This document shows, one piece after another, positions 1 through 64,000 of a stretch of 64,000 nucleotides of DNA. This DNA comes from an uncultured bacterium. GTDB taxonomy: Bacteria; Babelota; Babeliae; Babelales; Vermiphilaceae. Positions within the stretch are counted from its first letter, which is position 1, and every line of letters starts with the position of its first letter. Below the pieces are notes generated by a model, which saw only the letters and a program-made list of their open reading frames with translations, made no database searches and had not been told where the DNA came from. The stretch lies in the NCBI GenBank assembly GCA_963695335.1, contig OY968764.1, positions 128,001-192,000 on the forward strand. The letters are read 5' to 3'. A program made the position numbers and the translations under genes.

Positions 1-636
1 GCCAAAAAAAAATCTTCCTTGCAACCACATTATGGCATATCTGTAATACCAGATAATTATTATGGCGCCGGAAATGCTCTGCCAAGAGAATATGCTGACA
101 CTTATGCTATTATCCCTATCGCTGTTGCTCATGCATTACAATCTAATGTGTTCAAGCGTATTTTAATTATTAATGAATTTTTGAACAATGATAATTATAA
201 TGATATAAAACACTATTATTCCAAAGGAAACGGGTCTCTTTTTTATCCCGATAAAAATAAAGATACCGAACTATTCAATCTTTTTAACGGTAAAATTATT
301 ACCTCCGATAAGATCAAACAAAATATAGATACGTTTCTTGAAACTGATGGTAAAAATATCGATCTTATATTCTATAATCTTGATATAGACGAAGATACTC
401 ATAATCCAAAAAAATATCTTTCTATTTTAAACAAATATATTCCTACCGTCTTTATACTTGCTGGCTGTCCTGGAGCAAAAGAATACGATCCTCAGCCGGC
501 TCAGGTCACAATTCAACAAATTTCCACCAAAGCCCTCAATCAATCAAAACTACCTTCTTGTTCATTTGATGTTCACTATTGGAGCCATACAGAAACTGAA
601 ATTGTAGAAAATCTAACAATTCAAGCAAAAAGCTAA
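1..636 (+). CDS. HDAC-fold (class IV-like) degenerate paralog 1, 5'-truncated by the window edge
   Basis: Frame is open from position 1. Shares YAIIPIA..ALQ..FKRILII.E...GNG.LFY and IDLIFYNLD with the next two ORFs; these align by eye to HDAC motifs lacking the catalytic residues. Confidence 0.6.
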   Translation, partial: AKKKSSLQPHYGISVIPDNYYGAGNALPREYADTYAIIPIAVAHALQSNVFKRILIINEFLNNDNYNDIKHYYSKGNGSLFYPDKNKDTELFNLFNGKIITSDKIKQNIDTFLETDGKNIDLIFYNLDIDEDTHNPKKYLSILNKYIPTVFILAGCPGAKEYDPQPAQVTIQQISTKALNQSKLPSCSFDVHYWSHTETEIVENLTIQAKS

Positions 637-645
637 GAGGATCCC

Positions 646-1788
646 ATGCAAAAAAAGATTTTGTGTATATGCACACTACTCATCTCATCTCTTTCTGCAA
701 TGGAAAAAGATTTCAAAATTCCTCTCGAACTGACACATCAATCACCTGAAATCACTCGTGTACATTCTCCAGAATATTTGCAATGGCTTGAAAAACAAGC
801 AAAGTACAAGAATTTTATTGAATGTACTCCAAAGTATGCTAGTTCATGGAAACAATTGAAGTCAGAATTACGATCAGTTCGTACCACCCTTAAAGCAACT
901 CGTGATATGGTAAAAGCAAAAGAATATGGAATTACATTACCTACTTTTGCCGTTTCCTTTGGCGACAGTAATTCATTTGCCGGAAACAGGCGCCTATTGA
1001 TAAATAATTTTCATAAGGGACGCTATGCTACCATTCCCATAGCTGCCGCATACGCCTTACAAACAAACTTATTCAAACGTATTTTAATTATTGATGAAAA
1101 TCTTAATGTTTTTAACAATGCAGATATTGATAAGTTAGAAGAGTATTACAGGTATGGTAATGGTGCCTTATTTTACTCGCCACATAATGAACAAACATCA
1201 TCTCTTTTTAAAGATAAAGTTGTGAATTACGACAAAGTAAATTATACAATGTTATGGAATTTTCTTAACAATGAAGGAAAAGATATAGATCTAGTATTTT
1301 ATAACATTGACCTCGACAATAATGATGATACAGATCAACGAAACCCAAACATATTTTCTCTTTTTCAAAAATGCATTCCTGTCGTATTTATTATCTCTGA
1401 CCACAAGTGGCATACAGAAGAACTCGATTACACACTGAGACACATCACACGAATAGCATCAAAACTAAAGCCTTTTTTTATTCCTGGATTACAACAAGAA
1501 TTGCATACATTAGTAGGCGGCGTATATAAACTTTATAATGATAATGGGGCGTCAGAAGAGATGTATCATAGCGATACAGAAAATGATGAACCAGAGCTTT
1601 ATAGATTATCAGAACCATATTGTTCAGAATCTGATGATAATGATTATGATGACGCATTATCCAATTTTCACCCATCAGAATCTGATGAGGAAGAAGATGA
1701 TGATAACAGTCTTGACAAGATCATAGCCAAGTATAAAAAAATTGCAGATGAGAAAGGTATTGTATGCAAAAACAAATTTTATATGTAA
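646..1788 (+). CDS. Secreted HDAC-fold degenerate paralog 2 with acidic C-terminal tail
   Basis: RBS GAGG; signal peptide ..LSA-MEK; RVHSPEYL, YATIPIAAAYALQ, KRILIIDE, GNG, DLVFYNIDLD; D/E-rich tail. Confidence 0.65.
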   Translation: MQKKILCICTLLISSLSAMEKDFKIPLELTHQSPEITRVHSPEYLQWLEKQAKYKNFIECTPKYASSWKQLKSELRSVRTTLKATRDMVKAKEYGITLPTFAVSFGDSNSFAGNRRLLINNFHKGRYATIPIAAAYALQTNLFKRILIIDENLNVFNNADIDKLEEYYRYGNGALFYSPHNEQTSSLFKDKVVNYDKVNYTMLWNFLNNEGKDIDLVFYNIDLDNNDDTDQRNPNIFSLFQKCIPVVFIISDHKWHTEELDYTLRHITRIASKLKPFFIPGLQQELHTLVGGVYKLYNDNGASEEMYHSDTENDEPELYRLSEPYCSESDDNDYDDALSNFHPSESDEEEDDDNSLDKIIAKYKKIADEKGIVCKNKFYM

Positions 1789-3152
1789 GCACTCTCTTGT
1801 GCACCATCACACTATGCGCAATGAGGCAAATCTCTCAACCCAAACCCATTCCCCATATTGTATATAACAGCAAAGACAAACTCCATGCCCTGGAAGCAAA
1901 ATTAACAGAAAAATTCAGTATCAACAGTAAATGCCCAAAAAATGAGATCGCACTCTCTCATAACTCCCCTCAAATTAGTCGCATACATTCAAATGATTAC
2001 TTAAACAACTTAGATCAAAACACCACCGCAACTCTTGCATCAATCGATAATACATTTGGGTCATGGTATCCCAATGCGTATAGTAGATCATATCTTCCAC
2101 CAATGCTTGATAATGTTCATACAACATTTGCAGCAACTGAATGCGTAGTTGCGGTAGAAAAAATGACAAACACTAAGCCAAACTATGCAATTTCATTAGC
2201 TGAAGGTTATTCATTTGCAGGGCACAATCAGGGCAGCAAAGGCCATGTATATGCTCCAATTCCAATAGCAGCGGCATATGCTTTGCAAGAGCACAATGAT
2301 ACTATTAAACGCATTCTTGTTATTGATGAAAGCATTACACCAAACACAGCAGAATATTATTTTAAAAGTGGTAATGGATCTATTTTTTTTCCAGAAAACA
2401 ACCCAGAACTTGCTGCGCTGTTTAATGATACAATTGTTACCAATAACCAAATTGCTGATGAACTATGGGATTTTCTGCATAAACCTGAAAATACAATCAA
2501 CCTCGCATTTTATAATATCAATATCGATGATGTTGAACCGATAGAAGGGATGCATCCTGCAGATGCAAAAGAACGAAATCTCAAAATTTGGTCACTTTTT
2601 TATCATTTCATTCCAACAGTCTTTATTTTTTCTGGGGATAAAAACAAACATGAAAAAGAAACCTATTCTACAATTAAATATATTGCCAATACCGCTCAAA
2701 AAATTGCATCTTTTAACAATTCGCGTGAAACGAGATATGCTTACACAGCAATCCCGCAAACAACACCTTCAGCATCTTCTACATCTTCTTCAAGTGAAGA
2801 CAATCTACATCAAAACAACAGTGCAAAACAGTGTGCTCAATCAATAGAAAAACTTCTCGCGTGTATGGCAAAATACCCCATACCTATCAATATAATAATA
2901 CATCGAACCAATAACATACTCAGTGAATCAACTGAATCAGAAACATCATCATTTTCATCATCGTCGTCATTATCATTAAGCGGTCTTGAGCAGAAACAGC
3001 ATAAACTTAAAAAAAGGCTTGGTCTTTCTTCTTCATCAATATCAACCAATGATTATGCAGCTGCAGAAACTTCCTCCACATATGATTATAGCAATGATGC
3101 ATTATCGTATGGGGATGAAGATAATGAGAAGTTTGAAAAAAAATATCAATAA
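1764..3152 (+). CDS. Secreted HDAC-fold degenerate paralog 3 with Ser-rich tail
   Basis: Signal peptide ..LCA-MRQ; RIHSNDYLNNL, YAISLAEGYSFA, VYAPIPIA, KRILVIDE, GNG, IPTVFIFSG. Confidence 0.65.
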   Translation: MQKQILYVSTLLCTITLCAMRQISQPKPIPHIVYNSKDKLHALEAKLTEKFSINSKCPKNEIALSHNSPQISRIHSNDYLNNLDQNTTATLASIDNTFGSWYPNAYSRSYLPPMLDNVHTTFAATECVVAVEKMTNTKPNYAISLAEGYSFAGHNQGSKGHVYAPIPIAAAYALQEHNDTIKRILVIDESITPNTAEYYFKSGNGSIFFPENNPELAALFNDTIVTNNQIADELWDFLHKPENTINLAFYNINIDDVEPIEGMHPADAKERNLKIWSLFYHFIPTVFIFSGDKNKHEKETYSTIKYIANTAQKIASFNNSRETRYAYTAIPQTTPSASSTSSSSEDNLHQNNSAKQCAQSIEKLLACMAKYPIPINIIIHRTNNILSESTESETSSFSSSSSLSLSGLEQKQHKLKKRLGLSSSSISTNDYAAAETSSTYDYSNDALSYGDEDNEKFEKKYQ

Positions 3153-3184
3153 AAAAAAGCTGCGCATTTTTTTGCGCAGCTTTA
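3153..3184. terminator. Bidirectional intrinsic terminator
   Basis: AAAGCTGCGCA/TGCGCAGCTTT stem with A/T tails between convergent genes. Confidence 0.75.
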
Positions 3185-3210
3185 TCTATTCTAATAATCT
3201 AGAATTTCAA

Positions 3211-3822
3211 TTAATGTCGTCCGTTAATATTATCGATAATAATTGAAGAAATAATATAATTACCGACCATATTTAATCCAAATGCAGTCCATGAATTTTG
3301 ATCTTCTACAAGACTTTTTACTGCAGGTGTAACAATAAATGTATTAATAGCATCACATCCAACTTGTACTGTGGCATCTTTACCAAATTTTTTAACATCC
3401 TTACAACTTATGTTATACATACCTTTTTTGGAATCAAGATGAATAGCTCTAACGATAGCTGAAGAAGTAATTAACTGAACATTTTCTGCTACAAAGTTTC
3501 TATTAAATCTTGAAATATCTTTGCTCCATTCATGAACAAATTCAGTATTATTCAATTTACTCATTCCCTGACCAACAAGAGTGTCTACAATAGGATAAAC
3601 AACATAATCAACACCATTTGCTCTGCCGAAAGGATCTTCTGCTCTATTTGATGAATAATAATGAGCGTGCCGCAAACCTCTTATTGCAGTTCTCATATCC
3701 AGACCATTAGCACTAAGAACGCCAAAAGTGACTGCCGCTTCTGCTGTTTTTCCAAAATCAGCAGCAACATTAACAGATAAACTTAACAGAGAAAAAATAG
3801 AAAGAACTATATATTTTTTCAT
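3211..3822 (-). CDS. Hypothetical exported protein
   Basis: Likely start MKKYIVLSIFSLLSLSVNVAA (signal peptide); no recognisable domain. Confidence 0.7.
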   Translation of the reverse strand: MKKYIVLSIFSLLSLSVNVAADFGKTAEAAVTFGVLSANGLDMRTAIRGLRHAHYYSSNRAEDPFGRANGVDYVVYPIVDTLVGQGMSKLNNTEFVHEWSKDISRFNRNFVAENVQLITSSAIVRAIHLDSKKGMYNISCKDVKKFGKDATVQVGCDAINTFIVTPAVKSLVEDQNSWTAFGLNMVGNYIISSIIIDNINGRH

Positions 3823-3962
3823 GAAACCCCTCATACATATGACACTATTTTATTTCAATTATAAGTTTACCACATAAACCTTAAACCGTAAAATAAGAAT
3901 GATAATAGCGATTGGATCGATATAGCACCAATTACTTAGATGACCCGATAATTAGTATTTTC

Positions 3963-4177
3963 GCGCTCGTCCTGAGTGTTTTTTTGTCCTCAAAAAAATG
4001 TATCGAAGGATGCGGATAAATAAGAATGTTACATTAAAAAATCTTTTTTATATTGCACCCTTCGATACATTTTACTTCGTTTCACTACGCAAAACACTCA
4101 GGGCGAGCGGGAGAGAGGTAAATCCTTTCTTCCGTTCATCCTGAGTGCTTTTTGTTTTCAAAAAATGTATCGAAGGA
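3963..4177. repeat. Cluster of three long-form family A palindromic repeats
   Basis: CGCTCGYCCTGAGTG-[inner hairpin]-TGTATCGAAGG at 3964-4010, inverted at 4053-4111, and 4132-4177 abutting the MCE stop codon. Confidence 0.85.
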
Positions 4178-5884
4178 TTACGTTTTAACCAATCCACCAG
4201 CACCAGAAATGCTGCCAAGAACATATTTCACATCATCATCGCCAAATCGTAAACCAATACCCACAAACGCGTTAGCATTCTGCTTACTCACAAAGTCATC
4301 GGCACCAAACGTGAAGTAAATATTACGCATCAAGAACATTCTGTTTAACCATTTTAAATGTGGACGTTTATCTTGGTGGAATTTGTTTGGTCCTCGACGG
4401 TTAAAGCCACGGAAGTCAAAACCTTCAAACGTTGTTACCCAACGGAATTTATCAGTTTTAAACGGGAATTCATAATCAGCTCCCATTCCCGCAAAGCCAT
4501 CAATCATACCAACACGTAACGCCATATCGCCAAATATTTTACCAAATTGTAACCCAAGGCGTATTCCATTGCGTTCAAAACGTAACTCTTCTTGTCTATA
4601 GTTTGCTTTTAACTGATCATCAAATGGTAGGTTGTTTGAATAAAAAGAATTGGAAAATAGTATTGGTCGATCAATTTCTGTAATTGGTTGTGTTGGACCC
4701 ACTGCTACAGGATCATTCAGTTGTGCTGGATTAATATGTTCAAGCTCATCATTGGTGTAAGTAAGCTGTCTATCGGTACGGTATGCAAAACCTTTTTCAG
4801 AACTCGCTATTTGCACCACATAAAAATGTTCTTCATTGGGATGAATTCGTATATCAAAGTACCCTTTTGAATCTTCGTAACGATAGTTTTCCGCTGGGCG
4901 GTGCATGGTTTCAAAGTGAGTGTCGAATGTGATTTGCATGCGATCAAGTTTACTTACATAATTTTTGAATCCTGAAACTGCAACTTTAATATCGCGATAT
5001 GTTTCATCTTCATTAACCAATTTGCCAAGTAAACCTTTTCCTTCATCAATTTTTTCTGCAACTGAACTGACACTGCGTAACCCATCACGTGCTTGTGCTG
5101 CAGCATCTTCGAGCGCACTTGTTGTTGTTTCAACATGCGCTGCTATGCGTCCAAAATCACGGTCAAACACCGTTGCAATTTTTTCTATACTTTCTTGGAA
5201 TGAAGGGAACAGTTTATTTTCTAATCTATCGGATAACATGCGCACATTCGTGCCGATTTCTAAGAATGCATCAATATTATCTTCATTACGCGCAAATGAT
5301 TTCTCAATGATATTGGTTACACTTGAAAATTTTTCTGCAGCATTTTCCATGTTGCTTACAAATGATTTAATCTGATCCATTCCCTGCGGCCCACCTAAAG
5401 CATCTTTAAATGATTCACTCACTTCACGAACATTATGAGCAATCACTTTTACTTCACGGAATATATCATCAAGATCAACAGGTTCTGTACCAGATTTTTG
5501 TAACGATTCTCCTTCATGTAACGATCGTAACAGTTGATCACCAGGAAGAAGATCTATATATTTTGGCCCCAAAAGACCATCTTGACGGACAAGTGCATAG
5601 GCGTTTTGATATAAAGGATACTCAGACGAAACCATTATTTCAGCTTCAGCTTGCGTTTGAGGACCTTCAAGAAGTTTAATGCTTTCTACCCACCCTACTT
5701 TTACACCAGCAATTTTTACCGCTGCTTTGCGTGATAGTCCAGAAATATCACGGAAATACAACATGTATTTTGTATATTTTGAACGATCAAAACGGAATGC
5801 TCCAATTTTAAAACCCATGTACCCAAAAATGGCAAGTGCTATTAAAACAAAGATTCCAACGCGCGTCTCTATTTTAGCTTGCAA
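4178..5884 (-). CDS. mlaD: MCE/MlaD-family protein with long helical region and beta-rich C-terminal domain
   Basis: ETRVGIFVL TM, ISGLSRKAAVKIAGVKVGWV, GLLGPKYIDLLPG are typical MCE motifs. Confidence 0.85.
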   Translation of the reverse strand: MQAKIETRVGIFVLIALAIFGYMGFKIGAFRFDRSKYTKYMLYFRDISGLSRKAAVKIAGVKVGWVESIKLLEGPQTQAEAEIMVSSEYPLYQNAYALVRQDGLLGPKYIDLLPGDQLLRSLHEGESLQKSGTEPVDLDDIFREVKVIAHNVREVSESFKDALGGPQGMDQIKSFVSNMENAAEKFSSVTNIIEKSFARNEDNIDAFLEIGTNVRMLSDRLENKLFPSFQESIEKIATVFDRDFGRIAAHVETTTSALEDAAAQARDGLRSVSSVAEKIDEGKGLLGKLVNEDETYRDIKVAVSGFKNYVSKLDRMQITFDTHFETMHRPAENYRYEDSKGYFDIRIHPNEEHFYVVQIASSEKGFAYRTDRQLTYTNDELEHINPAQLNDPVAVGPTQPITEIDRPILFSNSFYSNNLPFDDQLKANYRQEELRFERNGIRLGLQFGKIFGDMALRVGMIDGFAGMGADYEFPFKTDKFRWVTTFEGFDFRGFNRRGPNKFHQDKRPHLKWLNRMFLMRNIYFTFGADDFVSKQNANAFVGIGLRFGDDDVKYVLGSISGAGGLVKT

Positions 5885-5905
5885 ACTGATTCCTTTTTTA
5901 CCCTA

Positions 5906-7021
5906 TCACAACCAATATAATTTTTTTATCGCAACGTCATACGTAGTTGTATCTCTCTGCGATTTTTTATTTCTTTCTAAAATTGCAAACACACATTGTG
6001 TTACATCACCAACTTTACCATGTACAAGAACAGAAAAATAACATGGCTCAAATTTGGTGCTCAGCATTGAGTCTATATGTTTAGGCAAAGTCCGCAACTC
6101 TTTCCCATACACTGGCATCAATATTGTTTTCCAATCTTGTTGCCAATTGGTTTGCTCTTTAAAATTTTTTACCCATGATGCTGATTGCTCTTTTCTTTGT
6201 TTTATATCATCAACTTCTACTCGTGGCAATCCCAACACACCATTTATTGAATCCGAAAAGAGCCATGGTTCAAGTTTATCGGAACTAGACCATACTGTAA
6301 AAATATCTGTTAAATAAACAGTATCCTGTTTTTTTTGTGTTGGAGGTTGATAGAAAAGTGTATCTTTAAATTGACTGAATTCTTTATGCGTAATTAACTC
6401 TGTTGCATCATTGAATGGAAACTTTAAATCTTTAACTATTTTTTCTAATGCTGGAAACAGATCAGATGCTTTGGTCGATTTTTCAATTGATTTGCATACT
6501 TCTTGCATGATTGCTTTCCAACCACTTTGATCAGTACCCAAAAACACACCTTTATTAAAATCAATAATCTGATTGAGATTAATTTTACCTTCTTCACACA
6601 TGAGGCACACTTCTATCTGACCATCAACACCATCAATTGTTTCTTTTAAATCAAACTGTTGCCAACGATTTAATGTTGGCAGAATACGTTGTAATAAATC
6701 CTGCTCATCAGAAACAGTTTGCTTATTTTTTTCACTGTCCGCCGTCTTGTCCTCCGTAGCCTTGGCAGAGGAGGAAGCTTTAGCGGAGGAGGATGATAAC
6801 TGGGCAATTGCAACTTGAACACCACCAAGCGCTAACATCTTTGCTTTTTCTCGTGCAGTGATCATGTATGAAAATGGTAAATAAAAAGAACCGCGATGAC
6901 CCACATACGTAACAATCATCATTGCTGCGCCAACCACCAGCAATGTGAAAATCATAATATATCCCGCCGTCGCTGAAGCTATGGCGGGCTGCGCCTGTCT
7001 TGGGTTTATTTTAATTTTCAT
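5906..7021 (-). CDS. gspK: T2SS minor pseudopilin GspK-like
   Basis: G-YIMIFTLLVV leader, AKMLALGGVQVAIAQL, CEEGKINLN motif; last pilin gene of the operon. Confidence 0.75.
   Translation of the reverse strand: MKIKINPRQAQPAIASATAGYIMIFTLLVVGAAMMIVTYVGHRGSFYLPFSYMITAREKAKMLALGGVQVAIAQLSSSSAKASSSAKATEDKTADSEKNKQTVSDEQDLLQRILPTLNRWQQFDLKETIDGVDGQIEVCLMCEEGKINLNQIIDFNKGVFLGTDQSGWKAIMQEVCKSIEKSTKASDLFPALEKIVKDLKFPFNDATELITHKEFSQFKDTLFYQPPTQKKQDTVYLTDIFTVWSSSDKLEPWLFSDSINGVLGLPRVEVDDIKQRKEQSASWVKNFKEQTNWQQDWKTILMPVYGKELRTLPKHIDSMLSTKFEPCYFSVLVHGKVGDVTQCVFAILERNKKSQRDTTTYDVAIKKLYWL
6737..6794 (-). repeat. Nested pair of family B palindromes in-frame in gspK
   Basis: Minus strand CCTCCTCCGCTAAAGCT[TCCTCCTCTGCCAAGGCTACGGAGGACAAG]ACGGCGGAC encodes SSSAKASSSAKATEDKTAD. 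Confidence 0.75.
6963..6988. repeat. Family B palindrome in the gspK leader
   Basis: CCCGCCGTCGCTGAAGCTATGGCGGG; similar copy at 20100-20125. Confidence 0.7.
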
Positions 7022-7024
7022 AAC

Positions 7025-8062
7025 CTACACTCGCATACCAAATCTTCTCTGCACTTCATTGATTGTATTTTCATTCTTTTCAGCTTGATAGAGAACTCTC
7101 CCTCTTTGATCAACAACTCTAATTATTTCTTTGGTATTAGAAGCAACTTTAGGAGCAAAAGGAACCTGATCCGCTGATTGCCCTGCTTCTTTATTTTCAT
7201 CTTGTTTTGGTTGCTCGGGTTCTTTTTTATCCTGTTTTTTAACTTTAACCGGAGAAAAATCAGTAGGAATTTCACACACGATTGTAAACTCTTTGTTTTT
7301 CTTCTCTTGCAAATCCCACAGCGTTAACTTCATTTCTACGCTATACGGAATACGCGGAAATTCTGATTTTTCCTTACCCTCTTCTTTTTTCTGCTCACTC
7401 ACCCATTCGTTTTGGGTTTTATACTCATACTCTTTTTTAGCTTTTTCAGCATTTTCAGATTTTTCATCTTTCTTTTTTTCAAGACGGGCAGTAAATGTAA
7501 CCGTACATTTTTTAATACCACCAATCACTTCATACGGCGTAACATTCTTATATTTTTCTAAATCAAGTTCCATGCTTTCTTGTCTGAACAGTGCGTATGA
7601 ATCTTTTTTATGCTCTTCTGGTTTGAGTGTATATTGCACCCGAACAACTTTTGGTTTTGCCACTCCAACATCTTTACCAACGTATACAACCAAAGGATTA
7701 TTGGTAATAAATGTAAGTGTATCTAATTGTCCATTTTTATTGGTGCTATAAAAAATTTTTTCTATAACCTTTGGTTTCTCTTTTGCGGGAACTTTCACGT
7801 CTTTAGACGTGTCCTCCGAAGCCTTAGCGAAGGAGGATGCTTCCTGTTTTTTTTCTTCAGCCTGCTTTGGAACAAAGCAACCAATCAAATCTTTCTCTAA
7901 CTGATTTGCAACCACCCCAACGCGAACTGAAAGATCAATAACATTATCAACTGATGTTTGAACGCGCGCACTTTGAAACAACATAGCAAACAAAACTCCT
8001 GCAATCAGTGATGCTATCAATGTTGCGATAATAAGTTCAATTAACATAAATCCTTGTTTCAT
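7025..8062 (-). CDS. gspJ: T2SS minor pseudopilin GspJ-like
   Basis: MKQG-FMLIELIIA prepilin motif, QLEKDL, VRVQYTL. Confidence 0.75.
   Translation of the reverse strand: MKQGFMLIELIIATLIASLIAGVLFAMLFQSARVQTSVDNVIDLSVRVGVVANQLEKDLIGCFVPKQAEEKKQEASSFAKASEDTSKDVKVPAKEKPKVIEKIFYSTNKNGQLDTLTFITNNPLVVYVGKDVGVAKPKVVRVQYTLKPEEHKKDSYALFRQESMELDLEKYKNVTPYEVIGGIKKCTVTFTARLEKKKDEKSENAEKAKKEYEYKTQNEWVSEQKKEEGKEKSEFPRIPYSVEMKLTLWDLQEKKNKEFTIVCEIPTDFSPVKVKKQDKKEPEQPKQDENKEAGQSADQVPFAPKVASNTKEIIRVVDQRGRVLYQAEKNENTINEVQRRFGMRV
7811..7838. repeat. Family B palindrome in-frame in gspJ
   Basis: GTCCTCCGAAGCCTTAGCGAAGGAGGAT encodes SSFAKASED on the minus strand. Confidence 0.75.
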
Positions 8063-8478
8063 TATTTTTTCTGCTCAGGTTGTTTATAAACAAATGTTAT
8101 TAATTGTTCATGTTTTTTTCTTTCTTGTTCTGTCCAAGAAATTTTTACTGATTCTCTATGCAATCCCTGCACTGATGCTAAAGATGATTTTGCATCTACA
8201 CCTTTTTCAAGAGAATAAGAAAGCGCAGGGCCAAAATCAACGGCTGGTTTATCAAGTGAAAATGTTTGTGCATCAGGATCCTGTTTTTGACGCGCTTCAT
8301 ACAATACGTTTTTGCCCAATAAAACATAACTAAATTCTTGAGCATATCGATTAACACGCTGAATCACCGTGCTCAATATAATAAGCATAGGTGTAAAAAC
8401 TAATGCGGCAATTGCCATTGCCAGCATTGTTTCAATTAACGTAAAGCCGCTACTGTTATGGTTTTTGAAATGTATCAT
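8062..8478 (-). CDS. gspI: T2SS minor pseudopilin GspI-like
   Basis: SG-FTLIETMLAMAI prepilin motif, 138 aa, operon position. Confidence 0.7.
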   Translation of the reverse strand: MIHFKNHNSSGFTLIETMLAMAIAALVFTPMLIILSTVIQRVNRYAQEFSYVLLGKNVLYEARQKQDPDAQTFSLDKPAVDFGPALSYSLEKGVDAKSSLASVQGLHRESVKISWTEQERKKHEQLITFVYKQPEQKK

Positions 8479-9106
8479 ATGTTTTAAAAAGCGCAGTAAA
8501 AGGATTAAGCACTAATGAAAATTGCCGTGGTTGATCATCATGTAAATCTTGTGTATCCACACCATTAATCACCACATTTTGCACCATTCCTTCAGGAACA
8601 ATATAAAACCATGTTGTTGCTGTTTTGCTGCGTGCAAATTTTGTCATCATATCAAAACCTTCAATAAAAAATTGTTTGATCTGAATTTGAGGAGGAATAG
8701 TTATTTCTGTATCTTGCACTGCATGCTCAATCGGTTTAAAAATAATTTCTCCTGAACGGTCTTTTTCACCAGAATCAATAGCCAACGAAATTAATTTTTT
8801 GCCAATATCAACGGTGATGCGTTGTGTTTTATGTGTTACTAATGATTGCTGCCAACCATATTGCACCAAAGTGTTAAACCGCGCTATAAACGCTTCTCGT
8901 TCATAGCGCGGTGTTTTGCGACTAATATTGGGCATAATGACTGCACTGAGCACACCAATTATTGCAATCACTATCATCAGTTCTAAAAGAGAGAATCCAC
9001 TATTAGACATCCGTTCATTTACCCCATCTCCGTTACTCTTCAATGGGGACCCCAATTGAAACGACGTAGAAATTGGGGAACAAAAGCCATGATAATTCTT
9101 ATTCAA
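8456..9106 (-). CDS. gspH: T2SS minor pseudopilin GspH-like (start TTG 9106 or ATG 9010)
   Basis: SG-FSLLELMIVIAIIG motif. The track start at 9211 overlaps gspG and is unlikely; TTG at 9106 has AAGGA upstream. Confidence 0.7.
   Translation of the reverse strand: MNKNYHGFCSPISTSFQLGSPLKSNGDGVNERMSNSGFSLLELMIVIAIIGVLSAVIMPNISRKTPRYEREAFIARFNTLVQYGWQQSLVTHKTQRITVDIGKKLISLAIDSGEKDRSGEIIFKPIEHAVQDTEITIPPQIQIKQFFIEGFDMMTKFARSKTATTWFYIVPEGMVQNVVINGVDTQDLHDDQPRQFSLVLNPFTALFKTYDTFQKP
9022..9078 (-). repeat. 57-nt family C double-hairpin repeat
   Basis: Minus strand CCCCAAT..ATTGGGG-T-CCCCAT..ATGGGG; same-length copy at 38359-38415. Confidence 0.8.
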
Positions 9107-9110
9107 CGTG

Positions 9111-9560
9111 CTATTCCTTTTTCGCTTCCTCCCACACGTTAATCCATTCATCTTTTGGAGCACCCTGGCCATTAGGACCCCATGAATAGAGTTCGTATGG
9201 ATGTTTAGCACCTTGTGTTACTTTATACTTAAAATCGTTACCCCAAGGATCGGTAGGAACTTCTTCTTTTTCTATGTATGGTTCTTCCCAACCAGTAATA
9301 TTTGCTGGTTTTTTAATGAGATCTTTTAATTTTCCTGGTAATTGATGCGTATCACGTTGATATTCAGCAATTGCATTTTTTAAACCATTTAACGATATTT
9401 TTGCAGTTCTTCTTTGTGCTTTTTTATACGCGCTATTAACCGCGGGCACAACAAGCCCCATTAATAAACCAATAATTGCGATAGCAATCATTATTTCTAC
9501 CAATGTAAATCCTGCACGTGCAGAACGTGCATGTTGATCTTTATACGTCATAGTTATCAT
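9111..9560 (-). CDS. gspG: T2SS major pseudopilin GspG
   Basis: AG-FTLVEIMIAIAIIGLL, PYIEKEEVPTDPWGNDFKY, YELYSWGPNG; RBS AGGAG before ATG 9560. Confidence 0.9.
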   Translation of the reverse strand: MITMTYKDQHARSARAGFTLVEIMIAIAIIGLLMGLVVPAVNSAYKKAQRRTAKISLNGLKNAIAEYQRDTHQLPGKLKDLIKKPANITGWEEPYIEKEEVPTDPWGNDFKYKVTQGAKHPYELYSWGPNGQGAPKDEWINVWEEAKKE

Positions 9561-9582
9561 AAAAACTCCTTTGTAATAAAAA

Positions 9583-10794
9583 TTATCCAATATTTTGAAT
9601 TTGCTGCGCCATCGGTAACGCAATTGCTACTACAATAAACCCAACAACAACTGCCATCACAATAAGCATAATCGGTGAAATTAAACCAGTCATTGTATCA
9701 ATAAGCTCAACATATTCTTTTTCATATGTATCAGCAACGGTCAATAACATTTTATCCAACTGACCACTCTGTTCACCTGTTTTAATCAGATAAATAGCAA
9801 TAGGTGGAAACATTTTTGTTTGCTGCAAATACTCTGCTATTTTACCTTCTTTTACAATATTATCACGTGCAGTACGCAACGCAGATGCTAAAATACGATT
9901 ATCAATAACACTCACCACAATATCAAGCGCTTCAGCAATATTTACACCACCTTCCAACAACAAACCAAGCGTATAACTGAATTGCACTACTGCATTCGTT
10001 TTTGAAAGATGTTTAATTAATGGAAGTTTTAGTTTAAGTTGATCCCATTGTCTACCACCGGCAGGTGTTGCTTTCCAAAATTTAAACAATACTATTATGG
10101 CAATTACTGCACCGATAATAATGAAAAAATAGCTAATCATAAAATCAGATAATGCCACGACAAACTGTGTTATACCGGGTAATTCCTGTTTTTGTGACGC
10201 AAAATTTTTTGCCATATCTGGCACAATTTTCATGATCATGAGTGCAGTTACAGCAATTGCAACAACAAGCTGTATAACTGGTTGCATCATTGCACTTTTT
10301 ACTGTTTTTGTTATCGTTTCACGCCGCTCCAAATAAACAGTTAACCGCTCAAGAATTGTTTCTAACTTACCTGTTGCTTCACCAGCACGAACAAGTTGAA
10401 TATAAATTTTTTCAAATACTTTGGGATATTTAGCGAGTGCATCAGCCAATGATGTGCCTTCTTTAACATCATCTTTAATGCGCACAAGCATTGTTTTAAC
10501 ACCACCTTCAAACTGCTCAATGAGCGTTTCAATTGCTTGTAAAATGGGCACACCTGATTTGAGTAAAATAGCGAGTTGTTTGGTGAGAAGAATTTTGTCT
10601 TTAACGGTGATTTTTTTCTCAAAAAGCCGTTTCAAAAAACCTCCGGCAGCAGTTCCACCGGATAGTTCAATTTTGATAGGAAATAGTCCCTGCTTTGTTA
10701 ATTGTTCTCGTAAGGCTTCTGCTGATGGCGCATCAATCACGCCACTGACCTTCTTTCCTGCTTTTGAAAACGCTTCATATGCATATAACGCCAT
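9583..10794 (-). CDS. gspF: T2SS/T4P inner-membrane platform protein GspF/PilC
   Basis: TKQLAILLKSGVPI, SLADALAKYPKVF, GEATGKL, GEQSGQLDKML, IALPM. Confidence 0.92.
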   Translation of the reverse strand: MALYAYEAFSKAGKKVSGVIDAPSAEALREQLTKQGLFPIKIELSGGTAAGGFLKRLFEKKITVKDKILLTKQLAILLKSGVPILQAIETLIEQFEGGVKTMLVRIKDDVKEGTSLADALAKYPKVFEKIYIQLVRAGEATGKLETILERLTVYLERRETITKTVKSAMMQPVIQLVVAIAVTALMIMKIVPDMAKNFASQKQELPGITQFVVALSDFMISYFFIIIGAVIAIIVLFKFWKATPAGGRQWDQLKLKLPLIKHLSKTNAVVQFSYTLGLLLEGGVNIAEALDIVVSVIDNRILASALRTARDNIVKEGKIAEYLQQTKMFPPIAIYLIKTGEQSGQLDKMLLTVADTYEKEYVELIDTMTGLISPIMLIVMAVVVGFIVVAIALPMAQQIQNIG

Positions 10795-10900
10795 ATAAGA
10801 TTCCTTAAGAACAATTTTATTTATTGATCAGATAACAATTTTTATGATACCATTAAAACCTGATCCAAGGTTATTATTAATTTTTATACGGAGTCAAACC

Positions 10901-11869
10901 ATGATTCATTATTTTATCACACTTTTTATAATAACTGTTCTTTCCAGTCATAATATAAACACACATGCTTTTCAAGAAAAAGATAGTATGCTGCACAGCC
11001 AAGACCATCTTATTGTAGCAATACAAAAAGAATTGAGAACACCAGAATACAAAAAAGAAATCTTACCACACGATTTTTCACACCTTTCTCATCTGATTGC
11101 GTATGGTACCAAAGGCAATCAACCTCCTGCATATTTACGCTCTATCATAAAGCTGTTTTCTAATCTGATCAAAAGTTCTCACTATGTTAATGCATACGCT
11201 TTTTCCAGCTTACTTGAAACTGTTCCTGAACAGTTAGCTCCTTATTTTTCACTTTCTCAATCAGATGAATATATCTCTGATTCAGCATTTTACGATGCAA
11301 CCTTTGTTGACCGCTTCCAGTCAACCGTTAACAACATGCTCTATGCAAAATTCAGCAATGAATACGATTCATTCAGACAAAATCCTGATCTCTTTTTACA
11401 AAAAATAAGCAATAATATTACAATGATTGCTCAAGAAGAACTTATTCAAGAACAGCTACGCCAAGGCGTTATCAGATTTTGTGAAATTGCTTTAAGTAAA
11501 CTGGTGTGGGATCCTGCTACACAAGAAGAAACATGGTATATTACTAAAAAAATTGGTGAACAATTAGCAAGCTTCTTGGAGTACAACATTCTTGATGACG
11601 TTAATGATTTGGATGATTTATATTGGACATTATTAAACCGTTACTGCTACTTCATGGAACTTACAACTACTGATATGTCTGAATCATTCTACCAAACAAT
11701 TAGAAATGATCTACGCGCACATGCAGATGACATTATTCTTTTTGCGCTTAAAGAACAAGACTCTTTTGTTGAACCAAAACTTTCATACATGCAACGTACA
11801 TTGCTTGAAACTGAAACCGATGCGTATCGGCATAAAACAGGGGTTTTAACTCACCAAATATTAGCATAA
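10901..11869 (+). CDS. Hypothetical helical protein with N-terminal signal
   Basis: Long ORF, GGAG RBS before ATG 10901, hydrophobic N-terminus. Confidence 0.7.
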   Translation: MIHYFITLFIITVLSSHNINTHAFQEKDSMLHSQDHLIVAIQKELRTPEYKKEILPHDFSHLSHLIAYGTKGNQPPAYLRSIIKLFSNLIKSSHYVNAYAFSSLLETVPEQLAPYFSLSQSDEYISDSAFYDATFVDRFQSTVNNMLYAKFSNEYDSFRQNPDLFLQKISNNITMIAQEELIQEQLRQGVIRFCEIALSKLVWDPATQEETWYITKKIGEQLASFLEYNILDDVNDLDDLYWTLLNRYCYFMELTTTDMSESFYQTIRNDLRAHADDIILFALKEQDSFVEPKLSYMQRTLLETETDAYRHKTGVLTHQILA

Positions 11870-11948
11870 CCTAACAATACATTATAAAACATATGCAAAT
11901 TCGTGATTAATCATGGATTTGCATATGTTATTTAAATTCAGGAAATAT

Positions 11949-12410
11949 ATGGAATTAGAAGTACGACAATCACCACCGCAATCACCAAGAACAGTACAAG
12001 TTTCTCAAAAACCAGCTCAAGTAAATTTAGGCCCAGAATATGAAGCAATAAAAAATATGGTCGATGAAAAGTATAAACAAATCCAACAACAAAGAAATTC
12101 AGAAAATGCCAAAACACTCAATTCTGCTCTGAGTGAACATCGTGAAACAATCACAACAATATTCAATGAACAAATAACTGAACGTCTCAATCTACTCCTG
12201 ACCGACTTAGCATATGCAAAACAAAGTATAACAGCGCTACAAAAAGACAACTTAGAACTAAAACAAAAAATTGCATCTTTAGACTCAGGTGCAACTTTTC
12301 TAAAATATGCTGCTATAACGAGTTTTTTTGCTCTATTAATTGGAGCAGTTGCAACTTCAGGCAAAATAATGGCTATGATTAATCATGTGATCAATCAAAA
12401 TATCAAATAA
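11949..12410 (+). CDS. Coiled-coil protein with C-terminal TM helix
   Basis: AGGA RBS; heptad-rich helix followed by YAAITSFFALLIGAVA. Confidence 0.65.
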   Translation: MELEVRQSPPQSPRTVQVSQKPAQVNLGPEYEAIKNMVDEKYKQIQQQRNSENAKTLNSALSEHRETITTIFNEQITERLNLLLTDLAYAKQSITALQKDNLELKQKIASLDSGATFLKYAAITSFFALLIGAVATSGKIMAMINHVINQNIK

Positions 12411-12427
12411 AAAAGAGGAGTGTTGTA

Positions 12428-12865
12428 ATGGAGATACAACAACATCAAAATCCACTCATAGAAATGGTGCACAAAGTTGAAAAAGACGTTAAAAAAATAG
12501 AACATCCTTTTGCAGAAATAGAACACAAAACTGGACATCTGGAAGAATCACTCGAGAAAAAAGCTGATGAAAAAGAATTATCCGTCGAAGAAAATGTTGT
12601 AGACCAAATACTCAAAAGTCCAAATACAGAAAAACTACTTGAATATATAGCAAATCACCCAAGAACAAAAAAAATATGTGAAGATATAGCAGAAGAAAAA
12701 GTAGAACAATTAAAAAAAGAACTTACTGAACAAATAAAAAATATAGAAAATAAATATTCACAAGATGCAGATAAAATGATATCTATTGGCAAGAACATAG
12801 CGTATGCTAGTGCTGTTCTAGGGATCATAATCATAGCACACATAGCTATGAAACTATATTCCTAA
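12428..12865 (+). CDS. Coiled-coil protein with C-terminal TM helix
   Basis: GAGGAG RBS; E/K-rich helices followed by IAYASAVLGIIIIAHIAM. Confidence 0.7.
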   Translation: MEIQQHQNPLIEMVHKVEKDVKKIEHPFAEIEHKTGHLEESLEKKADEKELSVEENVVDQILKSPNTEKLLEYIANHPRTKKICEDIAEEKVEQLKKELTEQIKNIENKYSQDADKMISIGKNIAYASAVLGIIIIAHIAMKLYS

Positions 12866-12913
12866 ATTACTGTAGTTACTCAGTCTATCAACACACAAAA
12901 AGATCGTAAAAAT

Positions 12914-13501
12914 ATGGAACAAACACCACCAGTACCACAAATAGTCATCACACAACCTGCTAAAACTAAGCACAATACAGTAAGCCGACAACAGATATTA
13001 GACACAGTAACAAAACACAAACATGAACATAACAATCAAATAAAAGAGATAAAAAAAATTATCTTTCAATCTACTAATCTTCTAAATGAGCAAGAAGAAG
13101 CTATTCTAAAGCAACAAGAAATAACTACAAAACATGAAAAATTAATTGATGGACTCAACTCAGAACAAATAAAACTTGATATGTCAATTTTAATGCTCGC
13201 TGAGACTGGCACAAGCTTACAAGAAAAATTAGAAAATAATGAAAAAATCACTCAATTATTATGCAAAGCTCGCGGCGATATTGAAACTGAATTTATCGCA
13301 CTCAAAAAAATAACCTCAAACCTAGAAACCAAAATAAGCAACAACGAAGAACAAATTTCATCGCTGCACAGAGAACTGATCCTACAAAATACGCTTCATG
13401 AAATCGAAGCGCAAGAACTCAAAACTACGGTTGAAAAACAAAAGCAGGCAATGTTCAACTTAACAGCGCTCATCTTACTATGGTACTATTCCAAAAAATG
13501 A
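12914..13501 (+). CDS. Coiled-coil protein with hydrophobic C-terminus
   Basis: Long heptad pattern ending AMFNLTALILLWYYSKK. Confidence 0.65.
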   Translation: MEQTPPVPQIVITQPAKTKHNTVSRQQILDTVTKHKHEHNNQIKEIKKIIFQSTNLLNEQEEAILKQQEITTKHEKLIDGLNSEQIKLDMSILMLAETGTSLQEKLENNEKITQLLCKARGDIETEFIALKKITSNLETKISNNEEQISSLHRELILQNTLHEIEAQELKTTVEKQKQAMFNLTALILLWYYSKK

Positions 13502-13505
13502 AATA

Positions 13506-14168
13506 TCACAAGTTAGATTCTTTAATCGCATCTAAATAAATATCAATACTATATTCAACTGCAGAAATGATAACTGCATAAAACTGATCAAAATCATCCG
13601 TTTGCCGTGCATGTTCAATTGCATCAATATATGCAGAACGCTGTTCTTTTTGAATAATTGCCAACGGATATCCCTGCTGTAACAGTAATAAATTCATCAA
13701 CAAACGGGCTGTTTTAACATTGTAAATTGTTGCCAATTTATAATGCGCCAGCGCTGCAATAATCACTGGATGATCTGTGACGGAATTTAACCATTGTATA
13801 AAAATAATAAGATCCAAAGATGGATCTATTTTTTCTGAACTGTATTTGTAAAGAGCACAAACGTCTTCAACAGAAATAGCATTTTGGCTACGTACAAGCG
13901 TTGCAATAAATTTCATTGCTCGCGCACAATCAATAAGTTCAATATGTTCTTGTAATGTTTTACCACCAATAGCAATGCCCTTTTCAACAACAATAGCTGT
14001 TTCCATATGGGATAGGCTATTGCCTTCAAGGGCATTTGTTTCATAAATAAAATTTATCGTAAGCCATTCTTGCAAATTTTTTTCTAATTCTGGCGGCAGA
14101 GGACGTACTGCATCTAATTGTTTCTTTTTTTCATCAATACGTTTGAGGGATTCTTGTATATTTTCCAT
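13506..14168 (-). CDS. Fic-family protein with deleted active-site motif
   Basis: YETNALEGNSLS, GGKTLQEH, AHYKLATI-YNVK-TARLLMNLLLLQQGYP; HPFxDGNGR is missing. Confidence 0.8.
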   Translation of the reverse strand: MENIQESLKRIDEKKKQLDAVRPLPPELEKNLQEWLTINFIYETNALEGNSLSHMETAIVVEKGIAIGGKTLQEHIELIDCARAMKFIATLVRSQNAISVEDVCALYKYSSEKIDPSLDLIIFIQWLNSVTDHPVIIAALAHYKLATIYNVKTARLLMNLLLLQQGYPLAIIQKEQRSAYIDAIEHARQTDDFDQFYAVIISAVEYSIDIYLDAIKESNL

Positions 14169-14243
14169 ACATTATCTTTCTGCTCATCTATCCAATAAGA
14201 TAGCAAGCTATTTAAGCTGCCCAACGCCCTTACCGCCACGCTT

Positions 14244-15395
14244 TGTCTAGGTTCAGAAACATATGAGACTAAAAAAAATAAAATCTTAAAGTAATAGATT
14301 AGAATTTAATACAATAGGGCCAGCCATAAAAATATCAAATTTAGGAGGCCCTATTATGATGCAGACGAGTATTCTGCAAAAACGACTATATCACATTAAT
14401 GCAGTAGATGAAACAGACTATTCCAAAATTGTATACGAACGCAGAGATAAGCTTGATAAAATGGTACTTTTGCTCAGTGAAGGATGCTCAGAAAGCGCGG
14501 CCTTAGAAGCTATCAATATCCCTCGTTCAACATATTATCGATGGAAGCGAAACTACAGATTATTTGGACTTGCCGGACTGGAAGATGAAAGCAGACGTCC
14601 CACTCATAGGCGTAAGCCAAATTGGTCAAAAGAAATTGAATTACGAGTATATGATTTACGTAAAAAATATCCTTTATGGGGCAAGCAAAAACTTGCCGTT
14701 ATGTATCAACGAAAATACAACATTAAAATATCGCAAAGCATGATTGGAAGAATACTTTCGAAATTATTGAAGCGTGGAAAAATTACACGAGTAAAAGTAC
14801 TTCTTTATGGAAAAAACGAAACAAAAAAACGTATTTTTGATAACCATGCCCAGCGATGGAAACATGGCATGAAAGCGCGACAAGCTGGTGAATTAGTTCA
14901 GATAGACCATATGACGGTAAATATTCCAGGATTTGGATATCTTAAACACTTTAGTGCGACTTGCCCTACCACAAAATACACTGCTTATCAGGTTTATCAG
15001 GAGGCGACAAGTAAAAATGCTGCCGATTTTCTTGAGCATATCAAACAGGAATTGCCTTTTCCGATCCGGTCAATCCAAGTGGATGGAGGAGCCGAATTTA
15101 TGGCATATTTTGAAAATGCCTGTAAAAAAGCCAAGATTCCCCTTTTTGTGCTACCTCCTCGATGCCCCGAACTTAATGGGAACGTCGAAAGAAATAATGG
15201 TACTGCAAAATATGAGTTTTATGCTCAATACAACGCATTTCCCAACTTTTATACAATTAGGCAAAATCTACAAAAATTTGGTTTATTCTACAATTTTGAG
15301 CGCCCTCACCAAGGAATAGGGCTTTTGACACCCAGTCAATTTTGCGAGAAAATAAATATAAGGCCCTGAAGTCTCATATGTACTGAACCAGGACA
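14244..15395 (+). mobile_element. IS481-family insertion sequence
   Basis: TIRs TGTCTAGGTTCAGAAACATATGAGACT (14244-14270) and AGTCTCATATGTACTGAACCAGGACA (15370-15395); 5-bp DR CGCTT at 14239-14243 and 15396-15400. Confidence 0.88.
14356..15369 (+). CDS. DDE transposase (HTH + rve), IS481 family
   Basis: IPRSTYYRW HTH, LVQIDH, IQVDGGAEF, NGNVERNNGT, YNFERPHQGIG. Confidence 0.9.
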   Translation: MMQTSILQKRLYHINAVDETDYSKIVYERRDKLDKMVLLLSEGCSESAALEAINIPRSTYYRWKRNYRLFGLAGLEDESRRPTHRRKPNWSKEIELRVYDLRKKYPLWGKQKLAVMYQRKYNIKISQSMIGRILSKLLKRGKITRVKVLLYGKNETKKRIFDNHAQRWKHGMKARQAGELVQIDHMTVNIPGFGYLKHFSATCPTTKYTAYQVYQEATSKNAADFLEHIKQELPFPIRSIQVDGGAEFMAYFENACKKAKIPLFVLPPRCPELNGNVERNNGTAKYEFYAQYNAFPNFYTIRQNLQKFGLFYNFERPHQGIGLLTPSQFCEKINIRP

Positions 15396-15400
15396 CGCTT

Positions 15401-15429
15401 TTGACAAACTGAATTGTTTTTCGTAATAT
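15401..15429 (+). promoter_or_regulatory. Sigma70-type promoter of the AAA+ gene
   Basis: TTGACA-17 bp-TAATAT directly after the IS DR. Confidence 0.7.
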
Positions 15430-15499
15430 TATAGTAATAATCATAGTTTTATACATTATATCAATATTTCTATTATTTTTACCAAAAGGGACAATTCTT

Positions 15500-17059
15500 A
15501 TGAAAAAATATCAATTATATCACGTTTTAACGCTCTTAGTGGGCCTACAAGGTCCTATCGCTATCTTAGCTGAAGAAAGCTTCAATCTCCCTAAGCTAAC
15601 TGTTAACGTCCATTTGGATAACTTAGATAACTTAAGTGAAGCTATTGGAGATGGCACTAAAGATATTATCAAAGAAGTTGTTACAAGTGTTGCTGAAGGT
15701 ATTGCACAAGCAGGAACAGATAAATCTTTTGGCAAAAACTTAAAAGAAGGTCTTACTGGCATAACACATCAAACTGCCGATGCCTTTAAAGATGCAATGA
15801 ATGACAAACATATCGGAGATTCTCTTAGAGAAGGTCTTACAACTGGTGCTACACAAGCAACAGATGCTTTCAAAGATGCAATGAACGATCCAAATCTAAA
15901 AAATAGTATTAAAGATGGTGCTGATGCTTGGGCATCTAATGTCGGACAAGCAGCACAAGGAGCACAGCAAGGTCTTGAAAGAGAAGTTTGGCCATCTGTA
16001 ACAAAAATGAGTAATCAAGGTATTGCTTCAATTTTTAATCTACAAAACGCTATGCAAATAGTCGGACCATATGCATTTGGTGCCGTAGTCTCTATATCTG
16101 CAACATATGGAACAAAATTAGCATGGCAACTTCTTGAGAAAAAACTCTTAAATCCAAAACCAACAATTTTATTGCCAGGCGCAAAAGTTGGTCGCTGGGA
16201 TAGAGTAAGCCGTTGGAGATCTGGATACCAATCGCCTGCAATGATTTTTGATGAACAAGTTAAAGATCGTCTTATAGAAATTGAAGAAAAAACAAAAAAT
16301 ATTCGTGATCATATTTATAACGGTAAAAAAGCAACCTATGATAACTTGCTTCTTTACGGTAAACCAGGTACGGGTAAAACATTATTTGCACAAATCTTAG
16401 CAGATAAAACTAACATGGATTTCTTGCCTGTTACTGCAGGTTCATTATTGCAATCTGGTGTTGAAGGTATTAAATACGTCAACGAACTTGTTGATATAGC
16501 TAATAATAGTAGATATGGCGCAATTATTTTTGTTGATGAAGCCGATGCTCTCTTTGTAAATAGAGACAGCCTTGACCCTTCATCTGACCATTACAAAGTA
16601 CTCAACCACATCTTGGCTCTCACTGGTAATGGTAGCAATAAATTTATGTTAATTGCTGCAACAAACCACGCATACGTAATGGATGAAGCAATGGGTCGTC
16701 GTTTTCAAGACCGTGTATTAATGCCATTGCCGAACACAACAACACGTAAAGAACTATTCGATCTTTATAATAATAATGTTCTATTTAATACAAAAAATAA
16801 TGGCACAGAATTTGTTAAAACAGCTAAATCATTACTAACGCCACAACAGATCAATACCTTGGTAGAACAAACAGAAGGTTTATCACACGCTGAAATAAAA
16901 GATGCTGTGCATGCAATGCATAAAAAAGCGCTTGCAACCAAGACAGGCATCATCACTATGACACACATTAACAATGCTATTAAACAAGCTATTGAAAAAC
17001 GTGAAGCACTTGAAGCTGATAAACAAGAGCGTGAACAACATCACAAAGTAATCGCTTAA
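15500..17059 (+). CDS. Exported AAA+ ATPase, ATAD3-like
   Basis: Signal peptide; internal repeat L(K/R)[13 protein letters not shown]; TM segment; [33 protein letters not shown]. Confidence 0.8.
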   Translation: [519 protein letters not shown]

Positions 17060-17070
17060 TATTTTATACA

Positions 17071-17128
17071 TAATAAAAGAAAAAGGTTTGCAGACCAATC
17101 ATGGCTTGCAAACCTTTTTCTTTTATTA
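17071..17128. terminator. Bidirectional terminator
   Basis: 22-bp perfect IR TAATAAAAGAAAAAGGTTTGCA/TGCAAACCTTTTTCTTTTATTA between convergent genes. Confidence 0.8.
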
Positions 17129-17153
17129 AATTTTACTCTTTAAATATCACCTA

Positions 17154-17969
17154 TCACGCTGCTGCATAAAATTTTTGGTACAAAACATATGCGATAATTC
17201 CAACAATTGAAGCGCCAAACAATTTTTTGATTCGAGAATAAAACAAAGCCGTTTTGATTGCTTTGTAATCTTGTCTTATTTCTTCTTTTACTTCTTTTCC
17301 AAAGTACCCATTAATTCCTTGAGCATATTCCTGCAAGTGCTCTTTGTGTGTACCAGCTTCACGTAACTCTCTTTTACATATAATACCAGCGTCGCACAGC
17401 TCTTTTTCAAGATCTTTGGTAGGCACAATTGTTAGTACTACACTACCCTCATTCTCTATATGTCCTGGTTCACAGCATGGCATTTCTTTAAATTGATTTA
17501 AAAAAACTTGAGGATCCATCTTATCAAAGCTCGTATTTAGTTGAATTTTAAACCCATTTTCCATACCTTCGAATTGCTTTGAACAAGATAAGAGTTCATC
17601 ATGACGCTCCTTAAAAGAAACATTTGATTTTCGTGGATCAATATTGTCTTTCATAAAATATCTATAAGGAACCAATGTAATAGGATCAAGAAATTTTTGT
17701 AAACTCTGTTCTTCTTCTGATGCCCATCTACTCTTTTCTCCTCGAGTCCACTGATAATATATCATTAAAAAAGGCTCATTCTGTTGACATTGTATGCCAT
17801 ACTCATTGTTCAAAAAATCGATATATTTTTTATCACAATACCGCAATGGATTATAAGTTAATCGGCCAACATGAGCATCAAAAATAACAATTTCATCATT
17901 TTTTTCACTACCAAAAACTTGTCCAACACAACCACTCAACACAAGCAACTTCAACAACACGTTTTTCAT
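17154..17969 (-). CDS. Hypothetical exported protein with C-terminal TM
   Basis: MKNVLLKLLVLSGCVGQVFG signal; LFGASIVGIIAYVLY tail. Confidence 0.7.
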   Translation of the reverse strand: MKNVLLKLLVLSGCVGQVFGSEKNDEIVIFDAHVGRLTYNPLRYCDKKYIDFLNNEYGIQCQQNEPFLMIYYQWTRGEKSRWASEEEQSLQKFLDPITLVPYRYFMKDNIDPRKSNVSFKERHDELLSCSKQFEGMENGFKIQLNTSFDKMDPQVFLNQFKEMPCCEPGHIENEGSVVLTIVPTKDLEKELCDAGIICKRELREAGTHKEHLQEYAQGINGYFGKEVKEEIRQDYKAIKTALFYSRIKKLFGASIVGIIAYVLYQKFYAAA

Positions 17970-18095
17970 AATTTTTATCCCCATCGAATACACAAATTGT
18001 AATAGATCATAATACAATCATATCCTGACAAACAAATTTGAGCAACTCAGCTATTTTCATTTACAACAACAATCTTTTTCCTGTATTCTTAAACC

Positions 18096-20075
18096 ATGTT
18101 TATTCGCGTCAAACTCCTTAATGGATTACCTGAACCTCTCTGGTACACTGTACCACAAAACCTTATCAATAAACCTTTATCAGGTCTTATTGTACAAGTA
18201 CCGGTACGCAATCGTATCATTCCTGCACTTGTTATTGACGAACACAAAACAAAACCTTACAACATTACTTTTGAATTAAAAGAAATTCATGGCCTTGAAC
18301 CACTGCCAGCAGATAAACATTATCACAGTTTTTTACACAAACTTGGTGATTATTACCAAGTTGAGCCAATTTATTTTATTAAACGGATTCATCAATTTTT
18401 AATCAATAAACCAGAAACCGAACTTATTATAAATAAAGAAGAAAAAAAACCTTATTCCACTTGTAACACGATAGTGTTAACAAGTGAACAAATAAAAGTA
18501 TGTGATTATACCGCACCCAATATTAGCAACAATAAATTTACACCCGTGCTCATGCACGGCGTAACTGGATCAGGAAAAACAGAGGTTTATAAACATCTGT
18601 TTCTTGAAGCGCTCCAACACAACAAAACAAGTTTATTACTGCTGCCAGAAGTTACCCTTGCAATTGCGTTTGAAAATCGTCTGAAACAAGAACTGCCAGA
18701 TATGCCAATTTATGGTTTCCATTCAGGCAAAACACCCAAAGAAAAAAACAGTGTCTGGAATAACCTTAACAATCAGACACCAATGATTTTAATTGGTGTG
18801 CATTTGCCAATACTGCTACCCATTGCCAACCTTGGTTTAATAGTCATTGATGAAGAACATGAAGTTGGGTATCAAGAAAAAAAACATCCCAAAATTAATA
18901 GTAAAGAAGCTGCAATTATTCGTGCTCAAACTGCAAACATTCCTATTCTGCTCGGTTCTGCAACACCATCGTTGCAAACATTACACAATGTTAAAACAAA
19001 AAAATGGGCATTTTTTCAACTCAAAAAAAGATTCTCTGGGACCTTGCCAACGGTAAAAGTTGTTTCTTTAACTGAAAACAAAAATAGAAAGCAGTTTTGG
19101 ATCAGTAAAGAATTAGAACATGAGATTAAAGATCGATTAACAAAAAATGAACAAACTATTATTTTCATCAATCGGCGTGGTTTTAGTTTTTTTGTGCAAT
19201 GCAAACAGTGCACATTTATTTTTACATGCACCGATTGCTCAGTCAGTTTAACCTTACATGAAGACCAACGCTTAGTGTGCCATTATTGCGGCATTCACCA
19301 CACCTTGCCTGCCTCATGCCCTGAATGCAAAGTTCATGCAGAAAATTTTATAAAAAAAGGAATTGGCACCCAACAAGTTGTTACACTGCTCCAAAAAATG
19401 TTCCCGCAAGCAAACATTGCACGCGCTGATTTGGATACAAGTACCAAGAAAAAAGTGTGGCAGCAAACCATCACCGATATGATGGAAAACAAAATTAATA
19501 TTTTGGTGGGTACACAAACAATTACCAAAGGTTTTCATTTTCCTCATGTAACTTTGGTTGGTGTTTTATGGGCAGATTTGCAACTCAGTTTCCCCATTTA
19601 TAATGCCTCTGAAACCGCACTGCAACAACTCATTCAAGTATCGGGGCGTGCTGGTAGAAATCACGAACAGAGCACTGTTATTATTCAATCAATGGCAGAT
19701 CATGAACTGTTTAAACATTTGAATGAAATAGATTATCTTAAATTTTATGCAGAAGAAATGAATACACGCACCGAACTGCAGTACCCGCCCGTTGCACGAT
19801 TTGCAGAACTTGAATTAAAGCATGTGAATGAACAAAAATTGGAACAAGATGCGTATCATATTGTTGACGTTTTTTACGCATATGCAAAAAATCATACATT
19901 AAATGTCACTATTCTTGGGCCTGCAAAGCCACCAGTTTCTAAAATTAAAGCTGTACACAGTCGTAAAATTTATATTAAAAGTGCGAATTTTGCTGATATT
20001 GTCACGCTATATAAAGTGATTGATAAAAAACGATATAGCAGTTCGATTTACTTTACGCCAAATCCATTGACCTAA
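18096..20075 (+). CDS. priA: Primosomal protein N' helicase
   Basis: HGVTGSGKTEVY, IDEEHE, SATPS, NRRGF, four CxxC, QVSGRAGR. Confidence 0.96.
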   Translation: MFIRVKLLNGLPEPLWYTVPQNLINKPLSGLIVQVPVRNRIIPALVIDEHKTKPYNITFELKEIHGLEPLPADKHYHSFLHKLGDYYQVEPIYFIKRIHQFLINKPETELIINKEEKKPYSTCNTIVLTSEQIKVCDYTAPNISNNKFTPVLMHGVTGSGKTEVYKHLFLEALQHNKTSLLLLPEVTLAIAFENRLKQELPDMPIYGFHSGKTPKEKNSVWNNLNNQTPMILIGVHLPILLPIANLGLIVIDEEHEVGYQEKKHPKINSKEAAIIRAQTANIPILLGSATPSLQTLHNVKTKKWAFFQLKKRFSGTLPTVKVVSLTENKNRKQFWISKELEHEIKDRLTKNEQTIIFINRRGFSFFVQCKQCTFIFTCTDCSVSLTLHEDQRLVCHYCGIHHTLPASCPECKVHAENFIKKGIGTQQVVTLLQKMFPQANIARADLDTSTKKKVWQQTITDMMENKINILVGTQTITKGFHFPHVTLVGVLWADLQLSFPIYNASETALQQLIQVSGRAGRNHEQSTVIIQSMADHELFKHLNEIDYLKFYAEEMNTRTELQYPPVARFAELELKHVNEQKLEQDAYHIVDVFYAYAKNHTLNVTILGPAKPPVSKIKAVHSRKIYIKSANFADIVTLYKVIDKKRYSSSIYFTPNPLT

Positions 20076-20077
20076 TT

Positions 20078-20187
20078 CGCGCTCAAAGATACCCTTCAAC
20101 CTGCCGTCGCCAAGGCTATGGCAGGCACGGCAAGTTCTCAAGGCAGGTGTTTACTACTGAGCCTGACGAAGTATCAGGGCGAGCGCG
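20078..20187. repeat. Family A repeat carrying two nested insertions
   Basis: Matches the simple copy at 61642-61680, with a family B palindrome and a second module inserted. Confidence 0.75.
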
Positions 20188-20242
20188 GAAAAACAAGATA
20201 AAACATATATATTATCTAACTCTTCATCTAAATCTTTTATGT

Positions 20243-20278
20243 GCGCTCATCCTGAACTTGTTGAAGGATTAAAGCGCA
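20243..20278. repeat. Family A palindrome abutting the orn stop codon
   Basis: GCGCTCATCCTGAACTTGTTGAAGGATTAAAGCGC. Confidence 0.8.
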
Positions 20279-20830
20279 CTATACAAAAAAATTCTTTCTA
20301 TAATGCTGCAACTCAGCAATCGATTCATACACATCACTCATTGCGCGATGCCGATCAGACTTTTTAAATTCAATATTTTTATTATCAGGATACCAACGCT
20401 TAATCAATTCTTTAACACTTGAAACATCAATAATGCGATAGTGTAAATAACTACTAATGAGAGGCATATATTTATCCAAAAAAACACGGTCTTGCCATAC
20501 CGTGTTACCTGCAAGAATACCAGTTCCTTGTGCACAATTCTGTTTAATAAATGCAAAAATTTGTTCTTCGGCTTGATGCAATGATGTCTGTGAATTGCGA
20601 ACTTCTTCTATCAATCCCGTTTTACCATGCTGATCCTGACACCATTTACCCATCGCAGCTAATTTTTCTTCAGGTTGGTTAATGACCAAACGAGGTCCTT
20701 GCGCAATCACATTCAAATTACCATCGGTAATCACCGTAGCTATTTCCAAAATAACATCAGTTGCTATCACTAATCCCGTCATTTCAAGATCAAGCCACAC
20801 AAGATTTCCAAGAACTTCATTCTTTGCCAT
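20279..20830 (-). CDS. orn: Oligoribonuclease
   Basis: LVWLDLEMTGL, LAGNTVWQDR, HYRIIDVSSVKEL, HRAMSDVYESIAEL. Confidence 0.96.
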   Translation of the reverse strand: MAKNEVLGNLVWLDLEMTGLVIATDVILEIATVITDGNLNVIAQGPRLVINQPEEKLAAMGKWCQDQHGKTGLIEEVRNSQTSLHQAEEQIFAFIKQNCAQGTGILAGNTVWQDRVFLDKYMPLISSYLHYRIIDVSSVKELIKRWYPDNKNIEFKKSDRHRAMSDVYESIAELQHYRKNFFV

Positions 20831-21001
20831 ATGTATTCACCTATATAAAGAAAAATTTATTCTTATTTCCCATCATACCAAGATAGATGATTCTTTACCA
20901 TAATCCCGCAAAACAGTAGAATATAAACGCAGTTTGATATTTGTATAAAACGTAAACCGCAATTGACGACAAACTTACATTAGAATCAATCTATTCTGCG
21001 A

Positions 21002-21061
21002 TCATCCTGAGCCTGTTGAAGGGTTAAGCGCTTAATTCTTCAACAAGTTCAGAATGAGCGC
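21002..21061. repeat. Family A inverted doublet upstream of ddl
   Basis: TCATCCTGAGCCTGTTGAAGG ... TTCTTCAACAAGTTCAGAATGAGCGC. Confidence 0.8.
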
Positions 21062-21092
21062 AATAAGAACAAAATTTAAGGCTAATAAAATC

Positions 21093-23516
21093 ATGAAAAA
21101 AATACGTATTGGCGTCCTGATGGGCGGCAAATCATTGGAAAAAGAAGTATCTTTTAACACCGGCAGAACGGTATGTGACTATATTGATACAACGCAATAT
21201 ACAACGGTTCCACTCTATCAAACAGGTTCAAAAATATATCTGTTACCGTGGCACTTTTTACATCGTGGCAAAACAACAGATTTTGAACATCGCTTACATA
21301 ACGAAGCAGAATATATTGCATGGGACGATCTTAAAAATTATGTAGATTTTATCTATATTGCTCAACATGGTCGCTATGCTGAAGATGGCACATTGCAAGG
21401 CTTTTTAAATATTCTTGGCATCCCTTATCTTGGTTCCAATGTTTTTGCAAGTGCATTGCGCACCGATAAAATTATGCACAAAACATTTTTAAATAACGCT
21501 GGCATTGCAACTCCAAAATTTGTTGCTGTTGAACCATATGAGATTGATAACTTTGAAAAATATAAAAATAATATTCTTAAGCAACTTGAAAATCTTTATC
21601 CACGCGCTCGCCCTGAACTTGTTGAAGAATTAAGCGCTCAAAGATATCCTTCGACAGGCTCAGGACGAGCGCACAAGAACAAAAATAACACACCTGATAT
21701 CAATGATCTTTTCGTTGTTAAACCATTTAACGAAGGCTCAAGCCTTGGTATTTCCATTGTTACCAAAGATAATCTAGAAAACGCACTCAAAAAAGCGTGC
21801 TACATTGAACCTGGCAAAAAAAAGCGTGTACTTATCGAAGAAAAAATTACCGGCATGGAATTCACCTGCATCATTTTAACTGATCATAAAACTGGCGAAC
21901 TTTTTGCGCTTCCTCCAACAGAAAGTGTTTCTGATGAAGAAGTTGGTTTTTTTGATTATGAACAAAAATACATGCCAGGAAGAGGTATAAAACGCACTCC
22001 AGCACGTTGCAGTGATGAAATAACAAAACATATTCAAGAAACATGCATACACGTCATGCAAACATTAGAATTTGATACAATGTGCCGCATTGATGGGTTT
22101 CTAACACATGATAACACAATTGTTATTATTGATCCCAATACACTTTCTGGGATGGCACCATCAAGTTACATTTTTAACCAAGCAGCAGAAATTAATATGA
22201 GCCCTGCGCAACTTGTTAACTATATTATTGAAACAGAACTACACCGCTATAACCTCATAACCACAGATATGAACAATACAACATCAGAAATATCATCACT
22301 CATTCAAAAAATTCGTGTTGCCATTTTACTCGGTGGTGCATCAAATGAAAAAGAAACATCACTCGATTCTGGCCGCAACGTCTTTTACAAATTATCGCCA
22401 CACAAATATGATCCTATCGCAGTTTTTGTGAGCGACGCATTAGAACTGTATATCTTGACACAATCACAACTGGTGCGTAATTCAACAAAAGAAATTATTG
22501 AACTGTTACAACCGTCACAAAAAATTAAATGGAGCGATTTATCTGCTATTGCAGACTTTGTATTTATTGGGCTCCATGGTGGTGAAGGTGAAGATGGTTC
22601 TGTGCAAGGTACATTAGAAATACTTGGCATGCCATATAACGGATCATCTGTGCTTGCGAGCGCGCTGTGTATGAATAAATATAAAGCGAATGAGCTGCTT
22701 GCTGCGCACGACTTTAATGTACCTAACAATATTTTGCTAACAAAACATCAATGGGATAATTCTTTATCTCAATCTAATTCTTACTGCGCTCGTCCTGAAC
22801 TTGTTGAAGGATATCCTCGAGCGCTCGAAAATATTTCCCCCGCTCCCCCTGAGTGCCACGATAGTGGTGTATCGAAGGGTTACGAGCGAATAAAAGAAAT
22901 CACAACAAAATTATCATATCCATTAATAGTCAAACCGCACGATGATGGCTGCAGCGTGATGGTGCAAAAAGTAACCAATGATGAAGAATTAATCGTGGCA
23001 ATAGAAAATGTATTACAAGAAAAAGATGCAGTGCTCATAGAAGAATGTATCACCGGCATGGAACTCACTGTTGGAGTTATGGGTAATCAACATCCCCGCG
23101 CATTGCCACCAAGCCAAGCAATTTCTTTAAGTGGTGTACTTTCTATAGAAGAAAAGTTTTTGCCAGGCGCTGGTGAAAATCAAACACCTGCACCACTACC
23201 ACAAAATGCATTAGAATTTGTGCAACGCACTATGGAACGTGCATTTACAACGTTGCAATGCAAAGGATATTCACGTATTGACTGTTTTTACCAAACAGCC
23301 GAGCAAAGCCCAACCAAAAAAGAACGGGTAATTATTTTAGAAAACAACTCATTGCCTGGATTAACACCTGCAACATGCTTGTTCCATCAAGCAGCTGAAA
23401 TTGGTTTAAAACCGATGGATTTTCTGGATCAAATAATTATGCTGGGATTTGAAGAACATAGACCTGCAGTCATCAATTCTTCCTTTCGCGCTCATTCTGA
23501 ACTTGTTGAAGAATAA
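21093..23516 (+). CDS. ddl: Tandem-duplicated D-alanine--D-alanine ligase (two ATP-grasp modules)
   Basis: Two copies of GGxSxEKExS, HGxxxEDGxxQG, vVKP, EEKITGME/EECITGME, RIDxF, NTLSG/NSLPG; likely start MKKIRIG. Confidence 0.92.
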   Translation: MKKIRIGVLMGGKSLEKEVSFNTGRTVCDYIDTTQYTTVPLYQTGSKIYLLPWHFLHRGKTTDFEHRLHNEAEYIAWDDLKNYVDFIYIAQHGRYAEDGTLQGFLNILGIPYLGSNVFASALRTDKIMHKTFLNNAGIATPKFVAVEPYEIDNFEKYKNNILKQLENLYPRARPELVEELSAQRYPSTGSGRAHKNKNNTPDINDLFVVKPFNEGSSLGISIVTKDNLENALKKACYIEPGKKKRVLIEEKITGMEFTCIILTDHKTGELFALPPTESVSDEEVGFFDYEQKYMPGRGIKRTPARCSDEITKHIQETCIHVMQTLEFDTMCRIDGFLTHDNTIVIIDPNTLSGMAPSSYIFNQAAEINMSPAQLVNYIIETELHRYNLITTDMNNTTSEISSLIQKIRVAILLGGASNEKETSLDSGRNVFYKLSPHKYDPIAVFVSDALELYILTQSQLVRNSTKEIIELLQPSQKIKWSDLSAIADFVFIGLHGGEGEDGSVQGTLEILGMPYNGSSVLASALCMNKYKANELLAAHDFNVPNNILLTKHQWDNSLSQSNSYCARPELVEGYPRALENISPAPPECHDSGVSKGYERIKEITTKLSYPLIVKPHDDGCSVMVQKVTNDEELIVAIENVLQEKDAVLIEECITGMELTVGVMGNQHPRALPPSQAISLSGVLSIEEKFLPGAGENQTPAPLPQNALEFVQRTMERAFTTLQCKGYSRIDCFYQTAEQSPTKKERVIILENNSLPGLTPATCLFHQAAEIGLKPMDFLDQIIMLGFEEHRPAVINSSFRAHSELVEE
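21604..21672 (+). repeat. Family A doublet in-frame in ddl module 1
   Basis: GCGCTCGCCCTGAACTTGTTGAAG...CTTCGACAGGCTCAGGACGAGCGC encodes ARPELVEE..PSTGSGRA. Confidence 0.85.
22786..22888 (+). repeat. Two family A units in-frame in ddl module 2
   Basis: GCGCTCGTCCTGAACTTGTTGAAGG and CGCTCCCCCTGAGTG..TGTATCGAAGGG encode ARPELVEG..APPECHDSGVSKG. Confidence 0.85.
23487..23514 (+). repeat. Family A unit forming the ddl C-terminus
   Basis: CGCGCTCATTCTGAACTTGTTGAAGAA encodes RAHSELVEE before the stop. Confidence 0.8.
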
Positions 23517-23531
23517 ATCCGCATATACGAT

Positions 23532-23575
23532 AAAAAAGCAGCTACCTGTTTTAGTAACAGATCGCTGCTTTTTTT
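23532..23575. terminator. Bidirectional terminator
   Basis: AAAAAAGCAGC...GCTGCTTTTTTT between convergent genes. Confidence 0.7.
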
Positions 23576-23591
23576 ATTAAACTACTTTTTC

Positions 23592-24143
23592 TTATTGACC
23601 AGATACTGGTACGTTACTCAATACATATCTAATTTGTTCAAGTTCTTTTTGCTGCTTCTGCAAAGAAGTATATTTTCTATACATTCCATAAAAAGCAATT
23701 GCTGGAGCAATAGTATAAACCAATAAAGGAAGACCCCAATCAATATATTTATTTATATTTTTAGAAGGTCTTAGTAAAAAATTACCAATATCATAAGCTA
23801 AATCACCAACATGAGCATCCCTGCGAATGGTATATCCAGCCCATGTTGACGCCTCTATAACAGGATTTAATAAAGCAGCTATCCAATAAGGCCATGTTGA
23901 CGATTGATTAGTCGCTTGTATTTCCTGCGCAAGGAAAGCCTCTCTCTTCTGTAAAATGCCAGCCAATTCTTTGCTCATAAACGGACGCTTGGAAAAATCA
24001 ATATTCTCGACCTCTTCACGATACTTTTTCGCTTCTTCTGCTGTTAATCCTGTAAAATATTTAATAATATCTTTTTGAGCAGTAAATGCTACACTACTTA
24101 CGCAAACAAGCGCACTCATCAGCATTATCATCTTCTTATTCAT
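23592..24143 (-). CDS. Hypothetical exported/membrane protein
   Basis: Signal peptide, hydrophobic segments, C-terminal coiled coil. Confidence 0.7.
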   Translation of the reverse strand: MNKKMIMLMSALVCVSSVAFTAQKDIIKYFTGLTAEEAKKYREEVENIDFSKRPFMSKELAGILQKREAFLAQEIQATNQSSTWPYWIAALLNPVIEASTWAGYTIRRDAHVGDLAYDIGNFLLRPSKNINKYIDWGLPLLVYTIAPAIAFYGMYRKYTSLQKQQKELEQIRYVLSNVPVSGQ

Positions 24144-24224
24144 ATAAACCCCCTTGTAAAAATCATTAATTTTATTTCTTATTGTAATAATACCATAAAA
24201 AATAAGGCCTGTACAAGAGTTATG

Positions 24225-25406
24225 TTACTCTATCTTTTTAATCAAATCCCCAGCAAATCGCCAACTTAATACATCCGCTTGCGGCCATTTTTGATTTTCT
24301 GACCCGCCATATATAACATAGCGCGGTGCTTGCGGGGTATCAGTAGTTTCCTGCCATAAACTGATTTCTTTAAAAAAATCGGTGACAACAGTTTTGCCTG
24401 CTTTAATTTCAATCGCGGTCGGATAACGTGATCCTTCAAAAACACAATCAATTTCTCGTCCAATATGATCACGCCAAAAGTACAGCGATGGTTGCTGTTC
24501 AAGATTATATTGTTGCTTGAACAAATCACTAATGATAAAAGATTCAACCAACCCACCACGTAAATAGTGATCTGACAGTTCCTCTGCAGAGCGTATCTTC
24601 AACAATGAACATGCCAATCCCGTATCCACAAAATAAAGCTTGGGGGACTTAATAAGCCGTCTTCCAAAATTTTTATAATAAGGATATAAAGAAAAGGCTA
24701 CATAGCTTGCTTCTAATAATCCAATCCACTCTTTGACTGTACTATGATTAATACCACAATCATTTCCCAAAGAACTTAAATTGATAACTTGGCCAATACG
24801 CCCTGCGCATAGTCGCATAAATTTTTGAAAAGTACCAAGGTCAGCAACCTTTTTAATTTGCCGCACATCACGTTCCACATATAAACGTATATAGTTGGCA
24901 TATAATCGCTCAATAGAAACATCTTGCGCATGTGCCTTGGGATAACACCCTTTATGCACAAGTGTTTCTATTCTTGCTGGTAATAGCTCTGCTTCTTTAA
25001 GCTCACTAATTGATAATGGTAACAACGTAAGAACCGCCATCCTTCCTGCCAATGTTTGCGTAATTGCTTCATCAACCAAAAAGTTCTGCGACCCAGTAAC
25101 AATAAAAAAACCATTCTTTTTTTCCCGATCAACAATGGTTTGCATGTAAGAAAGTAAGGATGGTGCATGCTGAATTTCATCCAAAATAATACCTGATGCT
25201 GTTGGAGACTCTGTCAAAAATTGCCTTGGATCTGATAAAGCCAAAGCAAGAACATCCTGATCTTCAAGGGATATATACGCATGATGTGGAAATAATGTTT
25301 GTGCTAGGGTTGTTTTTCCTGACTGACGAGGACCAACAATAGCAATTACTGGATATTCCATTGACGCTTCAAGCAACCGATCGGTTAAAGCTCGTTTTAT
25401 TAACAT
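24225..25406 (-). CDS. AAA_14 + DUF4143 ATPase
   Basis: GPRQSGKTT, ILDEIQ, TGSQ, TLAGR, KSPKLYFVDTG, YFWRD..GREID, IEIKA. Confidence 0.9.
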   Translation of the reverse strand: MLIKRALTDRLLEASMEYPVIAIVGPRQSGKTTLAQTLFPHHAYISLEDQDVLALALSDPRQFLTESPTASGIILDEIQHAPSLLSYMQTIVDREKKNGFFIVTGSQNFLVDEAITQTLAGRMAVLTLLPLSISELKEAELLPARIETLVHKGCYPKAHAQDVSIERLYANYIRLYVERDVRQIKKVADLGTFQKFMRLCAGRIGQVINLSSLGNDCGINHSTVKEWIGLLEASYVAFSLYPYYKNFGRRLIKSPKLYFVDTGLACSLLKIRSAEELSDHYLRGGLVESFIISDLFKQQYNLEQQPSLYFWRDHIGREIDCVFEGSRYPTAIEIKAGKTVVTDFFKEISLWQETTDTPQAPRYVIYGGSENQKWPQADVLSWRFAGDLIKKIE

Positions 25407-25430
25407 TTTTTATCCTTTATTTTTTGGCAT

Positions 25431-25473
25431 ATTTTGTACAAATTGAGGATCAGATTCGCAATTTGTACAAAAT
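25431..25473. promoter_or_regulatory. 15-bp inverted repeat upstream of the DUF4143 ATPase (operator or 5' hairpin)
   Basis: ATTTTGTACAAATTG-13 nt-CAATTTGTACAAAAT. Confidence 0.5.
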
Positions 25474-25557
25474 TATATCTGAAATTAACGATCCAATCAA
25501 TATCTTTAAAAAATGTGTCCGGGTTTGCTTATTTTAAACACTTTTACTTACAAATAC

Positions 25558-25576
25558 GTAACAATTTTGTTACAAT
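25558..25576 (+). promoter_or_regulatory. Probable TA operator overlapping the -10 box
   Basis: Palindrome GTAACAA-TT-TTGTTAC overlapping TACAAT. Confidence 0.55.
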
Positions 25577-25608
25577 AAAGTTACAAGGTTATAACTAAAG
25601 GAATTTTT

Positions 25609-25854
25609 ATGTCTAAAATATTAAGAGTAAGCGATGAGGCATACTCAAAGTTAGCACAAATAACTAAGAGTACTGGTTTATCAAACCAAGATGTCATCAA
25701 TAAAGCTTTAGAGAATCTCGAACGAGAAACTTTCTTAAAACAAGCAAATGAAGCCTATGCTGCTATGAAAAAAGATCCAAAACAATGGCAGGAGCATCTC
25801 GAAGAAATAGCAGTATGGGAAGCAACACTAGCAGATGGATTAGAAGATGAATAA
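25609..25854 (+). CDS. Antitoxin (RHH-like) of a MazF/PemK pair
   Basis: 81 aa, ILRVSDE N-terminal strand, WEATLADGLE C-terminus, overlaps the toxin start. Confidence 0.8.
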   Translation: MSKILRVSDEAYSKLAQITKSTGLSNQDVINKALENLERETFLKQANEAYAAMKKDPKQWQEHLEEIAVWEATLADGLEDE

Positions 25855-26209
25855 CCACAAACCTTCTCGAGGCGAAGTTTGGTTTGTTCATTTAGATCCT
25901 GTTGTTGGTCATGAACAGGCAAAAACGCGTCCATGTCTTGTTATATCAGATGATATTTTTAATCACGGCCCTGCCAACTTGCACATCATTGTACCCTTAA
26001 CCTCAAAAAACAAAAATAACCCTTTTCGTGTATCTTTAGAATGGCTTGAAGGCGGGTCAGATATTGAATCATTTATTCTATGCGATCAGATCCGCTCAGT
26101 ATCACGACAACGTTTTAAAAGGAATATCTTAGGTTCGGTCACTCTAAAAACTCTTGATCGAGTACAATATGCCTTAGGTATGTTATTACGCGGAAAAATT
26201 ACTCTATAA
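25847..26209 (+). CDS. mazF: MazF/PemK-family endoribonuclease toxin
   Basis: RGEVWFVHLDPVVGHEQAKTRPCLVIS, VPLTS, LCDQIRSVSRQR. Confidence 0.9.
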   Translation: MNNHKPSRGEVWFVHLDPVVGHEQAKTRPCLVISDDIFNHGPANLHIIVPLTSKNKNNPFRVSLEWLEGGSDIESFILCDQIRSVSRQRFKRNILGSVTLKTLDRVQYALGMLLRGKITL

Positions 26210-26222
26210 TGCTGTCTATTTA

Positions 26223-28766
26223 CTATTTCTGCACCCGATAATACAACAACTTAGCAATTTCAGTGGTGCCAAAATATGTTCCCACAATACAGAATATAAT
26301 CGCCATATCATGCAATGATGGTCGTACAAAAGAAAAAAGTGTGTGCCCTAACGCTGTAAACGGTAAAACTAAAACAATGCTTGTCGCAAACACACAAAGC
26401 CCTGATAACAGTAATGATGGATATGGCTTTTTTAAGAAAAAAGATTTTGTACGCAATGAAAAGATCAAAACAAATTGGAACAGTGAACTGGTGATAAACC
26501 AACTTGTTTGTAACAATTCAGGATGAGATTTAAAAAACATAAAAATTAAAAAATCAAATGGCAGACGAACAAATCCAAAAAAGAATGTTGCAAAGCCAAT
26601 CTCTTTCATTGAATACCGTAACGGCTTTCGCAACTCTTTTTCATTCACCGGATCAGTGGAAATAGAAATTAATGGAAAATCAGTAATCAGATCAAGAAAT
26701 GTTAACTGCAACGGCAACATCGGTAAATAATCAATCAACAGTGATGAAAAGATAAGTGCATAAAAAAGAGCAATATTACACGAAATAGTGATCTTTATAT
26801 ATTTGAGTGTATTGATAATGGTTTTTCTGCCTTCTTCTATCCCCAACAAAATATTGTGCAAACTTTTTTGTAGCAAAATAATTTCTGCAGCTTCACGCGC
26901 AACTCCTGCCGCTGTGTTAACTGCAATGCCAACCTGCGCACTTTTTAATGCTGGTGCATCGTTAATACCATCTCCCAAATACCCAACCGCATATTTTTCT
27001 TGGAGATACGTAATAATTTCATATTTTTGTTGCGGCGTTACGCGTGCAAAAATAGTGTGTTTATATGCTAGAGATTTTTTTTCTTTTTCCGAAAGTTTTG
27101 CAAAATCAGCACCAAGCACCACATTCTCTTTTTTATTCTCTAATCCCAACTGCTGCGCAATAGAAAAACAGACATCTGCACTGTCACCACTTAATATTTT
27201 AATCTGCACACCCAACTCTTGTGCTTTTTTGATTGCTTTTTCTGCTGTGTCTTTTAATGGATCAGCAAAAGCAATTAATCCTAAACTGTCATACGATTTT
27301 TCTTTATCTAATTCTTCTTTATTGAATTTTCCCGTTACCTGTTTGACTGCTATTGCAAGAACACGGCTTCCCTGCGTTTCATGTTCCTTAACCCATTTTG
27401 TAATAGCAGCAGTTTCATGCTGTTTGCTGCACACAGGTAAAATATATTCGATCGGGCCCTTTGTGATCAAAAGATGTGTAGCACCTTTGTGTACTAATGA
27501 AATGCTACGGTATCGTTCATACGTAAATGGAAGTTCTTCAACTATTTCATACTTTTGTAACTCTTTTTTTTGCGCATCATTCAATGCTTGTACAACAGCT
27601 AGATCAAAACCACTCAACACAGTTTTATGCGCCGGCATCACTATTGATTTCATGAGTGCTGCATACAGTAATAAATTTTTATCTTTGATATCATATACAT
27701 CTTTGACGGTTAATGCATTTTCTGTTAATGTTCCTGTTTTATCACTACAAAAAACTTCAAGCGATCCAAAATCTTCAAGTGCTGATAACCGTTTTACAAT
27801 AATTTTATGTTTATGTAAGGCCATTGCTCCCTGTGTTAAACAAAATGTAATAACCACGGGTAATGCTGAAGGAATCGCACTGATTGCAAGCGCACCTGCA
27901 AAGAGCAAAAATTGAACTAATGACATCTGCCCTGATTTAAAAAAAATATTCACTGCAAAAACTAATGCAAGACTGATACCAACAAGAACAAACACAATTT
28001 CTGCAAGTCGTGTTGTTCCTTGTGCTAAGACACTTTTAATAACTGTTTTTGTTGCTAATTGTGCAATGGATCCCATTTGTGTGTGCTGGCCTGTTGCAAA
28101 CACAACACCAATAGCATTACCATCCATGACAACTGTACCTGCATATCCTAATGTATACGCATCATAGATTGCAGTTATTTTTTTATCAGTCTGCTCATGC
28201 ATTTTTTTCACTGGCATTGATTCACCAGTCAACATAGATTCATCAACTGTGCAATTTTCTGTTGTAATAAAACGACAATCAGCAGGTATAATATCTCCTG
28301 CTTGCAGCTTTATGATATCACCAGGAACAAGCTGATTTGTTTGAATAACATCATCTTTATTATCACGATGCACAACTATATGTGATTGAAGATAAGATTT
28401 CAGCAGCTCCATGGCACGATTACTATGATATTCTTGATAAAAACCAATTGCTGTATTTGCAACCATGATGATAATCAAAATGGTGCATTCGGTATATTCT
28501 TGAGTAAAAAAATAAACTGCAGCAATGACTATGAAAATTAAAATGAATGGATTTTTTATCTGATTTTTTAAAACATCAAACCAGGTTACGGTTGTTTTTT
28601 CTAATTCATTAAGACCATATTGCGTGAGACGATTTTTGACTTCTGCTGATGTTAATCCTTTTTCAGATGACTCAAGTTTTTTAAGAATATCTTTTATGGT
28701 GCTGTTGGCAAAAAAAGAAATATCTTCATTCCATTCAGAAGCTATTTTTTTATTATGCTTTACCAT
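26223..28766 (-). CDS. P-type cation-transporting ATPase (TM4 IPSALP)
   Basis: TGES, DKTGTLT, LSGD, GDGINDAPAL; MgtA/P3-like length. Confidence 0.9.
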   Translation of the reverse strand: MVKHNKKIASEWNEDISFFANSTIKDILKKLESSEKGLTSAEVKNRLTQYGLNELEKTTVTWFDVLKNQIKNPFILIFIVIAAVYFFTQEYTECTILIIIMVANTAIGFYQEYHSNRAMELLKSYLQSHIVVHRDNKDDVIQTNQLVPGDIIKLQAGDIIPADCRFITTENCTVDESMLTGESMPVKKMHEQTDKKITAIYDAYTLGYAGTVVMDGNAIGVVFATGQHTQMGSIAQLATKTVIKSVLAQGTTRLAEIVFVLVGISLALVFAVNIFFKSGQMSLVQFLLFAGALAISAIPSALPVVITFCLTQGAMALHKHKIIVKRLSALEDFGSLEVFCSDKTGTLTENALTVKDVYDIKDKNLLLYAALMKSIVMPAHKTVLSGFDLAVVQALNDAQKKELQKYEIVEELPFTYERYRSISLVHKGATHLLITKGPIEYILPVCSKQHETAAITKWVKEHETQGSRVLAIAVKQVTGKFNKEELDKEKSYDSLGLIAFADPLKDTAEKAIKKAQELGVQIKILSGDSADVCFSIAQQLGLENKKENVVLGADFAKLSEKEKKSLAYKHTIFARVTPQQKYEIITYLQEKYAVGYLGDGINDAPALKSAQVGIAVNTAAGVAREAAEIILLQKSLHNILLGIEEGRKTIINTLKYIKITISCNIALFYALIFSSLLIDYLPMLPLQLTFLDLITDFPLISISTDPVNEKELRKPLRYSMKEIGFATFFFGFVRLPFDFLIFMFFKSHPELLQTSWFITSSLFQFVLIFSLRTKSFFLKKPYPSLLLSGLCVFATSIVLVLPFTALGHTLFSFVRPSLHDMAIIFCIVGTYFGTTEIAKLLYYRVQK

Positions 28767-31296
28767 ATTTTTTTCTCATGTAGTAATACGTCAACTTAAC
28801 TCCTTCAGCCACAACCAAATTAAATAGAACTACTCCAACCAACCATGGTACATGTTGCCACTCCGGTGTAGTAAATGAAAAAATTTTATTGCCAAAAGCC
28901 GTGCATGGTAAAATAATTGCAGTCAAAACAACAAACGTAGAAAGCAGTACCATTGTCATCGATGGATGATGTGCTCTGAAAAATAGTAATGGTGTGCGGA
29001 ATAAAAATATAAAAATAACTTCTGAAATAGTACTTGTTATAAACCAACTTGTTTGCAGCGTTTCAGGGAAATGTGATCTAAAAACAAAAAAAATCGTCAT
29101 ATCAGCAATGAACATAATAATACCAAACAATGTAATCAAAATAGCGGCATCAACCATATCATACGTCAGTGGCTTTTGAACCTCTTCAGGGCTCACGTTA
29201 TCAGTAGAAATTGCCATCATCGGCAAATCAGTCAGTAAATTTAAAAAAAGTAACTGCATCGGAAGCATTGGTGGATAACTCACCAATAATGATGCAACTG
29301 CAAGTGCATAAAAATGTCCAAAACTTGGAGCGTTTGTCATCTTTGTGTATTTCAAAGTATTCACAATAGTACGTCTGCCTTCCTCAATACCCAAAACAAC
29401 GCTGCGCAAACTTTTACGTAATAAAATAATTTCAGCAGCTTCGCGTGCAACAGGAGCTGCATCATTCACGGCAAAACTCACGTGTGCCATTTTAAGCGCA
29501 GGTGCATCATTAATTCCATCACCCATGTAACCAACGGAATATTTTTTCTTTAAGTGCCCAATAATTGCATATTTTTGTTCAGGATTAACGCGCGCAAACA
29601 CAGAACGGTTATTAGCAAGAAAATCTTTTTGTTCTTCTGAAGCTTTTTCAAAGTCCTCACCAAGCACAATATTTTCAACATTTTCTTCAAGTCCCAACTG
29701 CTTTGCGATGGTATAGCATACATTCTTACTATCCCCGCTCAGAATTTTTATCTGAATTCCAAGCTCTTTTGCTTTTTGTACGGTTGTTAATGCAGTTTCT
29801 TTTAGTGGATCTTGAAACCCAATTAAACCAATTGTTTCATAATCATGATCATCAGCTTCAATATCATAGGTGTCACCGTTGTATGTGGTTATATTTTTTG
29901 TTGCAATTGCAAGAATACGGTTTCCCTTGTGTTCTTCCGTTTCAATCCATGAATGAATCGTCTTTTTTTCGTCATCGCTTAAAAAAGGACATTTTTCAAT
30001 CACAATTTCAGGAGAACCTTTAAGAATAAGTGTATGTTCATTATCTTTTTGTACCAATGCCATACTTTGTCTTTTTTGCGGTGTAAAAGGAGATTCTTTA
30101 AGTAATGTGTGTTGTGCTATTTGCGCATCATGTTCATCAGTCAGTTTTTTTTGTAATGCTAAATCAAACCCTTTTGTCATACTTTCTTTGCCTGTTGTTT
30201 GCGCGGGAGAAGAGACTACTGCATACATCAATGTTGCATCAGGATTATTCCCATAAATATCCTGCACACTTAAAGCATTTTCTGTTAATGTTCCTGTTTT
30301 ATCAGTACAAAAAACTTCAACAGAACCCAAATCACCAATTGCAGATAAACGTTTTACAATAACATTGTTTTTTTTGAGTGTTGATGCGCCTTGCGATAAA
30401 CAAAATGTAATAACCATCGGCAATCCTTCTGGAATTGCCGTAATAGTAAGTGCTGCTGCAAAAAGAAAGAAATCAATAAAGCTGAATTCTCCTCCGCGCA
30501 TCACAATATGAATGAGTGCCATAATAAGCAAACTTGCAAACACCAAATAAATTGTAAGGCGTGCAATAGAAACAGAACCTTTTTCTAAGCTACTTTTGTT
30601 AACGGTTTTATTTGTTAAGGCTGCAATGGTACCCAGCGCTGTTGCAGCACCTGTTGCAATAACAACCGCTTTACCTTTGCCTTGTGTGATTGTGCTTCCC
30701 GTAAAACCAATATTCTCTGCTTTGTATGCATCAGTTGCAATATCTTGCATTGCTTCACTTTTTTTAGCAACAGCAATTGATTCTCCCGTCATACTTGATT
30801 CATCAACTGCAAGATTATCAACTTCTATAAATCTACAATCTGCAGGAATAACATCACCTGCATATAAAATAATAATATCACCAGGAACTAATTGATTGAG
30901 CGGAATATTAACTTCAGCATTATCACGCTTAACTGTTACTTGCGACATAAGACATTTTTTAAGCGCCTGCATTGCAGAATTACTGCGATATTCCTGAAAA
31001 AAACCAATACCAACATTAATAAAAACAATAATTCCAACGATTGCAGCTTCTGCTAATTGATGAGTTAATCCATATGCAAGGCCAATTACCAAAAAAACTA
31101 ACATGAACGGGCTCATGATTTGAGCTTTTAGAATCTGCCACCACGTAACATCAACTTCTTTAATTTCATTAAGACCATATTCTTGTAGACGTTGTTCTAC
31201 TGTTGACTGTGTCAACCCTGATGAAGATGAATTAAGATCTGTGAGCGCTTCTTCTACTGAAATATTGGTATAAAAAGAAAATTTTTTATTTTCCAT
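28753..31296 (-). CDS. P-type cation-transporting ATPase (TM4 IPEGLP), MgtA-like
   Basis: TGES, DKTGTLT, KGSPE, GDGINDAPAL; likely start MENKK. Confidence 0.9.
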   Translation of the reverse strand: MENKKFSFYTNISVEEALTDLNSSSSGLTQSTVEQRLQEYGLNEIKEVDVTWWQILKAQIMSPFMLVFLVIGLAYGLTHQLAEAAIVGIIVFINVGIGFFQEYRSNSAMQALKKCLMSQVTVKRDNAEVNIPLNQLVPGDIIILYAGDVIPADCRFIEVDNLAVDESSMTGESIAVAKKSEAMQDIATDAYKAENIGFTGSTITQGKGKAVVIATGAATALGTIAALTNKTVNKSSLEKGSVSIARLTIYLVFASLLIMALIHIVMRGGEFSFIDFFLFAAALTITAIPEGLPMVITFCLSQGASTLKKNNVIVKRLSAIGDLGSVEVFCTDKTGTLTENALSVQDIYGNNPDATLMYAVVSSPAQTTGKESMTKGFDLALQKKLTDEHDAQIAQHTLLKESPFTPQKRQSMALVQKDNEHTLILKGSPEIVIEKCPFLSDDEKKTIHSWIETEEHKGNRILAIATKNITTYNGDTYDIEADDHDYETIGLIGFQDPLKETALTTVQKAKELGIQIKILSGDSKNVCYTIAKQLGLEENVENIVLGEDFEKASEEQKDFLANNRSVFARVNPEQKYAIIGHLKKKYSVGYMGDGINDAPALKMAHVSFAVNDAAPVAREAAEIILLRKSLRSVVLGIEEGRRTIVNTLKYTKMTNAPSFGHFYALAVASLLVSYPPMLPMQLLFLNLLTDLPMMAISTDNVSPEEVQKPLTYDMVDAAILITLFGIIMFIADMTIFFVFRSHFPETLQTSWFITSTISEVIFIFLFRTPLLFFRAHHPSMTMVLLSTFVVLTAIILPCTAFGNKIFSFTTPEWQHVPWLVGVVLFNLVVAEGVKLTYYYMRKKYGKA

Positions 31297-31441
31297 TTTA
31301 ATAAGCCCTTTGCAAGCTTTATGTAATTCCTTTTTTTTACCAATGTAAGGAATCTTACAGTCAGAATGCAATTATTTGTGCGTAGTGCTATTTTTCGTTA
31401 TAATTCATCCCAAAAAGACCAGAATTACTAAGGAGTACATA

Positions 31442-34009
31442 ATGAAACACATTTGTTTAATCATCTCATTTTTTTTATGCAGTTCTCATACAGCACATGC
31501 TATGGAAAAAGAAAAAGAAAAATTAAAACCTATAGCCAGCATATTACAATCAATAAAAACATTACCAAAAAAAGTTGCTGCACCATTTATTAAAAAACAA
31601 TCAAAAACACCTATACTTATCGTAGAGAAAACACACTCTGAAGGCCATGCATGCGTTCAAGCTATAAAAGATAATGATCCAGAACAATTAGAATTGGAAT
31701 TATCTATAATGGGAGCGGATGTTAATTACATCAGTAATGGAAAATCACTTTTTTATATAGCATGTGAAGAAAGAGCCACAAAACATACCAATACAAATAT
31801 TCTTGAAATATTGCTTACGCATGAAAATATAGATCTCACTTCTCGAAATGCACGAGGATCAATACCTTTAGATGTGGCATGCCAACTGGGTTTAGCCTCA
31901 ACAGTTGCATCTATGCTCAAAAAATCACCTGCAGCTGTATATTACAGAGATACACATGGTTTTACTCCATTACATACAGCAGTAGCTTGTGGAAAACAAG
32001 ATTGTATCAAATTACTTCTTTCTCATGATACCAATCTTACTGGACTGCAGGATTATGCTGGCAATACTCCATTGCATATAGCGATAGCTCTGAGAGAAAA
32101 CTGTATTGAGCAACTTCTTTCTTATGATATCAGTAATATTAATCGTCAAAATTATAATGGTGATACTCCATTACATCAAGCATGCGTGCGTGTACTACCA
32201 GAGTATATTACATTACTTATACAAAAAGGAGCAGACACCACAATTCAAAATCATAACCAACAAACAGCTCCATATCTACTTTTTTCTATGTTTCGTCCCG
32301 ATAATTATCGAGAGTTTCTTAATAATTGCGACCCACATGTTAGGCACCAATTTGTTTATGCAACAGATCACAACAATAATACCCAACTACATCTTTGTGC
32401 AGCAATAGCAACAGAATATCCTCTTCAACAACACATACATCAATCTTACCTCGAATTGCTGGTCTCTCAAAATATAGATCCTACAGCACAAAACAGTGAT
32501 GGCAAAACAGCTTTAGATCTTGCACATGAAGCGTGTACGAAGCTACACGATTTATATCAAATGGAACAACTGCCATACATACAACAAGCTTTAGATAATC
32601 AAGAAATTATTTTGATACATTTCTTAATGTATGCTAATCCTTCTCCAAAAATAAAAACACAACTTCAAAAGCCACTATTTCGTATAGAAGCAACACAACC
32701 AGAAATCAGTCAAAACATGACACAATACACAGATCTCTCGCAAGCACAAAAAAAATGCCTCAAAGGCGTAGAAGAAAACGATCTATCTCTTGTAAAAGAA
32801 AGCTTATCAGAAGGCGCAGACATTAACTTTTATAATCAAAAAGGAGATACACTTCTATCCCGAGCATGCACAGTTGCAAAAAAAAGTATTATAAAAGAGC
32901 TTCTTGAGCAACCTATCAATCTCAAAGCTATCAATACACGCACAGGAGATACACCACTGCATGCTGCATGTAAAGCTCCTTATTCTGATCGCTGTGGCCG
33001 AGACGCTATTGTTGCACTATTACTTGCCAAAGATCCTGATCTTGCAACCATTACAAGCATGGATGGCACAACACCTCTTGATATTGCGATGAGACTTGAA
33101 AACACAGATTGTCTTAAAAATATTTTGAAATACAATCCTGCAGTAGCAAGCACAATCAATAATAAATTTAATAATGAAACTCCATTATATGCTGCTGTTA
33201 AAAACCTCAACATCAAACAGATTGAATTACTATTGAACGCTGACAAGAAAGGTATCAATCATCAAAATAATAAAGGCGATACCGTATTACACCACGCATG
33301 CAGTTGCACTTCTTATACAAAGGAAATGTGCGATATTATTAAACTACTTATTATCAACGGCGCTGATACAACAATTAAAAACCATAATAAAGCAACACCT
33401 CTCGTTGAACTTTTTTCTGACATTTCTGCACCTGAATTTAAGATAGTTGATTTTTTACTTGCAGAGCATCCTGATATTTTTGAAATACTCATACAAACAA
33501 AAGACAAAAACCAAAACACCCAATTCCATTTATGCACACAGCTACAAATTTTTAAGGATAATTTTGAACAGTATGTATTACTCCTTAAAAACAACAACCT
33601 TGATATTCATACAAAAAATAAAGACGGCAGAACTGCTGTTAATCTTGCAGAGAGACGCTATGAAAACTTATATAATCTCTATACAAAAAAAAGATCACCG
33701 TACTTAAAATGGTCTTTTGCTACTCAAGAATATATTTATCATACTTTTTTACGCGTTACCCAACCACGAATATCATGCGCAAGTTTTAAACAAATATTTG
33801 ACCAACAAACAACTGGCTGGCCTGAATTTCCACGAGAATTAATTCAACACATTATACGTACTTATTATACTCTCAACCTAGAAACCATCGTTGCTAAAAA
33901 ATATAAGAACAACAAAAAATATTATGATGATTACATTGAAAACAAACAGGAAATAAGACAACAACTGCTTGCAAAACCTGAACCAAAATTATTATGGGGC
34001 ACAGTGTAA
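31442..34009 (+). CDS. Exported ankyrin-repeat protein with two Ank modules and an F-box-like C-terminal motif
   Basis: AGGAG RBS; signal ..AHA-MEK; many G(D/F/N)TPLH repeats; WPEFPRELIQHII. Confidence 0.88.
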   Translation: MKHICLIISFFLCSSHTAHAMEKEKEKLKPIASILQSIKTLPKKVAAPFIKKQSKTPILIVEKTHSEGHACVQAIKDNDPEQLELELSIMGADVNYISNGKSLFYIACEERATKHTNTNILEILLTHENIDLTSRNARGSIPLDVACQLGLASTVASMLKKSPAAVYYRDTHGFTPLHTAVACGKQDCIKLLLSHDTNLTGLQDYAGNTPLHIAIALRENCIEQLLSYDISNINRQNYNGDTPLHQACVRVLPEYITLLIQKGADTTIQNHNQQTAPYLLFSMFRPDNYREFLNNCDPHVRHQFVYATDHNNNTQLHLCAAIATEYPLQQHIHQSYLELLVSQNIDPTAQNSDGKTALDLAHEACTKLHDLYQMEQLPYIQQALDNQEIILIHFLMYANPSPKIKTQLQKPLFRIEATQPEISQNMTQYTDLSQAQKKCLKGVEENDLSLVKESLSEGADINFYNQKGDTLLSRACTVAKKSIIKELLEQPINLKAINTRTGDTPLHAACKAPYSDRCGRDAIVALLLAKDPDLATITSMDGTTPLDIAMRLENTDCLKNILKYNPAVASTINNKFNNETPLYAAVKNLNIKQIELLLNADKKGINHQNNKGDTVLHHACSCTSYTKEMCDIIKLLIINGADTTIKNHNKATPLVELFSDISAPEFKIVDFLLAEHPDIFEILIQTKDKNQNTQFHLCTQLQIFKDNFEQYVLLLKNNNLDIHTKNKDGRTAVNLAERRYENLYNLYTKKRSPYLKWSFATQEYIYHTFLRVTQPRISCASFKQIFDQQTTGWPEFPRELIQHIIRTYYTLNLETIVAKKYKNNKKYYDDYIENKQEIRQQLLAKPEPKLLWGTV

Positions 34010-34083
34010 ATTATTGCTAATTAGAAATCTCCTCATATATCATATATGAAAAGAAGTATAAAAATGAATATGGGGAGAAAATA

Positions 34084-34857
34084 ATGAAAAAAAGTTGTTT
34101 TGTAACATTATCTCTCATATTTATTCTTAATAATAACGCTCTTTATGGCATGATGGCCAACAAAGCACGTCGATCTTTTTCATATAAAACTGTTCAACAA
34201 CCAAAAACATTCAATTATACAAATCCCCACCGCAAACCAATACTGATTGATCGTGTTAAACAATACTATAATCAAATGAAGCAAGGCTTTTCACAGTGGT
34301 GGCATGGTACAAATTACCCACAAGTTACACTGAATGAAACTACTGTACTCTTAAACAACATTTCCACTAAAAAGCCTGCTGCTATGAAAGATTTTAACAC
34401 TTTTCTAGAAACAAAAGACCAAGATAGCATCAACCAACTTCTCAACAAACTTATTTTTTCACAACATGAAATTGACTTTCTCGATGCAAAAGTAATTGAA
34501 CTTTTTTTTGGATTAGCTTTAAACAATAGAAACTATAAAAAAATTGCCGCTAAAGTTATTCATTGGGCACAAGAAAACATTATTCAACTTTTCAATCAAA
34601 ATATCACTATTACCAATGATTCTTTTTTAATCACTTTGCTCCAGATCGATTATGATCTCGACAAAGAACTTATTGCTGTAATTCATGATAATTTAGACTA
34701 TATACAACAACAGCCAACAGGAGCACAATTTCTTACTCTATTACAAAAACAGCATCAAAAAATATATGATGCAATTATGCAACGCAAGCAAACGGTTAAA
34801 GGGATATTAAAAGAAGGTGTACAAAAATCCCTTGAAGAACTCAGAACAAGAGAATAA
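34084..34857 (+). CDS. Hypothetical exported protein
   Basis: GGGGAG RBS; signal ..LYG-MMANKARRSFS. Confidence 0.7.
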   Translation: MKKSCFVTLSLIFILNNNALYGMMANKARRSFSYKTVQQPKTFNYTNPHRKPILIDRVKQYYNQMKQGFSQWWHGTNYPQVTLNETTVLLNNISTKKPAAMKDFNTFLETKDQDSINQLLNKLIFSQHEIDFLDAKVIELFFGLALNNRNYKKIAAKVIHWAQENIIQLFNQNITITNDSFLITLLQIDYDLDKELIAVIHDNLDYIQQQPTGAQFLTLLQKQHQKIYDAIMQRKQTVKGILKEGVQKSLEELRTRE

Positions 34858-34925
34858 CTGAAATTGTCCCAACCCTTGAATTATATAAACCACCCTCTTC
34901 ATACTCAAGAAAAAAGGACAATACT

Positions 34926-35594
34926 ATGTTTAAAAAAACTATCATAATAGCCCTTCTATTTGGAACAGGATGCATGATGAGTAAAGCAGACAATTCACTC
35001 AAAGAATATCGGAAAAAACGTGATTTAAAAAAATCACCTGAGCCTTCCGGTAAAAAAAGACGCTCCTCAAAAGATTCAAATATTTTTGTTATCCAAAAAC
35101 ATGATGCAAGTCATTTACACTACGATTTTAGATTAGAAATTGATGGAGTCCTTAAATCATGGGCAATTCCCAAAGGCCCTTCAACAGATCCGCATGATAA
35201 ACGTCTTGCTGTTGAAACAGAGGATCATCCAATGGAATATGCCAGCTTTGAAGGAGTCATTCCAGAAGGTGAATATGGCGCAGGACCTGTGATTGTATGG
35301 GATACAGGGACGTTCGATAACATCAAAGAAAAAGACGGTAACATTGTTCCACTTTCTCAATGTTATAAAAATGGGCAGATAGAAGTGAGTTTGCATGGTA
35401 AAAAATTACAAGGTGGTTATGCGCTTATCCACACGTCTTTTGGTGATGATGCAAGAAAAAAAGATTGGTTACTCATTAAAATGAACGATGATTATGCTGA
35501 TGCACGCCGTAACCCCGTTAAAACAGAACCTAAATCAGTCATTTCTGGAAAAACAATAGAAGAAATGCAATCCAAAAAAAAACTAAAAAAATGA
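34926..35594 (+). CDS. LigD 3'-phosphoesterase domain protein
   Basis: YRKKRD...PEP, FVIQKHDASHLHYDFRLE, SWAIPKGPS, EDHP, YGAGPVIVWD. Confidence 0.93.
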   Translation: MFKKTIIIALLFGTGCMMSKADNSLKEYRKKRDLKKSPEPSGKKRRSSKDSNIFVIQKHDASHLHYDFRLEIDGVLKSWAIPKGPSTDPHDKRLAVETEDHPMEYASFEGVIPEGEYGAGPVIVWDTGTFDNIKEKDGNIVPLSQCYKNGQIEVSLHGKKLQGGYALIHTSFGDDARKKDWLLIKMNDDYADARRNPVKTEPKSVISGKTIEEMQSKKKLKK

Positions 35595-36544
35595 AGATCA
35601 AAAGCGGCCGCTACACCATTGAACTGAGCAATACAGACAAAGTTTTGTTTGGGAAATCAGGCGCAAGCCAGATGAAGCTCGCAAAAGCGAAGACTGGAAT
35701 CACTAAAGGCGAATTAGTAGATTATTACAACTATATTGCTCCGACTATGCTGCGCTATTGCGATAAACATCCTATTTCTATGAAGCGGTACCCAAATGGT
35801 ATCAATCATGAAGGTTTTTTCCAAAAAGAGGCTGGGGAATATTTTCCGGACTGGATCACGCGTGTTGCTATCCCCAAACAAACAGATGGGGTAGTGAACA
35901 CGGTTGTGATTGATAAAACTGCAACAATTGTATATTTAGCTAATCAGGCATGCATCACACCACATATCTGGCTCAGCCGAACTCCTCACCTTAATAAACC
36001 CGATCGCATGATTTTTGATCTTGATCCTTCAGGTAAAACATTTTCTTTTTCTGATGTCCAAAAAGTAGCCAAAGAGATCAAAACAATACTCGATGCCTGT
36101 GATCTGCCCAGTTTTTATATGCTCACTGGATCGCGTGGTGCTCATATTATAATACCACTCAAACGCGCAGATACATTTGAAGAAACACGCGCATTTACGC
36201 ACGATATTGCGACATTGATTGCACATCAATTTCCAAAAATGTTTACCATTGAAGTTAGTAAAAAGAAGCGGGGCAAGAGAGTTTTTATTGATTGGTTACG
36301 TAACAGTTTTGGTGCCACAGCAGTCGCTCCCTATGCAGTCCGTGCACATGAAGACGCACCTGTTGCAATGCCAGTAACATGGAAAGAATTGCAATCATCT
36401 GGTATGCATTCACAAAAATACAATATCAACAATATCAAAAAGCGCATGAATAAAGTTGGCGATATCTGGAAAGGAATGGAAAAACATGCGGTCTCGCTCA
36501 AAAAGGCGAGGAAGGTACTTGATAAATTGATAATGATTAAATGA
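35591..36544 (+). CDS. LigD polymerase (primase-like) domain protein
   Basis: LSNTDKVLF, TKGELVDYY, RYPNGI..FFQK, PDRMIFDLDP, TGSRGAH, DWLRN, APYAVRA. Confidence 0.93.
   Translation: MKIKSGRYTIELSNTDKVLFGKSGASQMKLAKAKTGITKGELVDYYNYIAPTMLRYCDKHPISMKRYPNGINHEGFFQKEAGEYFPDWITRVAIPKQTDGVVNTVVIDKTATIVYLANQACITPHIWLSRTPHLNKPDRMIFDLDPSGKTFSFSDVQKVAKEIKTILDACDLPSFYMLTGSRGAHIIIPLKRADTFEETRAFTHDIATLIAHQFPKMFTIEVSKKKRGKRVFIDWLRNSFGATAVAPYAVRAHEDAPVAMPVTWKELQSSGMHSQKYNINNIKKRMNKVGDIWKGMEKHAVSLKKARKVLDKLIMIK
35668..35697. repeat. Family B-like hairpin in-frame in LigD-Pol
   Basis: CCAGATGAAGCTCGCAAAAGCGAAGACTGG lies in an extra segment between VLFGKSG and ITKGEL. Confidence 0.55.
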
Positions 36545-36625
36545 GTTCGTATGTTTCGACAAGCTCAACACGAACGGATCATGTATTTTTCCCGTTCGCA
36601 CTGAGCCTGTCGAAGTGAGCGAACG
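36545..36625. repeat. Family A inverted doublet
   Basis: TTCGACAAGCTCAACACGAACGG ... CCGTTCGCACTGAGCCTGTCGAAG. Confidence 0.8.
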
Positions 36626-36643
36626 CAAACGAAGGAGTCGTTT

Positions 36644-37033
36644 ATGATGACACTCGTCTTAATTATCGCACTGATCGGTCTTGCAATCTCTATCTACGGA
36701 ATCAAAGTAGAACAAAGCATACAAGAAAATAAATTCTACAAACCTGCGTGCGATATTTCCAATAAAATATCATGCTCAAGGCCCATGCTCAGTGAATATA
36801 ACAAAATGCTTGGTATTTCCAATATATGGGCTTGCGCGTTATATTATTGCGTAATTATTGCATCAACATTCATGGAATTACCAATTTTACCACTGATACT
36901 ATCTATTGTTGGATGTGCAGTTTCTGTTGTATTTGCATACATTTTATATTTTAAGATACATTCATTCTGTTTAATCTGCACATCATTGTATGCAATTAAT
37001 ATAGCACTCATGATTGCATGTTTTTTTTCTTGA
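36644..37033 (+). CDS. Vitamin K epoxide reductase (VKOR) family protein
   Basis: ACDISNKISCSRPMLSEY loop cysteines, TM helices, CLIC CxxC. Confidence 0.88.
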   Translation: MMTLVLIIALIGLAISIYGIKVEQSIQENKFYKPACDISNKISCSRPMLSEYNKMLGISNIWACALYYCVIIASTFMELPILPLILSIVGCAVSVVFAYILYFKIHSFCLICTSLYAINIALMIACFFS

Positions 37034-37065
37034 AATTTTTATAATGGAGTAGTAGGTTTTTTAAT

Positions 37066-37725
37066 ATGAAAATTTTTTTAGATACTGCACATACAGAGTC
37101 TATAGAAAAATGGGCTCAAACCGGACTGATTGATGGTGTAACAACCAATCCAACTCATTTAAGTAAAGAAGGCAAGAATCCTGTTGAACAGATTCTTGCC
37201 ATTTGCGATATATTACCATCAGGGAGCATTAGCGTGGAAGTAACAGAAGAAGAACCCCAACAAGTATACTTGCAAGCGCGTAAACTTGCTTCTTTATGCG
37301 ATAGCATTGTTGTAAAAATTCCTTGCCATGCACGTTATTATACCGTCATAAAAAAACTTATTGCTGAAGGTATACCTCTTAACATCACGCTTGTATTTTC
37401 TCTCTCTCAAGGATTAATGATGGCAAAACTTGGTGTACAATATATTTCCCCTTTTATTGGAAGATTAGATGATATTGGGGGAAATGGCATTGAATTGGTG
37501 CAACATTTACGTCACATGATTGATTGGTATGATTTTGAAACAGAACTTTTGGCAGCATCAATCAGAGATGTTAATCATTTTGAACAGGTAATTCTTGCCG
37601 GTGCTGACATTGCAACTGTACCTGTTAAAGTTTTTGAACAATCCCTTGAACATCAGTTGACTGATAAAGGAATGGCACAATTTTTAGCTGACTGGAAAAA
37701 ACTTAACGTCAATCGGTTTCCATAA
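37066..37725 (+). CDS. tal: Transaldolase / fructose-6-phosphate aldolase family
   Basis: FLDTA, GVTTNPT, VVKIP, NITLVFS, YISPFIGRLDD, LAASIR. Confidence 0.92.
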   Translation: MKIFLDTAHTESIEKWAQTGLIDGVTTNPTHLSKEGKNPVEQILAICDILPSGSISVEVTEEEPQQVYLQARKLASLCDSIVVKIPCHARYYTVIKKLIAEGIPLNITLVFSLSQGLMMAKLGVQYISPFIGRLDDIGGNGIELVQHLRHMIDWYDFETELLAASIRDVNHFEQVILAGADIATVPVKVFEQSLEHQLTDKGMAQFLADWKKLNVNRFP

Positions 37726-37728
37726 ATT

Positions 37729-39009
37729 ATGCGTATTTTTTTTGTTACCAACAACTATATCCCCTATTCTGGTGGAGTCACTCAATCAATTATCGCAGAA
37801 ACAAATGCTTTGCGCGCACAAGGGCATGAAGTTTTTATTATCACACTCGACTTCCTGGGCAAAAAAAATAAAGCGCAAAGCGATCCAGAATACGTTATTC
37901 GCATTCCATGCCCTATCAAATTCATATACAAAAAAAATTATATGGCAATCCCTTGGCGTTCAACACACGCGATAAAAAAACTGCTCCAACAATACAAACC
38001 AGACATTGTTCACGCACATCACCCTTTTTTACTTGGTGTCAGTGCACTGCACGCAGCACACAAGCTTAATATTCCATGCGTTTTCACCTACCACACAATG
38101 TATGAAGATTATGCACATTATGTACCGCTACCCAAATACTACACAAAAAAATTAATCCATATCTTAGTCAAACACTTTTGTAATGCAGTTGATGGTATTA
38201 TTGCACCAAGCAGCGCAATTAAAGAATATTTATGCGCACAGCAGATCGCAAAACCCATAGCAATAATTCCAAGTCCATTGCGTCCAATGTTTATCACAGA
38301 ATCTTCCGTTCGTCCTGAGCCTGTCGAAGGAAACGAAGGCCCATTCGCTCACTTTAATCCCCAATCTTCACTCCATTCCAATTGGGGTCCCCGTCAAAAG
38401 GAACTGGAGATGGGGTCAAACAAGCTCAGTGCGAACGGGATCAAAAACAATTTATTCAACAAAAAAATTTTCAACCTCCTTGTTGTCAGTAGATTTGTTC
38501 AAGAAAAAAATATTCCATTCGTTTTTGATATCTTTAAGCAACTGCCTGATAATTTTAATCTCACGCTTGTTGGGTACGGTAATCAATACGATGCAATGCA
38601 AGATTTGGCATTCAATACACTAAAATTCTCTCATGATCGAATACATTTTATATATAAACCATCGCAAGACGAACTTCTCAATCAATATCGCAATGCAGAT
38701 CTTTTTATCTTTTCATCACAAACAGATACACAAGGAATAGTGCTCGCTGAAAGCATGTCGCAGGGTGTTCCCGTTATTGCAATTGATGGTCCTGGACAAC
38801 GGGATATTGTTGTTAATGGTTACAATGGATTTATTATTAACAGCGCAAAAGATGCAGCAGAAAAAATTATGACCATAGCTAACGATACAACATTACGCAA
38901 TAAGCTAATCGCAGGTGCATATGCAACAGCACAAAAGTATCATGCTGATAGTATTATTCAAAAACTACTTACTTTTTATCATAAAGTATGTCTTGATCTT
39001 AAAAAATAA
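37729..39009 (+). CDS. GT4 glycosyltransferase with internal palindromic insertion
   Basis: PYSGGV, PDIVHAHHPF, FTYHTMYEDY, DTQGIVLAESMSQGVPVIA. Confidence 0.9.
   Translation: MRIFFVTNNYIPYSGGVTQSIIAETNALRAQGHEVFIITLDFLGKKNKAQSDPEYVIRIPCPIKFIYKKNYMAIPWRSTHAIKKLLQQYKPDIVHAHHPFLLGVSALHAAHKLNIPCVFTYHTMYEDYAHYVPLPKYYTKKLIHILVKHFCNAVDGIIAPSSAIKEYLCAQQIAKPIAIIPSPLRPMFITESSVRPEPVEGNEGPFAHFNPQSSLHSNWGPRQKELEMGSNKLSANGIKNNLFNKKIFNLLVVSRFVQEKNIPFVFDIFKQLPDNFNLTLVGYGNQYDAMQDLAFNTLKFSHDRIHFIYKPSQDELLNQYRNADLFIFSSQTDTQGIVLAESMSQGVPVIAIDGPGQRDIVVNGYNGFIINSAKDAAEKIMTIANDTTLRNKLIAGAYATAQKYHADSIIQKLLTFYHKVCLDLKK
38305..38440 (+). repeat. Family A doublet with nested family C element, in-frame in GT4
   Basis: CCGTTCGTCCTGAGCCTGTCGAAGG ... 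[38359-38415 family C] ... ACAAGCTCAGTGCGAACGG. Confidence 0.85.
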
Positions 39010-39060
39010 AATATTAAGCTTAAAAACAATTGATTTGTCATAATAAAAAAAGGATTATTC

Positions 39061-40026
39061 ATGCACAATAAAGCAATGCTTACGCTCTTTGGATTATTAG
39101 CTACAATACAAATAACTATGGCTATGGACTCAGACTTGCTCAGTTCAACAACAACTGCAACTTCAACACAACCTCTCAATATACAGTCTGGAAGAACAAA
39201 AAGATCACAAAGATCACTCAGCAGCCCCCCAAGTACATTACACCAAAGTATTTCTGTCTCCCCAATTGATGATTATGACCTCACAAGAACACCCAACAGC
39301 TCCTCTTCATCTAGTAGCCAACCAAACTCTCCACGTGAACAAATAGACAACAATCCACAACAAAATCAACAAAAAACAACTAAAAATATACTCACTGGCC
39401 ATTATGCCAATGAACTCAATGCCTACACACGGACATTACCAATCCATAGGCTTATCAACAGTGTGACACAAAACAATATTGATGGCATTAGCTACAAAAA
39501 TAACCAAACTAACAAACTAGAAACTATACTCTTTCATTCCGACGTGGAATACAAAAAAGAACGCTATATCATAGTATTCAATAACTCTGAAAATGAAAAT
39601 TGGATCAGTAACGCTAGCAATGAAAATTTTATTCTTGAAATCACTCCTGACGATGCAACAAAAACAGAAGAAACAGCACAAGATACACTACTCAGACAAA
39701 AATCAATCGAAACACTAAAAAAACTAAAGAACAGCTATAGTAGCTCTAGCAATTCTAGTAATTCTGATACTGAAAAAAAACAAGAAACATCAATAACTGA
39801 AAACAATATTCAGCCATCTCAAGTAGACGTAGACCAAGAACAAGAAATAAAAAATACAAAATCAATTCCTGATAATAATAGAAGCTTTCAGCGTACATTC
39901 ATGCGAGTAAGTTTTATCGCTATCTGCATAGCCTTTGCATACAAATATAACAATGCTTTTTCACAATATATTGATAACTTTTGTGCGCAATGCAAAAATT
40001 TTATACCAAGTAATTTTGCACGCTAG
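39061..40026 (+). CDS. Exported Ser-rich protein with C-terminal TM (paralog of the next gene)
   Basis: Signal ..TMA-MDS; DVEYKKERYII, SSNSDTEKK, TM then DNFCAQ. Confidence 0.72.
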   Translation: MHNKAMLTLFGLLATIQITMAMDSDLLSSTTTATSTQPLNIQSGRTKRSQRSLSSPPSTLHQSISVSPIDDYDLTRTPNSSSSSSSQPNSPREQIDNNPQQNQQKTTKNILTGHYANELNAYTRTLPIHRLINSVTQNNIDGISYKNNQTNKLETILFHSDVEYKKERYIIVFNNSENENWISNASNENFILEITPDDATKTEETAQDTLLRQKSIETLKKLKNSYSSSSNSSNSDTEKKQETSITENNIQPSQVDVDQEQEIKNTKSIPDNNRSFQRTFMRVSFIAICIAFAYKYNNAFSQYIDNFCAQCKNFIPSNFAR

Positions 40027-40057
40027 AACAATGAAACAAAAAATAAGGAGTTTTTAC

Positions 40058-41080
40058 ATGCTCAAAAATCAAATCAATCACATTCTTCTCTACGGATTGT
40101 TAACTACTGCACCAGTAATAGCAATGGACTTATCTTTAGAATCAACACCAGAAAACTCTCCGCAAAAAAATTCAAAAAACTACACTAAAAAAACATTATT
40201 TAATGGTTATTTCACTAATGTTTTACCTTCAAACTTACCAGTCTATCCATATCAAAAAGAAAAAAACCTTCCAAAAGGTGCTTCCAAAATTACCTATGAA
40301 ACTACAGAAGATAACAAAACTGTACGTTTTTCTGGAAAAAATCACTTCAATGAAGACTTAGAATATAAAAACGAAAAATATCATATAATAATCGATGCTC
40401 AACACAAAGATATGTTTGCGATTAAAATGACTCGTGCTGAATCAACAGAATCACAACAACCATCATCTTCACAAAGTTCAGAAACTTCTTCAGAAGAAAC
40501 TGAAAAAAAAGGGCTAGAATTGTTAAAAACCAAATTTGGCAGTTCTAGTAATTCTGATTCGGAAAAAGGACAATCGAGCAAAGAACTCAGTAATTCTGAT
40601 AGCAAAAAAAAACAAACCCCATTTCATTACTTAACCAGCACACACCCTGAATACATGCCAAACGACATCAAAATATATGAAGGTATTATAACCAAATCTA
40701 ATCTTCAAACTTCTGAAATTACCTACCTTGATGAAAATAAGACAAGTCAGATAATTGTAGTAAATAACGGTTCAGCTGCATATCCAACTTTTGCAATGAT
40801 CCTAGATGGTCAAAAACAAGTTAAATTTGCCATCAAATTACCTGAACAAGAAGTAAAAAGAAGCATAAAATCGACTGCTCATAAGCAAGCATTTACTCTA
40901 AACGACAAAAAACCTCACAACGGCTATGGTCTTAAACATGCATTTTTGGGAGTAACTTTCATTGTTTTCTGTGTAGCCCTTGCGCATAGATACAATCAAT
41001 TACCTGATGCTTTTGCACAGGTACTCGATAATCTTTGTGCGCAATGGGATAATCTTGTAATAAGTCATTTTACACGCTAA
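40058..41080 (+). CDS. Exported Ser-rich protein with C-terminal TM (paralog of the previous gene)
   Basis: AGGAG RBS before ATG 40058; ..VIA-MDL; DLEYKNEKYHI, SSNSDSEK, TM then DNLCAQ. Confidence 0.72.
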   Translation: MLKNQINHILLYGLLTTAPVIAMDLSLESTPENSPQKNSKNYTKKTLFNGYFTNVLPSNLPVYPYQKEKNLPKGASKITYETTEDNKTVRFSGKNHFNEDLEYKNEKYHIIIDAQHKDMFAIKMTRAESTESQQPSSSQSSETSSEETEKKGLELLKTKFGSSSNSDSEKGQSSKELSNSDSKKKQTPFHYLTSTHPEYMPNDIKIYEGIITKSNLQTSEITYLDENKTSQIIVVNNGSAAYPTFAMILDGQKQVKFAIKLPEQEVKRSIKSTAHKQAFTLNDKKPHNGYGLKHAFLGVTFIVFCVALAHRYNQLPDAFAQVLDNLCAQWDNLVISHFTR

Positions 41081-41109
41081 AAACCAAATTTCAGAACATG
41101 CAACAATAT

Positions 41110-41143
41110 ACCCCCTCTACTCATACATCAGAGGGGGTTTTTT
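41110..41143 (+). terminator. Intrinsic terminator
   Basis: ACCCCCTCT...AGAGGGGGT followed by a T run. Confidence 0.75.
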
Positions 41144-41164
41144 GTGCGACTTAACGCTACCAGC

Positions 41165-42626
41165 TGTCAACGACAAGTGAAAATGTCCGGTTCTTAATCA
41201 AACTAAAATGTCCGCTTTTGGTTCTCAAAAAATAAATGCCTCCGGCGGACTTCACCCTACTCTTCCTTCATTTTTTAAGACAGAAATTAAGGATCTTGGT
41301 GTGTAAATACCATTGTTCCAATTTCTGTTTATTTTGGTTGGTTTATATGGTTTTAATGGTTGAGTTGTGGTTTCCTTATAAACAATTGGTTTTTCATCGA
41401 TTTGTTCGTAACCAAGCTGAATTGAATCTATCCAAAAAGATAAAGATCCATTCAAATGTTCACAAACACGTATTTTACTTTTTGGTTTAACATATATGCG
41501 ATTTTTAGTAATTTGAAACAACATATTTTTGTATTGTATGGTACCGTCATTTTGCATGACACGCTCTTCTTGAATAGTAAAAATCATATCAAGGTTAAAG
41601 CCTTTTTTTGATCGATGTGCATCCTTTATTTGTGCTGGTTGCACAGCAAATTTTGTATTAAATTGTAAGACATATTCTTCTTCTAAATATTTATTGGCAG
41701 CTTCTATAGTAGATATTTCGCGAAGTCTCATTTCTTTAACGAGTCGGTCTTGATGTGTTCCATGGTTCCTTTCTATACGACCTTTAGCTTGTGGACTGTT
41801 GGCAAAAATTAATTCGATATCAAGTTGATTAAGAGCTCTACCGAGTTGTGTTTTTTTCTCTCCGTCCGCATTACCAATATTTACTTTGTACGCTCCACCA
41901 TGATCGGTATAAACCATATGTGGCCTACCATAAATCTCAATGTAATTTTTAAATAATCGCATGAGATCTATGCTATTTTCCCCCATTGCAAATCGAGCCA
42001 TTATTTTTCCTGTTGCATCATCTATGCAGGTTAACAAAGTACATCGATCTCCTCTGCCTTCAAACCAATCATGCTCAGAGCCATCTACCTGTAGCATCAC
42101 CCCAAAATAAGATTTTCTTTTTCTTTTTTCGAACTGCTGACGGTTGGGTGTGCGACGAGTTTTTAATATTTTATGGTGAATCAGCCATCCTCTTACAGTA
42201 CCGACAGACACCTTAATGCTTAGGTGTTCGCTGAGCTTTTCCTGAGCAAATGTAGCACCAAAATCAGATCCTTTTGCTCTAATCCATTCTACGGCTTGCT
42301 GCTCAATATCAGACGATATCCTTCGAGGATTGGGCTTACCTCTATTCTGATGAAAAAGAGCAGCAGTTCCTCCAATCTTATATTTTTTGTATAATCTTCG
42401 TATTTGTCTGATTGATAGGCTCAATTGGAGTGCTGCGACTCCTTGAGTTATATGCCCATGGGCTAAGTTTTTTATTACTGCCGCTCGCTCTATATGTTGT
42501 GCCATGATATCCTTATCCATAAGATGTCCTCTGTTAAGGTGCTAAAATATTGCTATTTTCAGCTTACCCTAAAAGAGGACATTTTCATTTATCTTATAAT
42601 GAGGACATTATCACTTATTTATAACA
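41165..42626 (-). mobile_element. IS1202-family (ISNCY) insertion sequence with long target duplication
   Basis: TGT...ACA ends; repeated subterminal A(A/T)AATGTCC motifs; 17-bp DR GACTTAACGCTACCAGC at 41148-41164 and 42627-42643. Confidence 0.88.
41252..42520 (-). CDS. DDE transposase, ISNCY/IS1202 type
   Basis: LSIRQIRRL, QVDGSEHDWFEGRG, IDDATG, YTDH, TQLGRAL, ANSPQAKGRIER, QDRLVKE. Confidence 0.92.
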   Translation of the reverse strand: MDKDIMAQHIERAAVIKNLAHGHITQGVAALQLSLSIRQIRRLYKKYKIGGTAALFHQNRGKPNPRRISSDIEQQAVEWIRAKGSDFGATFAQEKLSEHLSIKVSVGTVRGWLIHHKILKTRRTPNRQQFEKRKRKSYFGVMLQVDGSEHDWFEGRGDRCTLLTCIDDATGKIMARFAMGENSIDLMRLFKNYIEIYGRPHMVYTDHGGAYKVNIGNADGEKKTQLGRALNQLDIELIFANSPQAKGRIERNHGTHQDRLVKEMRLREISTIEAANKYLEEEYVLQFNTKFAVQPAQIKDAHRSKKGFNLDMIFTIQEERVMQNDGTIQYKNMLFQITKNRIYVKPKSKIRVCEHLNGSLSFWIDSIQLGYEQIDEKPIVYKETTTQPLKPYKPTKINRNWNNGIYTPRSLISVLKNEGRVG

Positions 42627-42643
42627 GACTTAACGCTACCAGC

Positions 42644-42672
42644 TTGACAATTAGAAATTTTATCGCTATATT
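42644..42672 (+). promoter_or_regulatory. Sigma70-type promoter of the PLD gene
   Basis: TTGACA-17 bp-TATATT directly after the IS DR. Confidence 0.7.
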
Positions 42673-42715
42673 AAAAGGAGTTAAAGTAGTCACTATTTTT
42701 ACCATATCTGGGGCA

Positions 42716-43915
42716 ATGATGAAAAAAAACCTTTGTGTTTACCTTTTTTCTATTATTTTTGTAGCTCCACTCATCAGTATGGAGTCAAAAAAAGCACTAC
42801 AACCTGTCAATACCGCGTCACCTCAAACATCTCCTACAAAGCCAAGAATCAGACTTACGAGCAACTTTAAAGAAAACTATCCATATCTTGTAAAGAATGT
42901 GTATGAAAACAAAAATCTTAACACATTTGCAGCAGAACAGTTTGTACTCAACCAAGAAGAAGCAATCAAAAGCATGAATGCAGCTGCCAAAAGAGGATCA
43001 AATGTTCATCTAACGGTTGGAGCGCATTCTCAGAACGATCTCAATACATACAAAACAACAACTCTTAAAAGAGACCCTCAAATCCATGGAAAACTTACTG
43101 TTGGCCTTGACCAGAGCCCAACAAAAAAAGCACCAAAAAAAGGCATACTTCTGTTTGGATCTGCAAACACAACGAATAGCACGTGGAAACATAAACCTGA
43201 CAAACCTGGCGCTCAATTCAACTTTGAATCCGGTATAGAAATACAAGATGATATGGATGTCATTACTGATGCATACAAAATGGTCAAATCTCAATCACCA
43301 ATGAAGCCAGAAGCACAAAAAAATGTTATACCAACTACACCAGAAAAAATGAGATTATACGGATCAAAAGATACTAATCTTAATAAGTCTCTTGCTTTAC
43401 GGCTGAGCAATGCAGCAGAAAAAAAAGGAAACGTTGCAGTACGATCTATGACATTCAGCGAGCAAGAAGTAGCTGATGAATTAAGTAAATTTGGTCCCAG
43501 AGCACAACTTATCGTTGATAAAAGCGCCTTAACAAGCAAAGGTATTCCACTCCTACAACAAATGCACAATGCTAACGTGTCAGTCAATGTATTCCGTCCA
43601 TTCAAAGGATCTCGCGCTAAGCAACATGCCAAAGATGCAATCATTGAAACTGAAGATAAAAAAACATATATAAGCTCTACGGCAAATATAACAAATGAAG
43701 GTAATACTCAACGAAACTATCAACTTTACGTTCCCAATAATGAACAAGTTATAGCCGATGCAAAAGAAGATTTTGAAAAAGTAAAAAAAGAAACGATACC
43801 TTTCCCGCAAGCATTACAATGGTATGAAAAAGAAAAAGAAGAAAAAAAACAAAAAAGAGTCGCAAACAAAGAATTAAAAACAATACCTACTAAAAAACAA
43901 AAAACAAAAAAATAA
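42716..43915 (+). CDS. Exported phospholipase D-superfamily protein (two HxK half-sites)
   Basis: Signal ..LIS-MES; IHGKLTVG...FGSANTT and QHAKDAII...SSTANIT; Lys-rich C-terminus. The track start at 42494 lies inside the IS. Confidence 0.78.
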   Translation: MMKKNLCVYLFSIIFVAPLISMESKKALQPVNTASPQTSPTKPRIRLTSNFKENYPYLVKNVYENKNLNTFAAEQFVLNQEEAIKSMNAAAKRGSNVHLTVGAHSQNDLNTYKTTTLKRDPQIHGKLTVGLDQSPTKKAPKKGILLFGSANTTNSTWKHKPDKPGAQFNFESGIEIQDDMDVITDAYKMVKSQSPMKPEAQKNVIPTTPEKMRLYGSKDTNLNKSLALRLSNAAEKKGNVAVRSMTFSEQEVADELSKFGPRAQLIVDKSALTSKGIPLLQQMHNANVSVNVFRPFKGSRAKQHAKDAIIETEDKKTYISSTANITNEGNTQRNYQLYVPNNEQVIADAKEDFEKVKKETIPFPQALQWYEKEKEEKKQKRVANKELKTIPTKKQKTKK

Positions 43916-43935
43916 CCTAACCACGAGTTCTCCCT

Positions 43936-45906
43936 ATGTCTTTATTCAAACTTCATACACCGTTTCCGCCTGCTGGAAGTCAGCCAGAAGCCATTAAACA
44001 GCTTTCCGAGCAAAGACCCGGCACATCTACCCTTCTCGGTGTAACAGGATCGGGTAAAACATACACTATTGCCAATGTTATTGCTCAGCAAGACAAACCG
44101 GTACTTATTTTAGCGCCCAATAAAACGCTTGCAGCGCAATTGTATGAAGAATTTTCTCAATTTTTCCCTGAAAATAAAGTCTGTTATTTCGTTAGTTATT
44201 ATGATTATTATCAGCCAGAATCATACATGCCGGCCCAAGACATTTATATTCCCAAAGAAACAAAAGTTAATAGTGAAATTGAACGGTTACGCGTAGAAGC
44301 TACTGCATCACTCATTAACCGCAAAGATACCATTGTTATTGCATCTGTTTCTTGCATCTATTCACTCGGCAACCCTAACGATTATAAGAATCTTGCACTA
44401 TCGCTTTCTGTTGGACAAAAAATAAACCGTGCAGAACTGTTACGTCAACTTATATTTATTCAGTATACTCGCAACGATGTGGAATCAGCTGCAGGCAGAT
44501 TTTCAGTGTTTGGTAACACCATTAACGTTAATTTACCGTATCAAAAAGATATTTTACGCATCGAACTTTTTGGTGATGAAATTGAAGGTTTATCATGGAT
44601 CAGCAAGCACAATAACACCGTAATAAAAGAACTTGATAACACCGTTGTTTTTCCTGCTCGCCACTTTGTAACAACACAAGAAGCAAAAAATGCTGCTTTA
44701 TTGAGTATCCAAACTGAACTTGATGAATGGTTGCCACAGGTTACAAACCCTATTTATCGCGAACGTATTAAACAACGCGTATCTCATGATCTTGAGATGA
44801 TTGACCAAACAGGCTACTGCAGTGGTATTGAAAACTATTCAGTGCACTTTGATGGGCGTCGTAAAGATGGCCACCCATATTCTCTCTTTGATTTCTTTCC
44901 TGATGATTATTTACTGATTATTGATGAATCTCACATGGCTATTCCCCAACTGCGTGGCATGTATGCTGGAGACCAAGCGCGTAAAAAATCACTCATTGAT
45001 TTTGGATTCAGGTTACCAAGCGCCAAAGAAAATAGACCGCTCCAATTTAAAGAAATAGAAAAGTATTTTAACGATGTTATTTTTGTCTCAGCAACGCCAG
45101 GTGACTATGAAACTGAAAACTCCGACCATTTTGTTGAACAGATTATTCGCCCAACAGGTTTGGTTGATCCAGAAATTTTTGTTCAAGGCCGTAATGGACA
45201 AATTAATCACCTTATTACTGAAATTAAAAAAACAACAGAAGCTGGCTACCGTTCACTCGTGATGGTAATGACCAAAAAGCTAGCTGAAGAGCTTGCCAAG
45301 TATCTTGAAGATCATCAGATTAAGGTCTGCTACCTGCATAGTGATTTAAAAACACCACAACGCACCGAGCTGCTCCAAAAATTACGTTTGGGTACTTTTG
45401 ACTGCCTTGTAGGTGTAAACTTACTCCGAGAGGGAATTGATCTTCCTGAGGTGGCATTAGTTGCCATCATGGATGCTGATATAGAAAGTTTCTTGCGAGA
45501 TAAGCGATCATTAATTCAGATTATTGGCCGTGCTGCACGTAACGCAGCGTCTAAAGTAATTCTCTATGCTGATAAAATCACAAGCTCTATGCGTGAGGCG
45601 ATGAATGAAACAGCCCGCCGCAGATCATTGCAACTTGCTTATAACAAACAACATGGCATTACACCACAAACGGTAAAACGTGCAGTTGTTAAAAGTATTG
45701 TAAATATTCAATATCTTATCGCCCAAGCGTCTAAAACCAAAAAGCAAAAAAAAGCAGAGCTAGAAGTTCTGGAAAAAGAAACTGTTCAAGATAGCACAGC
45801 GCGCATCATACAGCTGGAAAAACAGATGACTCAAGCTGCTGAACAGCTTGATTTTGAAAAAGCTATTGCACTGCGTACTGAATGGCAATTACTTAAAAGA
45901 AAATAA
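43936..45906 (+). CDS. uvrB: Excinuclease ABC subunit B
   Basis: LGVTGSGKT, PNKTLAAQL, FVSYYDYYQPE, IDESH, GFRLPSA, NLLREG, QIIGRAARN, UVR tail. Confidence 0.97.
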   Translation: MSLFKLHTPFPPAGSQPEAIKQLSEQRPGTSTLLGVTGSGKTYTIANVIAQQDKPVLILAPNKTLAAQLYEEFSQFFPENKVCYFVSYYDYYQPESYMPAQDIYIPKETKVNSEIERLRVEATASLINRKDTIVIASVSCIYSLGNPNDYKNLALSLSVGQKINRAELLRQLIFIQYTRNDVESAAGRFSVFGNTINVNLPYQKDILRIELFGDEIEGLSWISKHNNTVIKELDNTVVFPARHFVTTQEAKNAALLSIQTELDEWLPQVTNPIYRERIKQRVSHDLEMIDQTGYCSGIENYSVHFDGRRKDGHPYSLFDFFPDDYLLIIDESHMAIPQLRGMYAGDQARKKSLIDFGFRLPSAKENRPLQFKEIEKYFNDVIFVSATPGDYETENSDHFVEQIIRPTGLVDPEIFVQGRNGQINHLITEIKKTTEAGYRSLVMVMTKKLAEELAKYLEDHQIKVCYLHSDLKTPQRTELLQKLRLGTFDCLVGVNLLREGIDLPEVALVAIMDADIESFLRDKRSLIQIIGRAARNAASKVILYADKITSSMREAMNETARRRSLQLAYNKQHGITPQTVKRAVVKSIVNIQYLIAQASKTKKQKKAELEVLEKETVQDSTARIIQLEKQMTQAAEQLDFEKAIALRTEWQLLKRK

Positions 45907-45997
45907 TCAACTCTCCTCGCTCTTTATTGAACTAAGAAAACAAACCATTTATATTGAATCAAATAGATAAACCTAAAAATGTAAATGTGACTACCCC

Positions 45998-46288
45998 ATG
46001 CAAGAATTAGAACATAAATCGAGTATTATAAAAATCATTACTGCTTTTTATCCAGACGCAAAAATATACCTTTTTGGCTCATACGCTCGTGGAACAGCCA
46101 AACAAGGATCGGATATTGATATTGCTATTGATGCGGGAAAACGATTAAATTTGCATGAGCATCAATTTCTTTTTAATCTCCTTGATGCTTTACCAACACC
46201 TCAAAAAATCGATTTAGTCGATATGTATAAAATTCCAGATAATATGCGTGAATCTATTCTAAAAGAAGGAATTGCATGGAAGGATTAA
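45998..46288 (+). CDS. Minimal nucleotidyltransferase (MNT) antitoxin-type protein
   Basis: YLFGSYARG...SDIDIAI, KIDLVD, ILKEGIAW. Confidence 0.88.
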   Translation: MQELEHKSSIIKIITAFYPDAKIYLFGSYARGTAKQGSDIDIAIDAGKRLNLHEHQFLFNLLDALPTPQKIDLVDMYKIPDNMRESILKEGIAWKD

Positions 46289-46344
46289 ATCAAGGTATTT
46301 GGACACATTTTAAAAATTATAAAATTGATTAAAGCATTGTGACT

Positions 46345-47253
46345 CTACTTACCAAATTTCGCGTTATATTGCACACTTTTAAGACTTGCCAAAGCTTCAT
46401 GAAGATAGCAAATATCACTCAATAGCTGATAATCTTTTATAGAAAAAACAGAATTATATATTTCATGACATAATATTTTAAGCAGCTGAGCATTATTATC
46501 ATCATTCTGTAAAGCAAGAGTGAGTAATGATGAAGCGTACGCATACTGCCTTAATGCTTTTTGCCATGTTGCATCTGTAGAAGATTGTCCTGAAAGTAAA
46601 CAATCCCTTTTCATGCTATATGCCAGAAGAGCACACAAACCTTCTTGAGCATCTTTAGACAACTGTTCTATTGATTGCACATTAACACCAATACATGCTG
46701 GAACAATTTTAGATACAGATCGTGCTTCATCTCTATGACGGTCAAAGAAAAACACATTAAGATCACAATGCTTAACTGATACTACATTAACTGCATTTGG
46801 ATTAAAACCATTATACACAAGACTTTTTTTGAGCATCACTATAAAATCTCCGGGTATACGGCTATCATGCACAATGCCATGAAACTCAAAGTCATTATTA
46901 TTGTGTTGTATATATTGATCAAATATGTGCGTTTCTTGTATACAACGATTCCATTCTTCATCAGACAGACCATGCCTTTCTTTATATACTGAAAAAAAAT
47001 ATTCTTTGCGTTTGGCAAAATTTTGCCCAATCAGTTGTAAATTTTGTTGAATTATTTCTATTCCTAAAGACACATCCGATACATGCACATGCTTACGAAA
47101 ATTTTGCACAAATTTCTCATTCTTTTCATCAATCTGTTTAACCGCCTGAAAGTATGATAGTGCCGATAGCAGATCCGTTTCTTTTTCCATACAAAAAGTT
47201 TGTGCTGGTAAACATAAAAACGATATAACAACACATTGTTTTAATAATTGCAT
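46345..47253 (-). CDS. Hypothetical exported protein
   Basis: GAGGA RBS; MQLLKQCVVISFLCLPAQTFC-MEK. Confidence 0.7.
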   Translation of the reverse strand: MQLLKQCVVISFLCLPAQTFCMEKETDLLSALSYFQAVKQIDEKNEKFVQNFRKHVHVSDVSLGIEIIQQNLQLIGQNFAKRKEYFFSVYKERHGLSDEEWNRCIQETHIFDQYIQHNNNDFEFHGIVHDSRIPGDFIVMLKKSLVYNGFNPNAVNVVSVKHCDLNVFFFDRHRDEARSVSKIVPACIGVNVQSIEQLSKDAQEGLCALLAYSMKRDCLLSGQSSTDATWQKALRQYAYASSLLTLALQNDDNNAQLLKILCHEIYNSVFSIKDYQLLSDICYLHEALASLKSVQYNAKFGK

Positions 47254-47445
47254 AAAAATTCCTCTTATTTTATGGAAAGAAAAATAACATATGCATATAA
47301 TGTAGTTTTTATCACATTTTTTGTAAAATAATAGTAAGTGCTTATTTACTTTTACCCCACCATACCCTACACACCTTGCCATTTTGTCCCAAAATTTATA
47401 TTATAGAAATAGTTGCATAATCAATTCTTGTTGTCGGGGGGACAC

Positions 47446-47706
47446 ATGAAAAAACAAATTCTCATGATTACTATCAGCCTTTGTAGCCTGACATGGGCAA
47501 TGGAACACAAAGCTAAACCAACAAATAAATCTCATCAATCTGACCTAATTCAACCTCTTTTTAAACCTACTCCACGTCAATCAATGGAGCGTGAACAAGA
47601 AGCCGACATTCTTTTTAAAAAACTACCAAGTCACACCACATTAAACACCACATCACTCCACCAAACATCTCTTTTTACTGTTCATTGCGATCGTGCAAAA
47701 TTATAA
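47446..47706 (+). CDS. Small exported protein ending -RAKL
   Basis: GGGGGA RBS; MKKQILMITISLCSLTWA-MEH; C-terminus CDRAKL. Confidence 0.6.
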   Translation: MKKQILMITISLCSLTWAMEHKAKPTNKSHQSDLIQPLFKPTPRQSMEREQEADILFKKLPSHTTLNTTSLHQTSLFTVHCDRAKL

Positions 47707-47799
47707 AACATTTTACGATCAGTCGCTTGTTCCAGGCGTTATATTAGTATATCCTAATACCACATTATTTAATTTTATCCCTTTATAACTGGAACAGAT

Positions 47800-48066
47800 A
47801 TGAAAATATATATAATTTTTGCTGCAATATTTTTCTGCACTCATGCATTAGGAATGGAACATACAAACGAACTTCAAAATCACTCTTTAGATGGTCAAAC
47901 TCTTAAAATTATTCATGAAGCATCTGGATATAATACAGACAAAGCAATTTGGGAAATCGATGCTTATTTTACTTACAGAAAAACATACTTTATTCGCAGA
48001 AAATGCACACTTAGAAGATTACTGTCACCTTGTCGCTATCTCAACCCATTCCGCGCAAAACTATAG
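47800..48066 (+). CDS. Small exported protein ending -RAKL
   Basis: MKIYIIFAAIFFCTHALG-MEH; C-terminus PFRAKL. Confidence 0.6.
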   Translation: MKIYIIFAAIFFCTHALGMEHTNELQNHSLDGQTLKIIHEASGYNTDKAIWEIDAYFTYRKTYFIRRKCTLRRLLSPCRYLNPFRAKL

Positions 48067-48128
48067 TTCTTTCTCCACAAAATAGTTTTTAATGAACAAT
48101 ATTATAAAAAATTAAAAAAGGAGAAAAA

Positions 48129-50231
48129 ATGACAAAAAACAGTCGTAGTGTACTATTTTTGAGTATAGTTATTGTTTTTCTAGCAACGCTCAGTTATTGC
48201 TCAAAAACAAAAGATATGGATAAAAAAATGATTAATAAAGCTTTTAATACCGCTGACATTATCTCTCTTTTTGCTCTCAGTGTTGAAGATATTGCCACCA
48301 AAACACCGCAATATATTGAAGAAACAAAACAGATCATTGATGCAATTATTGCAATTCCCGATGATCAACGTACATTTGCAAACACCGCAAAGGCACTTGA
48401 TGAAGCATACTCACTCTCCAACCTTGGAATCATACAACATGTCTATGGAGCACTCGAACTGTTAAGCCCTGATGCAAACATTCGCAATGCAGCACATGAT
48501 GCAAGTTTACAGATACAAGCATTTTGGGTTGATTATGTAAGCAGCAACAAAGCTCTCTACAACGCTTTTGTTGCATACGAATCTCGCACAAAAGAAAATG
48601 AAAATCTTACCGCGCAACAACGCTATTTTATTGCAAACACCTTGGATGATTTTAAACGGGAAGGTCTTGCGCTTCCTGATGAAACACTTACTCAAGTTAA
48701 AACATTACGCAAAGAGCTAGCGGCATTATGTGCAGACTTTGACCGCAATATAGCGGAAGATAATAGAACAATTGCTGTGACACAACAAGATCTTGCTGGT
48801 GTAGATGCAGACTTTATCGCAACACTCAAAACCACAGATGATGGCCTTTATATACTCGGCGTTGATTACCCAACCTATTTTAAAGTAATGGAAAACTGTT
48901 CTATTGCAGCTACACGTAAAAATCTTTATACCGCATTCAACAACCGCGCATACCCTGCCAATGATGCATTACTCACAGCAATCATAGAGAAACGTGATGA
49001 ACTTGCACAGTTGCTTGGATATATTGATTTTGCACATTGCGATATTGATGATCAAATGGCTCATGCACCAGAAAGAGCTCAAGCATTTATTGATGATCTT
49101 GCACAAAAGGCATCTGCAAAAGCACAAGCAGAAATTGCGCTGCTCACGCAAGAATTACCAGCATCAGTTGAACTTACTGCTGATGGAAAATTGCAACCAT
49201 GGGATTTGGGATATCTTGAAAACAACTATAAAAAAAGCAACTTCAATCTTGATGAACAAAAAATAGCTGAATACTTCCCTATGGAAAACAGCATCAATGA
49301 ACTCCTTGATATTTATCGTCAATTTTTAAGTATTGAATTTGAAGAAGTTCCTGCACAAGGTTTATGGCATGAAGACACCAGCGTTGTTCGTGTATTTAAC
49401 AAAGGAAAAACTGAATTACTTGGCACACTCATTCTTGATCTTTTCCCGCGCCCTAATAAATACAGTCACGCAGCACACACAACCATTATTCCTGCTACAT
49501 ACAAATTAGATGGTACTCGTGTTCCCGATGTTTCTATTGTGATGGCAAACTTCACGAAGGCAACACCAACTAAACCTTCACTGCTCAAACGTGATGAAGT
49601 CAAAACATTCTTCCATGAGTTTGGCCATGCATTGCATGCAATCTTAGGAGCTACAGAAATTGCATGTCTTTCTGGAACCAGCACAAAAAGAGATTTTGTG
49701 GAACTTCCTTCACAAATGCTGGAAGAATGGTTACATGATAAAGATATGTTAAAAAAAGTGAGCAAGCATTATATCACTGGTCAACCATTGCCTGATGAAA
49801 TCATAGATGCCATTTTGCAGCTCAAAAATTTAACAACTGGATACTTTGTTGTCCGCCAAGCATATCTTTCGTCTATAGCCCTATCTTATTTCAAAAAAGG
49901 GGTTAATAAAAACCCATACGCCATCATGGAACAACTCTACACAAGTATGCTGCCATACATTGCGTTCAGTGAAGACAATCATTTTTATGCATCGTTTGGT
50001 CATTTAACAGGCTACAGTGCAAAATATTATGGATATCTGTGGTCTAAAGTATTTGCACTTGATCTCTTTGCAACCATCAAAGAACATGGCCTGCTTAACC
50101 CTGAAATTGGTCAAAAATATGTTACTGAAGTGATTGGCAAAGGTGGCGCACAAAACCCTAACGAACTGTTGTATAACTTCTTAGGGCGTGAGCCAAATGC
50201 ACAGGCGTTTTTGCAAGATATGGGGTTATAA
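48129..50231 (+). CDS. M3A metallopeptidase (thimet oligopeptidase/oligopeptidase A-like)
   Basis: FHEFGHALH, DFVELPSQMLEEW, YYGYLWS, FLGREP; N-terminal hydrophobic segment. Confidence 0.93.
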   Translation: MTKNSRSVLFLSIVIVFLATLSYCSKTKDMDKKMINKAFNTADIISLFALSVEDIATKTPQYIEETKQIIDAIIAIPDDQRTFANTAKALDEAYSLSNLGIIQHVYGALELLSPDANIRNAAHDASLQIQAFWVDYVSSNKALYNAFVAYESRTKENENLTAQQRYFIANTLDDFKREGLALPDETLTQVKTLRKELAALCADFDRNIAEDNRTIAVTQQDLAGVDADFIATLKTTDDGLYILGVDYPTYFKVMENCSIAATRKNLYTAFNNRAYPANDALLTAIIEKRDELAQLLGYIDFAHCDIDDQMAHAPERAQAFIDDLAQKASAKAQAEIALLTQELPASVELTADGKLQPWDLGYLENNYKKSNFNLDEQKIAEYFPMENSINELLDIYRQFLSIEFEEVPAQGLWHEDTSVVRVFNKGKTELLGTLILDLFPRPNKYSHAAHTTIIPATYKLDGTRVPDVSIVMANFTKATPTKPSLLKRDEVKTFFHEFGHALHAILGATEIACLSGTSTKRDFVELPSQMLEEWLHDKDMLKKVSKHYITGQPLPDEIIDAILQLKNLTTGYFVVRQAYLSSIALSYFKKGVNKNPYAIMEQLYTSMLPYIAFSEDNHFYASFGHLTGYSAKYYGYLWSKVFALDLFATIKEHGLLNPEIGQKYVTEVIGKGGAQNPNELLYNFLGREPNAQAFLQDMGL

Positions 50232-50310
50232 GAACGATTTAATGAACCCTTTTGACGGTTCCTCTTATTACAATTAAACTTAGAGAGAATCTAGAATTTG
50301 AGTTATTTTA

Positions 50311-50450
50311 CCCGCTCGCCCTGAGTGTTTTACGTAGTGAAACGAAGTAAAATGTATCGAAGGGTGCAACATATAAAAGACTTGAGATTATTAATTTTCC
50401 GCCTAACCCTTCGATACATTTTTGAGGACAAAAACACTCAGGGCGAGCGG
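50311..50450. repeat. Long-form family A doublet, inverted near-copy of 3963-4111
   Basis: 50311-50369 matches the reverse complement of 4053-4111 with one mismatch. Confidence 0.88.
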
Positions 50451-50530
50451 TAGAAGACAATAAGTTATAAAAAATTAATTAGAATTTTCGGATAAGTTTT
50501 AACTATTTATTAACTATTTAGGGGGAATCT

Positions 50531-50962
50531 ATGAACAAGAAGAATATGCTTTTGACCGTTTTATGTGCTATCTCAGCAACGCAAATCACATTACCAGCTA
50601 AACCACAACAATCATCAAAAGAACCAAGTGAGTTGTATGCAACATTAATTTCTGGCGGAACGATTGGAAGTATCACAGGTTTACTTTCAGCATTTACAGT
50701 GGCAAAATCGATAACTCTTGCTGGTTCTATTATACAAAAGCACAATAATAAGGTCAGTGAAATCAGCTCATTCTTTACTTTTGGCGTAATTGTACCAATC
50801 TTAGCATTAATTTCAGAATACAAACTTCGATCAACATTGGTTAATGATATAAATCAAAACCTTTCAGAAAATGAAATACCACATAACAAAAACCTCATTC
50901 GAGATACAGCATGGATTGCTTCATGGATTGCATTCTTATCTTGCATAAATTTTGACAAGTAA
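50531..50962 (+). CDS. Hypothetical membrane protein
   Basis: GGGGGA RBS, signal peptide and hydrophobic helices, AWIASWIA. Confidence 0.7.
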   Translation: MNKKNMLLTVLCAISATQITLPAKPQQSSKEPSELYATLISGGTIGSITGLLSAFTVAKSITLAGSIIQKHNNKVSEISSFFTFGVIVPILALISEYKLRSTLVNDINQNLSENEIPHNKNLIRDTAWIASWIAFLSCINFDK

Positions 50963-50977
50963 CAAAAATACTGAAGT

Positions 50978-51007
50978 AAAAGGGCCAGCTACAAACCGGC
51001 CCTTTTT
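50978..51007. terminator. Bidirectional terminator
   Basis: AAAAGGGCC...GGCCCTTTTT between convergent genes. Confidence 0.7.
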
Positions 51008-51012
51008 ATTTG

Positions 51013-52659
51013 CTACTGATATTCAGGATCAAACAGATCAGGCAATATTTCATAGGTTGATGCGGATGGTTTAGGGACATTCAAAATTTCTGCTAATGTA
51101 TTAGCCAACTGCAATGCAACAACACGTTGTCTGACGTATTTACGTTCAAATTTACCTGGATAAAAAATAATCATTGGTACATGCGTATCATAACTGTACG
51201 GTGTTTTATGCTGTGCACCTTCGCTCCAATGAGTTATCATAGCATACGGCTCTGTCTGAATAATAATTGAACCACTGCGTCCTCTAAATAACTGTTTTTT
51301 TAAATGATCTTCTATGGTACCAGGCTGCGTTGGCAAATGAGTGAGTTCATCAAATACCCATGCATTTCTAATTCCTGGTACTTGCATCACATGCCATTTT
51401 ATATCATGCATCAAATTCATACGTTTTTGCGACTTAAGTTCATCTAAAGCATCATTCAACACCAACTCCTGACATTTATATCCAATGACTGCATTTTCTA
51501 CACCATATTTATCTTTAATTTTTTGATTAATACCATTGATCAATTCAATACGATCAATTCTGCGTGCTTGTGTTAAACCTTCTTGATGCAACAGCTGTGG
51601 AATTGGCATAACACCATGATCAGCAGTCAGCGCAAATATAACTTCATGTTTACCAATAACGCGTAATGTTTGGCGCATAAAGCGACGTATCTGTTTATCA
51701 AGATGATAAATCATATCAATCACTTCCCTACTTTGCGAGCCATATTTATGACCAACCTTATCGAGAGGACTTAAACAAACCCACAACAGCAAGCGATCTC
51801 TATGTTTTCTACTCACATACTGTTGTATACATGTTTGCGCACAATCAAGAATATGCTGATTAGCTTGCGGTGATCTTTCAAAAAGATGATACTTTTCTTC
51901 GTGTGATTCATCACATATCGGTAATCTTTGATTTATCATTGATTGCGAACGGGTATAATCATAATTGTCGATATTAAAAAAATTATAAGCACGTGGACTT
52001 TGTGGATACATAAGTCTCCAGGTGAATGAACTTTTTTTGTTAATATCATTCTCTGCATTAAACTGCTGCAACCATTCAGGCAAGCTATCAAAATATGCTT
52101 TACTCGAAGTAAACAGTCCCGTCTCTTCATCAAACCATACCGCTTTTCCAAGTTTGCCTGCAGTACCAATTGCTGAACGGCTTTTACCCGAAATACTATA
52201 CACTTCAAAATTACTAAACGGTTGAGATTGCAATGCACACTGGTCAGACAAACCATCAACCATTAAACGATGCGGTGATCTGCCAAAATCATGCATACCA
52301 TCCCGCGCAAACACAAGCGCATCACCTGAAAAATCACTATCGCATTTAATTTTTTTTCCATTTTCATACCATGCATTTGATACAAAACCATGATCTTTTG
52401 CACAGGTACCTGTATTCAAACCGGCATGCCCTGTTGCGGTTCCTGCTTGCGCATGAGGCATAAACGCATTCGTGTACACAACACCATTATCAAGTAAATA
52501 CCGCAAGCCATGCTTTAACTGTGGATATAATTTATTAATATAATGATATGCAAATTGATCGATAACTAACACCACAGCTAAACGTGGCGGACGAGTGTTG
52601 TACCCCTGCATCAGCGCAGGAATAAATAAACTACACAACAAAACTGCATACTTTTTCAT
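51013..52659 (-). CDS. Alkaline phosphatase superfamily (PafA/NPP-like)
   Basis: VVLVIDQF, TATGHA, SGKSRSA, LDKVGHKYG, TADHG, HKTPYSYDTHVP. Confidence 0.88.
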   Translation of the reverse strand: MKKYAVLLCSLFIPALMQGYNTRPPRLAVVLVIDQFAYHYINKLYPQLKHGLRYLLDNGVVYTNAFMPHAQAGTATGHAGLNTGTCAKDHGFVSNAWYENGKKIKCDSDFSGDALVFARDGMHDFGRSPHRLMVDGLSDQCALQSQPFSNFEVYSISGKSRSAIGTAGKLGKAVWFDEETGLFTSSKAYFDSLPEWLQQFNAENDINKKSSFTWRLMYPQSPRAYNFFNIDNYDYTRSQSMINQRLPICDESHEEKYHLFERSPQANQHILDCAQTCIQQYVSRKHRDRLLLWVCLSPLDKVGHKYGSQSREVIDMIYHLDKQIRRFMRQTLRVIGKHEVIFALTADHGVMPIPQLLHQEGLTQARRIDRIELINGINQKIKDKYGVENAVIGYKCQELVLNDALDELKSQKRMNLMHDIKWHVMQVPGIRNAWVFDELTHLPTQPGTIEDHLKKQLFRGRSGSIIIQTEPYAMITHWSEGAQHKTPYSYDTHVPMIIFYPGKFERKYVRQRVVALQLANTLAEILNVPKPSASTYEILPDLFDPEYQ

Positions 52660-52832
52660 CTTCCCCTCCCCAATTTTTCATAAAAAAACACCCTAATTTG
52701 TTTCTTTTTGCAAATTAAATGTAACACATTATATATTCTCAAAGAAAGATATTTATTATTTTTACATAGCACTAGCATGATTACTTCTTGTACGTTAGGC
52801 TTATTACATACATGTATAAAGGAGTAAATCTC

Positions 52833-53423
52833 GTGTTTTTAGGTTCTGTGGGTATTATTTTAAAAAAAAGTAGAACATCCCCATTTAAAATGGTAATTTT
52901 AGATAAAGTTCATGGAAAAATTGAATGTATCGCAACAACGCCATCTTTATCAATAGGGGCCCTCATTACCTACAACGTGCAAGAGCAACGCTCTCATCAT
53001 TTTATCAGCGATAGCACCCTCTTATATATTCCACTTTCCCTTGCTCAAACTGATATGCTTTTTTTTCATCATGTACTAGAGCTCATTGACAACTTTACGC
53101 ACATAGGCAACTGCTCAGAAGAAACATTTGATCTCATGGCATTTTTGTATTCAGCCGAACATCACACCATGACAACTCAATCTAAAAAACTGTTTTTACT
53201 CAAATTACTCACGAGTATGGGCTGCGTGCCAGAAATCAATGAAATACGCACAGAATGCATCACAAAACTCAACACTCTTGCTATACAAGAGCTCAGTGAG
53301 ATGATACTTGATACAGTATATGAAAAAGAGTTGGATAGATGGTTGTGGTGTTGCATTTGGCAACATCCATACGTTAATGAATTTAAAACGGTTCATTTTT
53401 TAGCAGAAAATAGGACATCATGA
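52833..53423 (+). CDS. RecO-like DNA repair protein (divergent)
   Basis: GGAG RBS + GTG; GIILKK..VILDKVHGKI OB-like start, HHVLELI, FLLKLLTSMGCVP resemble RecO. Confidence 0.5.
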   Translation: MFLGSVGIILKKSRTSPFKMVILDKVHGKIECIATTPSLSIGALITYNVQEQRSHHFISDSTLLYIPLSLAQTDMLFFHHVLELIDNFTHIGNCSEETFDLMAFLYSAEHHTMTTQSKKLFLLKLLTSMGCVPEINEIRTECITKLNTLAIQELSEMILDTVYEKELDRWLWCCIWQHPYVNEFKTVHFLAENRTS

Positions 53424-56400
53424 AGATGATAAATAAAGTTTCTCTTACAGTTCTTCTGGTAATACCCTCTCTATCTTTTGGCGGGGATTTTTTAAAACAG
53501 TTTATAAAAAGCGATTCTAGCCAGAAATTTTTTGTTGGCGTTATCGAAGAAAAGCAAAAACTGTTAGAAGAGCTCGAAAAAGAACAAACAGAGCAAGCAA
53601 CTTCCAATAAAGCTTTTACTGAAAAAATATCCCGCCAAATCGAAGAGACAAAAACCTTACTCATCAACGTAGAGAGTGGGTTACAAAAAACTCCTGATGA
53701 TGATTTTTTAATAAAACAACAACTGATACTTAAAGAATCAGATCAAGTTCTAAAAGATACACAACGTATACATGATGATACCAACTCTCTTTTGAATGAA
53801 ACTATTACACAACTCAAATCTTTTCTTGATGACCCCCATTTTGAAGCGTTCAGAAAAAAAAACAAATTAAATGAACGGCTTTATTACTCTTTTGACGATT
53901 TGCAATCTTTGCATGATCATATATTGGATTATGAACAACGCGTTGTTCAATTAACTGACCAAGAAAAAAGCCTTAAAGTTGAACGTGAAAGTCGCAAACG
54001 CACCGTAACAACACTCCAAGAAGAGTATGAAAAACGTCAACAAGATATCAAGCTGTACACAGAGGCTGTTGCGGCCAATGCTGCGCTCAGCTCAGATGAA
54101 CATGAAAAAGAGATCATCAAGCTTGAAGATCATCTCTATAAGTATAAAAAGCAGCTTGCTGATATACGATTTAAAGAAAGTAGTAATCGGTTAAAACTAC
54201 TTGATTTACAGCTTTTTATAGCAAAATCGCATCTTGATCTCTTTAAAAAACAGCTGCGCATCGTTAAATCAGCAATTCACGTGAGTGAAGCGGATATCAC
54301 ATTCACGGAAGAAGAGTTAGCCAAAGAACAAAAAACTTATTTTTCACACAAAGATAGTTTACGCCAAGATCGTGAAAGAATTATCAATCTCCAAAAGCAT
54401 AAAGAAAAAGAGCTTGCTGAACTGAGCAAACAACTCTCTATTCCTCTCGGCGCTGAACTAGATGAATGGAGCAAAAAACCAAAACAAACATCAGACTCTT
54501 ACATTGGCCTTGCTCATATCGGTGCGCTCAATGCAGAAGTTATGCTATGCACCAAAGAAAAGGATCTTCTGGACGCCCATTTATCTCTTGAAGAAGAAAA
54601 ATTTAATTATAAAAAAATAAAAACTGAAGCAAAAATCACCTATCACAAAATTTCTACCCGCGGTTTTTTAACTGAGGAAGAAATTGCCAAAGAGCGCACA
54701 GAATACGAAACAAAGAAAAAAATTGCTGAAGAAAACAGTAAACTGTATCAAACCAAAATGAATGCGGTTGCTAACTCTCTCAATCAACTTAAAAAAGTTC
54801 TTGATAGAGTCAACACATTCCGCGAAGATACGGAAAAACAGGCCGATCTTATCTTTAAAAATAAAATTAAAGAACATCATCAATTTATTACCTACATTGC
54901 TCATGCTGATAGAGCGATTAAAAAACAGATTGATATTCTGGGAAAACTCACTGGCATCTATTCAGGAATCATCGCTGAAATTAATAGCACCGTACGACTC
55001 ATTGATTTTATCAGTACCGAACTGCAAGCAAGTACCATTTGGTACCGCCCTGCATACGCAATTACCCTTGAGGGTGTCAAAAACATCATCGCTGACACCA
55101 AAGCATTCTTTAATGATATTCGTATCTACCTGGCCAAATTTAGCAGCAAAATATTGGTGACTCATCTGTATGAAGGTTTCTCACGTCCACTCAACCTTCT
55201 TTTTTTACTGTTTACGCTCATGCTTTTGGTAGGATCTTTTCTTTTCACCAAACGGTATCAAACACAATTGCTACATCTGACATTCGTTACCAGTAATGAT
55301 TACGGCATGTTAGTCAGTATGGCAGGATTTATAGCCGGCACATGCATCATGTTTATTAATACATTCAACCGAACTATTTTTATATGGGCAGCGATAGGAC
55401 TATTCTGCTACATTATTCCTGATAATTATCTTTTTATTCTCTTTTATTTGCTGTCTATTCCGTATCTTTTATATCTCTCACAACGTTTTATGAAAATGCT
55501 CATTGCACTCAATGAACAATACAATTACGTACTCCTTTCTGAAGATTTTCAACGCCGATTTGAATTAGTATTTTCCACGCTTATATATCTGACGATTATT
55601 GTATTTTTCTTCCGCCAAGCATTTATGCTTTCTCCAGTACATTTGCGATCAGAACTATCTAATATTTTACTCGCGATTAATTTTATTATTTTGCAAATTT
55701 CATTAATCTTGCTGATCACTAAAGAACAGATTGTGGGCATTATTCCCGATTCATCCGATGTATGGCGCTGGGTACACAGCCATGTTGATCATTACTACTA
55801 TCTGATTCTCTTTTTTGTTGTTGCTATAATCATCATGAGTAACCCATATGTTGGGTTTGGCAGATTGGTGCTTTACTTGCTTTCTGGCACCATCTACATG
55901 GCAATTCTTATTAAACTACTCTCTTTACTCCATGATTTTGTTAAAAAAAGCACATCATTAATCTTCTTTTCACAAGAAGACACCATTATTAGAGAACGCT
56001 TTTCATATGCAAAGACTTATTTTGGATTGGTTATTATTGCATCATTTGTCATTCTAGGATTCATTGGATTTATTGCTACTGCAAAAATATGGGGATGGGA
56101 TGTCAGTTTGACTGACCTCAAACAATGGCTCAAAGCACCACTACTCCTTGAAGACACAGTACACCCTATCAGTATCACATCATTACTTAAAATTATTGCG
56201 TTTATTATTGGTGGTCTTGCCATTGCATATTCACTCCGCCAATACGTTCTTGCCCGTATCTTTGATCTTTTATTAGTTGAATCAGGAGTTCAGCACACCG
56301 TTAACAGTATTTTGCAATATATTGTTATTATTATTGCAGTCTTTTTTGCATTCAATAGCGTGGGGTTAGGATCTTTAATCGGTAATGCCTTCATTGCATT

Positions 56401-57037
56401 AGCACTTGGTATTGGGTTGTATCTTAAAGATCCAATTAGTGATTTTATTTCTTATTTTGTGATCTTAGTGCAACGTCCGGTGAAAATTGGTGATTATATT
56501 AAAATTGATGAAGAAACCATGGGTGTTGTGCGCAAAATTACTCCACGCGCGGTGATTTTACGCAGAAAAAATAGCACATCTATTATTGTTCCCAACACCT
56601 ATATCGTGAGTAAATCAATAGAGAATTGGAACTATGTTCGTAATTTTATTGCACTTAATGATATCACGTTGTTTGTCTATTTCAGGGAAGATGCTCACAA
56701 AATAAAATCGTTGTTACTTTCAGCGGTTGAAGAGCATCCCAATGTTCTTAAAAACCCACGCCCTGTTATCCGTCTGAACAATTTTACTGAATATGGTTTT
56801 GAATTTATGGTGCGCTGCTTTGTCAGCTCTGCTTACACTCTAGAAATGTGGGATTTAACGAGTGATATCCGTTTACTCATTGCAAAAGCGTTCAGAGAAA
56901 ACAGTATCGACTTTGCAATTCCTATGTACAAAGTTGATGAGTTCGGCAACTATTTTGAAAGTAAAATTAAAGAAAAAGATAACGATCACCCGACACATCA
57001 TGGCATTATTAATGATGGGAAGGTAAGAAAAGAATAA
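53420..57037 (+). CDS. Large mechanosensitive channel (MscS family, MscK-like architecture)
   Basis: Long N-terminal coiled coil, multiple TMs, ALGIGLYLKD, RPVKIGDYI, IIVPN, IENWN, VLKNPRP. Confidence 0.9.
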   Translation: MKMINKVSLTVLLVIPSLSFGGDFLKQFIKSDSSQKFFVGVIEEKQKLLEELEKEQTEQATSNKAFTEKISRQIEETKTLLINVESGLQKTPDDDFLIKQQLILKESDQVLKDTQRIHDDTNSLLNETITQLKSFLDDPHFEAFRKKNKLNERLYYSFDDLQSLHDHILDYEQRVVQLTDQEKSLKVERESRKRTVTTLQEEYEKRQQDIKLYTEAVAANAALSSDEHEKEIIKLEDHLYKYKKQLADIRFKESSNRLKLLDLQLFIAKSHLDLFKKQLRIVKSAIHVSEADITFTEEELAKEQKTYFSHKDSLRQDRERIINLQKHKEKELAELSKQLSIPLGAELDEWSKKPKQTSDSYIGLAHIGALNAEVMLCTKEKDLLDAHLSLEEEKFNYKKIKTEAKITYHKISTRGFLTEEEIAKERTEYETKKKIAEENSKLYQTKMNAVANSLNQLKKVLDRVNTFREDTEKQADLIFKNKIKEHHQFITYIAHADRAIKKQIDILGKLTGIYSGIIAEINSTVRLIDFISTELQASTIWYRPAYAITLEGVKNIIADTKAFFNDIRIYLAKFSSKILVTHLYEGFSRPLNLLFLLFTLMLLVGSFLFTKRYQTQLLHLTFVTSNDYGMLVSMAGFIAGTCIMFINTFNRTIFIWAAIGLFCYIIPDNYLFILFYLLSIPYLLYLSQRFMKMLIALNEQYNYVLLSEDFQRRFELVFSTLIYLTIIVFFFRQAFMLSPVHLRSELSNILLAINFIILQISLILLITKEQIVGIIPDSSDVWRWVHSHVDHYYYLILFFVVAIIIMSNPYVGFGRLVLYLLSGTIYMAILIKLLSLLHDFVKKSTSLIFFSQEDTIIRERFSYAKTYFGLVIIASFVILGFIGFIATAKIWGWDVSLTDLKQWLKAPLLLEDTVHPISITSLLKIIAFIIGGLAIAYSLRQYVLARIFDLLLVESGVQHTVNSILQYIVIIIAVFFAFNSVGLGSLIGNAFIALALGIGLYLKDPISDFISYFVILVQRPVKIGDYIKIDEETMGVVRKITPRAVILRRKNSTSIIVPNTYIVSKSIENWNYVRNFIALNDITLFVYFREDAHKIKSLLLSAVEEHPNVLKNPRPVIRLNNFTEYGFEFMVRCFVSSAYTLEMWDLTSDIRLLIAKAFRENSIDFAIPMYKVDEFGNYFESKIKEKDNDHPTHHGIINDGKVRKE

Positions 57038-57041
57038 AATA

Positions 57042-57078
57042 AAATGCTGGGGTTATATAGACAATAACCCCAGCATTT
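57042..57078 (+). terminator. Hairpin/terminator after MscS
   Basis: AAATGCTGGGGTTAT/ATAACCCCAGCATTT perfect stem. Confidence 0.7.
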
Positions 57079-57134
57079 GCTATAAAACATACGATTCTCA
57101 TCTACTATAAACCATTTCAAAAAAAGAGATCGTT

Positions 57135-58283
57135 ATGAACAAATTATACATTCTTCTCACAGCTATGTTCTCTCTTTCTACGACATGCATGGAACCAGAA
57201 AATAATATACAAGAAGCAAAGCCTCTTTTATACGTCAACAGTTTTACGAACCCAGAAAAAAGCAATCTTAAAACAGAGCTGTATACAGCTGCAAAAAATC
57301 TTGATACAAATTTCAATAGTTCCCAGCTGACTACACATCGATCATTAATTAATTTCATTACTCTTATGAAAGCAGCCAAAGGATTCAAGATCAGTGAATA
57401 TGATATGGCACACTTTGTGTATTCAAAAAACAAGGAGTACAACCCAATACCTCTTTATTTCCACTGCTTAGAAAAATACAATAGCACAAGAGAACAGTTA
57501 CCTTTTACAACAGATGATCTTGATAATGAATTTTGTTACAACACCAAGCTTGCTCAAGTACTCGCAATCTCATATAAATATTACTCAATGCAAGATATAA
57601 AGGATACAATTAAAGCCTATCCTGCATACGGAAAATTAATCGATGCACTCAAAATAGCCGCTACTCAACGAAGTCTAATGTCTGACCGTGAAATATATTT
57701 TTTAAATAATGCACTCTGTGTTGGCTTACACTCAGGTGCAAAAACATTGTTACTAAATCATACACAATACAGTGAAGTTATAGATTTTGATGGTTTTTAT
57801 GCTGAAGCTTATAACTTACAATATCCTTATTATCAAAACATTTGTCACTTTATTGCCCTTGTTGAACGCTTAAAAACTATAGAAAAAGAACATGATGAAA
57901 AAACTATTTTCTCCAAAATTCTCAATTATCAACCAAAACCAAAAGAAATTTTCGGAATCAAATATGGAAGTTCTGTAGACGTAAATTTAGTTGATCCTTC
58001 TGCAAAAAATACAATAGCTTTGATATATCAGTGCATAGAAAAATACAATCATGAACGCGGCGATAAAGTAACTCCTGCAAGCTCACAATACCAAGCATTC
58101 CTTGCTTTCAAAAACCTTGATATTCTTTTACCAGATAATTTTGATAAAACGGTATTTGATGAAGAAAAATACGCATTTACAGAATTTCAAACGCTAACCG
58201 ATGCTATAACTACCATAAAAAATGCACATGGTGCATTAGAACAAAGCATTAAAAAGATATTACAACAACAAAAAAAATCATGA
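57135..58283 (+). CDS. Exported orphan family member 1
   Basis: ..TTC-MEP; LYTAA, LMKAAK..I.E, L.KY, IEKYN.RG.K.TP, LPD.FD..DE..YA..E shared with neighbours. Confidence 0.75.
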   Translation: MNKLYILLTAMFSLSTTCMEPENNIQEAKPLLYVNSFTNPEKSNLKTELYTAAKNLDTNFNSSQLTTHRSLINFITLMKAAKGFKISEYDMAHFVYSKNKEYNPIPLYFHCLEKYNSTREQLPFTTDDLDNEFCYNTKLAQVLAISYKYYSMQDIKDTIKAYPAYGKLIDALKIAATQRSLMSDREIYFLNNALCVGLHSGAKTLLLNHTQYSEVIDFDGFYAEAYNLQYPYYQNICHFIALVERLKTIEKEHDEKTIFSKILNYQPKPKEIFGIKYGSSVDVNLVDPSAKNTIALIYQCIEKYNHERGDKVTPASSQYQAFLAFKNLDILLPDNFDKTVFDEEKYAFTEFQTLTDAITTIKNAHGALEQSIKKILQQQKKS

Positions 58284-59689
58284 AAAAACAAGCATATATT
58301 TTACTCACAACCATGATAACGCTTTCCACAGCATGCATGGAAAAAGAACGCAAAAAAACAGAACCTTTAAATATTCAATCTTCATCGATAGTGCGCCCGG
58401 CAAATTCAAGTTTGTATTCTATGAGTACCTTAAATGGCCTTCTGCAACCACAGCCATTGCTCACCACTCATGTTACTCGCAGACAATTCAGTGATGTTGG
58501 CTTTGATTATGTTCCTATGTATGTGCCGAATAATACAAATGAAGCAAGCACTACAGATGATATTCCACTTACCCCTCTTTATAGACCAATATCACCAACG
58601 GAATATCTTGACTGCAGAACTAATACTCAAAAAACAGTTCCTTTTTTTCAAGAAAAACAAAACACTCAACATGCATATTTGGTAAACCGATTATATAATA
58701 GCGCACGTGATTTGGTTAATTTTAGAACTTTTCAGCATAATAATATGACCGATGATGACCGTATCTTCACCCAAAATCAAAAATGCGTTACCCTCGTTGA
58801 ACTCATGATTGCAGCTAAAAAAAAAGGTATCACTGAAGATTTTATGGGTAATCTTTCTTATACAAAATGGAACGATCCTACAATATCATTTATTTTTGGT
58901 TGTTTGAAAAAATATATGCTCACTGTTGCCAATACAGGAGAAAAATTACCTTTTAACAGTGAACAATTTTATACTCACGATAATCGTATTCAAACTCTTA
59001 AAGCTACAAATAAAGAACGTATTACTGTAGAACAAATAAAAACTTTATCCCCAAAATGCCCTGTATTTCATACAGATTTATGGAAATCAATCAACAATAT
59101 GGTTGAAAATGGATTGACATGGTGTGTTCCTTACGTATATGCCAGCACATATATTTTATCCAAAGAATATCCACAATATTCTCATATCACTGATATAGAT
59201 GAATGTCTTGATACATTCGAATTAATTTGGCGCTCAAAGGACTGCTATACTGAAAAAGTCTATAGAGCTCTTAATCTTATTGAACAGATCAAAAAAATAA
59301 CAGGTATTACTCAAGAAAAAAATCTTGGATATATTTATTTTCTTAACCCTGAAAAAAAAGAAGCTCTAAAAGAAAAAATTTTACGGTGGCCTTCAAAAAC
59401 AACATATGAGTACAACCAAAAATTTAAGGCACTTTTTTGTGTGTTAGTGGAAAAATACCACGAAAATCGTGGCAATAAAATAACCCCTAAGCCTCTACAG
59501 CACTACATTCATAATGCATTAGAACATATTGCTCTCCCTGATTCTTTTGATCTCAGTCTATTAGATGAAAATTATTATGCATTAAAAGAGCTGACTCAAT
59601 TGATAGTAGATACAACAATTCTGAGAAAAAAAAGTAAAGAAGAAGATATACAAAGCCTTATTGATCAACACTATATTTTTAATGAATAA
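58280..59689 (+). CDS. Exported orphan family member 2
   Basis: ..TAC-MEK; same family motifs; ATGA overlap with the previous gene. Confidence 0.75.
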   Translation: MKKQAYILLTTMITLSTACMEKERKKTEPLNIQSSSIVRPANSSLYSMSTLNGLLQPQPLLTTHVTRRQFSDVGFDYVPMYVPNNTNEASTTDDIPLTPLYRPISPTEYLDCRTNTQKTVPFFQEKQNTQHAYLVNRLYNSARDLVNFRTFQHNNMTDDDRIFTQNQKCVTLVELMIAAKKKGITEDFMGNLSYTKWNDPTISFIFGCLKKYMLTVANTGEKLPFNSEQFYTHDNRIQTLKATNKERITVEQIKTLSPKCPVFHTDLWKSINNMVENGLTWCVPYVYASTYILSKEYPQYSHITDIDECLDTFELIWRSKDCYTEKVYRALNLIEQIKKITGITQEKNLGYIYFLNPEKKEALKEKILRWPSKTTYEYNQKFKALFCVLVEKYHENRGNKITPKPLQHYIHNALEHIALPDSFDLSLLDENYYALKELTQLIVDTTILRKKSKEEDIQSLIDQHYIFNE

Positions 59690-59697
59690 TAACAGTC

Positions 59698-61077
59698 ATG
59701 AAAAAACAGACATATATTATACTCACAACCGTGATAACACTTTCCACAACATGCATGGAAAAGGAACGTAAAAAATCAGAACCTTTAAATATTCAATCTT
59801 CATTATCTATAGTGCGTCCTGCAAATTCAAACTTGTATTCTATAAATACTTTAAATGGTCTTCTGCAACCACAGCCATTGCTAACCACTCATGTTACTCG
59901 CAGACAATTCAGTGATGTTGGCTTTGATTATGTTCCTGTGTATGTGCCAATTAATACAAATGAAGCAAGTTCCACACATGATATTGAACTCACTCCTCTT
60001 TATAAACCAGTATCATCAACGGAATATTTTGATTACTCAACAAATACAACAAAAACATCTCCTCAACCCAGCAACACCTATTTGATAGAGAGATTACATA
60101 ACGCGGCACGTGATTTTCTTGATTACCTAGATGCTACTAACGGTTTATCTAAAAAATTAAATTCTATAAAAGATTTTGCTCAATCAAAAAACTATCAAAA
60201 ACCAGATGATGCTACTCGCAATAACAAACTAATTACGCTCATTAAAATTATGAATACAGCAAAGCATCATGGCATAACTGAAGATTTTATGGGTAACTTT
60301 TCTTATGCAAAATATGAAAAACTATCTAATCCATATGCTGTTGATGCATTTACACCCTTTCTTTTTAGTTATTTAAAAAACTATATGCTCACCATCGATC
60401 ATTCAGGAGAAAAATTAGCTTTAAACACTGAGACCTTATCTTCACCTCATCCTGCATATGATAATTTAATAACAAACATCATAGATATATTTGCAGGCAA
60501 TAATTATCTAATTATTCCTTACTTACATTCAAGTAAGCAAATATTATCTAAAAAACATGAACAATATACCCATATTACCGATATACATACATGTTTTGAA
60601 ATACTAACAGATCTGTTCTCTCCAAGCAGGCTTATGGTAGACAGTCTATACAACTCTCTCACCCTTATTGAACATATAAAAAAGTTAAAAAATATTAAAA
60701 CAGAAAAAGAGTTTGGCTATATTATTCTTACATTAGAAAAACAACAATCTCTCGGACAAAAAATTTTCAAACGACCACAATCTCATTATTCTATATATGA
60801 TAAAAATTACATCGCTATGTTATGCATATACATAGAGGAATATCAGCAAAAACGTACTTATAAAACAACACCTACTCCTATACAATTAATTATCTGGGGT
60901 TTCCAAAAAGAGAATATTCCACTGCCAGATTCTTTTGATATACATCTATTAGATGAAAAACAATATGCATTACAAGAACTATCCCAACTATTAGAAAATA
61001 CAAAAAAATTAAAAAAAACTAATGATTCAGATATGCAAGAGCTTGTTGATAAACATTATATTTTTAATGAACAATAA
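59698..61077 (+). CDS. Exported orphan family member 3
   Basis: N-terminal ~110 aa highly similar to member 2; same C-terminal motifs. Confidence 0.75.
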   Translation: MKKQTYIILTTVITLSTTCMEKERKKSEPLNIQSSLSIVRPANSNLYSINTLNGLLQPQPLLTTHVTRRQFSDVGFDYVPVYVPINTNEASSTHDIELTPLYKPVSSTEYFDYSTNTTKTSPQPSNTYLIERLHNAARDFLDYLDATNGLSKKLNSIKDFAQSKNYQKPDDATRNNKLITLIKIMNTAKHHGITEDFMGNFSYAKYEKLSNPYAVDAFTPFLFSYLKNYMLTIDHSGEKLALNTETLSSPHPAYDNLITNIIDIFAGNNYLIIPYLHSSKQILSKKHEQYTHITDIHTCFEILTDLFSPSRLMVDSLYNSLTLIEHIKKLKNIKTEKEFGYIILTLEKQQSLGQKIFKRPQSHYSIYDKNYIAMLCIYIEEYQQKRTYKTTPTPIQLIIWGFQKENIPLPDSFDIHLLDEKQYALQELSQLLENTKKLKKTNDSDMQELVDKHYIFNEQ

Positions 61078-61109
61078 AAAAAGGAATAGCGCAAAACTAC
61101 TCCTTTTTT
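61076..61109. terminator. Bidirectional terminator
   Basis: AAAAAAAGGAATAG...CTACTCCTTTTTT between convergent genes. Confidence 0.65.
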
Positions 61110-61125
61110 ACTCGCAAACTTATTC

Positions 61126-61332
61126 TTATTTTCTATGAATAAGGTGCATTACTTTTTTATGTATACCAAGTTTCATATATCCAAAAAGCATCAAGCATAC
61201 AGCTATTGCAATAACAACAACATTAATACCTTTTTGAACAAGACCGAGCGCATATAAAACCATCACTATACCAAGCGCAACGCATAGTAATCCTTGAGCT
61301 TTTTCTGGTAATCTTTGAAAAAAATTCATCAT
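61126..61332 (-). CDS. Small two-TM membrane protein
   Basis: GGAAGGG RBS, 68 aa, two hydrophobic helices; TTGACT-18-TATGGT upstream. Confidence 0.7.
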   Translation of the reverse strand: MMNFFQRLPEKAQGLLCVALGIVMVLYALGLVQKGINVVVIAIAVCLMLFGYMKLGIHKKVMHLIHRK

Positions 61333-61401
61333 AAACCCTTCCTTTTTAGAATTTCAATTAATTTCAACCATATATTTTTGTGGGGAGGAGAGTCAAGGTT
61401 T

Positions 61402-62083
61402 GGGGGGGATATGATGAATGTAAGAAAAGATTAAGTCCCCAACTTGGACCGTTGGGGACCCTAAGAAACCTTCGTTTTACTACGGTTGATTACGTGGGGT
61501 GTTCTTGTAAACACCCCACACCCCCGTACACAAATGTTCCCTTTGATCCCTTAGATCATTCCTGCTTCAGACCACAGTCTATTTCATAAGAATTCATAGC
61601 CTAAGTCATCAGACGGAATGTGTAGGAAGTTATTTAAATTTGCGCTCAAAGATACCCTTCAACATGTTCAGGGCGAGCGCAGCAAAAACAACACAATAAA
61701 TTTTCTTCCGTTCGCATTGAGCTCGTCGAAATGAGCGAACGGTTATTTTGTAAATACATGTGTCAAGTTAGAGCGAAGCTCTGGCGCTTCTGAGCGACAT
61801 GGGCTTCCCGATAACACAGCTGAGCGAAGCGAAGTTTGTTAGCGGCGTAAGAGCGTTTAACTTGATAGGGATCCAAGGGAACCATTGGTGTGCAGTGCAG
61901 CCTCCTGCGCCAAGGCTTCGAAGGCCATGGGAGGGTCTTTTCAGGGGTCCCCGACTGTAGCAAGGCGAAAGTTGGGGTTAAGTCACAAGACCCTTTGCAA
62001 AAATTCAACCGTAACGGAGTGAAGGTTCAGGTCTCCGGCGTTAAGCTGGAGATTAATCTTTTCTTAATTTTCTTTTCCCCCCC
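61402..62083 (+). other. Large multi-branched palindromic non-coding island (candidate structured RNA or MITE/REPIN-like element)
   Basis: Three long-range stems (61421-61434/62053-62066, 61467-61489/62005-62027, 61526-61551/61867-61893) separated by local hairpins; contains family A, B and C modules. Confidence 0.65.
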
Positions 62084-62183
62084 CTCTTTAACACCATCAA
62101 CATAGACAATCAAACCAATCAATGTTATAAAATTTACAGCAATCTAAACCACAATTACATCTTACAAAAAAAAGGGAATTATC

Positions 62184-63587
62184 ATGAAAAAACTATACCT
62201 CTCTTTACTCCTCGCAACCACCATCATCTCTGTATCATGCATGGAAAAAGAAAAACCCAGAAGACGCACAACAAATTATGAAGTTCAATTCCCTTCCGTA
62301 AACCCCAGCACCATTCTACCTGTACATGTGTTGAGCACAACACCAACCATACCCATATGCGAAGCAAATCAACCTGGCTGGCAACAGTTAGATCATATTG
62401 CCAATATGACATACAAAAACAATCAATCCCAGATTCAACAATCTTCTATAACAGATGAATTTGAACTTAGACCTATCTATAAACCAGCAAATACTATTGT
62501 TACACAAAAAGAACAAAAACCACTTTTGCACACCAATTCTCTGCAACCTGACGAAGCTGTAATGCAAGACTTGTATAAGAGAGCCGCTAGTATTGTCGCA
62601 GCAGAATATGATGGAAGCCGGTATGCTCCATGGGCTATAAACGATGCACTTGTTACTTTAATTACAGCTATGATCAGTGCAAAAAATAACGGCATATCTG
62701 AAGAGATTATAGGAGAATTTGCATATGAACAAAAAAAAGAATGGCATAGCTACAGGCATGAACATCGGAGCTCCTGCTATCCAGATTCCATAAATATAGC
62801 ACCATTAGTACCTATTACATTTATACTTTTAAAAAAATATAATACAACCATACATCAAACAAATGAACAAATACCGCTGCACTTCGACACTTCTACTCAT
62901 ACAAACCAAAACAATGCTTTTTTAAATACAACAAATGTAGGCGATGAAATCATACAATATCCAGCTTTTTTTCAGCTCCACTATACTTTACGACGCGCTA
63001 TAAAAGAAATTGCATTTGCCAAAATAAAAACTTTTATAACATATGTATACGAAAATAATGATATATCACAAGAAGGTTATTCAGATGGTTCTTACAAAAA
63101 TTTAAACAGTGAATTTTACGCAACCGCTTATAATTATTTATTCAGTGAAAATTCTTTAGACAATCTTTATTCTCTTTTACAAATAATTGATAAAGCAAAA
63201 GAATTGCGTGAGATAAACAATGAAAACGATCTTATTGCCTGCATCAACCCTGAAAATAAACCTGTAAAGGGACAAATTTTCGGCTGGTTTGCCTCGACTC
63301 ACTCTGATGATAATGTCAAACATCGAATCACTCTTCTCTGTAAAGAAATAGAAAAATACAACAAAGCACGAGACTATCAATTAACTCCTACCATACCTCA
63401 ATACCAAACTTACTATGTAAAAAGATTTATTAATGTACCTTTACCAGGAAACACTCACAACAGCGCTCATCTTGATGACACTTTTTATGCCTTTGAAGAA
63501 TTTGAACAATTACGCAAAGCTACTCAAAAATTAATAAAACTAACTATAGAACAGGTAAATGAGCAAATTAAAGACCTAAACAAATAA
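62184..63587 (+). CDS. Exported orphan family member 4
   Basis: ..VSC-MEK; ELRPIYKP, KPLLHTNS, LYKRA, MISAKNNGISE, IEKYN, LDDTFYAFEE. Confidence 0.75.
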   Translation: MKKLYLSLLLATTIISVSCMEKEKPRRRTTNYEVQFPSVNPSTILPVHVLSTTPTIPICEANQPGWQQLDHIANMTYKNNQSQIQQSSITDEFELRPIYKPANTIVTQKEQKPLLHTNSLQPDEAVMQDLYKRAASIVAAEYDGSRYAPWAINDALVTLITAMISAKNNGISEEIIGEFAYEQKKEWHSYRHEHRSSCYPDSINIAPLVPITFILLKKYNTTIHQTNEQIPLHFDTSTHTNQNNAFLNTTNVGDEIIQYPAFFQLHYTLRRAIKEIAFAKIKTFITYVYENNDISQEGYSDGSYKNLNSEFYATAYNYLFSENSLDNLYSLLQIIDKAKELREINNENDLIACINPENKPVKGQIFGWFASTHSDDNVKHRITLLCKEIEKYNKARDYQLTPTIPQYQTYYVKRFINVPLPGNTHNSAHLDDTFYAFEEFEQLRKATQKLIKLTIEQVNEQIKDLNK

Positions 63588-63604
63588 TTACCCTAAAAAA
63601 ACTC

Positions 63605-64000
63605 ATGAAAAATATATATATCTTTTTATTTCTTACAACTAAGGTTACTTTTATATCATGCATGGAACAAGAAAAACCCAAAAGACGTACGAGCTATGAA
63701 GTTCAATTCCCTTCTGTAAACCCCAGCACCATATTGCCTGTGCATACTCTCAGCATGTATCCAGATGTGTTTTATACTACACCAATGCACACGAACAATG
63801 CCGCACAAACACAAACACAAAACATACCTACGTGCGAAGCAAATCAACCAGGTTGGCAACAATTAAACAAAATCATGAATACAAGGTATCAATCTGATCA
63901 ACCTGATTGCGTGCAGGAAGTTGAGCTAAAACCCATCTATCGCCCCGCATCAACAAAAAAAACTATTGATGCTCAAGAAAAAAAGCCATTTTTACCCTTA
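63605..64000 (+). CDS. Exported orphan family member 5, runs off the window (not in the ORF track)
   Basis: Manual translation MKNIYIFLFLTTKVTFISC-MEQEKPKRRTSYEVQFPSVNPSTILPVH closely matches the N-terminus of 62184..63587. Confidence 0.75.
   Translation, partial: MKNIYIFLFLTTKVTFISCMEQEKPKRRTSYEVQFPSVNPSTILPVHTLSMYPDVFYTTPMHTNNAAQTQTQNIPTCEANQPGWQQLNKIMNTRYQSDQPDCVQEVELKPIYRPASTKKTIDAQEKKPFLPL

Follow-up and report, generated by a model that had tools for sequence, protein, structure and literature searches.

An ATAD3-like membrane AAA+ ATPase encoded by a bacterium of the phylum Dependentiae

The protist-dependent bacterium whose DNA we analysed, a member of the phylum Dependentiae, encodes on its chromosome a protein (P0001) whose homology to ATAD3, the AAA+ ATPase of the mitochondrial inner membrane (ATAD3A/B), is specific and runs from a membrane helix to the C-terminus. 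The helix-plus-AAA module of P0001 is almost certainly kin to that of ATAD3. Our overall reading, to which we give a probability of roughly 60%, is that P0001 is an ATAD3 relative residing in the inner membrane, with a cytoplasmic AAA+ motor and a periplasmic helical N-terminal region, and that it likely acts as a ring that organizes or remodels the cell envelope. What appears to be new here is that a bacterium carries the helix-plus-motor module of ATAD3, joined to a different N-terminal region that is predicted to be targeted by the Sec pathway. Neither animals nor Plasmodium can do without ATAD3, and in humans it is a disease gene. Among open-access papers and bioRxiv we found no description of a link between ATAD3 and Dependentiae, or of bacterial homologues of ATAD3. 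The protein is treated as eukaryotic in the main text of PMC13249166, as far as that text is available, with the strings “bacteria” and “prokaryot” each occurring 0 times in it, and the available text of PMC3790746 lists ATAD3 for animals, plants, and protists.

The P0001 gene lies in a window of 64,000 nucleotides, by which we mean the whole stretch of DNA that was analysed, and its features and immediate neighbours are collected in Table 1. The open reading frame encodes 519 residues from an ATG start. Six motifs had been quoted in an earlier, sequence-only reading of this DNA, and all of them are present in the translation (residues 212–223, 248–267, 282–297, 306–308, 344–350, and 374–384), where MDF corresponds to residues 306–308 and FVDEADA to residues 344–350. 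Promoter-like sites, of which the one in Table 1 is an example, were found nine times in the region against 7.0 expected. The source genome is a single contig of 1.37 Mb that is 94% complete, and it carries one copy of the P0001 gene.

Table 1. Features of the P0001 gene, its product, and its neighbours, in window coordinates.
Feature	Position	Strand	Basis
Promoter-like TTGACA-17-TAATAT, ~70 nt 5' of the start codon	15401..15429	+	10/12 matches, consensus match only
Shine-Dalgarno-like AAGGGA, 8 nt before ATG	15486..15491	+	Read from sequence, consensus match only
Bacterial ATAD3-like membrane AAA+ ATPase (P0001)	15500..17059	+	ORF of 519 aa, profile and sequence comparison, tree
Residues 1–25, MKK and then a hydrophobic stretch that is predicted to act as a Sec signal peptide or signal anchor	15500..15574	+	Hydropathy
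Residues 26–183, variable Ala/Gly/Asp/Lys-rich helical region, predicted periplasmic	15575..16048	+	Alignment, AlphaFold model (pLDDT <50)
Two 28-residue repeats, residues 81–108 and 109–136	15740-15907	+	Sequence
Residues 184–206, helix of moderate hydrophobicity, predicted to cross the membrane once	16049..16117	+	Hydropathy; homologous to ATAD3 inner-membrane helix
Residues 207–281, conserved juxtamembrane linker	16118..16342	+	Family-wide conservation; aligned to ATAD3 IEARLxKPSL
Residues 283–409, AAA domain (PF00004)	16346..16726	+	Pfam, E 4e-23
Walker A, G287–T294	16358-16381	+	Alignment, invariant columns
Walker B D346-E347; sensor-1 N389; arginines R400, R401	in 16346..16726	+	Alignment
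Residues 410–505, helical lid with insertion common to ATAD3, and C-terminal helix	16727..17014	+	Model, alignments
Transposase gene (HTH_32 and rve_3), upstream neighbour, present once in the genome, outside the system	14356..15369	+	
Convergent 287-aa ORF, no known family, downstream neighbour	17154..18017	-	

P0001 has intact Walker A and Walker B motifs, and its sensor-1 and arginine residues are intact as well. K293, D346, N389, and R401 were invariant in 38 diverse members of the bacterial family to which P0001 belongs, and the conserved residues in Walker A, in Walker B, and in the arginine finger align with those of ATAD3. PF00004 was the sole Pfam family found in P0001 (82.8 bits, the cut-off being 21.2), the protein contains the second region of homology, and PF12037 (ATAD3_N) gave no match in the protein at E ≤ 0.1. 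The best NCBIfam matches were IteA (87.3 bits), PAN (86.2 bits), CdvC (80.9 bits), and FtsH (66.2 bits), and we rejected all four names for P0001 as these scores are far under the respective cut-offs, which range from 500 to 650 bits (510 for IteA, 600 for FtsH, and 650 for CdvC). Structure prediction had been proposed in the sequence-only reading as a check of the resemblance to ATAD3, and the fold matches were generic classical AAA proteins. The AlphaFold model was confident for residues ~240–519 only, with a pLDDT below 50 in the N-terminal half, and both sequence and fold (Foldseek) searches of the PDB returned classical AAA proteins over the AAA core (VAT, Rix7, Cdc48, Rpt, FtsH, Msp1, and Vps4). 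No chain named ATAD3 was among the matches listed from either search and, because these searches offered no solved ATAD3 structure, fold comparison cannot discriminate.

Sequence comparisons point to ATAD3. The best 120 database matches of P0001 were all at least 43% identical to it, and the search past its own family was conducted with a 350-residue query (residues 170–519) against proteins of 614–2000 residues. The four best matches in that search were bacterial, and by our own count 97 of the 120 best rows listed carried PF12037 together with PF00004. The ATAD3 proteins came from fish, lamprey, macaque, insects, and molluscs, with fish dominating the matches listed. Among those matches they scored 108–124 bits within a single domain, at 29–36% identity and over 65–93% of the query, and with 124 bits in one domain ATAD3 ranked above everything else that lay outside the bacterial family. 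Two-domain Cdc48/VAT proteins reached 109–122 bits in the same search only by the summing of both domains. Compared directly by BLASTP, P0001 and macaque ATAD3 gave 136 bits (E = 2e-38), in an alignment of 242 residues that was 33% identical and contained 3 gap positions. The reverse search with macaque ATAD3 against the source genome, which contains 16 matches to PF00004, returned the P0001 gene first at 119.8 bits and FtsH second at 34.6 bits. The P0001 family and ATAD3 are each other's best match outside their own groups. In an Atlas look-up with a homologue (P0012), ATAD3 clusters were at ranks 3, 4, and 10, which we take as a lead only. Clusters from Chlamydiota and Bdellovibrionota also came up in this look-up, again as a lead.

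An HMM built on the family core, a form of search also proposed in the sequence-only reading, favoured ATAD3 (141–157 bits, covering model positions 5–259 of 261) over Cdc48 domains (60–82 bits), FtsH (76 bits), and multi-AAA giants (38–78 bits). When run on the source genome, the same model scored P0001 at 497 bits and FtsH came next. Alignment of the profile of 19 family members to that of 13 ATAD3 sequences by hhalign gave a probability of 99.96 and an E-value of 4.7e-39 over 302 columns, in which residues 194–503 of P0001 were matched to residues 300–614 of ATAD3 (P0295). That span covers everything from the membrane helix through the juxtamembrane linker, AAA domain, and lid to the last helix, and the N-terminal parts of the two families did not align in hhalign. 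The homologous module of ATAD3 comprises a membrane helix, a linker of ~85–90 residues, the AAA domain, a lid with an insertion, and a C-terminal helix, and the lid insertion is roughly 15–20 residues long in both ATAD3 and the P0001 family. The BLASTP and hhalign E-values put the resemblance well past anything that chance would give. The ATAD3 motifs that had been quoted in the sequence-only reading, including RTGQHSNKFML, were found in actual ATAD3 sequences (P0295 and the consensus). Its proposal that the match extends beyond the generic AAA core is now supported by the search, the reciprocal search, the profile comparison, and the phylogeny.

The careful maximum-likelihood tree (LG+C20+F+G4) was built from 95 rows and 263 columns. 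Its ingroup rows were 9 close relatives of P0001, 31 library representatives, 23 proteins from Dependentiae genomes, and 10 ATAD3 sequences, all metazoan, with three very long paralogues from the source genome left out. The Dependentiae family and ATAD3 together were split at 100/100 from the 22 outgroup rows, which were 5 FtsH, 4 CdvC, 8 Cdc48 D1/D2, and 5 other AAA domains, and did not include Rpt/PAN, Bcs1, Msp1, or katanin-type proteins. P0001 thus falls beside ATAD3 rather than among generic bacterial AAA families, the opposite outcome having been the one that would have spoken against the sequence-only reading. The metazoan ATAD3 rows formed a clade at 100/100, and the branching order at the base of the ingroup was unresolved among ATAD3, a main clade of 56 Dependentiae rows (95/99), and two small groups of Dependentiae. 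A quick tree of 80 rows likewise recovered the ingroup, at 98, with ATAD3 nested deeper within it. In an AU test, a tree in which all bacterial rows were held together was not rejected (delta lnL 0.60, p = 0.495). ATAD3 may be the sister group of the bacterial family or may lie inside it, and an ancient transfer may have gone in either direction. It is conceivable, if somewhat doubtful, that ATAD3 was not a eukaryotic invention, and that it shares an exclusive ancestor with the Dependentiae envelope ATPases that passed, whichever way the transfer went, between an intracellular bacterium and an early eukaryote.

The N-terminal half of P0001 has a different character. Two hydrophobic segments were apparent from hydropathy, at residues ~4–28, following MKK, and at residues ~181–206. 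The first agrees with the signal-peptide-like N-terminus of the sequence-only reading, and hydropathy suggests possible signal cleavage after AILA. An N-terminal hydrophobic segment was found in 30 of the 38 family members and in 0 of 13 ATAD3 sequences. Between the two segments, residues 26–183 belong to no Pfam family and did not align to ATAD3 in hhalign. A helical repeat region had been described here and does contain repeats, each of the two including DAFKDAMND, with helix predicted at low confidence. In the family alignment, the N-terminal half was variable and strong conservation began at the membrane helix and continued onward. Relative to ATAD3, P0001 is without the ATAD3_N coiled-coil domain, the proline-rich motif, and the second (outer-membrane) segment, and in place of ATAD3_N it has the signal-type N-terminus and the variable helical region. 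With ATAD3_N absent, the part of ATAD3 that is thought to reach the outer membrane has no detectable counterpart in the P0001 family.

The second segment, which had been read as a transmembrane helix, is indeed hydrophobic in P0001, but only moderately so. Its 19-residue Kyte–Doolittle maximum is only 1.26, whereas the same segment is clearly hydrophobic in homologues, with values of up to 2.22. With the cut-off for helix detection in the 38 family members set at 1.4, P0001 and 12 others fell below it, and one further member had its only segment above 1.4 at a position that was not homologous. In the 24 of 38 members with a detected helix, 82–91 residues separated the helix from Walker A, and this spacing was 89–90 residues in 13 of 13 ATAD3 sequences. 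The flanks of the P0001 helix have net charges of +1 on the N-terminal side and +6 on the C-terminal side. Two secretins are encoded in the source genome, so that an outer membrane and a periplasm are to be expected. Based on the signal-type N-terminus, the single span, and the positive C-terminal flank, the N-terminal region of P0001 is predicted to lie in the periplasm and the ATPase in the bacterial cytoplasm, a placement of the motor that we consider probable. The sequence-only reading had called the protein exported, and this description is not supported for the ATPase, for which the +6 flank and the homology of the preceding helix to the ATAD3 inner-membrane helix predict a cytoplasmic location. 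According to the available text of PMC13249166, the ATPase of ATAD3 lies in the matrix, a helix crosses the inner membrane, and the N-terminal part extends outward. The predicted layout of P0001 is alike, with the motor facing inward (to the cytoplasm or the matrix) and the N-terminal region between both membranes.

If this topology is correct, the signal-type N-terminus and the single span would set P0001 in the inner membrane with its N-terminal region in the periplasm. We infer that P0001 forms a ring, as is typical of classical AAA proteins, and this AAA+ ring would hydrolyse ATP in the cytoplasm. Hydrolysis would be coupled to the periplasmic helical arm, and the ring would organize or remodel the cell envelope in the way that ATAD3 works between the two membranes of the mitochondrion. 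The envelope-organizing role is drawn by analogy with ATAD3 and we put it forward tentatively. It should be weighed together with the absence of ATAD3_N, the patchy distribution of the family, the weak helix, the low pLDDT of the N-terminal half, and the lack of an adjoining conserved partner gene.

With the same topology P0001 could have another job, as an extractor of membrane proteins or a quality-control unfoldase like Msp1/ATAD1 or a protease-less FtsH. Msp1, FtsH, and Vps4 are among its fold matches, and P0001 keeps both arginines, R400 and R401, where ATAD3 has Asp-Arg. Its arginine motif is without the “PG” of FtsH and Cdc48 and resembles the motif of archaeal CdvC (LRRFQKRVYVPLP), which is likewise without it; in the second region of homology, GR--RF of P0001 corresponds to LR--RF of CdvC. 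CdvC/Vps4-type and Msp1-type AAA proteins belong to the “meiotic” clade. However, the aromatic-hydrophobic-Gly pore loop of unfoldases, present in FtsH, CdvC (KWLGEGE), and Cdc48, is absent from both P0001 and ATAD3, which have SGV--EG and MGR--EG, respectively, at this position. This shared lack of the usual aromatic motif suggests that neither protein works mainly by threading and unfolding substrates, although some members of the P0001 family have a Phe one position before the pore-loop position. FtsH, the second-best AAA protein in the source genome, is like P0001 in having a classical AAA domain at the inner membrane with a cytoplasmic motor, but P0001 has no M41 protease domain and has one span after a signal-like segment, unlike the arrangement of FtsH. 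FtsH and CdvC both fell in the outgroup of the tree, in which P0001 grouped with ATAD3, and we consider a role as an unfoldase unlikely.

How the family is distributed bears on where P0001 acts and on how the bacterium came to have it. At a threshold of E ≤ 1e-30 to residues 194–519, the family was present in 57 of 261 Dependentiae genomes, 45 of them among the 189 that are of high quality. The genomes with a match represent 33 of 145 genera and 8 of 21 taxonomic families of the phylum. As it occurs in only 57 of the 261 genomes, the family is not a core component of the envelope. Some Dependentiae genomes have two or three copies, often in tandem. The top 150 representatives from a library of 1.84 billion proteins were all family-like. 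PF12037 matched 0 of the 91 representatives that were scanned (E ≤ 1e-7 or 1e-9), with the 59 unscanned representatives consisting of 24 close family members, multi-domain giants, and short fragments. A PF12037 search of the source genome gave no match, and neither did its controls. When 20 of the library representatives were looked up, four cluster names were obtained, one of which was “Candidatus Dependentiae bacterium”. A scan of genome contigs for AAA motifs, the patterns of which are generic, matched at least 600 stretches, and 3 of the 80 loci kept were at the level of the family (L030, L031, and L032), which makes it a poor guide to where the family occurs beyond Dependentiae.

The sequence-only reading had gone further and proposed a mimic acting on host mitochondria. 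P0001 would then be a secreted effector that inserts into host mitochondria and imitates or disturbs the ATAD3 of the host. The signal-type N-terminus would suit such a protein and, in the available text of PMC6561590, a cultured Dependentiae species is described as reorganizing the host mitochondrion and having signal sequences on 44% of its proteins. The weak second segment would also suit it, in that a failed stop-transfer would bring the whole protein across the inner membrane. Yet that segment aligns with the inner-membrane helix of ATAD3, is followed by the +6 flank, and is clearly hydrophobic in homologues of P0001. In addition, the 94%-complete genome gave no match to VirB4 (type IV secretion) or FHIPEP (type III secretion), and the deep and diverse branches, tandem paralogues, and patchy spread of the family fit an endogenous membrane family at least equally well. 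With a family that is old and diverse in Dependentiae and a motor predicted to be inside the bacterium, we regard the mimic as quite improbable.

The similarity to ATAD3 might instead reflect recent theft of a host gene, in which case P0001 would be a captured copy of eukaryotic ATAD3 with no bacterial role of its own. Dependentiae live inside protists, and the closest characterised relatives of P0001 are eukaryotic. The identity to ATAD3 is nonetheless only 29–36%, the N-terminal domain differs from that of ATAD3, and the G+C content of the gene region (0.34–0.37) is in line with that of the rest of the window. Deep branches of the family are found in 8 of the 21 Dependentiae families, and a family so old and diverse within the phylum was not copied recently from a host. 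We consider this origin highly improbable.

The surroundings of the P0001 gene offered no evident conserved partner at the locus. The transposase gene sits between the P0001 gene and a divergent gene of 220 residues, and in the closest relative the P0001-type and 220-residue genes occupy the syntenic site without a transposase. For the 287-residue open reading frame downstream, homologues adjoining the AAA gene were confined to the closest relative, and the PriA gene comes next after this frame. The upstream same-strand open reading frames that we examined at related loci fell into several groups without BLAST similarity between groups, and none of them matched the window neighbours of the P0001 gene or the N-terminal part of its product. 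For several, homologues occur at other places in the source genome, for example at 851–853 kb. An anti-phage defence ATPase of the IteA type (NF042959) can be dismissed for P0001: IteA is its best NCBIfam match, but the similar scores of PAN and CdvC and the distance to the curated cut-off mark this as a generic AAA match only, and no defence-like genes were found around the P0001 gene.

The finding of a bacterial helix-plus-motor family has consequences for the study of ATAD3. The family provides a protein that is small, free of introns, and suited to structural and enzymatic studies, and it makes the origin of ATAD3 testable, whether that origin lies in a transfer between hosts and the bacteria living inside their cells or in shared ancestry. 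If the reading of a common ancestor is true, the bacterial protein would be a simpler working model of the ATAD3 machine that extends from the inner to the outer membrane. For the biology of Dependentiae, P0001 and its relatives add an unstudied and variable component that is predicted to belong to the cell envelope.

Comparison of the neighborhood of the AAA gene with the corresponding region of its closest relative (locus L002) revealed a difference on the upstream side. In the window, the AAA gene and a divergently oriented gene for a 220-aa protein are separated by an inserted transposase gene, which is present as a single copy within the 1.37 Mb genome and is missing from the corresponding site in L002. 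The syntenic site in the genome G005 keeps a counterpart of the 220-aa ORF (55% identity). The 195-aa ORF further upstream was observed to be rich in Glu, Lys and Gln, with a hydrophobic C-terminal tail.

Features near the AAA gene and elsewhere in this and related genomes
Feature	Location	Strand
195-aa ORF, no Pfam family	window 12914-13501	+
220-aa ORF, no Pfam family	window 13506-14168	-
Transposase gene (HTH_32 + rve_3), upstream of AAA gene	window 14356-15369	+
287-aa ORF, no Pfam family	window 17154-18017	-
820-aa ORF, D-Ala-D-Ala ligase domains	window 21054-23516	+
Three tandem AAA paralogues (460, 462 and 427 aa)	G000 (own genome):C1:517031-521224, outside window	-
Small stand-alone ORFs (183 and 159 aa)	related genomes, G001:C32:17238-17735 and G004:C42:1831-2025	

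The 287-aa ORF, which lies downstream of the AAA gene in the window, has three tandem paralogues in G005, adjoining that genome's AAA gene. The 820-aa ORF, an apparent tandem Ddl-Ddl fusion, matched the ligase N-terminal domain in two stretches and the C-terminal domain in two more. The contig record that holds locus L030 is titled “uncultured Pseudomonadota bacterium”, a phylum label that looks wrong; the ORFs on either side of L030 share 100% identity with the ORFs flanking L004, a locus in genome G007 from the window's genus.

The small stand-alone ORFs resemble P0001, the AAA gene product, only over its N-terminal region and helix (27–38% identity), and the AAA domain is absent from both. 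The three AAA paralogues in the window's own genome have diverged strongly and sit on long branches of the quick tree (80 rows). Among the top library matches to P0001 were multi-AAA proteins (P0135, P0136, P0143 and others) of 1,000–2,100 aa, with 3–6 AAA domains and ~31% identity to P0001 each, and the same tree placed their AAA domains with the outgroup.

Follow-up and report, generated by a model that had tools for sequence, protein, structure and literature searches.

What is the two-fold-symmetric island of about 680 nt at positions 61402..62083 of the window, the 64 000-nt stretch of DNA analysed here (G000:C1:128001-192000, from a genome of 1.37 Mb with 35.7% GC)? It has a higher GC content than its flanks, and an earlier note had read it as a single molecule structured on the plus strand, whose left and right arms pair in three successive stems. 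The sequence features behind this reading are present: the perfect 14-bp arms lie at 61421-61434 and 62053-62066, and the second and third cross-arm stems, all of the listed hairpins and the central helices could be located. Of the two homopolymer runs described as flanking the arms, the G run has the given length of 7 nt; the C run is 8 nt long, not 7. Positions 61380-61409 and those from 62080 onward were covered by no other match in the genome. The island was also said to lie between two divergent promoters. Its neighbouring genes are indeed divergent (an ORF of 68 codons on the minus strand to the left, one of 467 aa on the plus strand to the right), but the promoter scan gave 3 sites where 3.1 were expected. 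At positions 57135-64000 of the window, at least five paralogous genes with signal-peptide-like starts stand in tandem, and their number is lineage-specific.

We found that two copies of one unit of 200-250 nt, joined head to head, make up the island, and that four small REP-type hairpins have been inserted into it (Table 1). Its two-fold symmetry is real and is the product of an inverted duplication. From the centre outward, the unit consists of an AT-rich leader, a core of type A or type B, the hairpins S3, H2, S2 and H1, and a T-rich tail. A possible base stem between the 5' leader and the linker behind S3 fits many copies of the genus, in which competing pairings exist as well. Against a covariance model of the whole arm (R1), the left copy scored an E value of 3.6e-25, being itself a member of the training set. 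The hairpins at equivalent positions of the two arms had been taken for unrelated sequences. For neither pair was this borne out: the outer ones are homologues, joined in the alignment by intermediates and compensatory changes, and the inner right one, when compared with the uninterrupted copy at 120 kb of the same genome, is the homologue of the left one plus two inserted small repeats. The two small repeats inserted in the right arm occur at 19 and 5 places in the genome, and a double insertion closely similar to that of the right H2 was seen in two loci of a related genome (G005; L002, L017). Mean column identity of the unit was 64% within the genus and 49%, with no invariant column, within the family. 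The termini are its least conserved part, and its ends are fuzzy.

Table 1. Features of the island and its flanks (positions in the window)
Feature	Position	Strand	Remarks
Left flanking host gene, 68 codons, small hydrophobic protein	61126..61332	-	element upstream of gene
G7 run outside the repeated unit	61402..61408	+	partner: C8 run 62077-62084
Left unit copy, outward: leader, core A, S3, H2, S2, H1, tail	61421..61634	-	better fold on minus
Left H1 hairpin (61435-61459) and T-rich tail (61421-61434)	61421..61459	-	terminator-like on outward strand
Left S2 hairpin, half of the second cross-arm stem	61467..61489	-	compensatory pairs, alignment columns 85-102
Left H2 hairpin	61494..61519	-	
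Left S3 hairpin, within the third cross-arm stem	61531..61545	-	
Core A, long interrupted hairpin: tandem G-A pairs, invariant G-T pairs	61557..61620	-	
REP1, inserted high-copy REP-type hairpin	61642..61681		about 110 genome copies (109-113)
REP2, inserted REP-type hairpin	61708..61742		about 36-40 copies
Right unit copy, outward: leader, core B, S3, H2 (interrupted), S2, H1, tail	61747..62066	+	better fold on plus
Core B, three-way junction	61763..61865	+	
Right S3 hairpin	61873..61888	+	
REP3, 31-nt insertion at base of H2	61901..61931		19 related genome places; missing from the otherwise matching G000 120 kb copy
Right H2 hairpin, contains 47-nt hairpin insertion (61938-61984)	61932..61994	+	
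Right S2 hairpin	62005..62027	+	
Right H1 hairpin (62032-62052) and T-rich tail (62053-62066)	62032..62066	+	terminator-like on outward strand
Right flanking host gene, 467 aa, member of local paralogue array	62184..63587	+	

As a whole, the island folds far beyond chance, but equally so on both strands: z was -9.0 (plus) and -8.2 (minus) with RNA parameters and -12.3 (plus) and -12.7 (minus) with DNA parameters, and 0 of 20 shuffles was as good on either strand in either case. The halves, folded separately, preferred opposite strands. For the left half z was -5.4 on minus versus -2.6 on plus, and for the right half -5.1 on plus versus +0.1 on minus. Among 39 units the outward strand had the lower energy in 39 (RNA parameters) or 38 (DNA parameters), and it had the better z in 21 of 29. 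Its stems held 298 G-T pairs among 2069 (14%), those of the inward strand 77 among 1773. A plus-strand G-U bias between the arms, claimed in the earlier note, found no support: over 17 doublets, an automatic alignment that is noisy where arms have insertions, as they do in the window's copy, gave 99 G-T versus 109 A-C mismatches. Counted by hand on the plus strand, the two mismatched stems of the window have 5 G-T versus 2 A-C, plus one A-G and one T-C.

We next considered which pairings are kept. Of 20 pairs predicted within the arm, 16 were compensatory in 35 arms. The shuffle controls for individual hairpins ignore kinship among related sequences and so overstate significance, which applies to each of the following scores: core A, with 11 of 19 pairs compensatory, scored 0.376 versus 0.167 when shuffled (0 of 500 shuffles as good); core B, with 10 of 19, scored 0.527 versus 0.212; and S3, with 6 of 6 in 48 distinct sequences from many genera, scored 0.681 versus 0.183. 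Slid controls for S3 scored at most 0.159. Where the local hairpins covary, pairing between the arms is disrupted; in the third cross-arm stem, a single compensatory change within S3 accounts for both mismatches, the A-G on one side and the T-C on the other. We conclude that the long cross-arm stems are a by-product of the inversion, an alternative fold under no detectable selection. Compensatory changes preserve a strand-specific series of hairpins in the unit; structure is thus retained while sequence diverges, as had been proposed, within the arms. The proposed 680-nt plus-strand molecule resolves into two inverted copies of 200-250 nt, each structured on its own outward strand.

The unit is present in multiple copies, paired and solo, differs in presence among sister species, swaps modules and collects small repeats and insertion sequences. 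A search for homologous arms, as envisaged in the earlier note, recovered 12 arms at 8 loci of G000, comprising four pairs (8 arms) and four solos, and more across the phylum. Core A of the window is 97% identical to that of the copy at 77 kb, and core B is 96-97% identical to those of the copies at 116 kb and 120 kb. Cores of the same type elsewhere in the genome carry different hairpin variants, which indicates that modules are mixed between copies. The syntenic site was empty in all five relatives of the genus (G005, G002, G008, G010 and G004). All five have a homologue of the 68-codon gene, in none of them with the element upstream, and G005, G002 and G008 have a similar gene at the position of the 467-aa ORF, likewise with no element in front. 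Conversely, some sites that are filled in relatives are empty in G000, beside genes that we take from their translations to be priA, mreB, DNA ligase, secA and lepA. Six other sites were common to several species; at five of them, G000 or G005 shared the site with one or more further genomes. Because some sites vary in occupancy and others are shared between species, copies evidently both move and persist. No target duplication was definable between filled and empty sites of the compared species, which are too diverged.

In 32 of 40 arms the tail pointed towards the stop codon of a convergent gene, 19 times at a distance of at most 60 nt. One of these 32, the left arm of the window, is a misclassification, since the 68-codon ORF next to it fell under the length cut. 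The window's site between divergent genes is the rarer setting. The genes enclosed by widely spaced or clustered units are ordinary host genes. In G062 the unit forms tandem arrays with a period of 229 nt, and one hybrid H2 hairpin of this genome (L158:1890-1925) looks as if the two inverted H2 copies had recombined and the interior had been lost. G001 stands alone in the genus in having yielded neither a unit nor a small GIY-YIG candidate nor any match to the REPs of the island; its assembly consists of 30 contigs.

The central helices at 61642-61681 and 61708-61742 are insertions of high-copy REPs, REP1 and REP2, which may resemble the CGTC class. The island is therefore tied to the genome's repeats, as the earlier note had supposed, but it is not the master copy of the small REPs. 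Other insertions were observed around units and REPs. An insertion sequence with a DDE-like transposase ORF, inverted ends of 16-17 bp and a 12-bp target duplication lies in the H2 loop of one unit (L050, G000:C1:1188580-1190070), and similar ends occur inside a doublet of G009 (L038). There are three matching IS110-family copies (G000:C1:689797, 1208179 and 1354341; L043-L045). The last of these is inserted within REP1, and part of its 5' non-coding end matches this repeat, which is what the target loop of a bridge RNA should do. At G000:C1:77297-77400 (L016), a REP1 that contains a nested REP3 forms the in-frame beginning of a 433-aa ORF, in the manner of Rickettsia palindromic elements. Three near-identical IS200-type elements carry tnpA only and end hairpins of their own (L021-L023; G000:C1:369218, 574578 and 1166633); TnpB was not found in this genome.

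How far does the unit reach? Model R1 matched 26 of 80 genomes of the family. A second model confined to the two hairpins S3 and H2 (R2), in whose seed alignment the H2 register is imperfect, matched 40 of 151 genomes of the order, in 13 of 21 families, and 44 of 151 genomes of the phylum with 1-21 copies each. With this model, unrelated loci encoding transposases, nucleases and RTs, 178 kb in all, gave 0 matches. In distant copies leader, core, S3 and H2 are kept and the ends differ; head-to-head pairs recur in families f1, f5 and f13. Outside the phylum nothing was found with blastn and exact-pattern scans, which are insensitive tools. Plasmid and phage collections gave no match by distant blastn. 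In IMG/VR the pattern scans, insensitive because exact, returned only 1 match, judged to be chance, within an integrase-like ORF; equally insensitive scans of GTDB returned 0 and then 8 matches versus about 6 expected by estimate, none with the H2 hairpin. Our literature search, which left subscription journals and bioRxiv supplements, including ssDNA-motif tables, largely uncovered, returned no description of these repeats in this lineage. The accessible part of PMC8632094 concerns an attC-like motif.

No mobilising enzyme was found, and of six families tested none tracks the unit closely enough. Enzyme occurrence was compared between 44 unit-positive and 107 unit-negative genomes, phylum samples with identical family denominators. 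A Y1 transposase was present in 17 of the 44 and 36 of the 107, and no unit lay near any Y1 locus searched. No RAYT gene was flanked by the unit, and several unit-bearing single-contig genomes had none. IS110 occurred in 6 and RT in 5 of the 44, with no RT in G000. The TrwC domain gave 0 of 151 phylum genomes, its control being positive in E. coli, and Y2 and Rep_1 gave 0 of 5 genomes in a search whose controls were silent everywhere. The REP-linked small GIY-YIG family showed a modest excess (27 of 44 versus 39 of 107) and was not found in the unit-rich genomes G062, G093, G149 and G160. In G000, three small stand-alone GIY-YIG genes (G000:C1:565524-565808, 205106-205318 and 895128-895328; L024-L026) are flanked by REP1- or REP3-like hairpins. 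For that reason we regard them as candidate mobilisers of the inserted REPs rather than of the unit. No ORF recurring beside units was found, and a metagenome scan yielded 5 loci, all carrying the unit and none with a partner ORF.

We consider it reasonably probable that the island is one insertion of a REPIN-like, non-autonomous ssDNA mobile element whose arms are much larger than those of known REPINs and multi-domain. Two inverted copies of 200-250 nt would share an AT-rich centre and would have been inserted as one element. The folded form that matters may be ssDNA, the outward strand of each arm, exposed at the replication fork or by strand displacement. As has been proposed for REPINs, a hypothetical HUH-type enzyme acting in trans, either a single-strand nuclease or a transposase, would then recognise S3, H2 and the core; it would duplicate the unit and insert the new copy into AT-rich gaps, in most cases a short way past a stop codon. 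More tentatively, and with rather less confidence than an even chance would imply, the unit may stand for a phylum-wide class of non-coding, multi-domain folded ssDNA mobile elements, moved by an enzyme outside the RAYT/IS200, IS91, MOBF, IS110 and RT families or by host replication proteins alone.

If the arms act as RNA instead, each would be a gene for a structured ncRNA of 200-250 nt, reading outward from the AT-rich centre to H1 and a U-tail and spread as a passenger or via an RNA intermediate. Several features fit RNA too: strong strand-specific covariation with its many G-U pairs, the tandem G-A pairs and three-way junction, terminator-like 3' ends on both outward strands, and GNRA tetraloops at about three times the background (37 of 347 versus 3.5%). 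The loops as a whole point the other way. S3 is family-wide a 6-bp stem with a GNA loop, and in 34 of 48 sequences this loop is GAA (13), GCA (11) or GGA (10). Among the perfect-stem triloops of 163 distinct units (173 minus one with N and nine duplicates, with some inserted REPs included), GNA made up 139 of 387 outward and numbered 17 inward, compared with 6% genome-wide; it thus outnumbers GNRA tetraloops, and UNCG was seen only 6 times. According to the accessible part of PMC13037366, GNA mini-hairpins are far more stable in DNA than in RNA and occur at ssDNA priming sites and promoters. Inspection of the regions upstream of 81 units, some of whose starts are mis-called, gave no -10/-35 at a fixed distance (no statistic was computed), and the region where a -35 would lie is often occupied by a REP or by the opposite unit. 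Three contig sets that may derive from RNA contained only short pieces of related organisms, which bear on neither reading. The H1 and T-tail end was seen in the window's genus; in most of the more distant copies an A-run or a different hairpin stands at the end. The lack of an RT in G000 and the units' tolerance of REP and IS insertions also speak against an RNA gene. Rfam gave no gathering-score match in the window (at E<=10 only sub-threshold noise), in line with the earlier note's recognising no known family, and over units including 20 loci from distant genomes only tRNAs reached the threshold, outside the units. The earlier note was right that the functional form is single-stranded; ssDNA is quite probably that form, ahead of RNA, and an ncRNA gene in each arm is rather unlikely.

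A passive pile-up, in which palindromes are amplified by slippage, template switching and gene conversion with no selection on a fold and no dedicated enzyme, would suit the four REPs in the window's copy, the arrays and hybrid hairpins of G062, which resemble products of slippage or recombination, and the fruitless enzyme search. We judge it improbable. The unit is an ordered and asymmetric series of hairpins in which dozens of changes compensate one another across 13 families; its G-T pairs and loops are strand-specific, and new insertions are dispersed over unrelated loci. It is very improbable that S3 and the G/T-rich linker behind it mimic an oriT for the relaxase of a visiting conjugative plasmid. 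A hairpin followed by a GT-rich stretch does resemble the layout of the F oriT as given in the accessible part of PMC3074121, most closely in G007 copies, but the linker is variable and pairs partly into H2, the phylum genomes searched lack the TrwC domain, and plasmids and phages gave no match. Least credible of all is the single 680-nt plus-strand RNA, or REP-system master copy, held together by the cross-arm stems. The minimum-energy structure of the whole island does have this shape and is slightly better on plus. Against it, the halves prefer opposite strands, solo arms are common, the contents differ in every copy and the site is empty in relatives; the cross-arm mismatches have no strand bias, and two of them belong to one local compensatory pair. 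We therefore retain the REPIN-like ssDNA element as the preferred reading. Such elements, we caution, pass every screen for a 'new large ncRNA'.

Several known motifs were compared with the unit and rejected. The hammerhead consensus has an invariant catalytic core, an NUH cleavage triplet and a stem I. A core-like heptamer and GAAA flank the stem in a few copies of G009 and G003 only; elsewhere the heptamer varies, and by inspection triplet and stem I are missing. Kink-turns have tandem G-A pairs next to a 3-nt bulge; the tandem G-A pairs of core A are flanked by pairing on both sides, with no bulge. CsrB/RsmZ-type sRNAs have repeated GGA loops, and a unit has a single loop of this kind, GGA in 10 of 48. 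As to IS110 bridge or seek RNAs, the three IS110 loci of G000 held no unit, and few unit-positive genomes have IS110 at all. A MOBF oriT has a conserved nic sequence and a TrwC/TraI relaxase; the linker of the unit is variable, and no TrwC domain was found in the 151 genomes. No Rfam family matched a unit at its gathering score.

Among mobile elements, the IS91 family and Helitrons, which move by a rolling circle, are asymmetric, have 3' hairpins that vary, land in AT-rich sites, form tandem arrays and leave no evident target duplication. The present unit resembles them in all of these respects; it may differ in its enzyme, as no Y2 or Rep protein turned up in the five genomes searched, with silent controls. 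To our knowledge, head-to-head pairing is not typical of rolling-circle transposons. MITEs of DDE transposons have short, conserved inverted repeats at their termini and a target-site duplication; in the unit the termini are the least conserved part, and comparing occupied with vacant sites in the diverged species showed no duplication. The G4 origin, ssiA and the N4 promoters, as described in the accessible part of PMC13037366, likewise are strand-specific hairpins with GNA or GNNA loops; they are fixed cis-elements of phages and plasmids, whereas the unit recurs at dispersed chromosomal sites and matched no phage or plasmid.

The closest likeness is to REPINs. As far as the accessible part of Bertels and Rainey (2011, PMC3116915) describes them, these too are inverted doublets with a spacer, extragenic and non-coding, occur as doublets, singlets and arrays, show compensatory changes and nested unrelated repeats, and can adopt two alternative folds, a long hairpin or separate arms. 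Like REPINs, the unit is extragenic, dispersed and polymorphic. It differs from that description in its multi-domain arms of 200-250 nt, in place of short REPs with a highly conserved 16-mer, in covariation within rather than between arms, in having no RAYT gene flanked by the repeat, and in its 1-21 copies per genome versus about a hundred. The GTAG- and CGTC-tagged REPs and TIRtron TIRs treated in the accessible part of Di Nocera et al. (2013, PMC3733652) similarly form hetero- and homodimers, with REP dimers inside longer palindromes, and lie just behind stop codons between convergent genes, the usual REP pattern; CGTC families also occur with no known transposase. Neither a GTAG nor a CGTC tag is visible at the ends of the unit, whose length is 5-10 times theirs. 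REPINs and REPs known so far are short and simple, whereas here compensatory change has preserved a multi-branched fold of 200-250 nt with DNA-type loops over 13 families of one order. The fold has meanwhile hopped from site to site, and none of the known transposase classes goes with it. This makes the unit a well-defined substrate for seeking an unknown single-strand DNA enzyme, the same question that the CGTC-type REPs pose (PMC3733652, accessible part).
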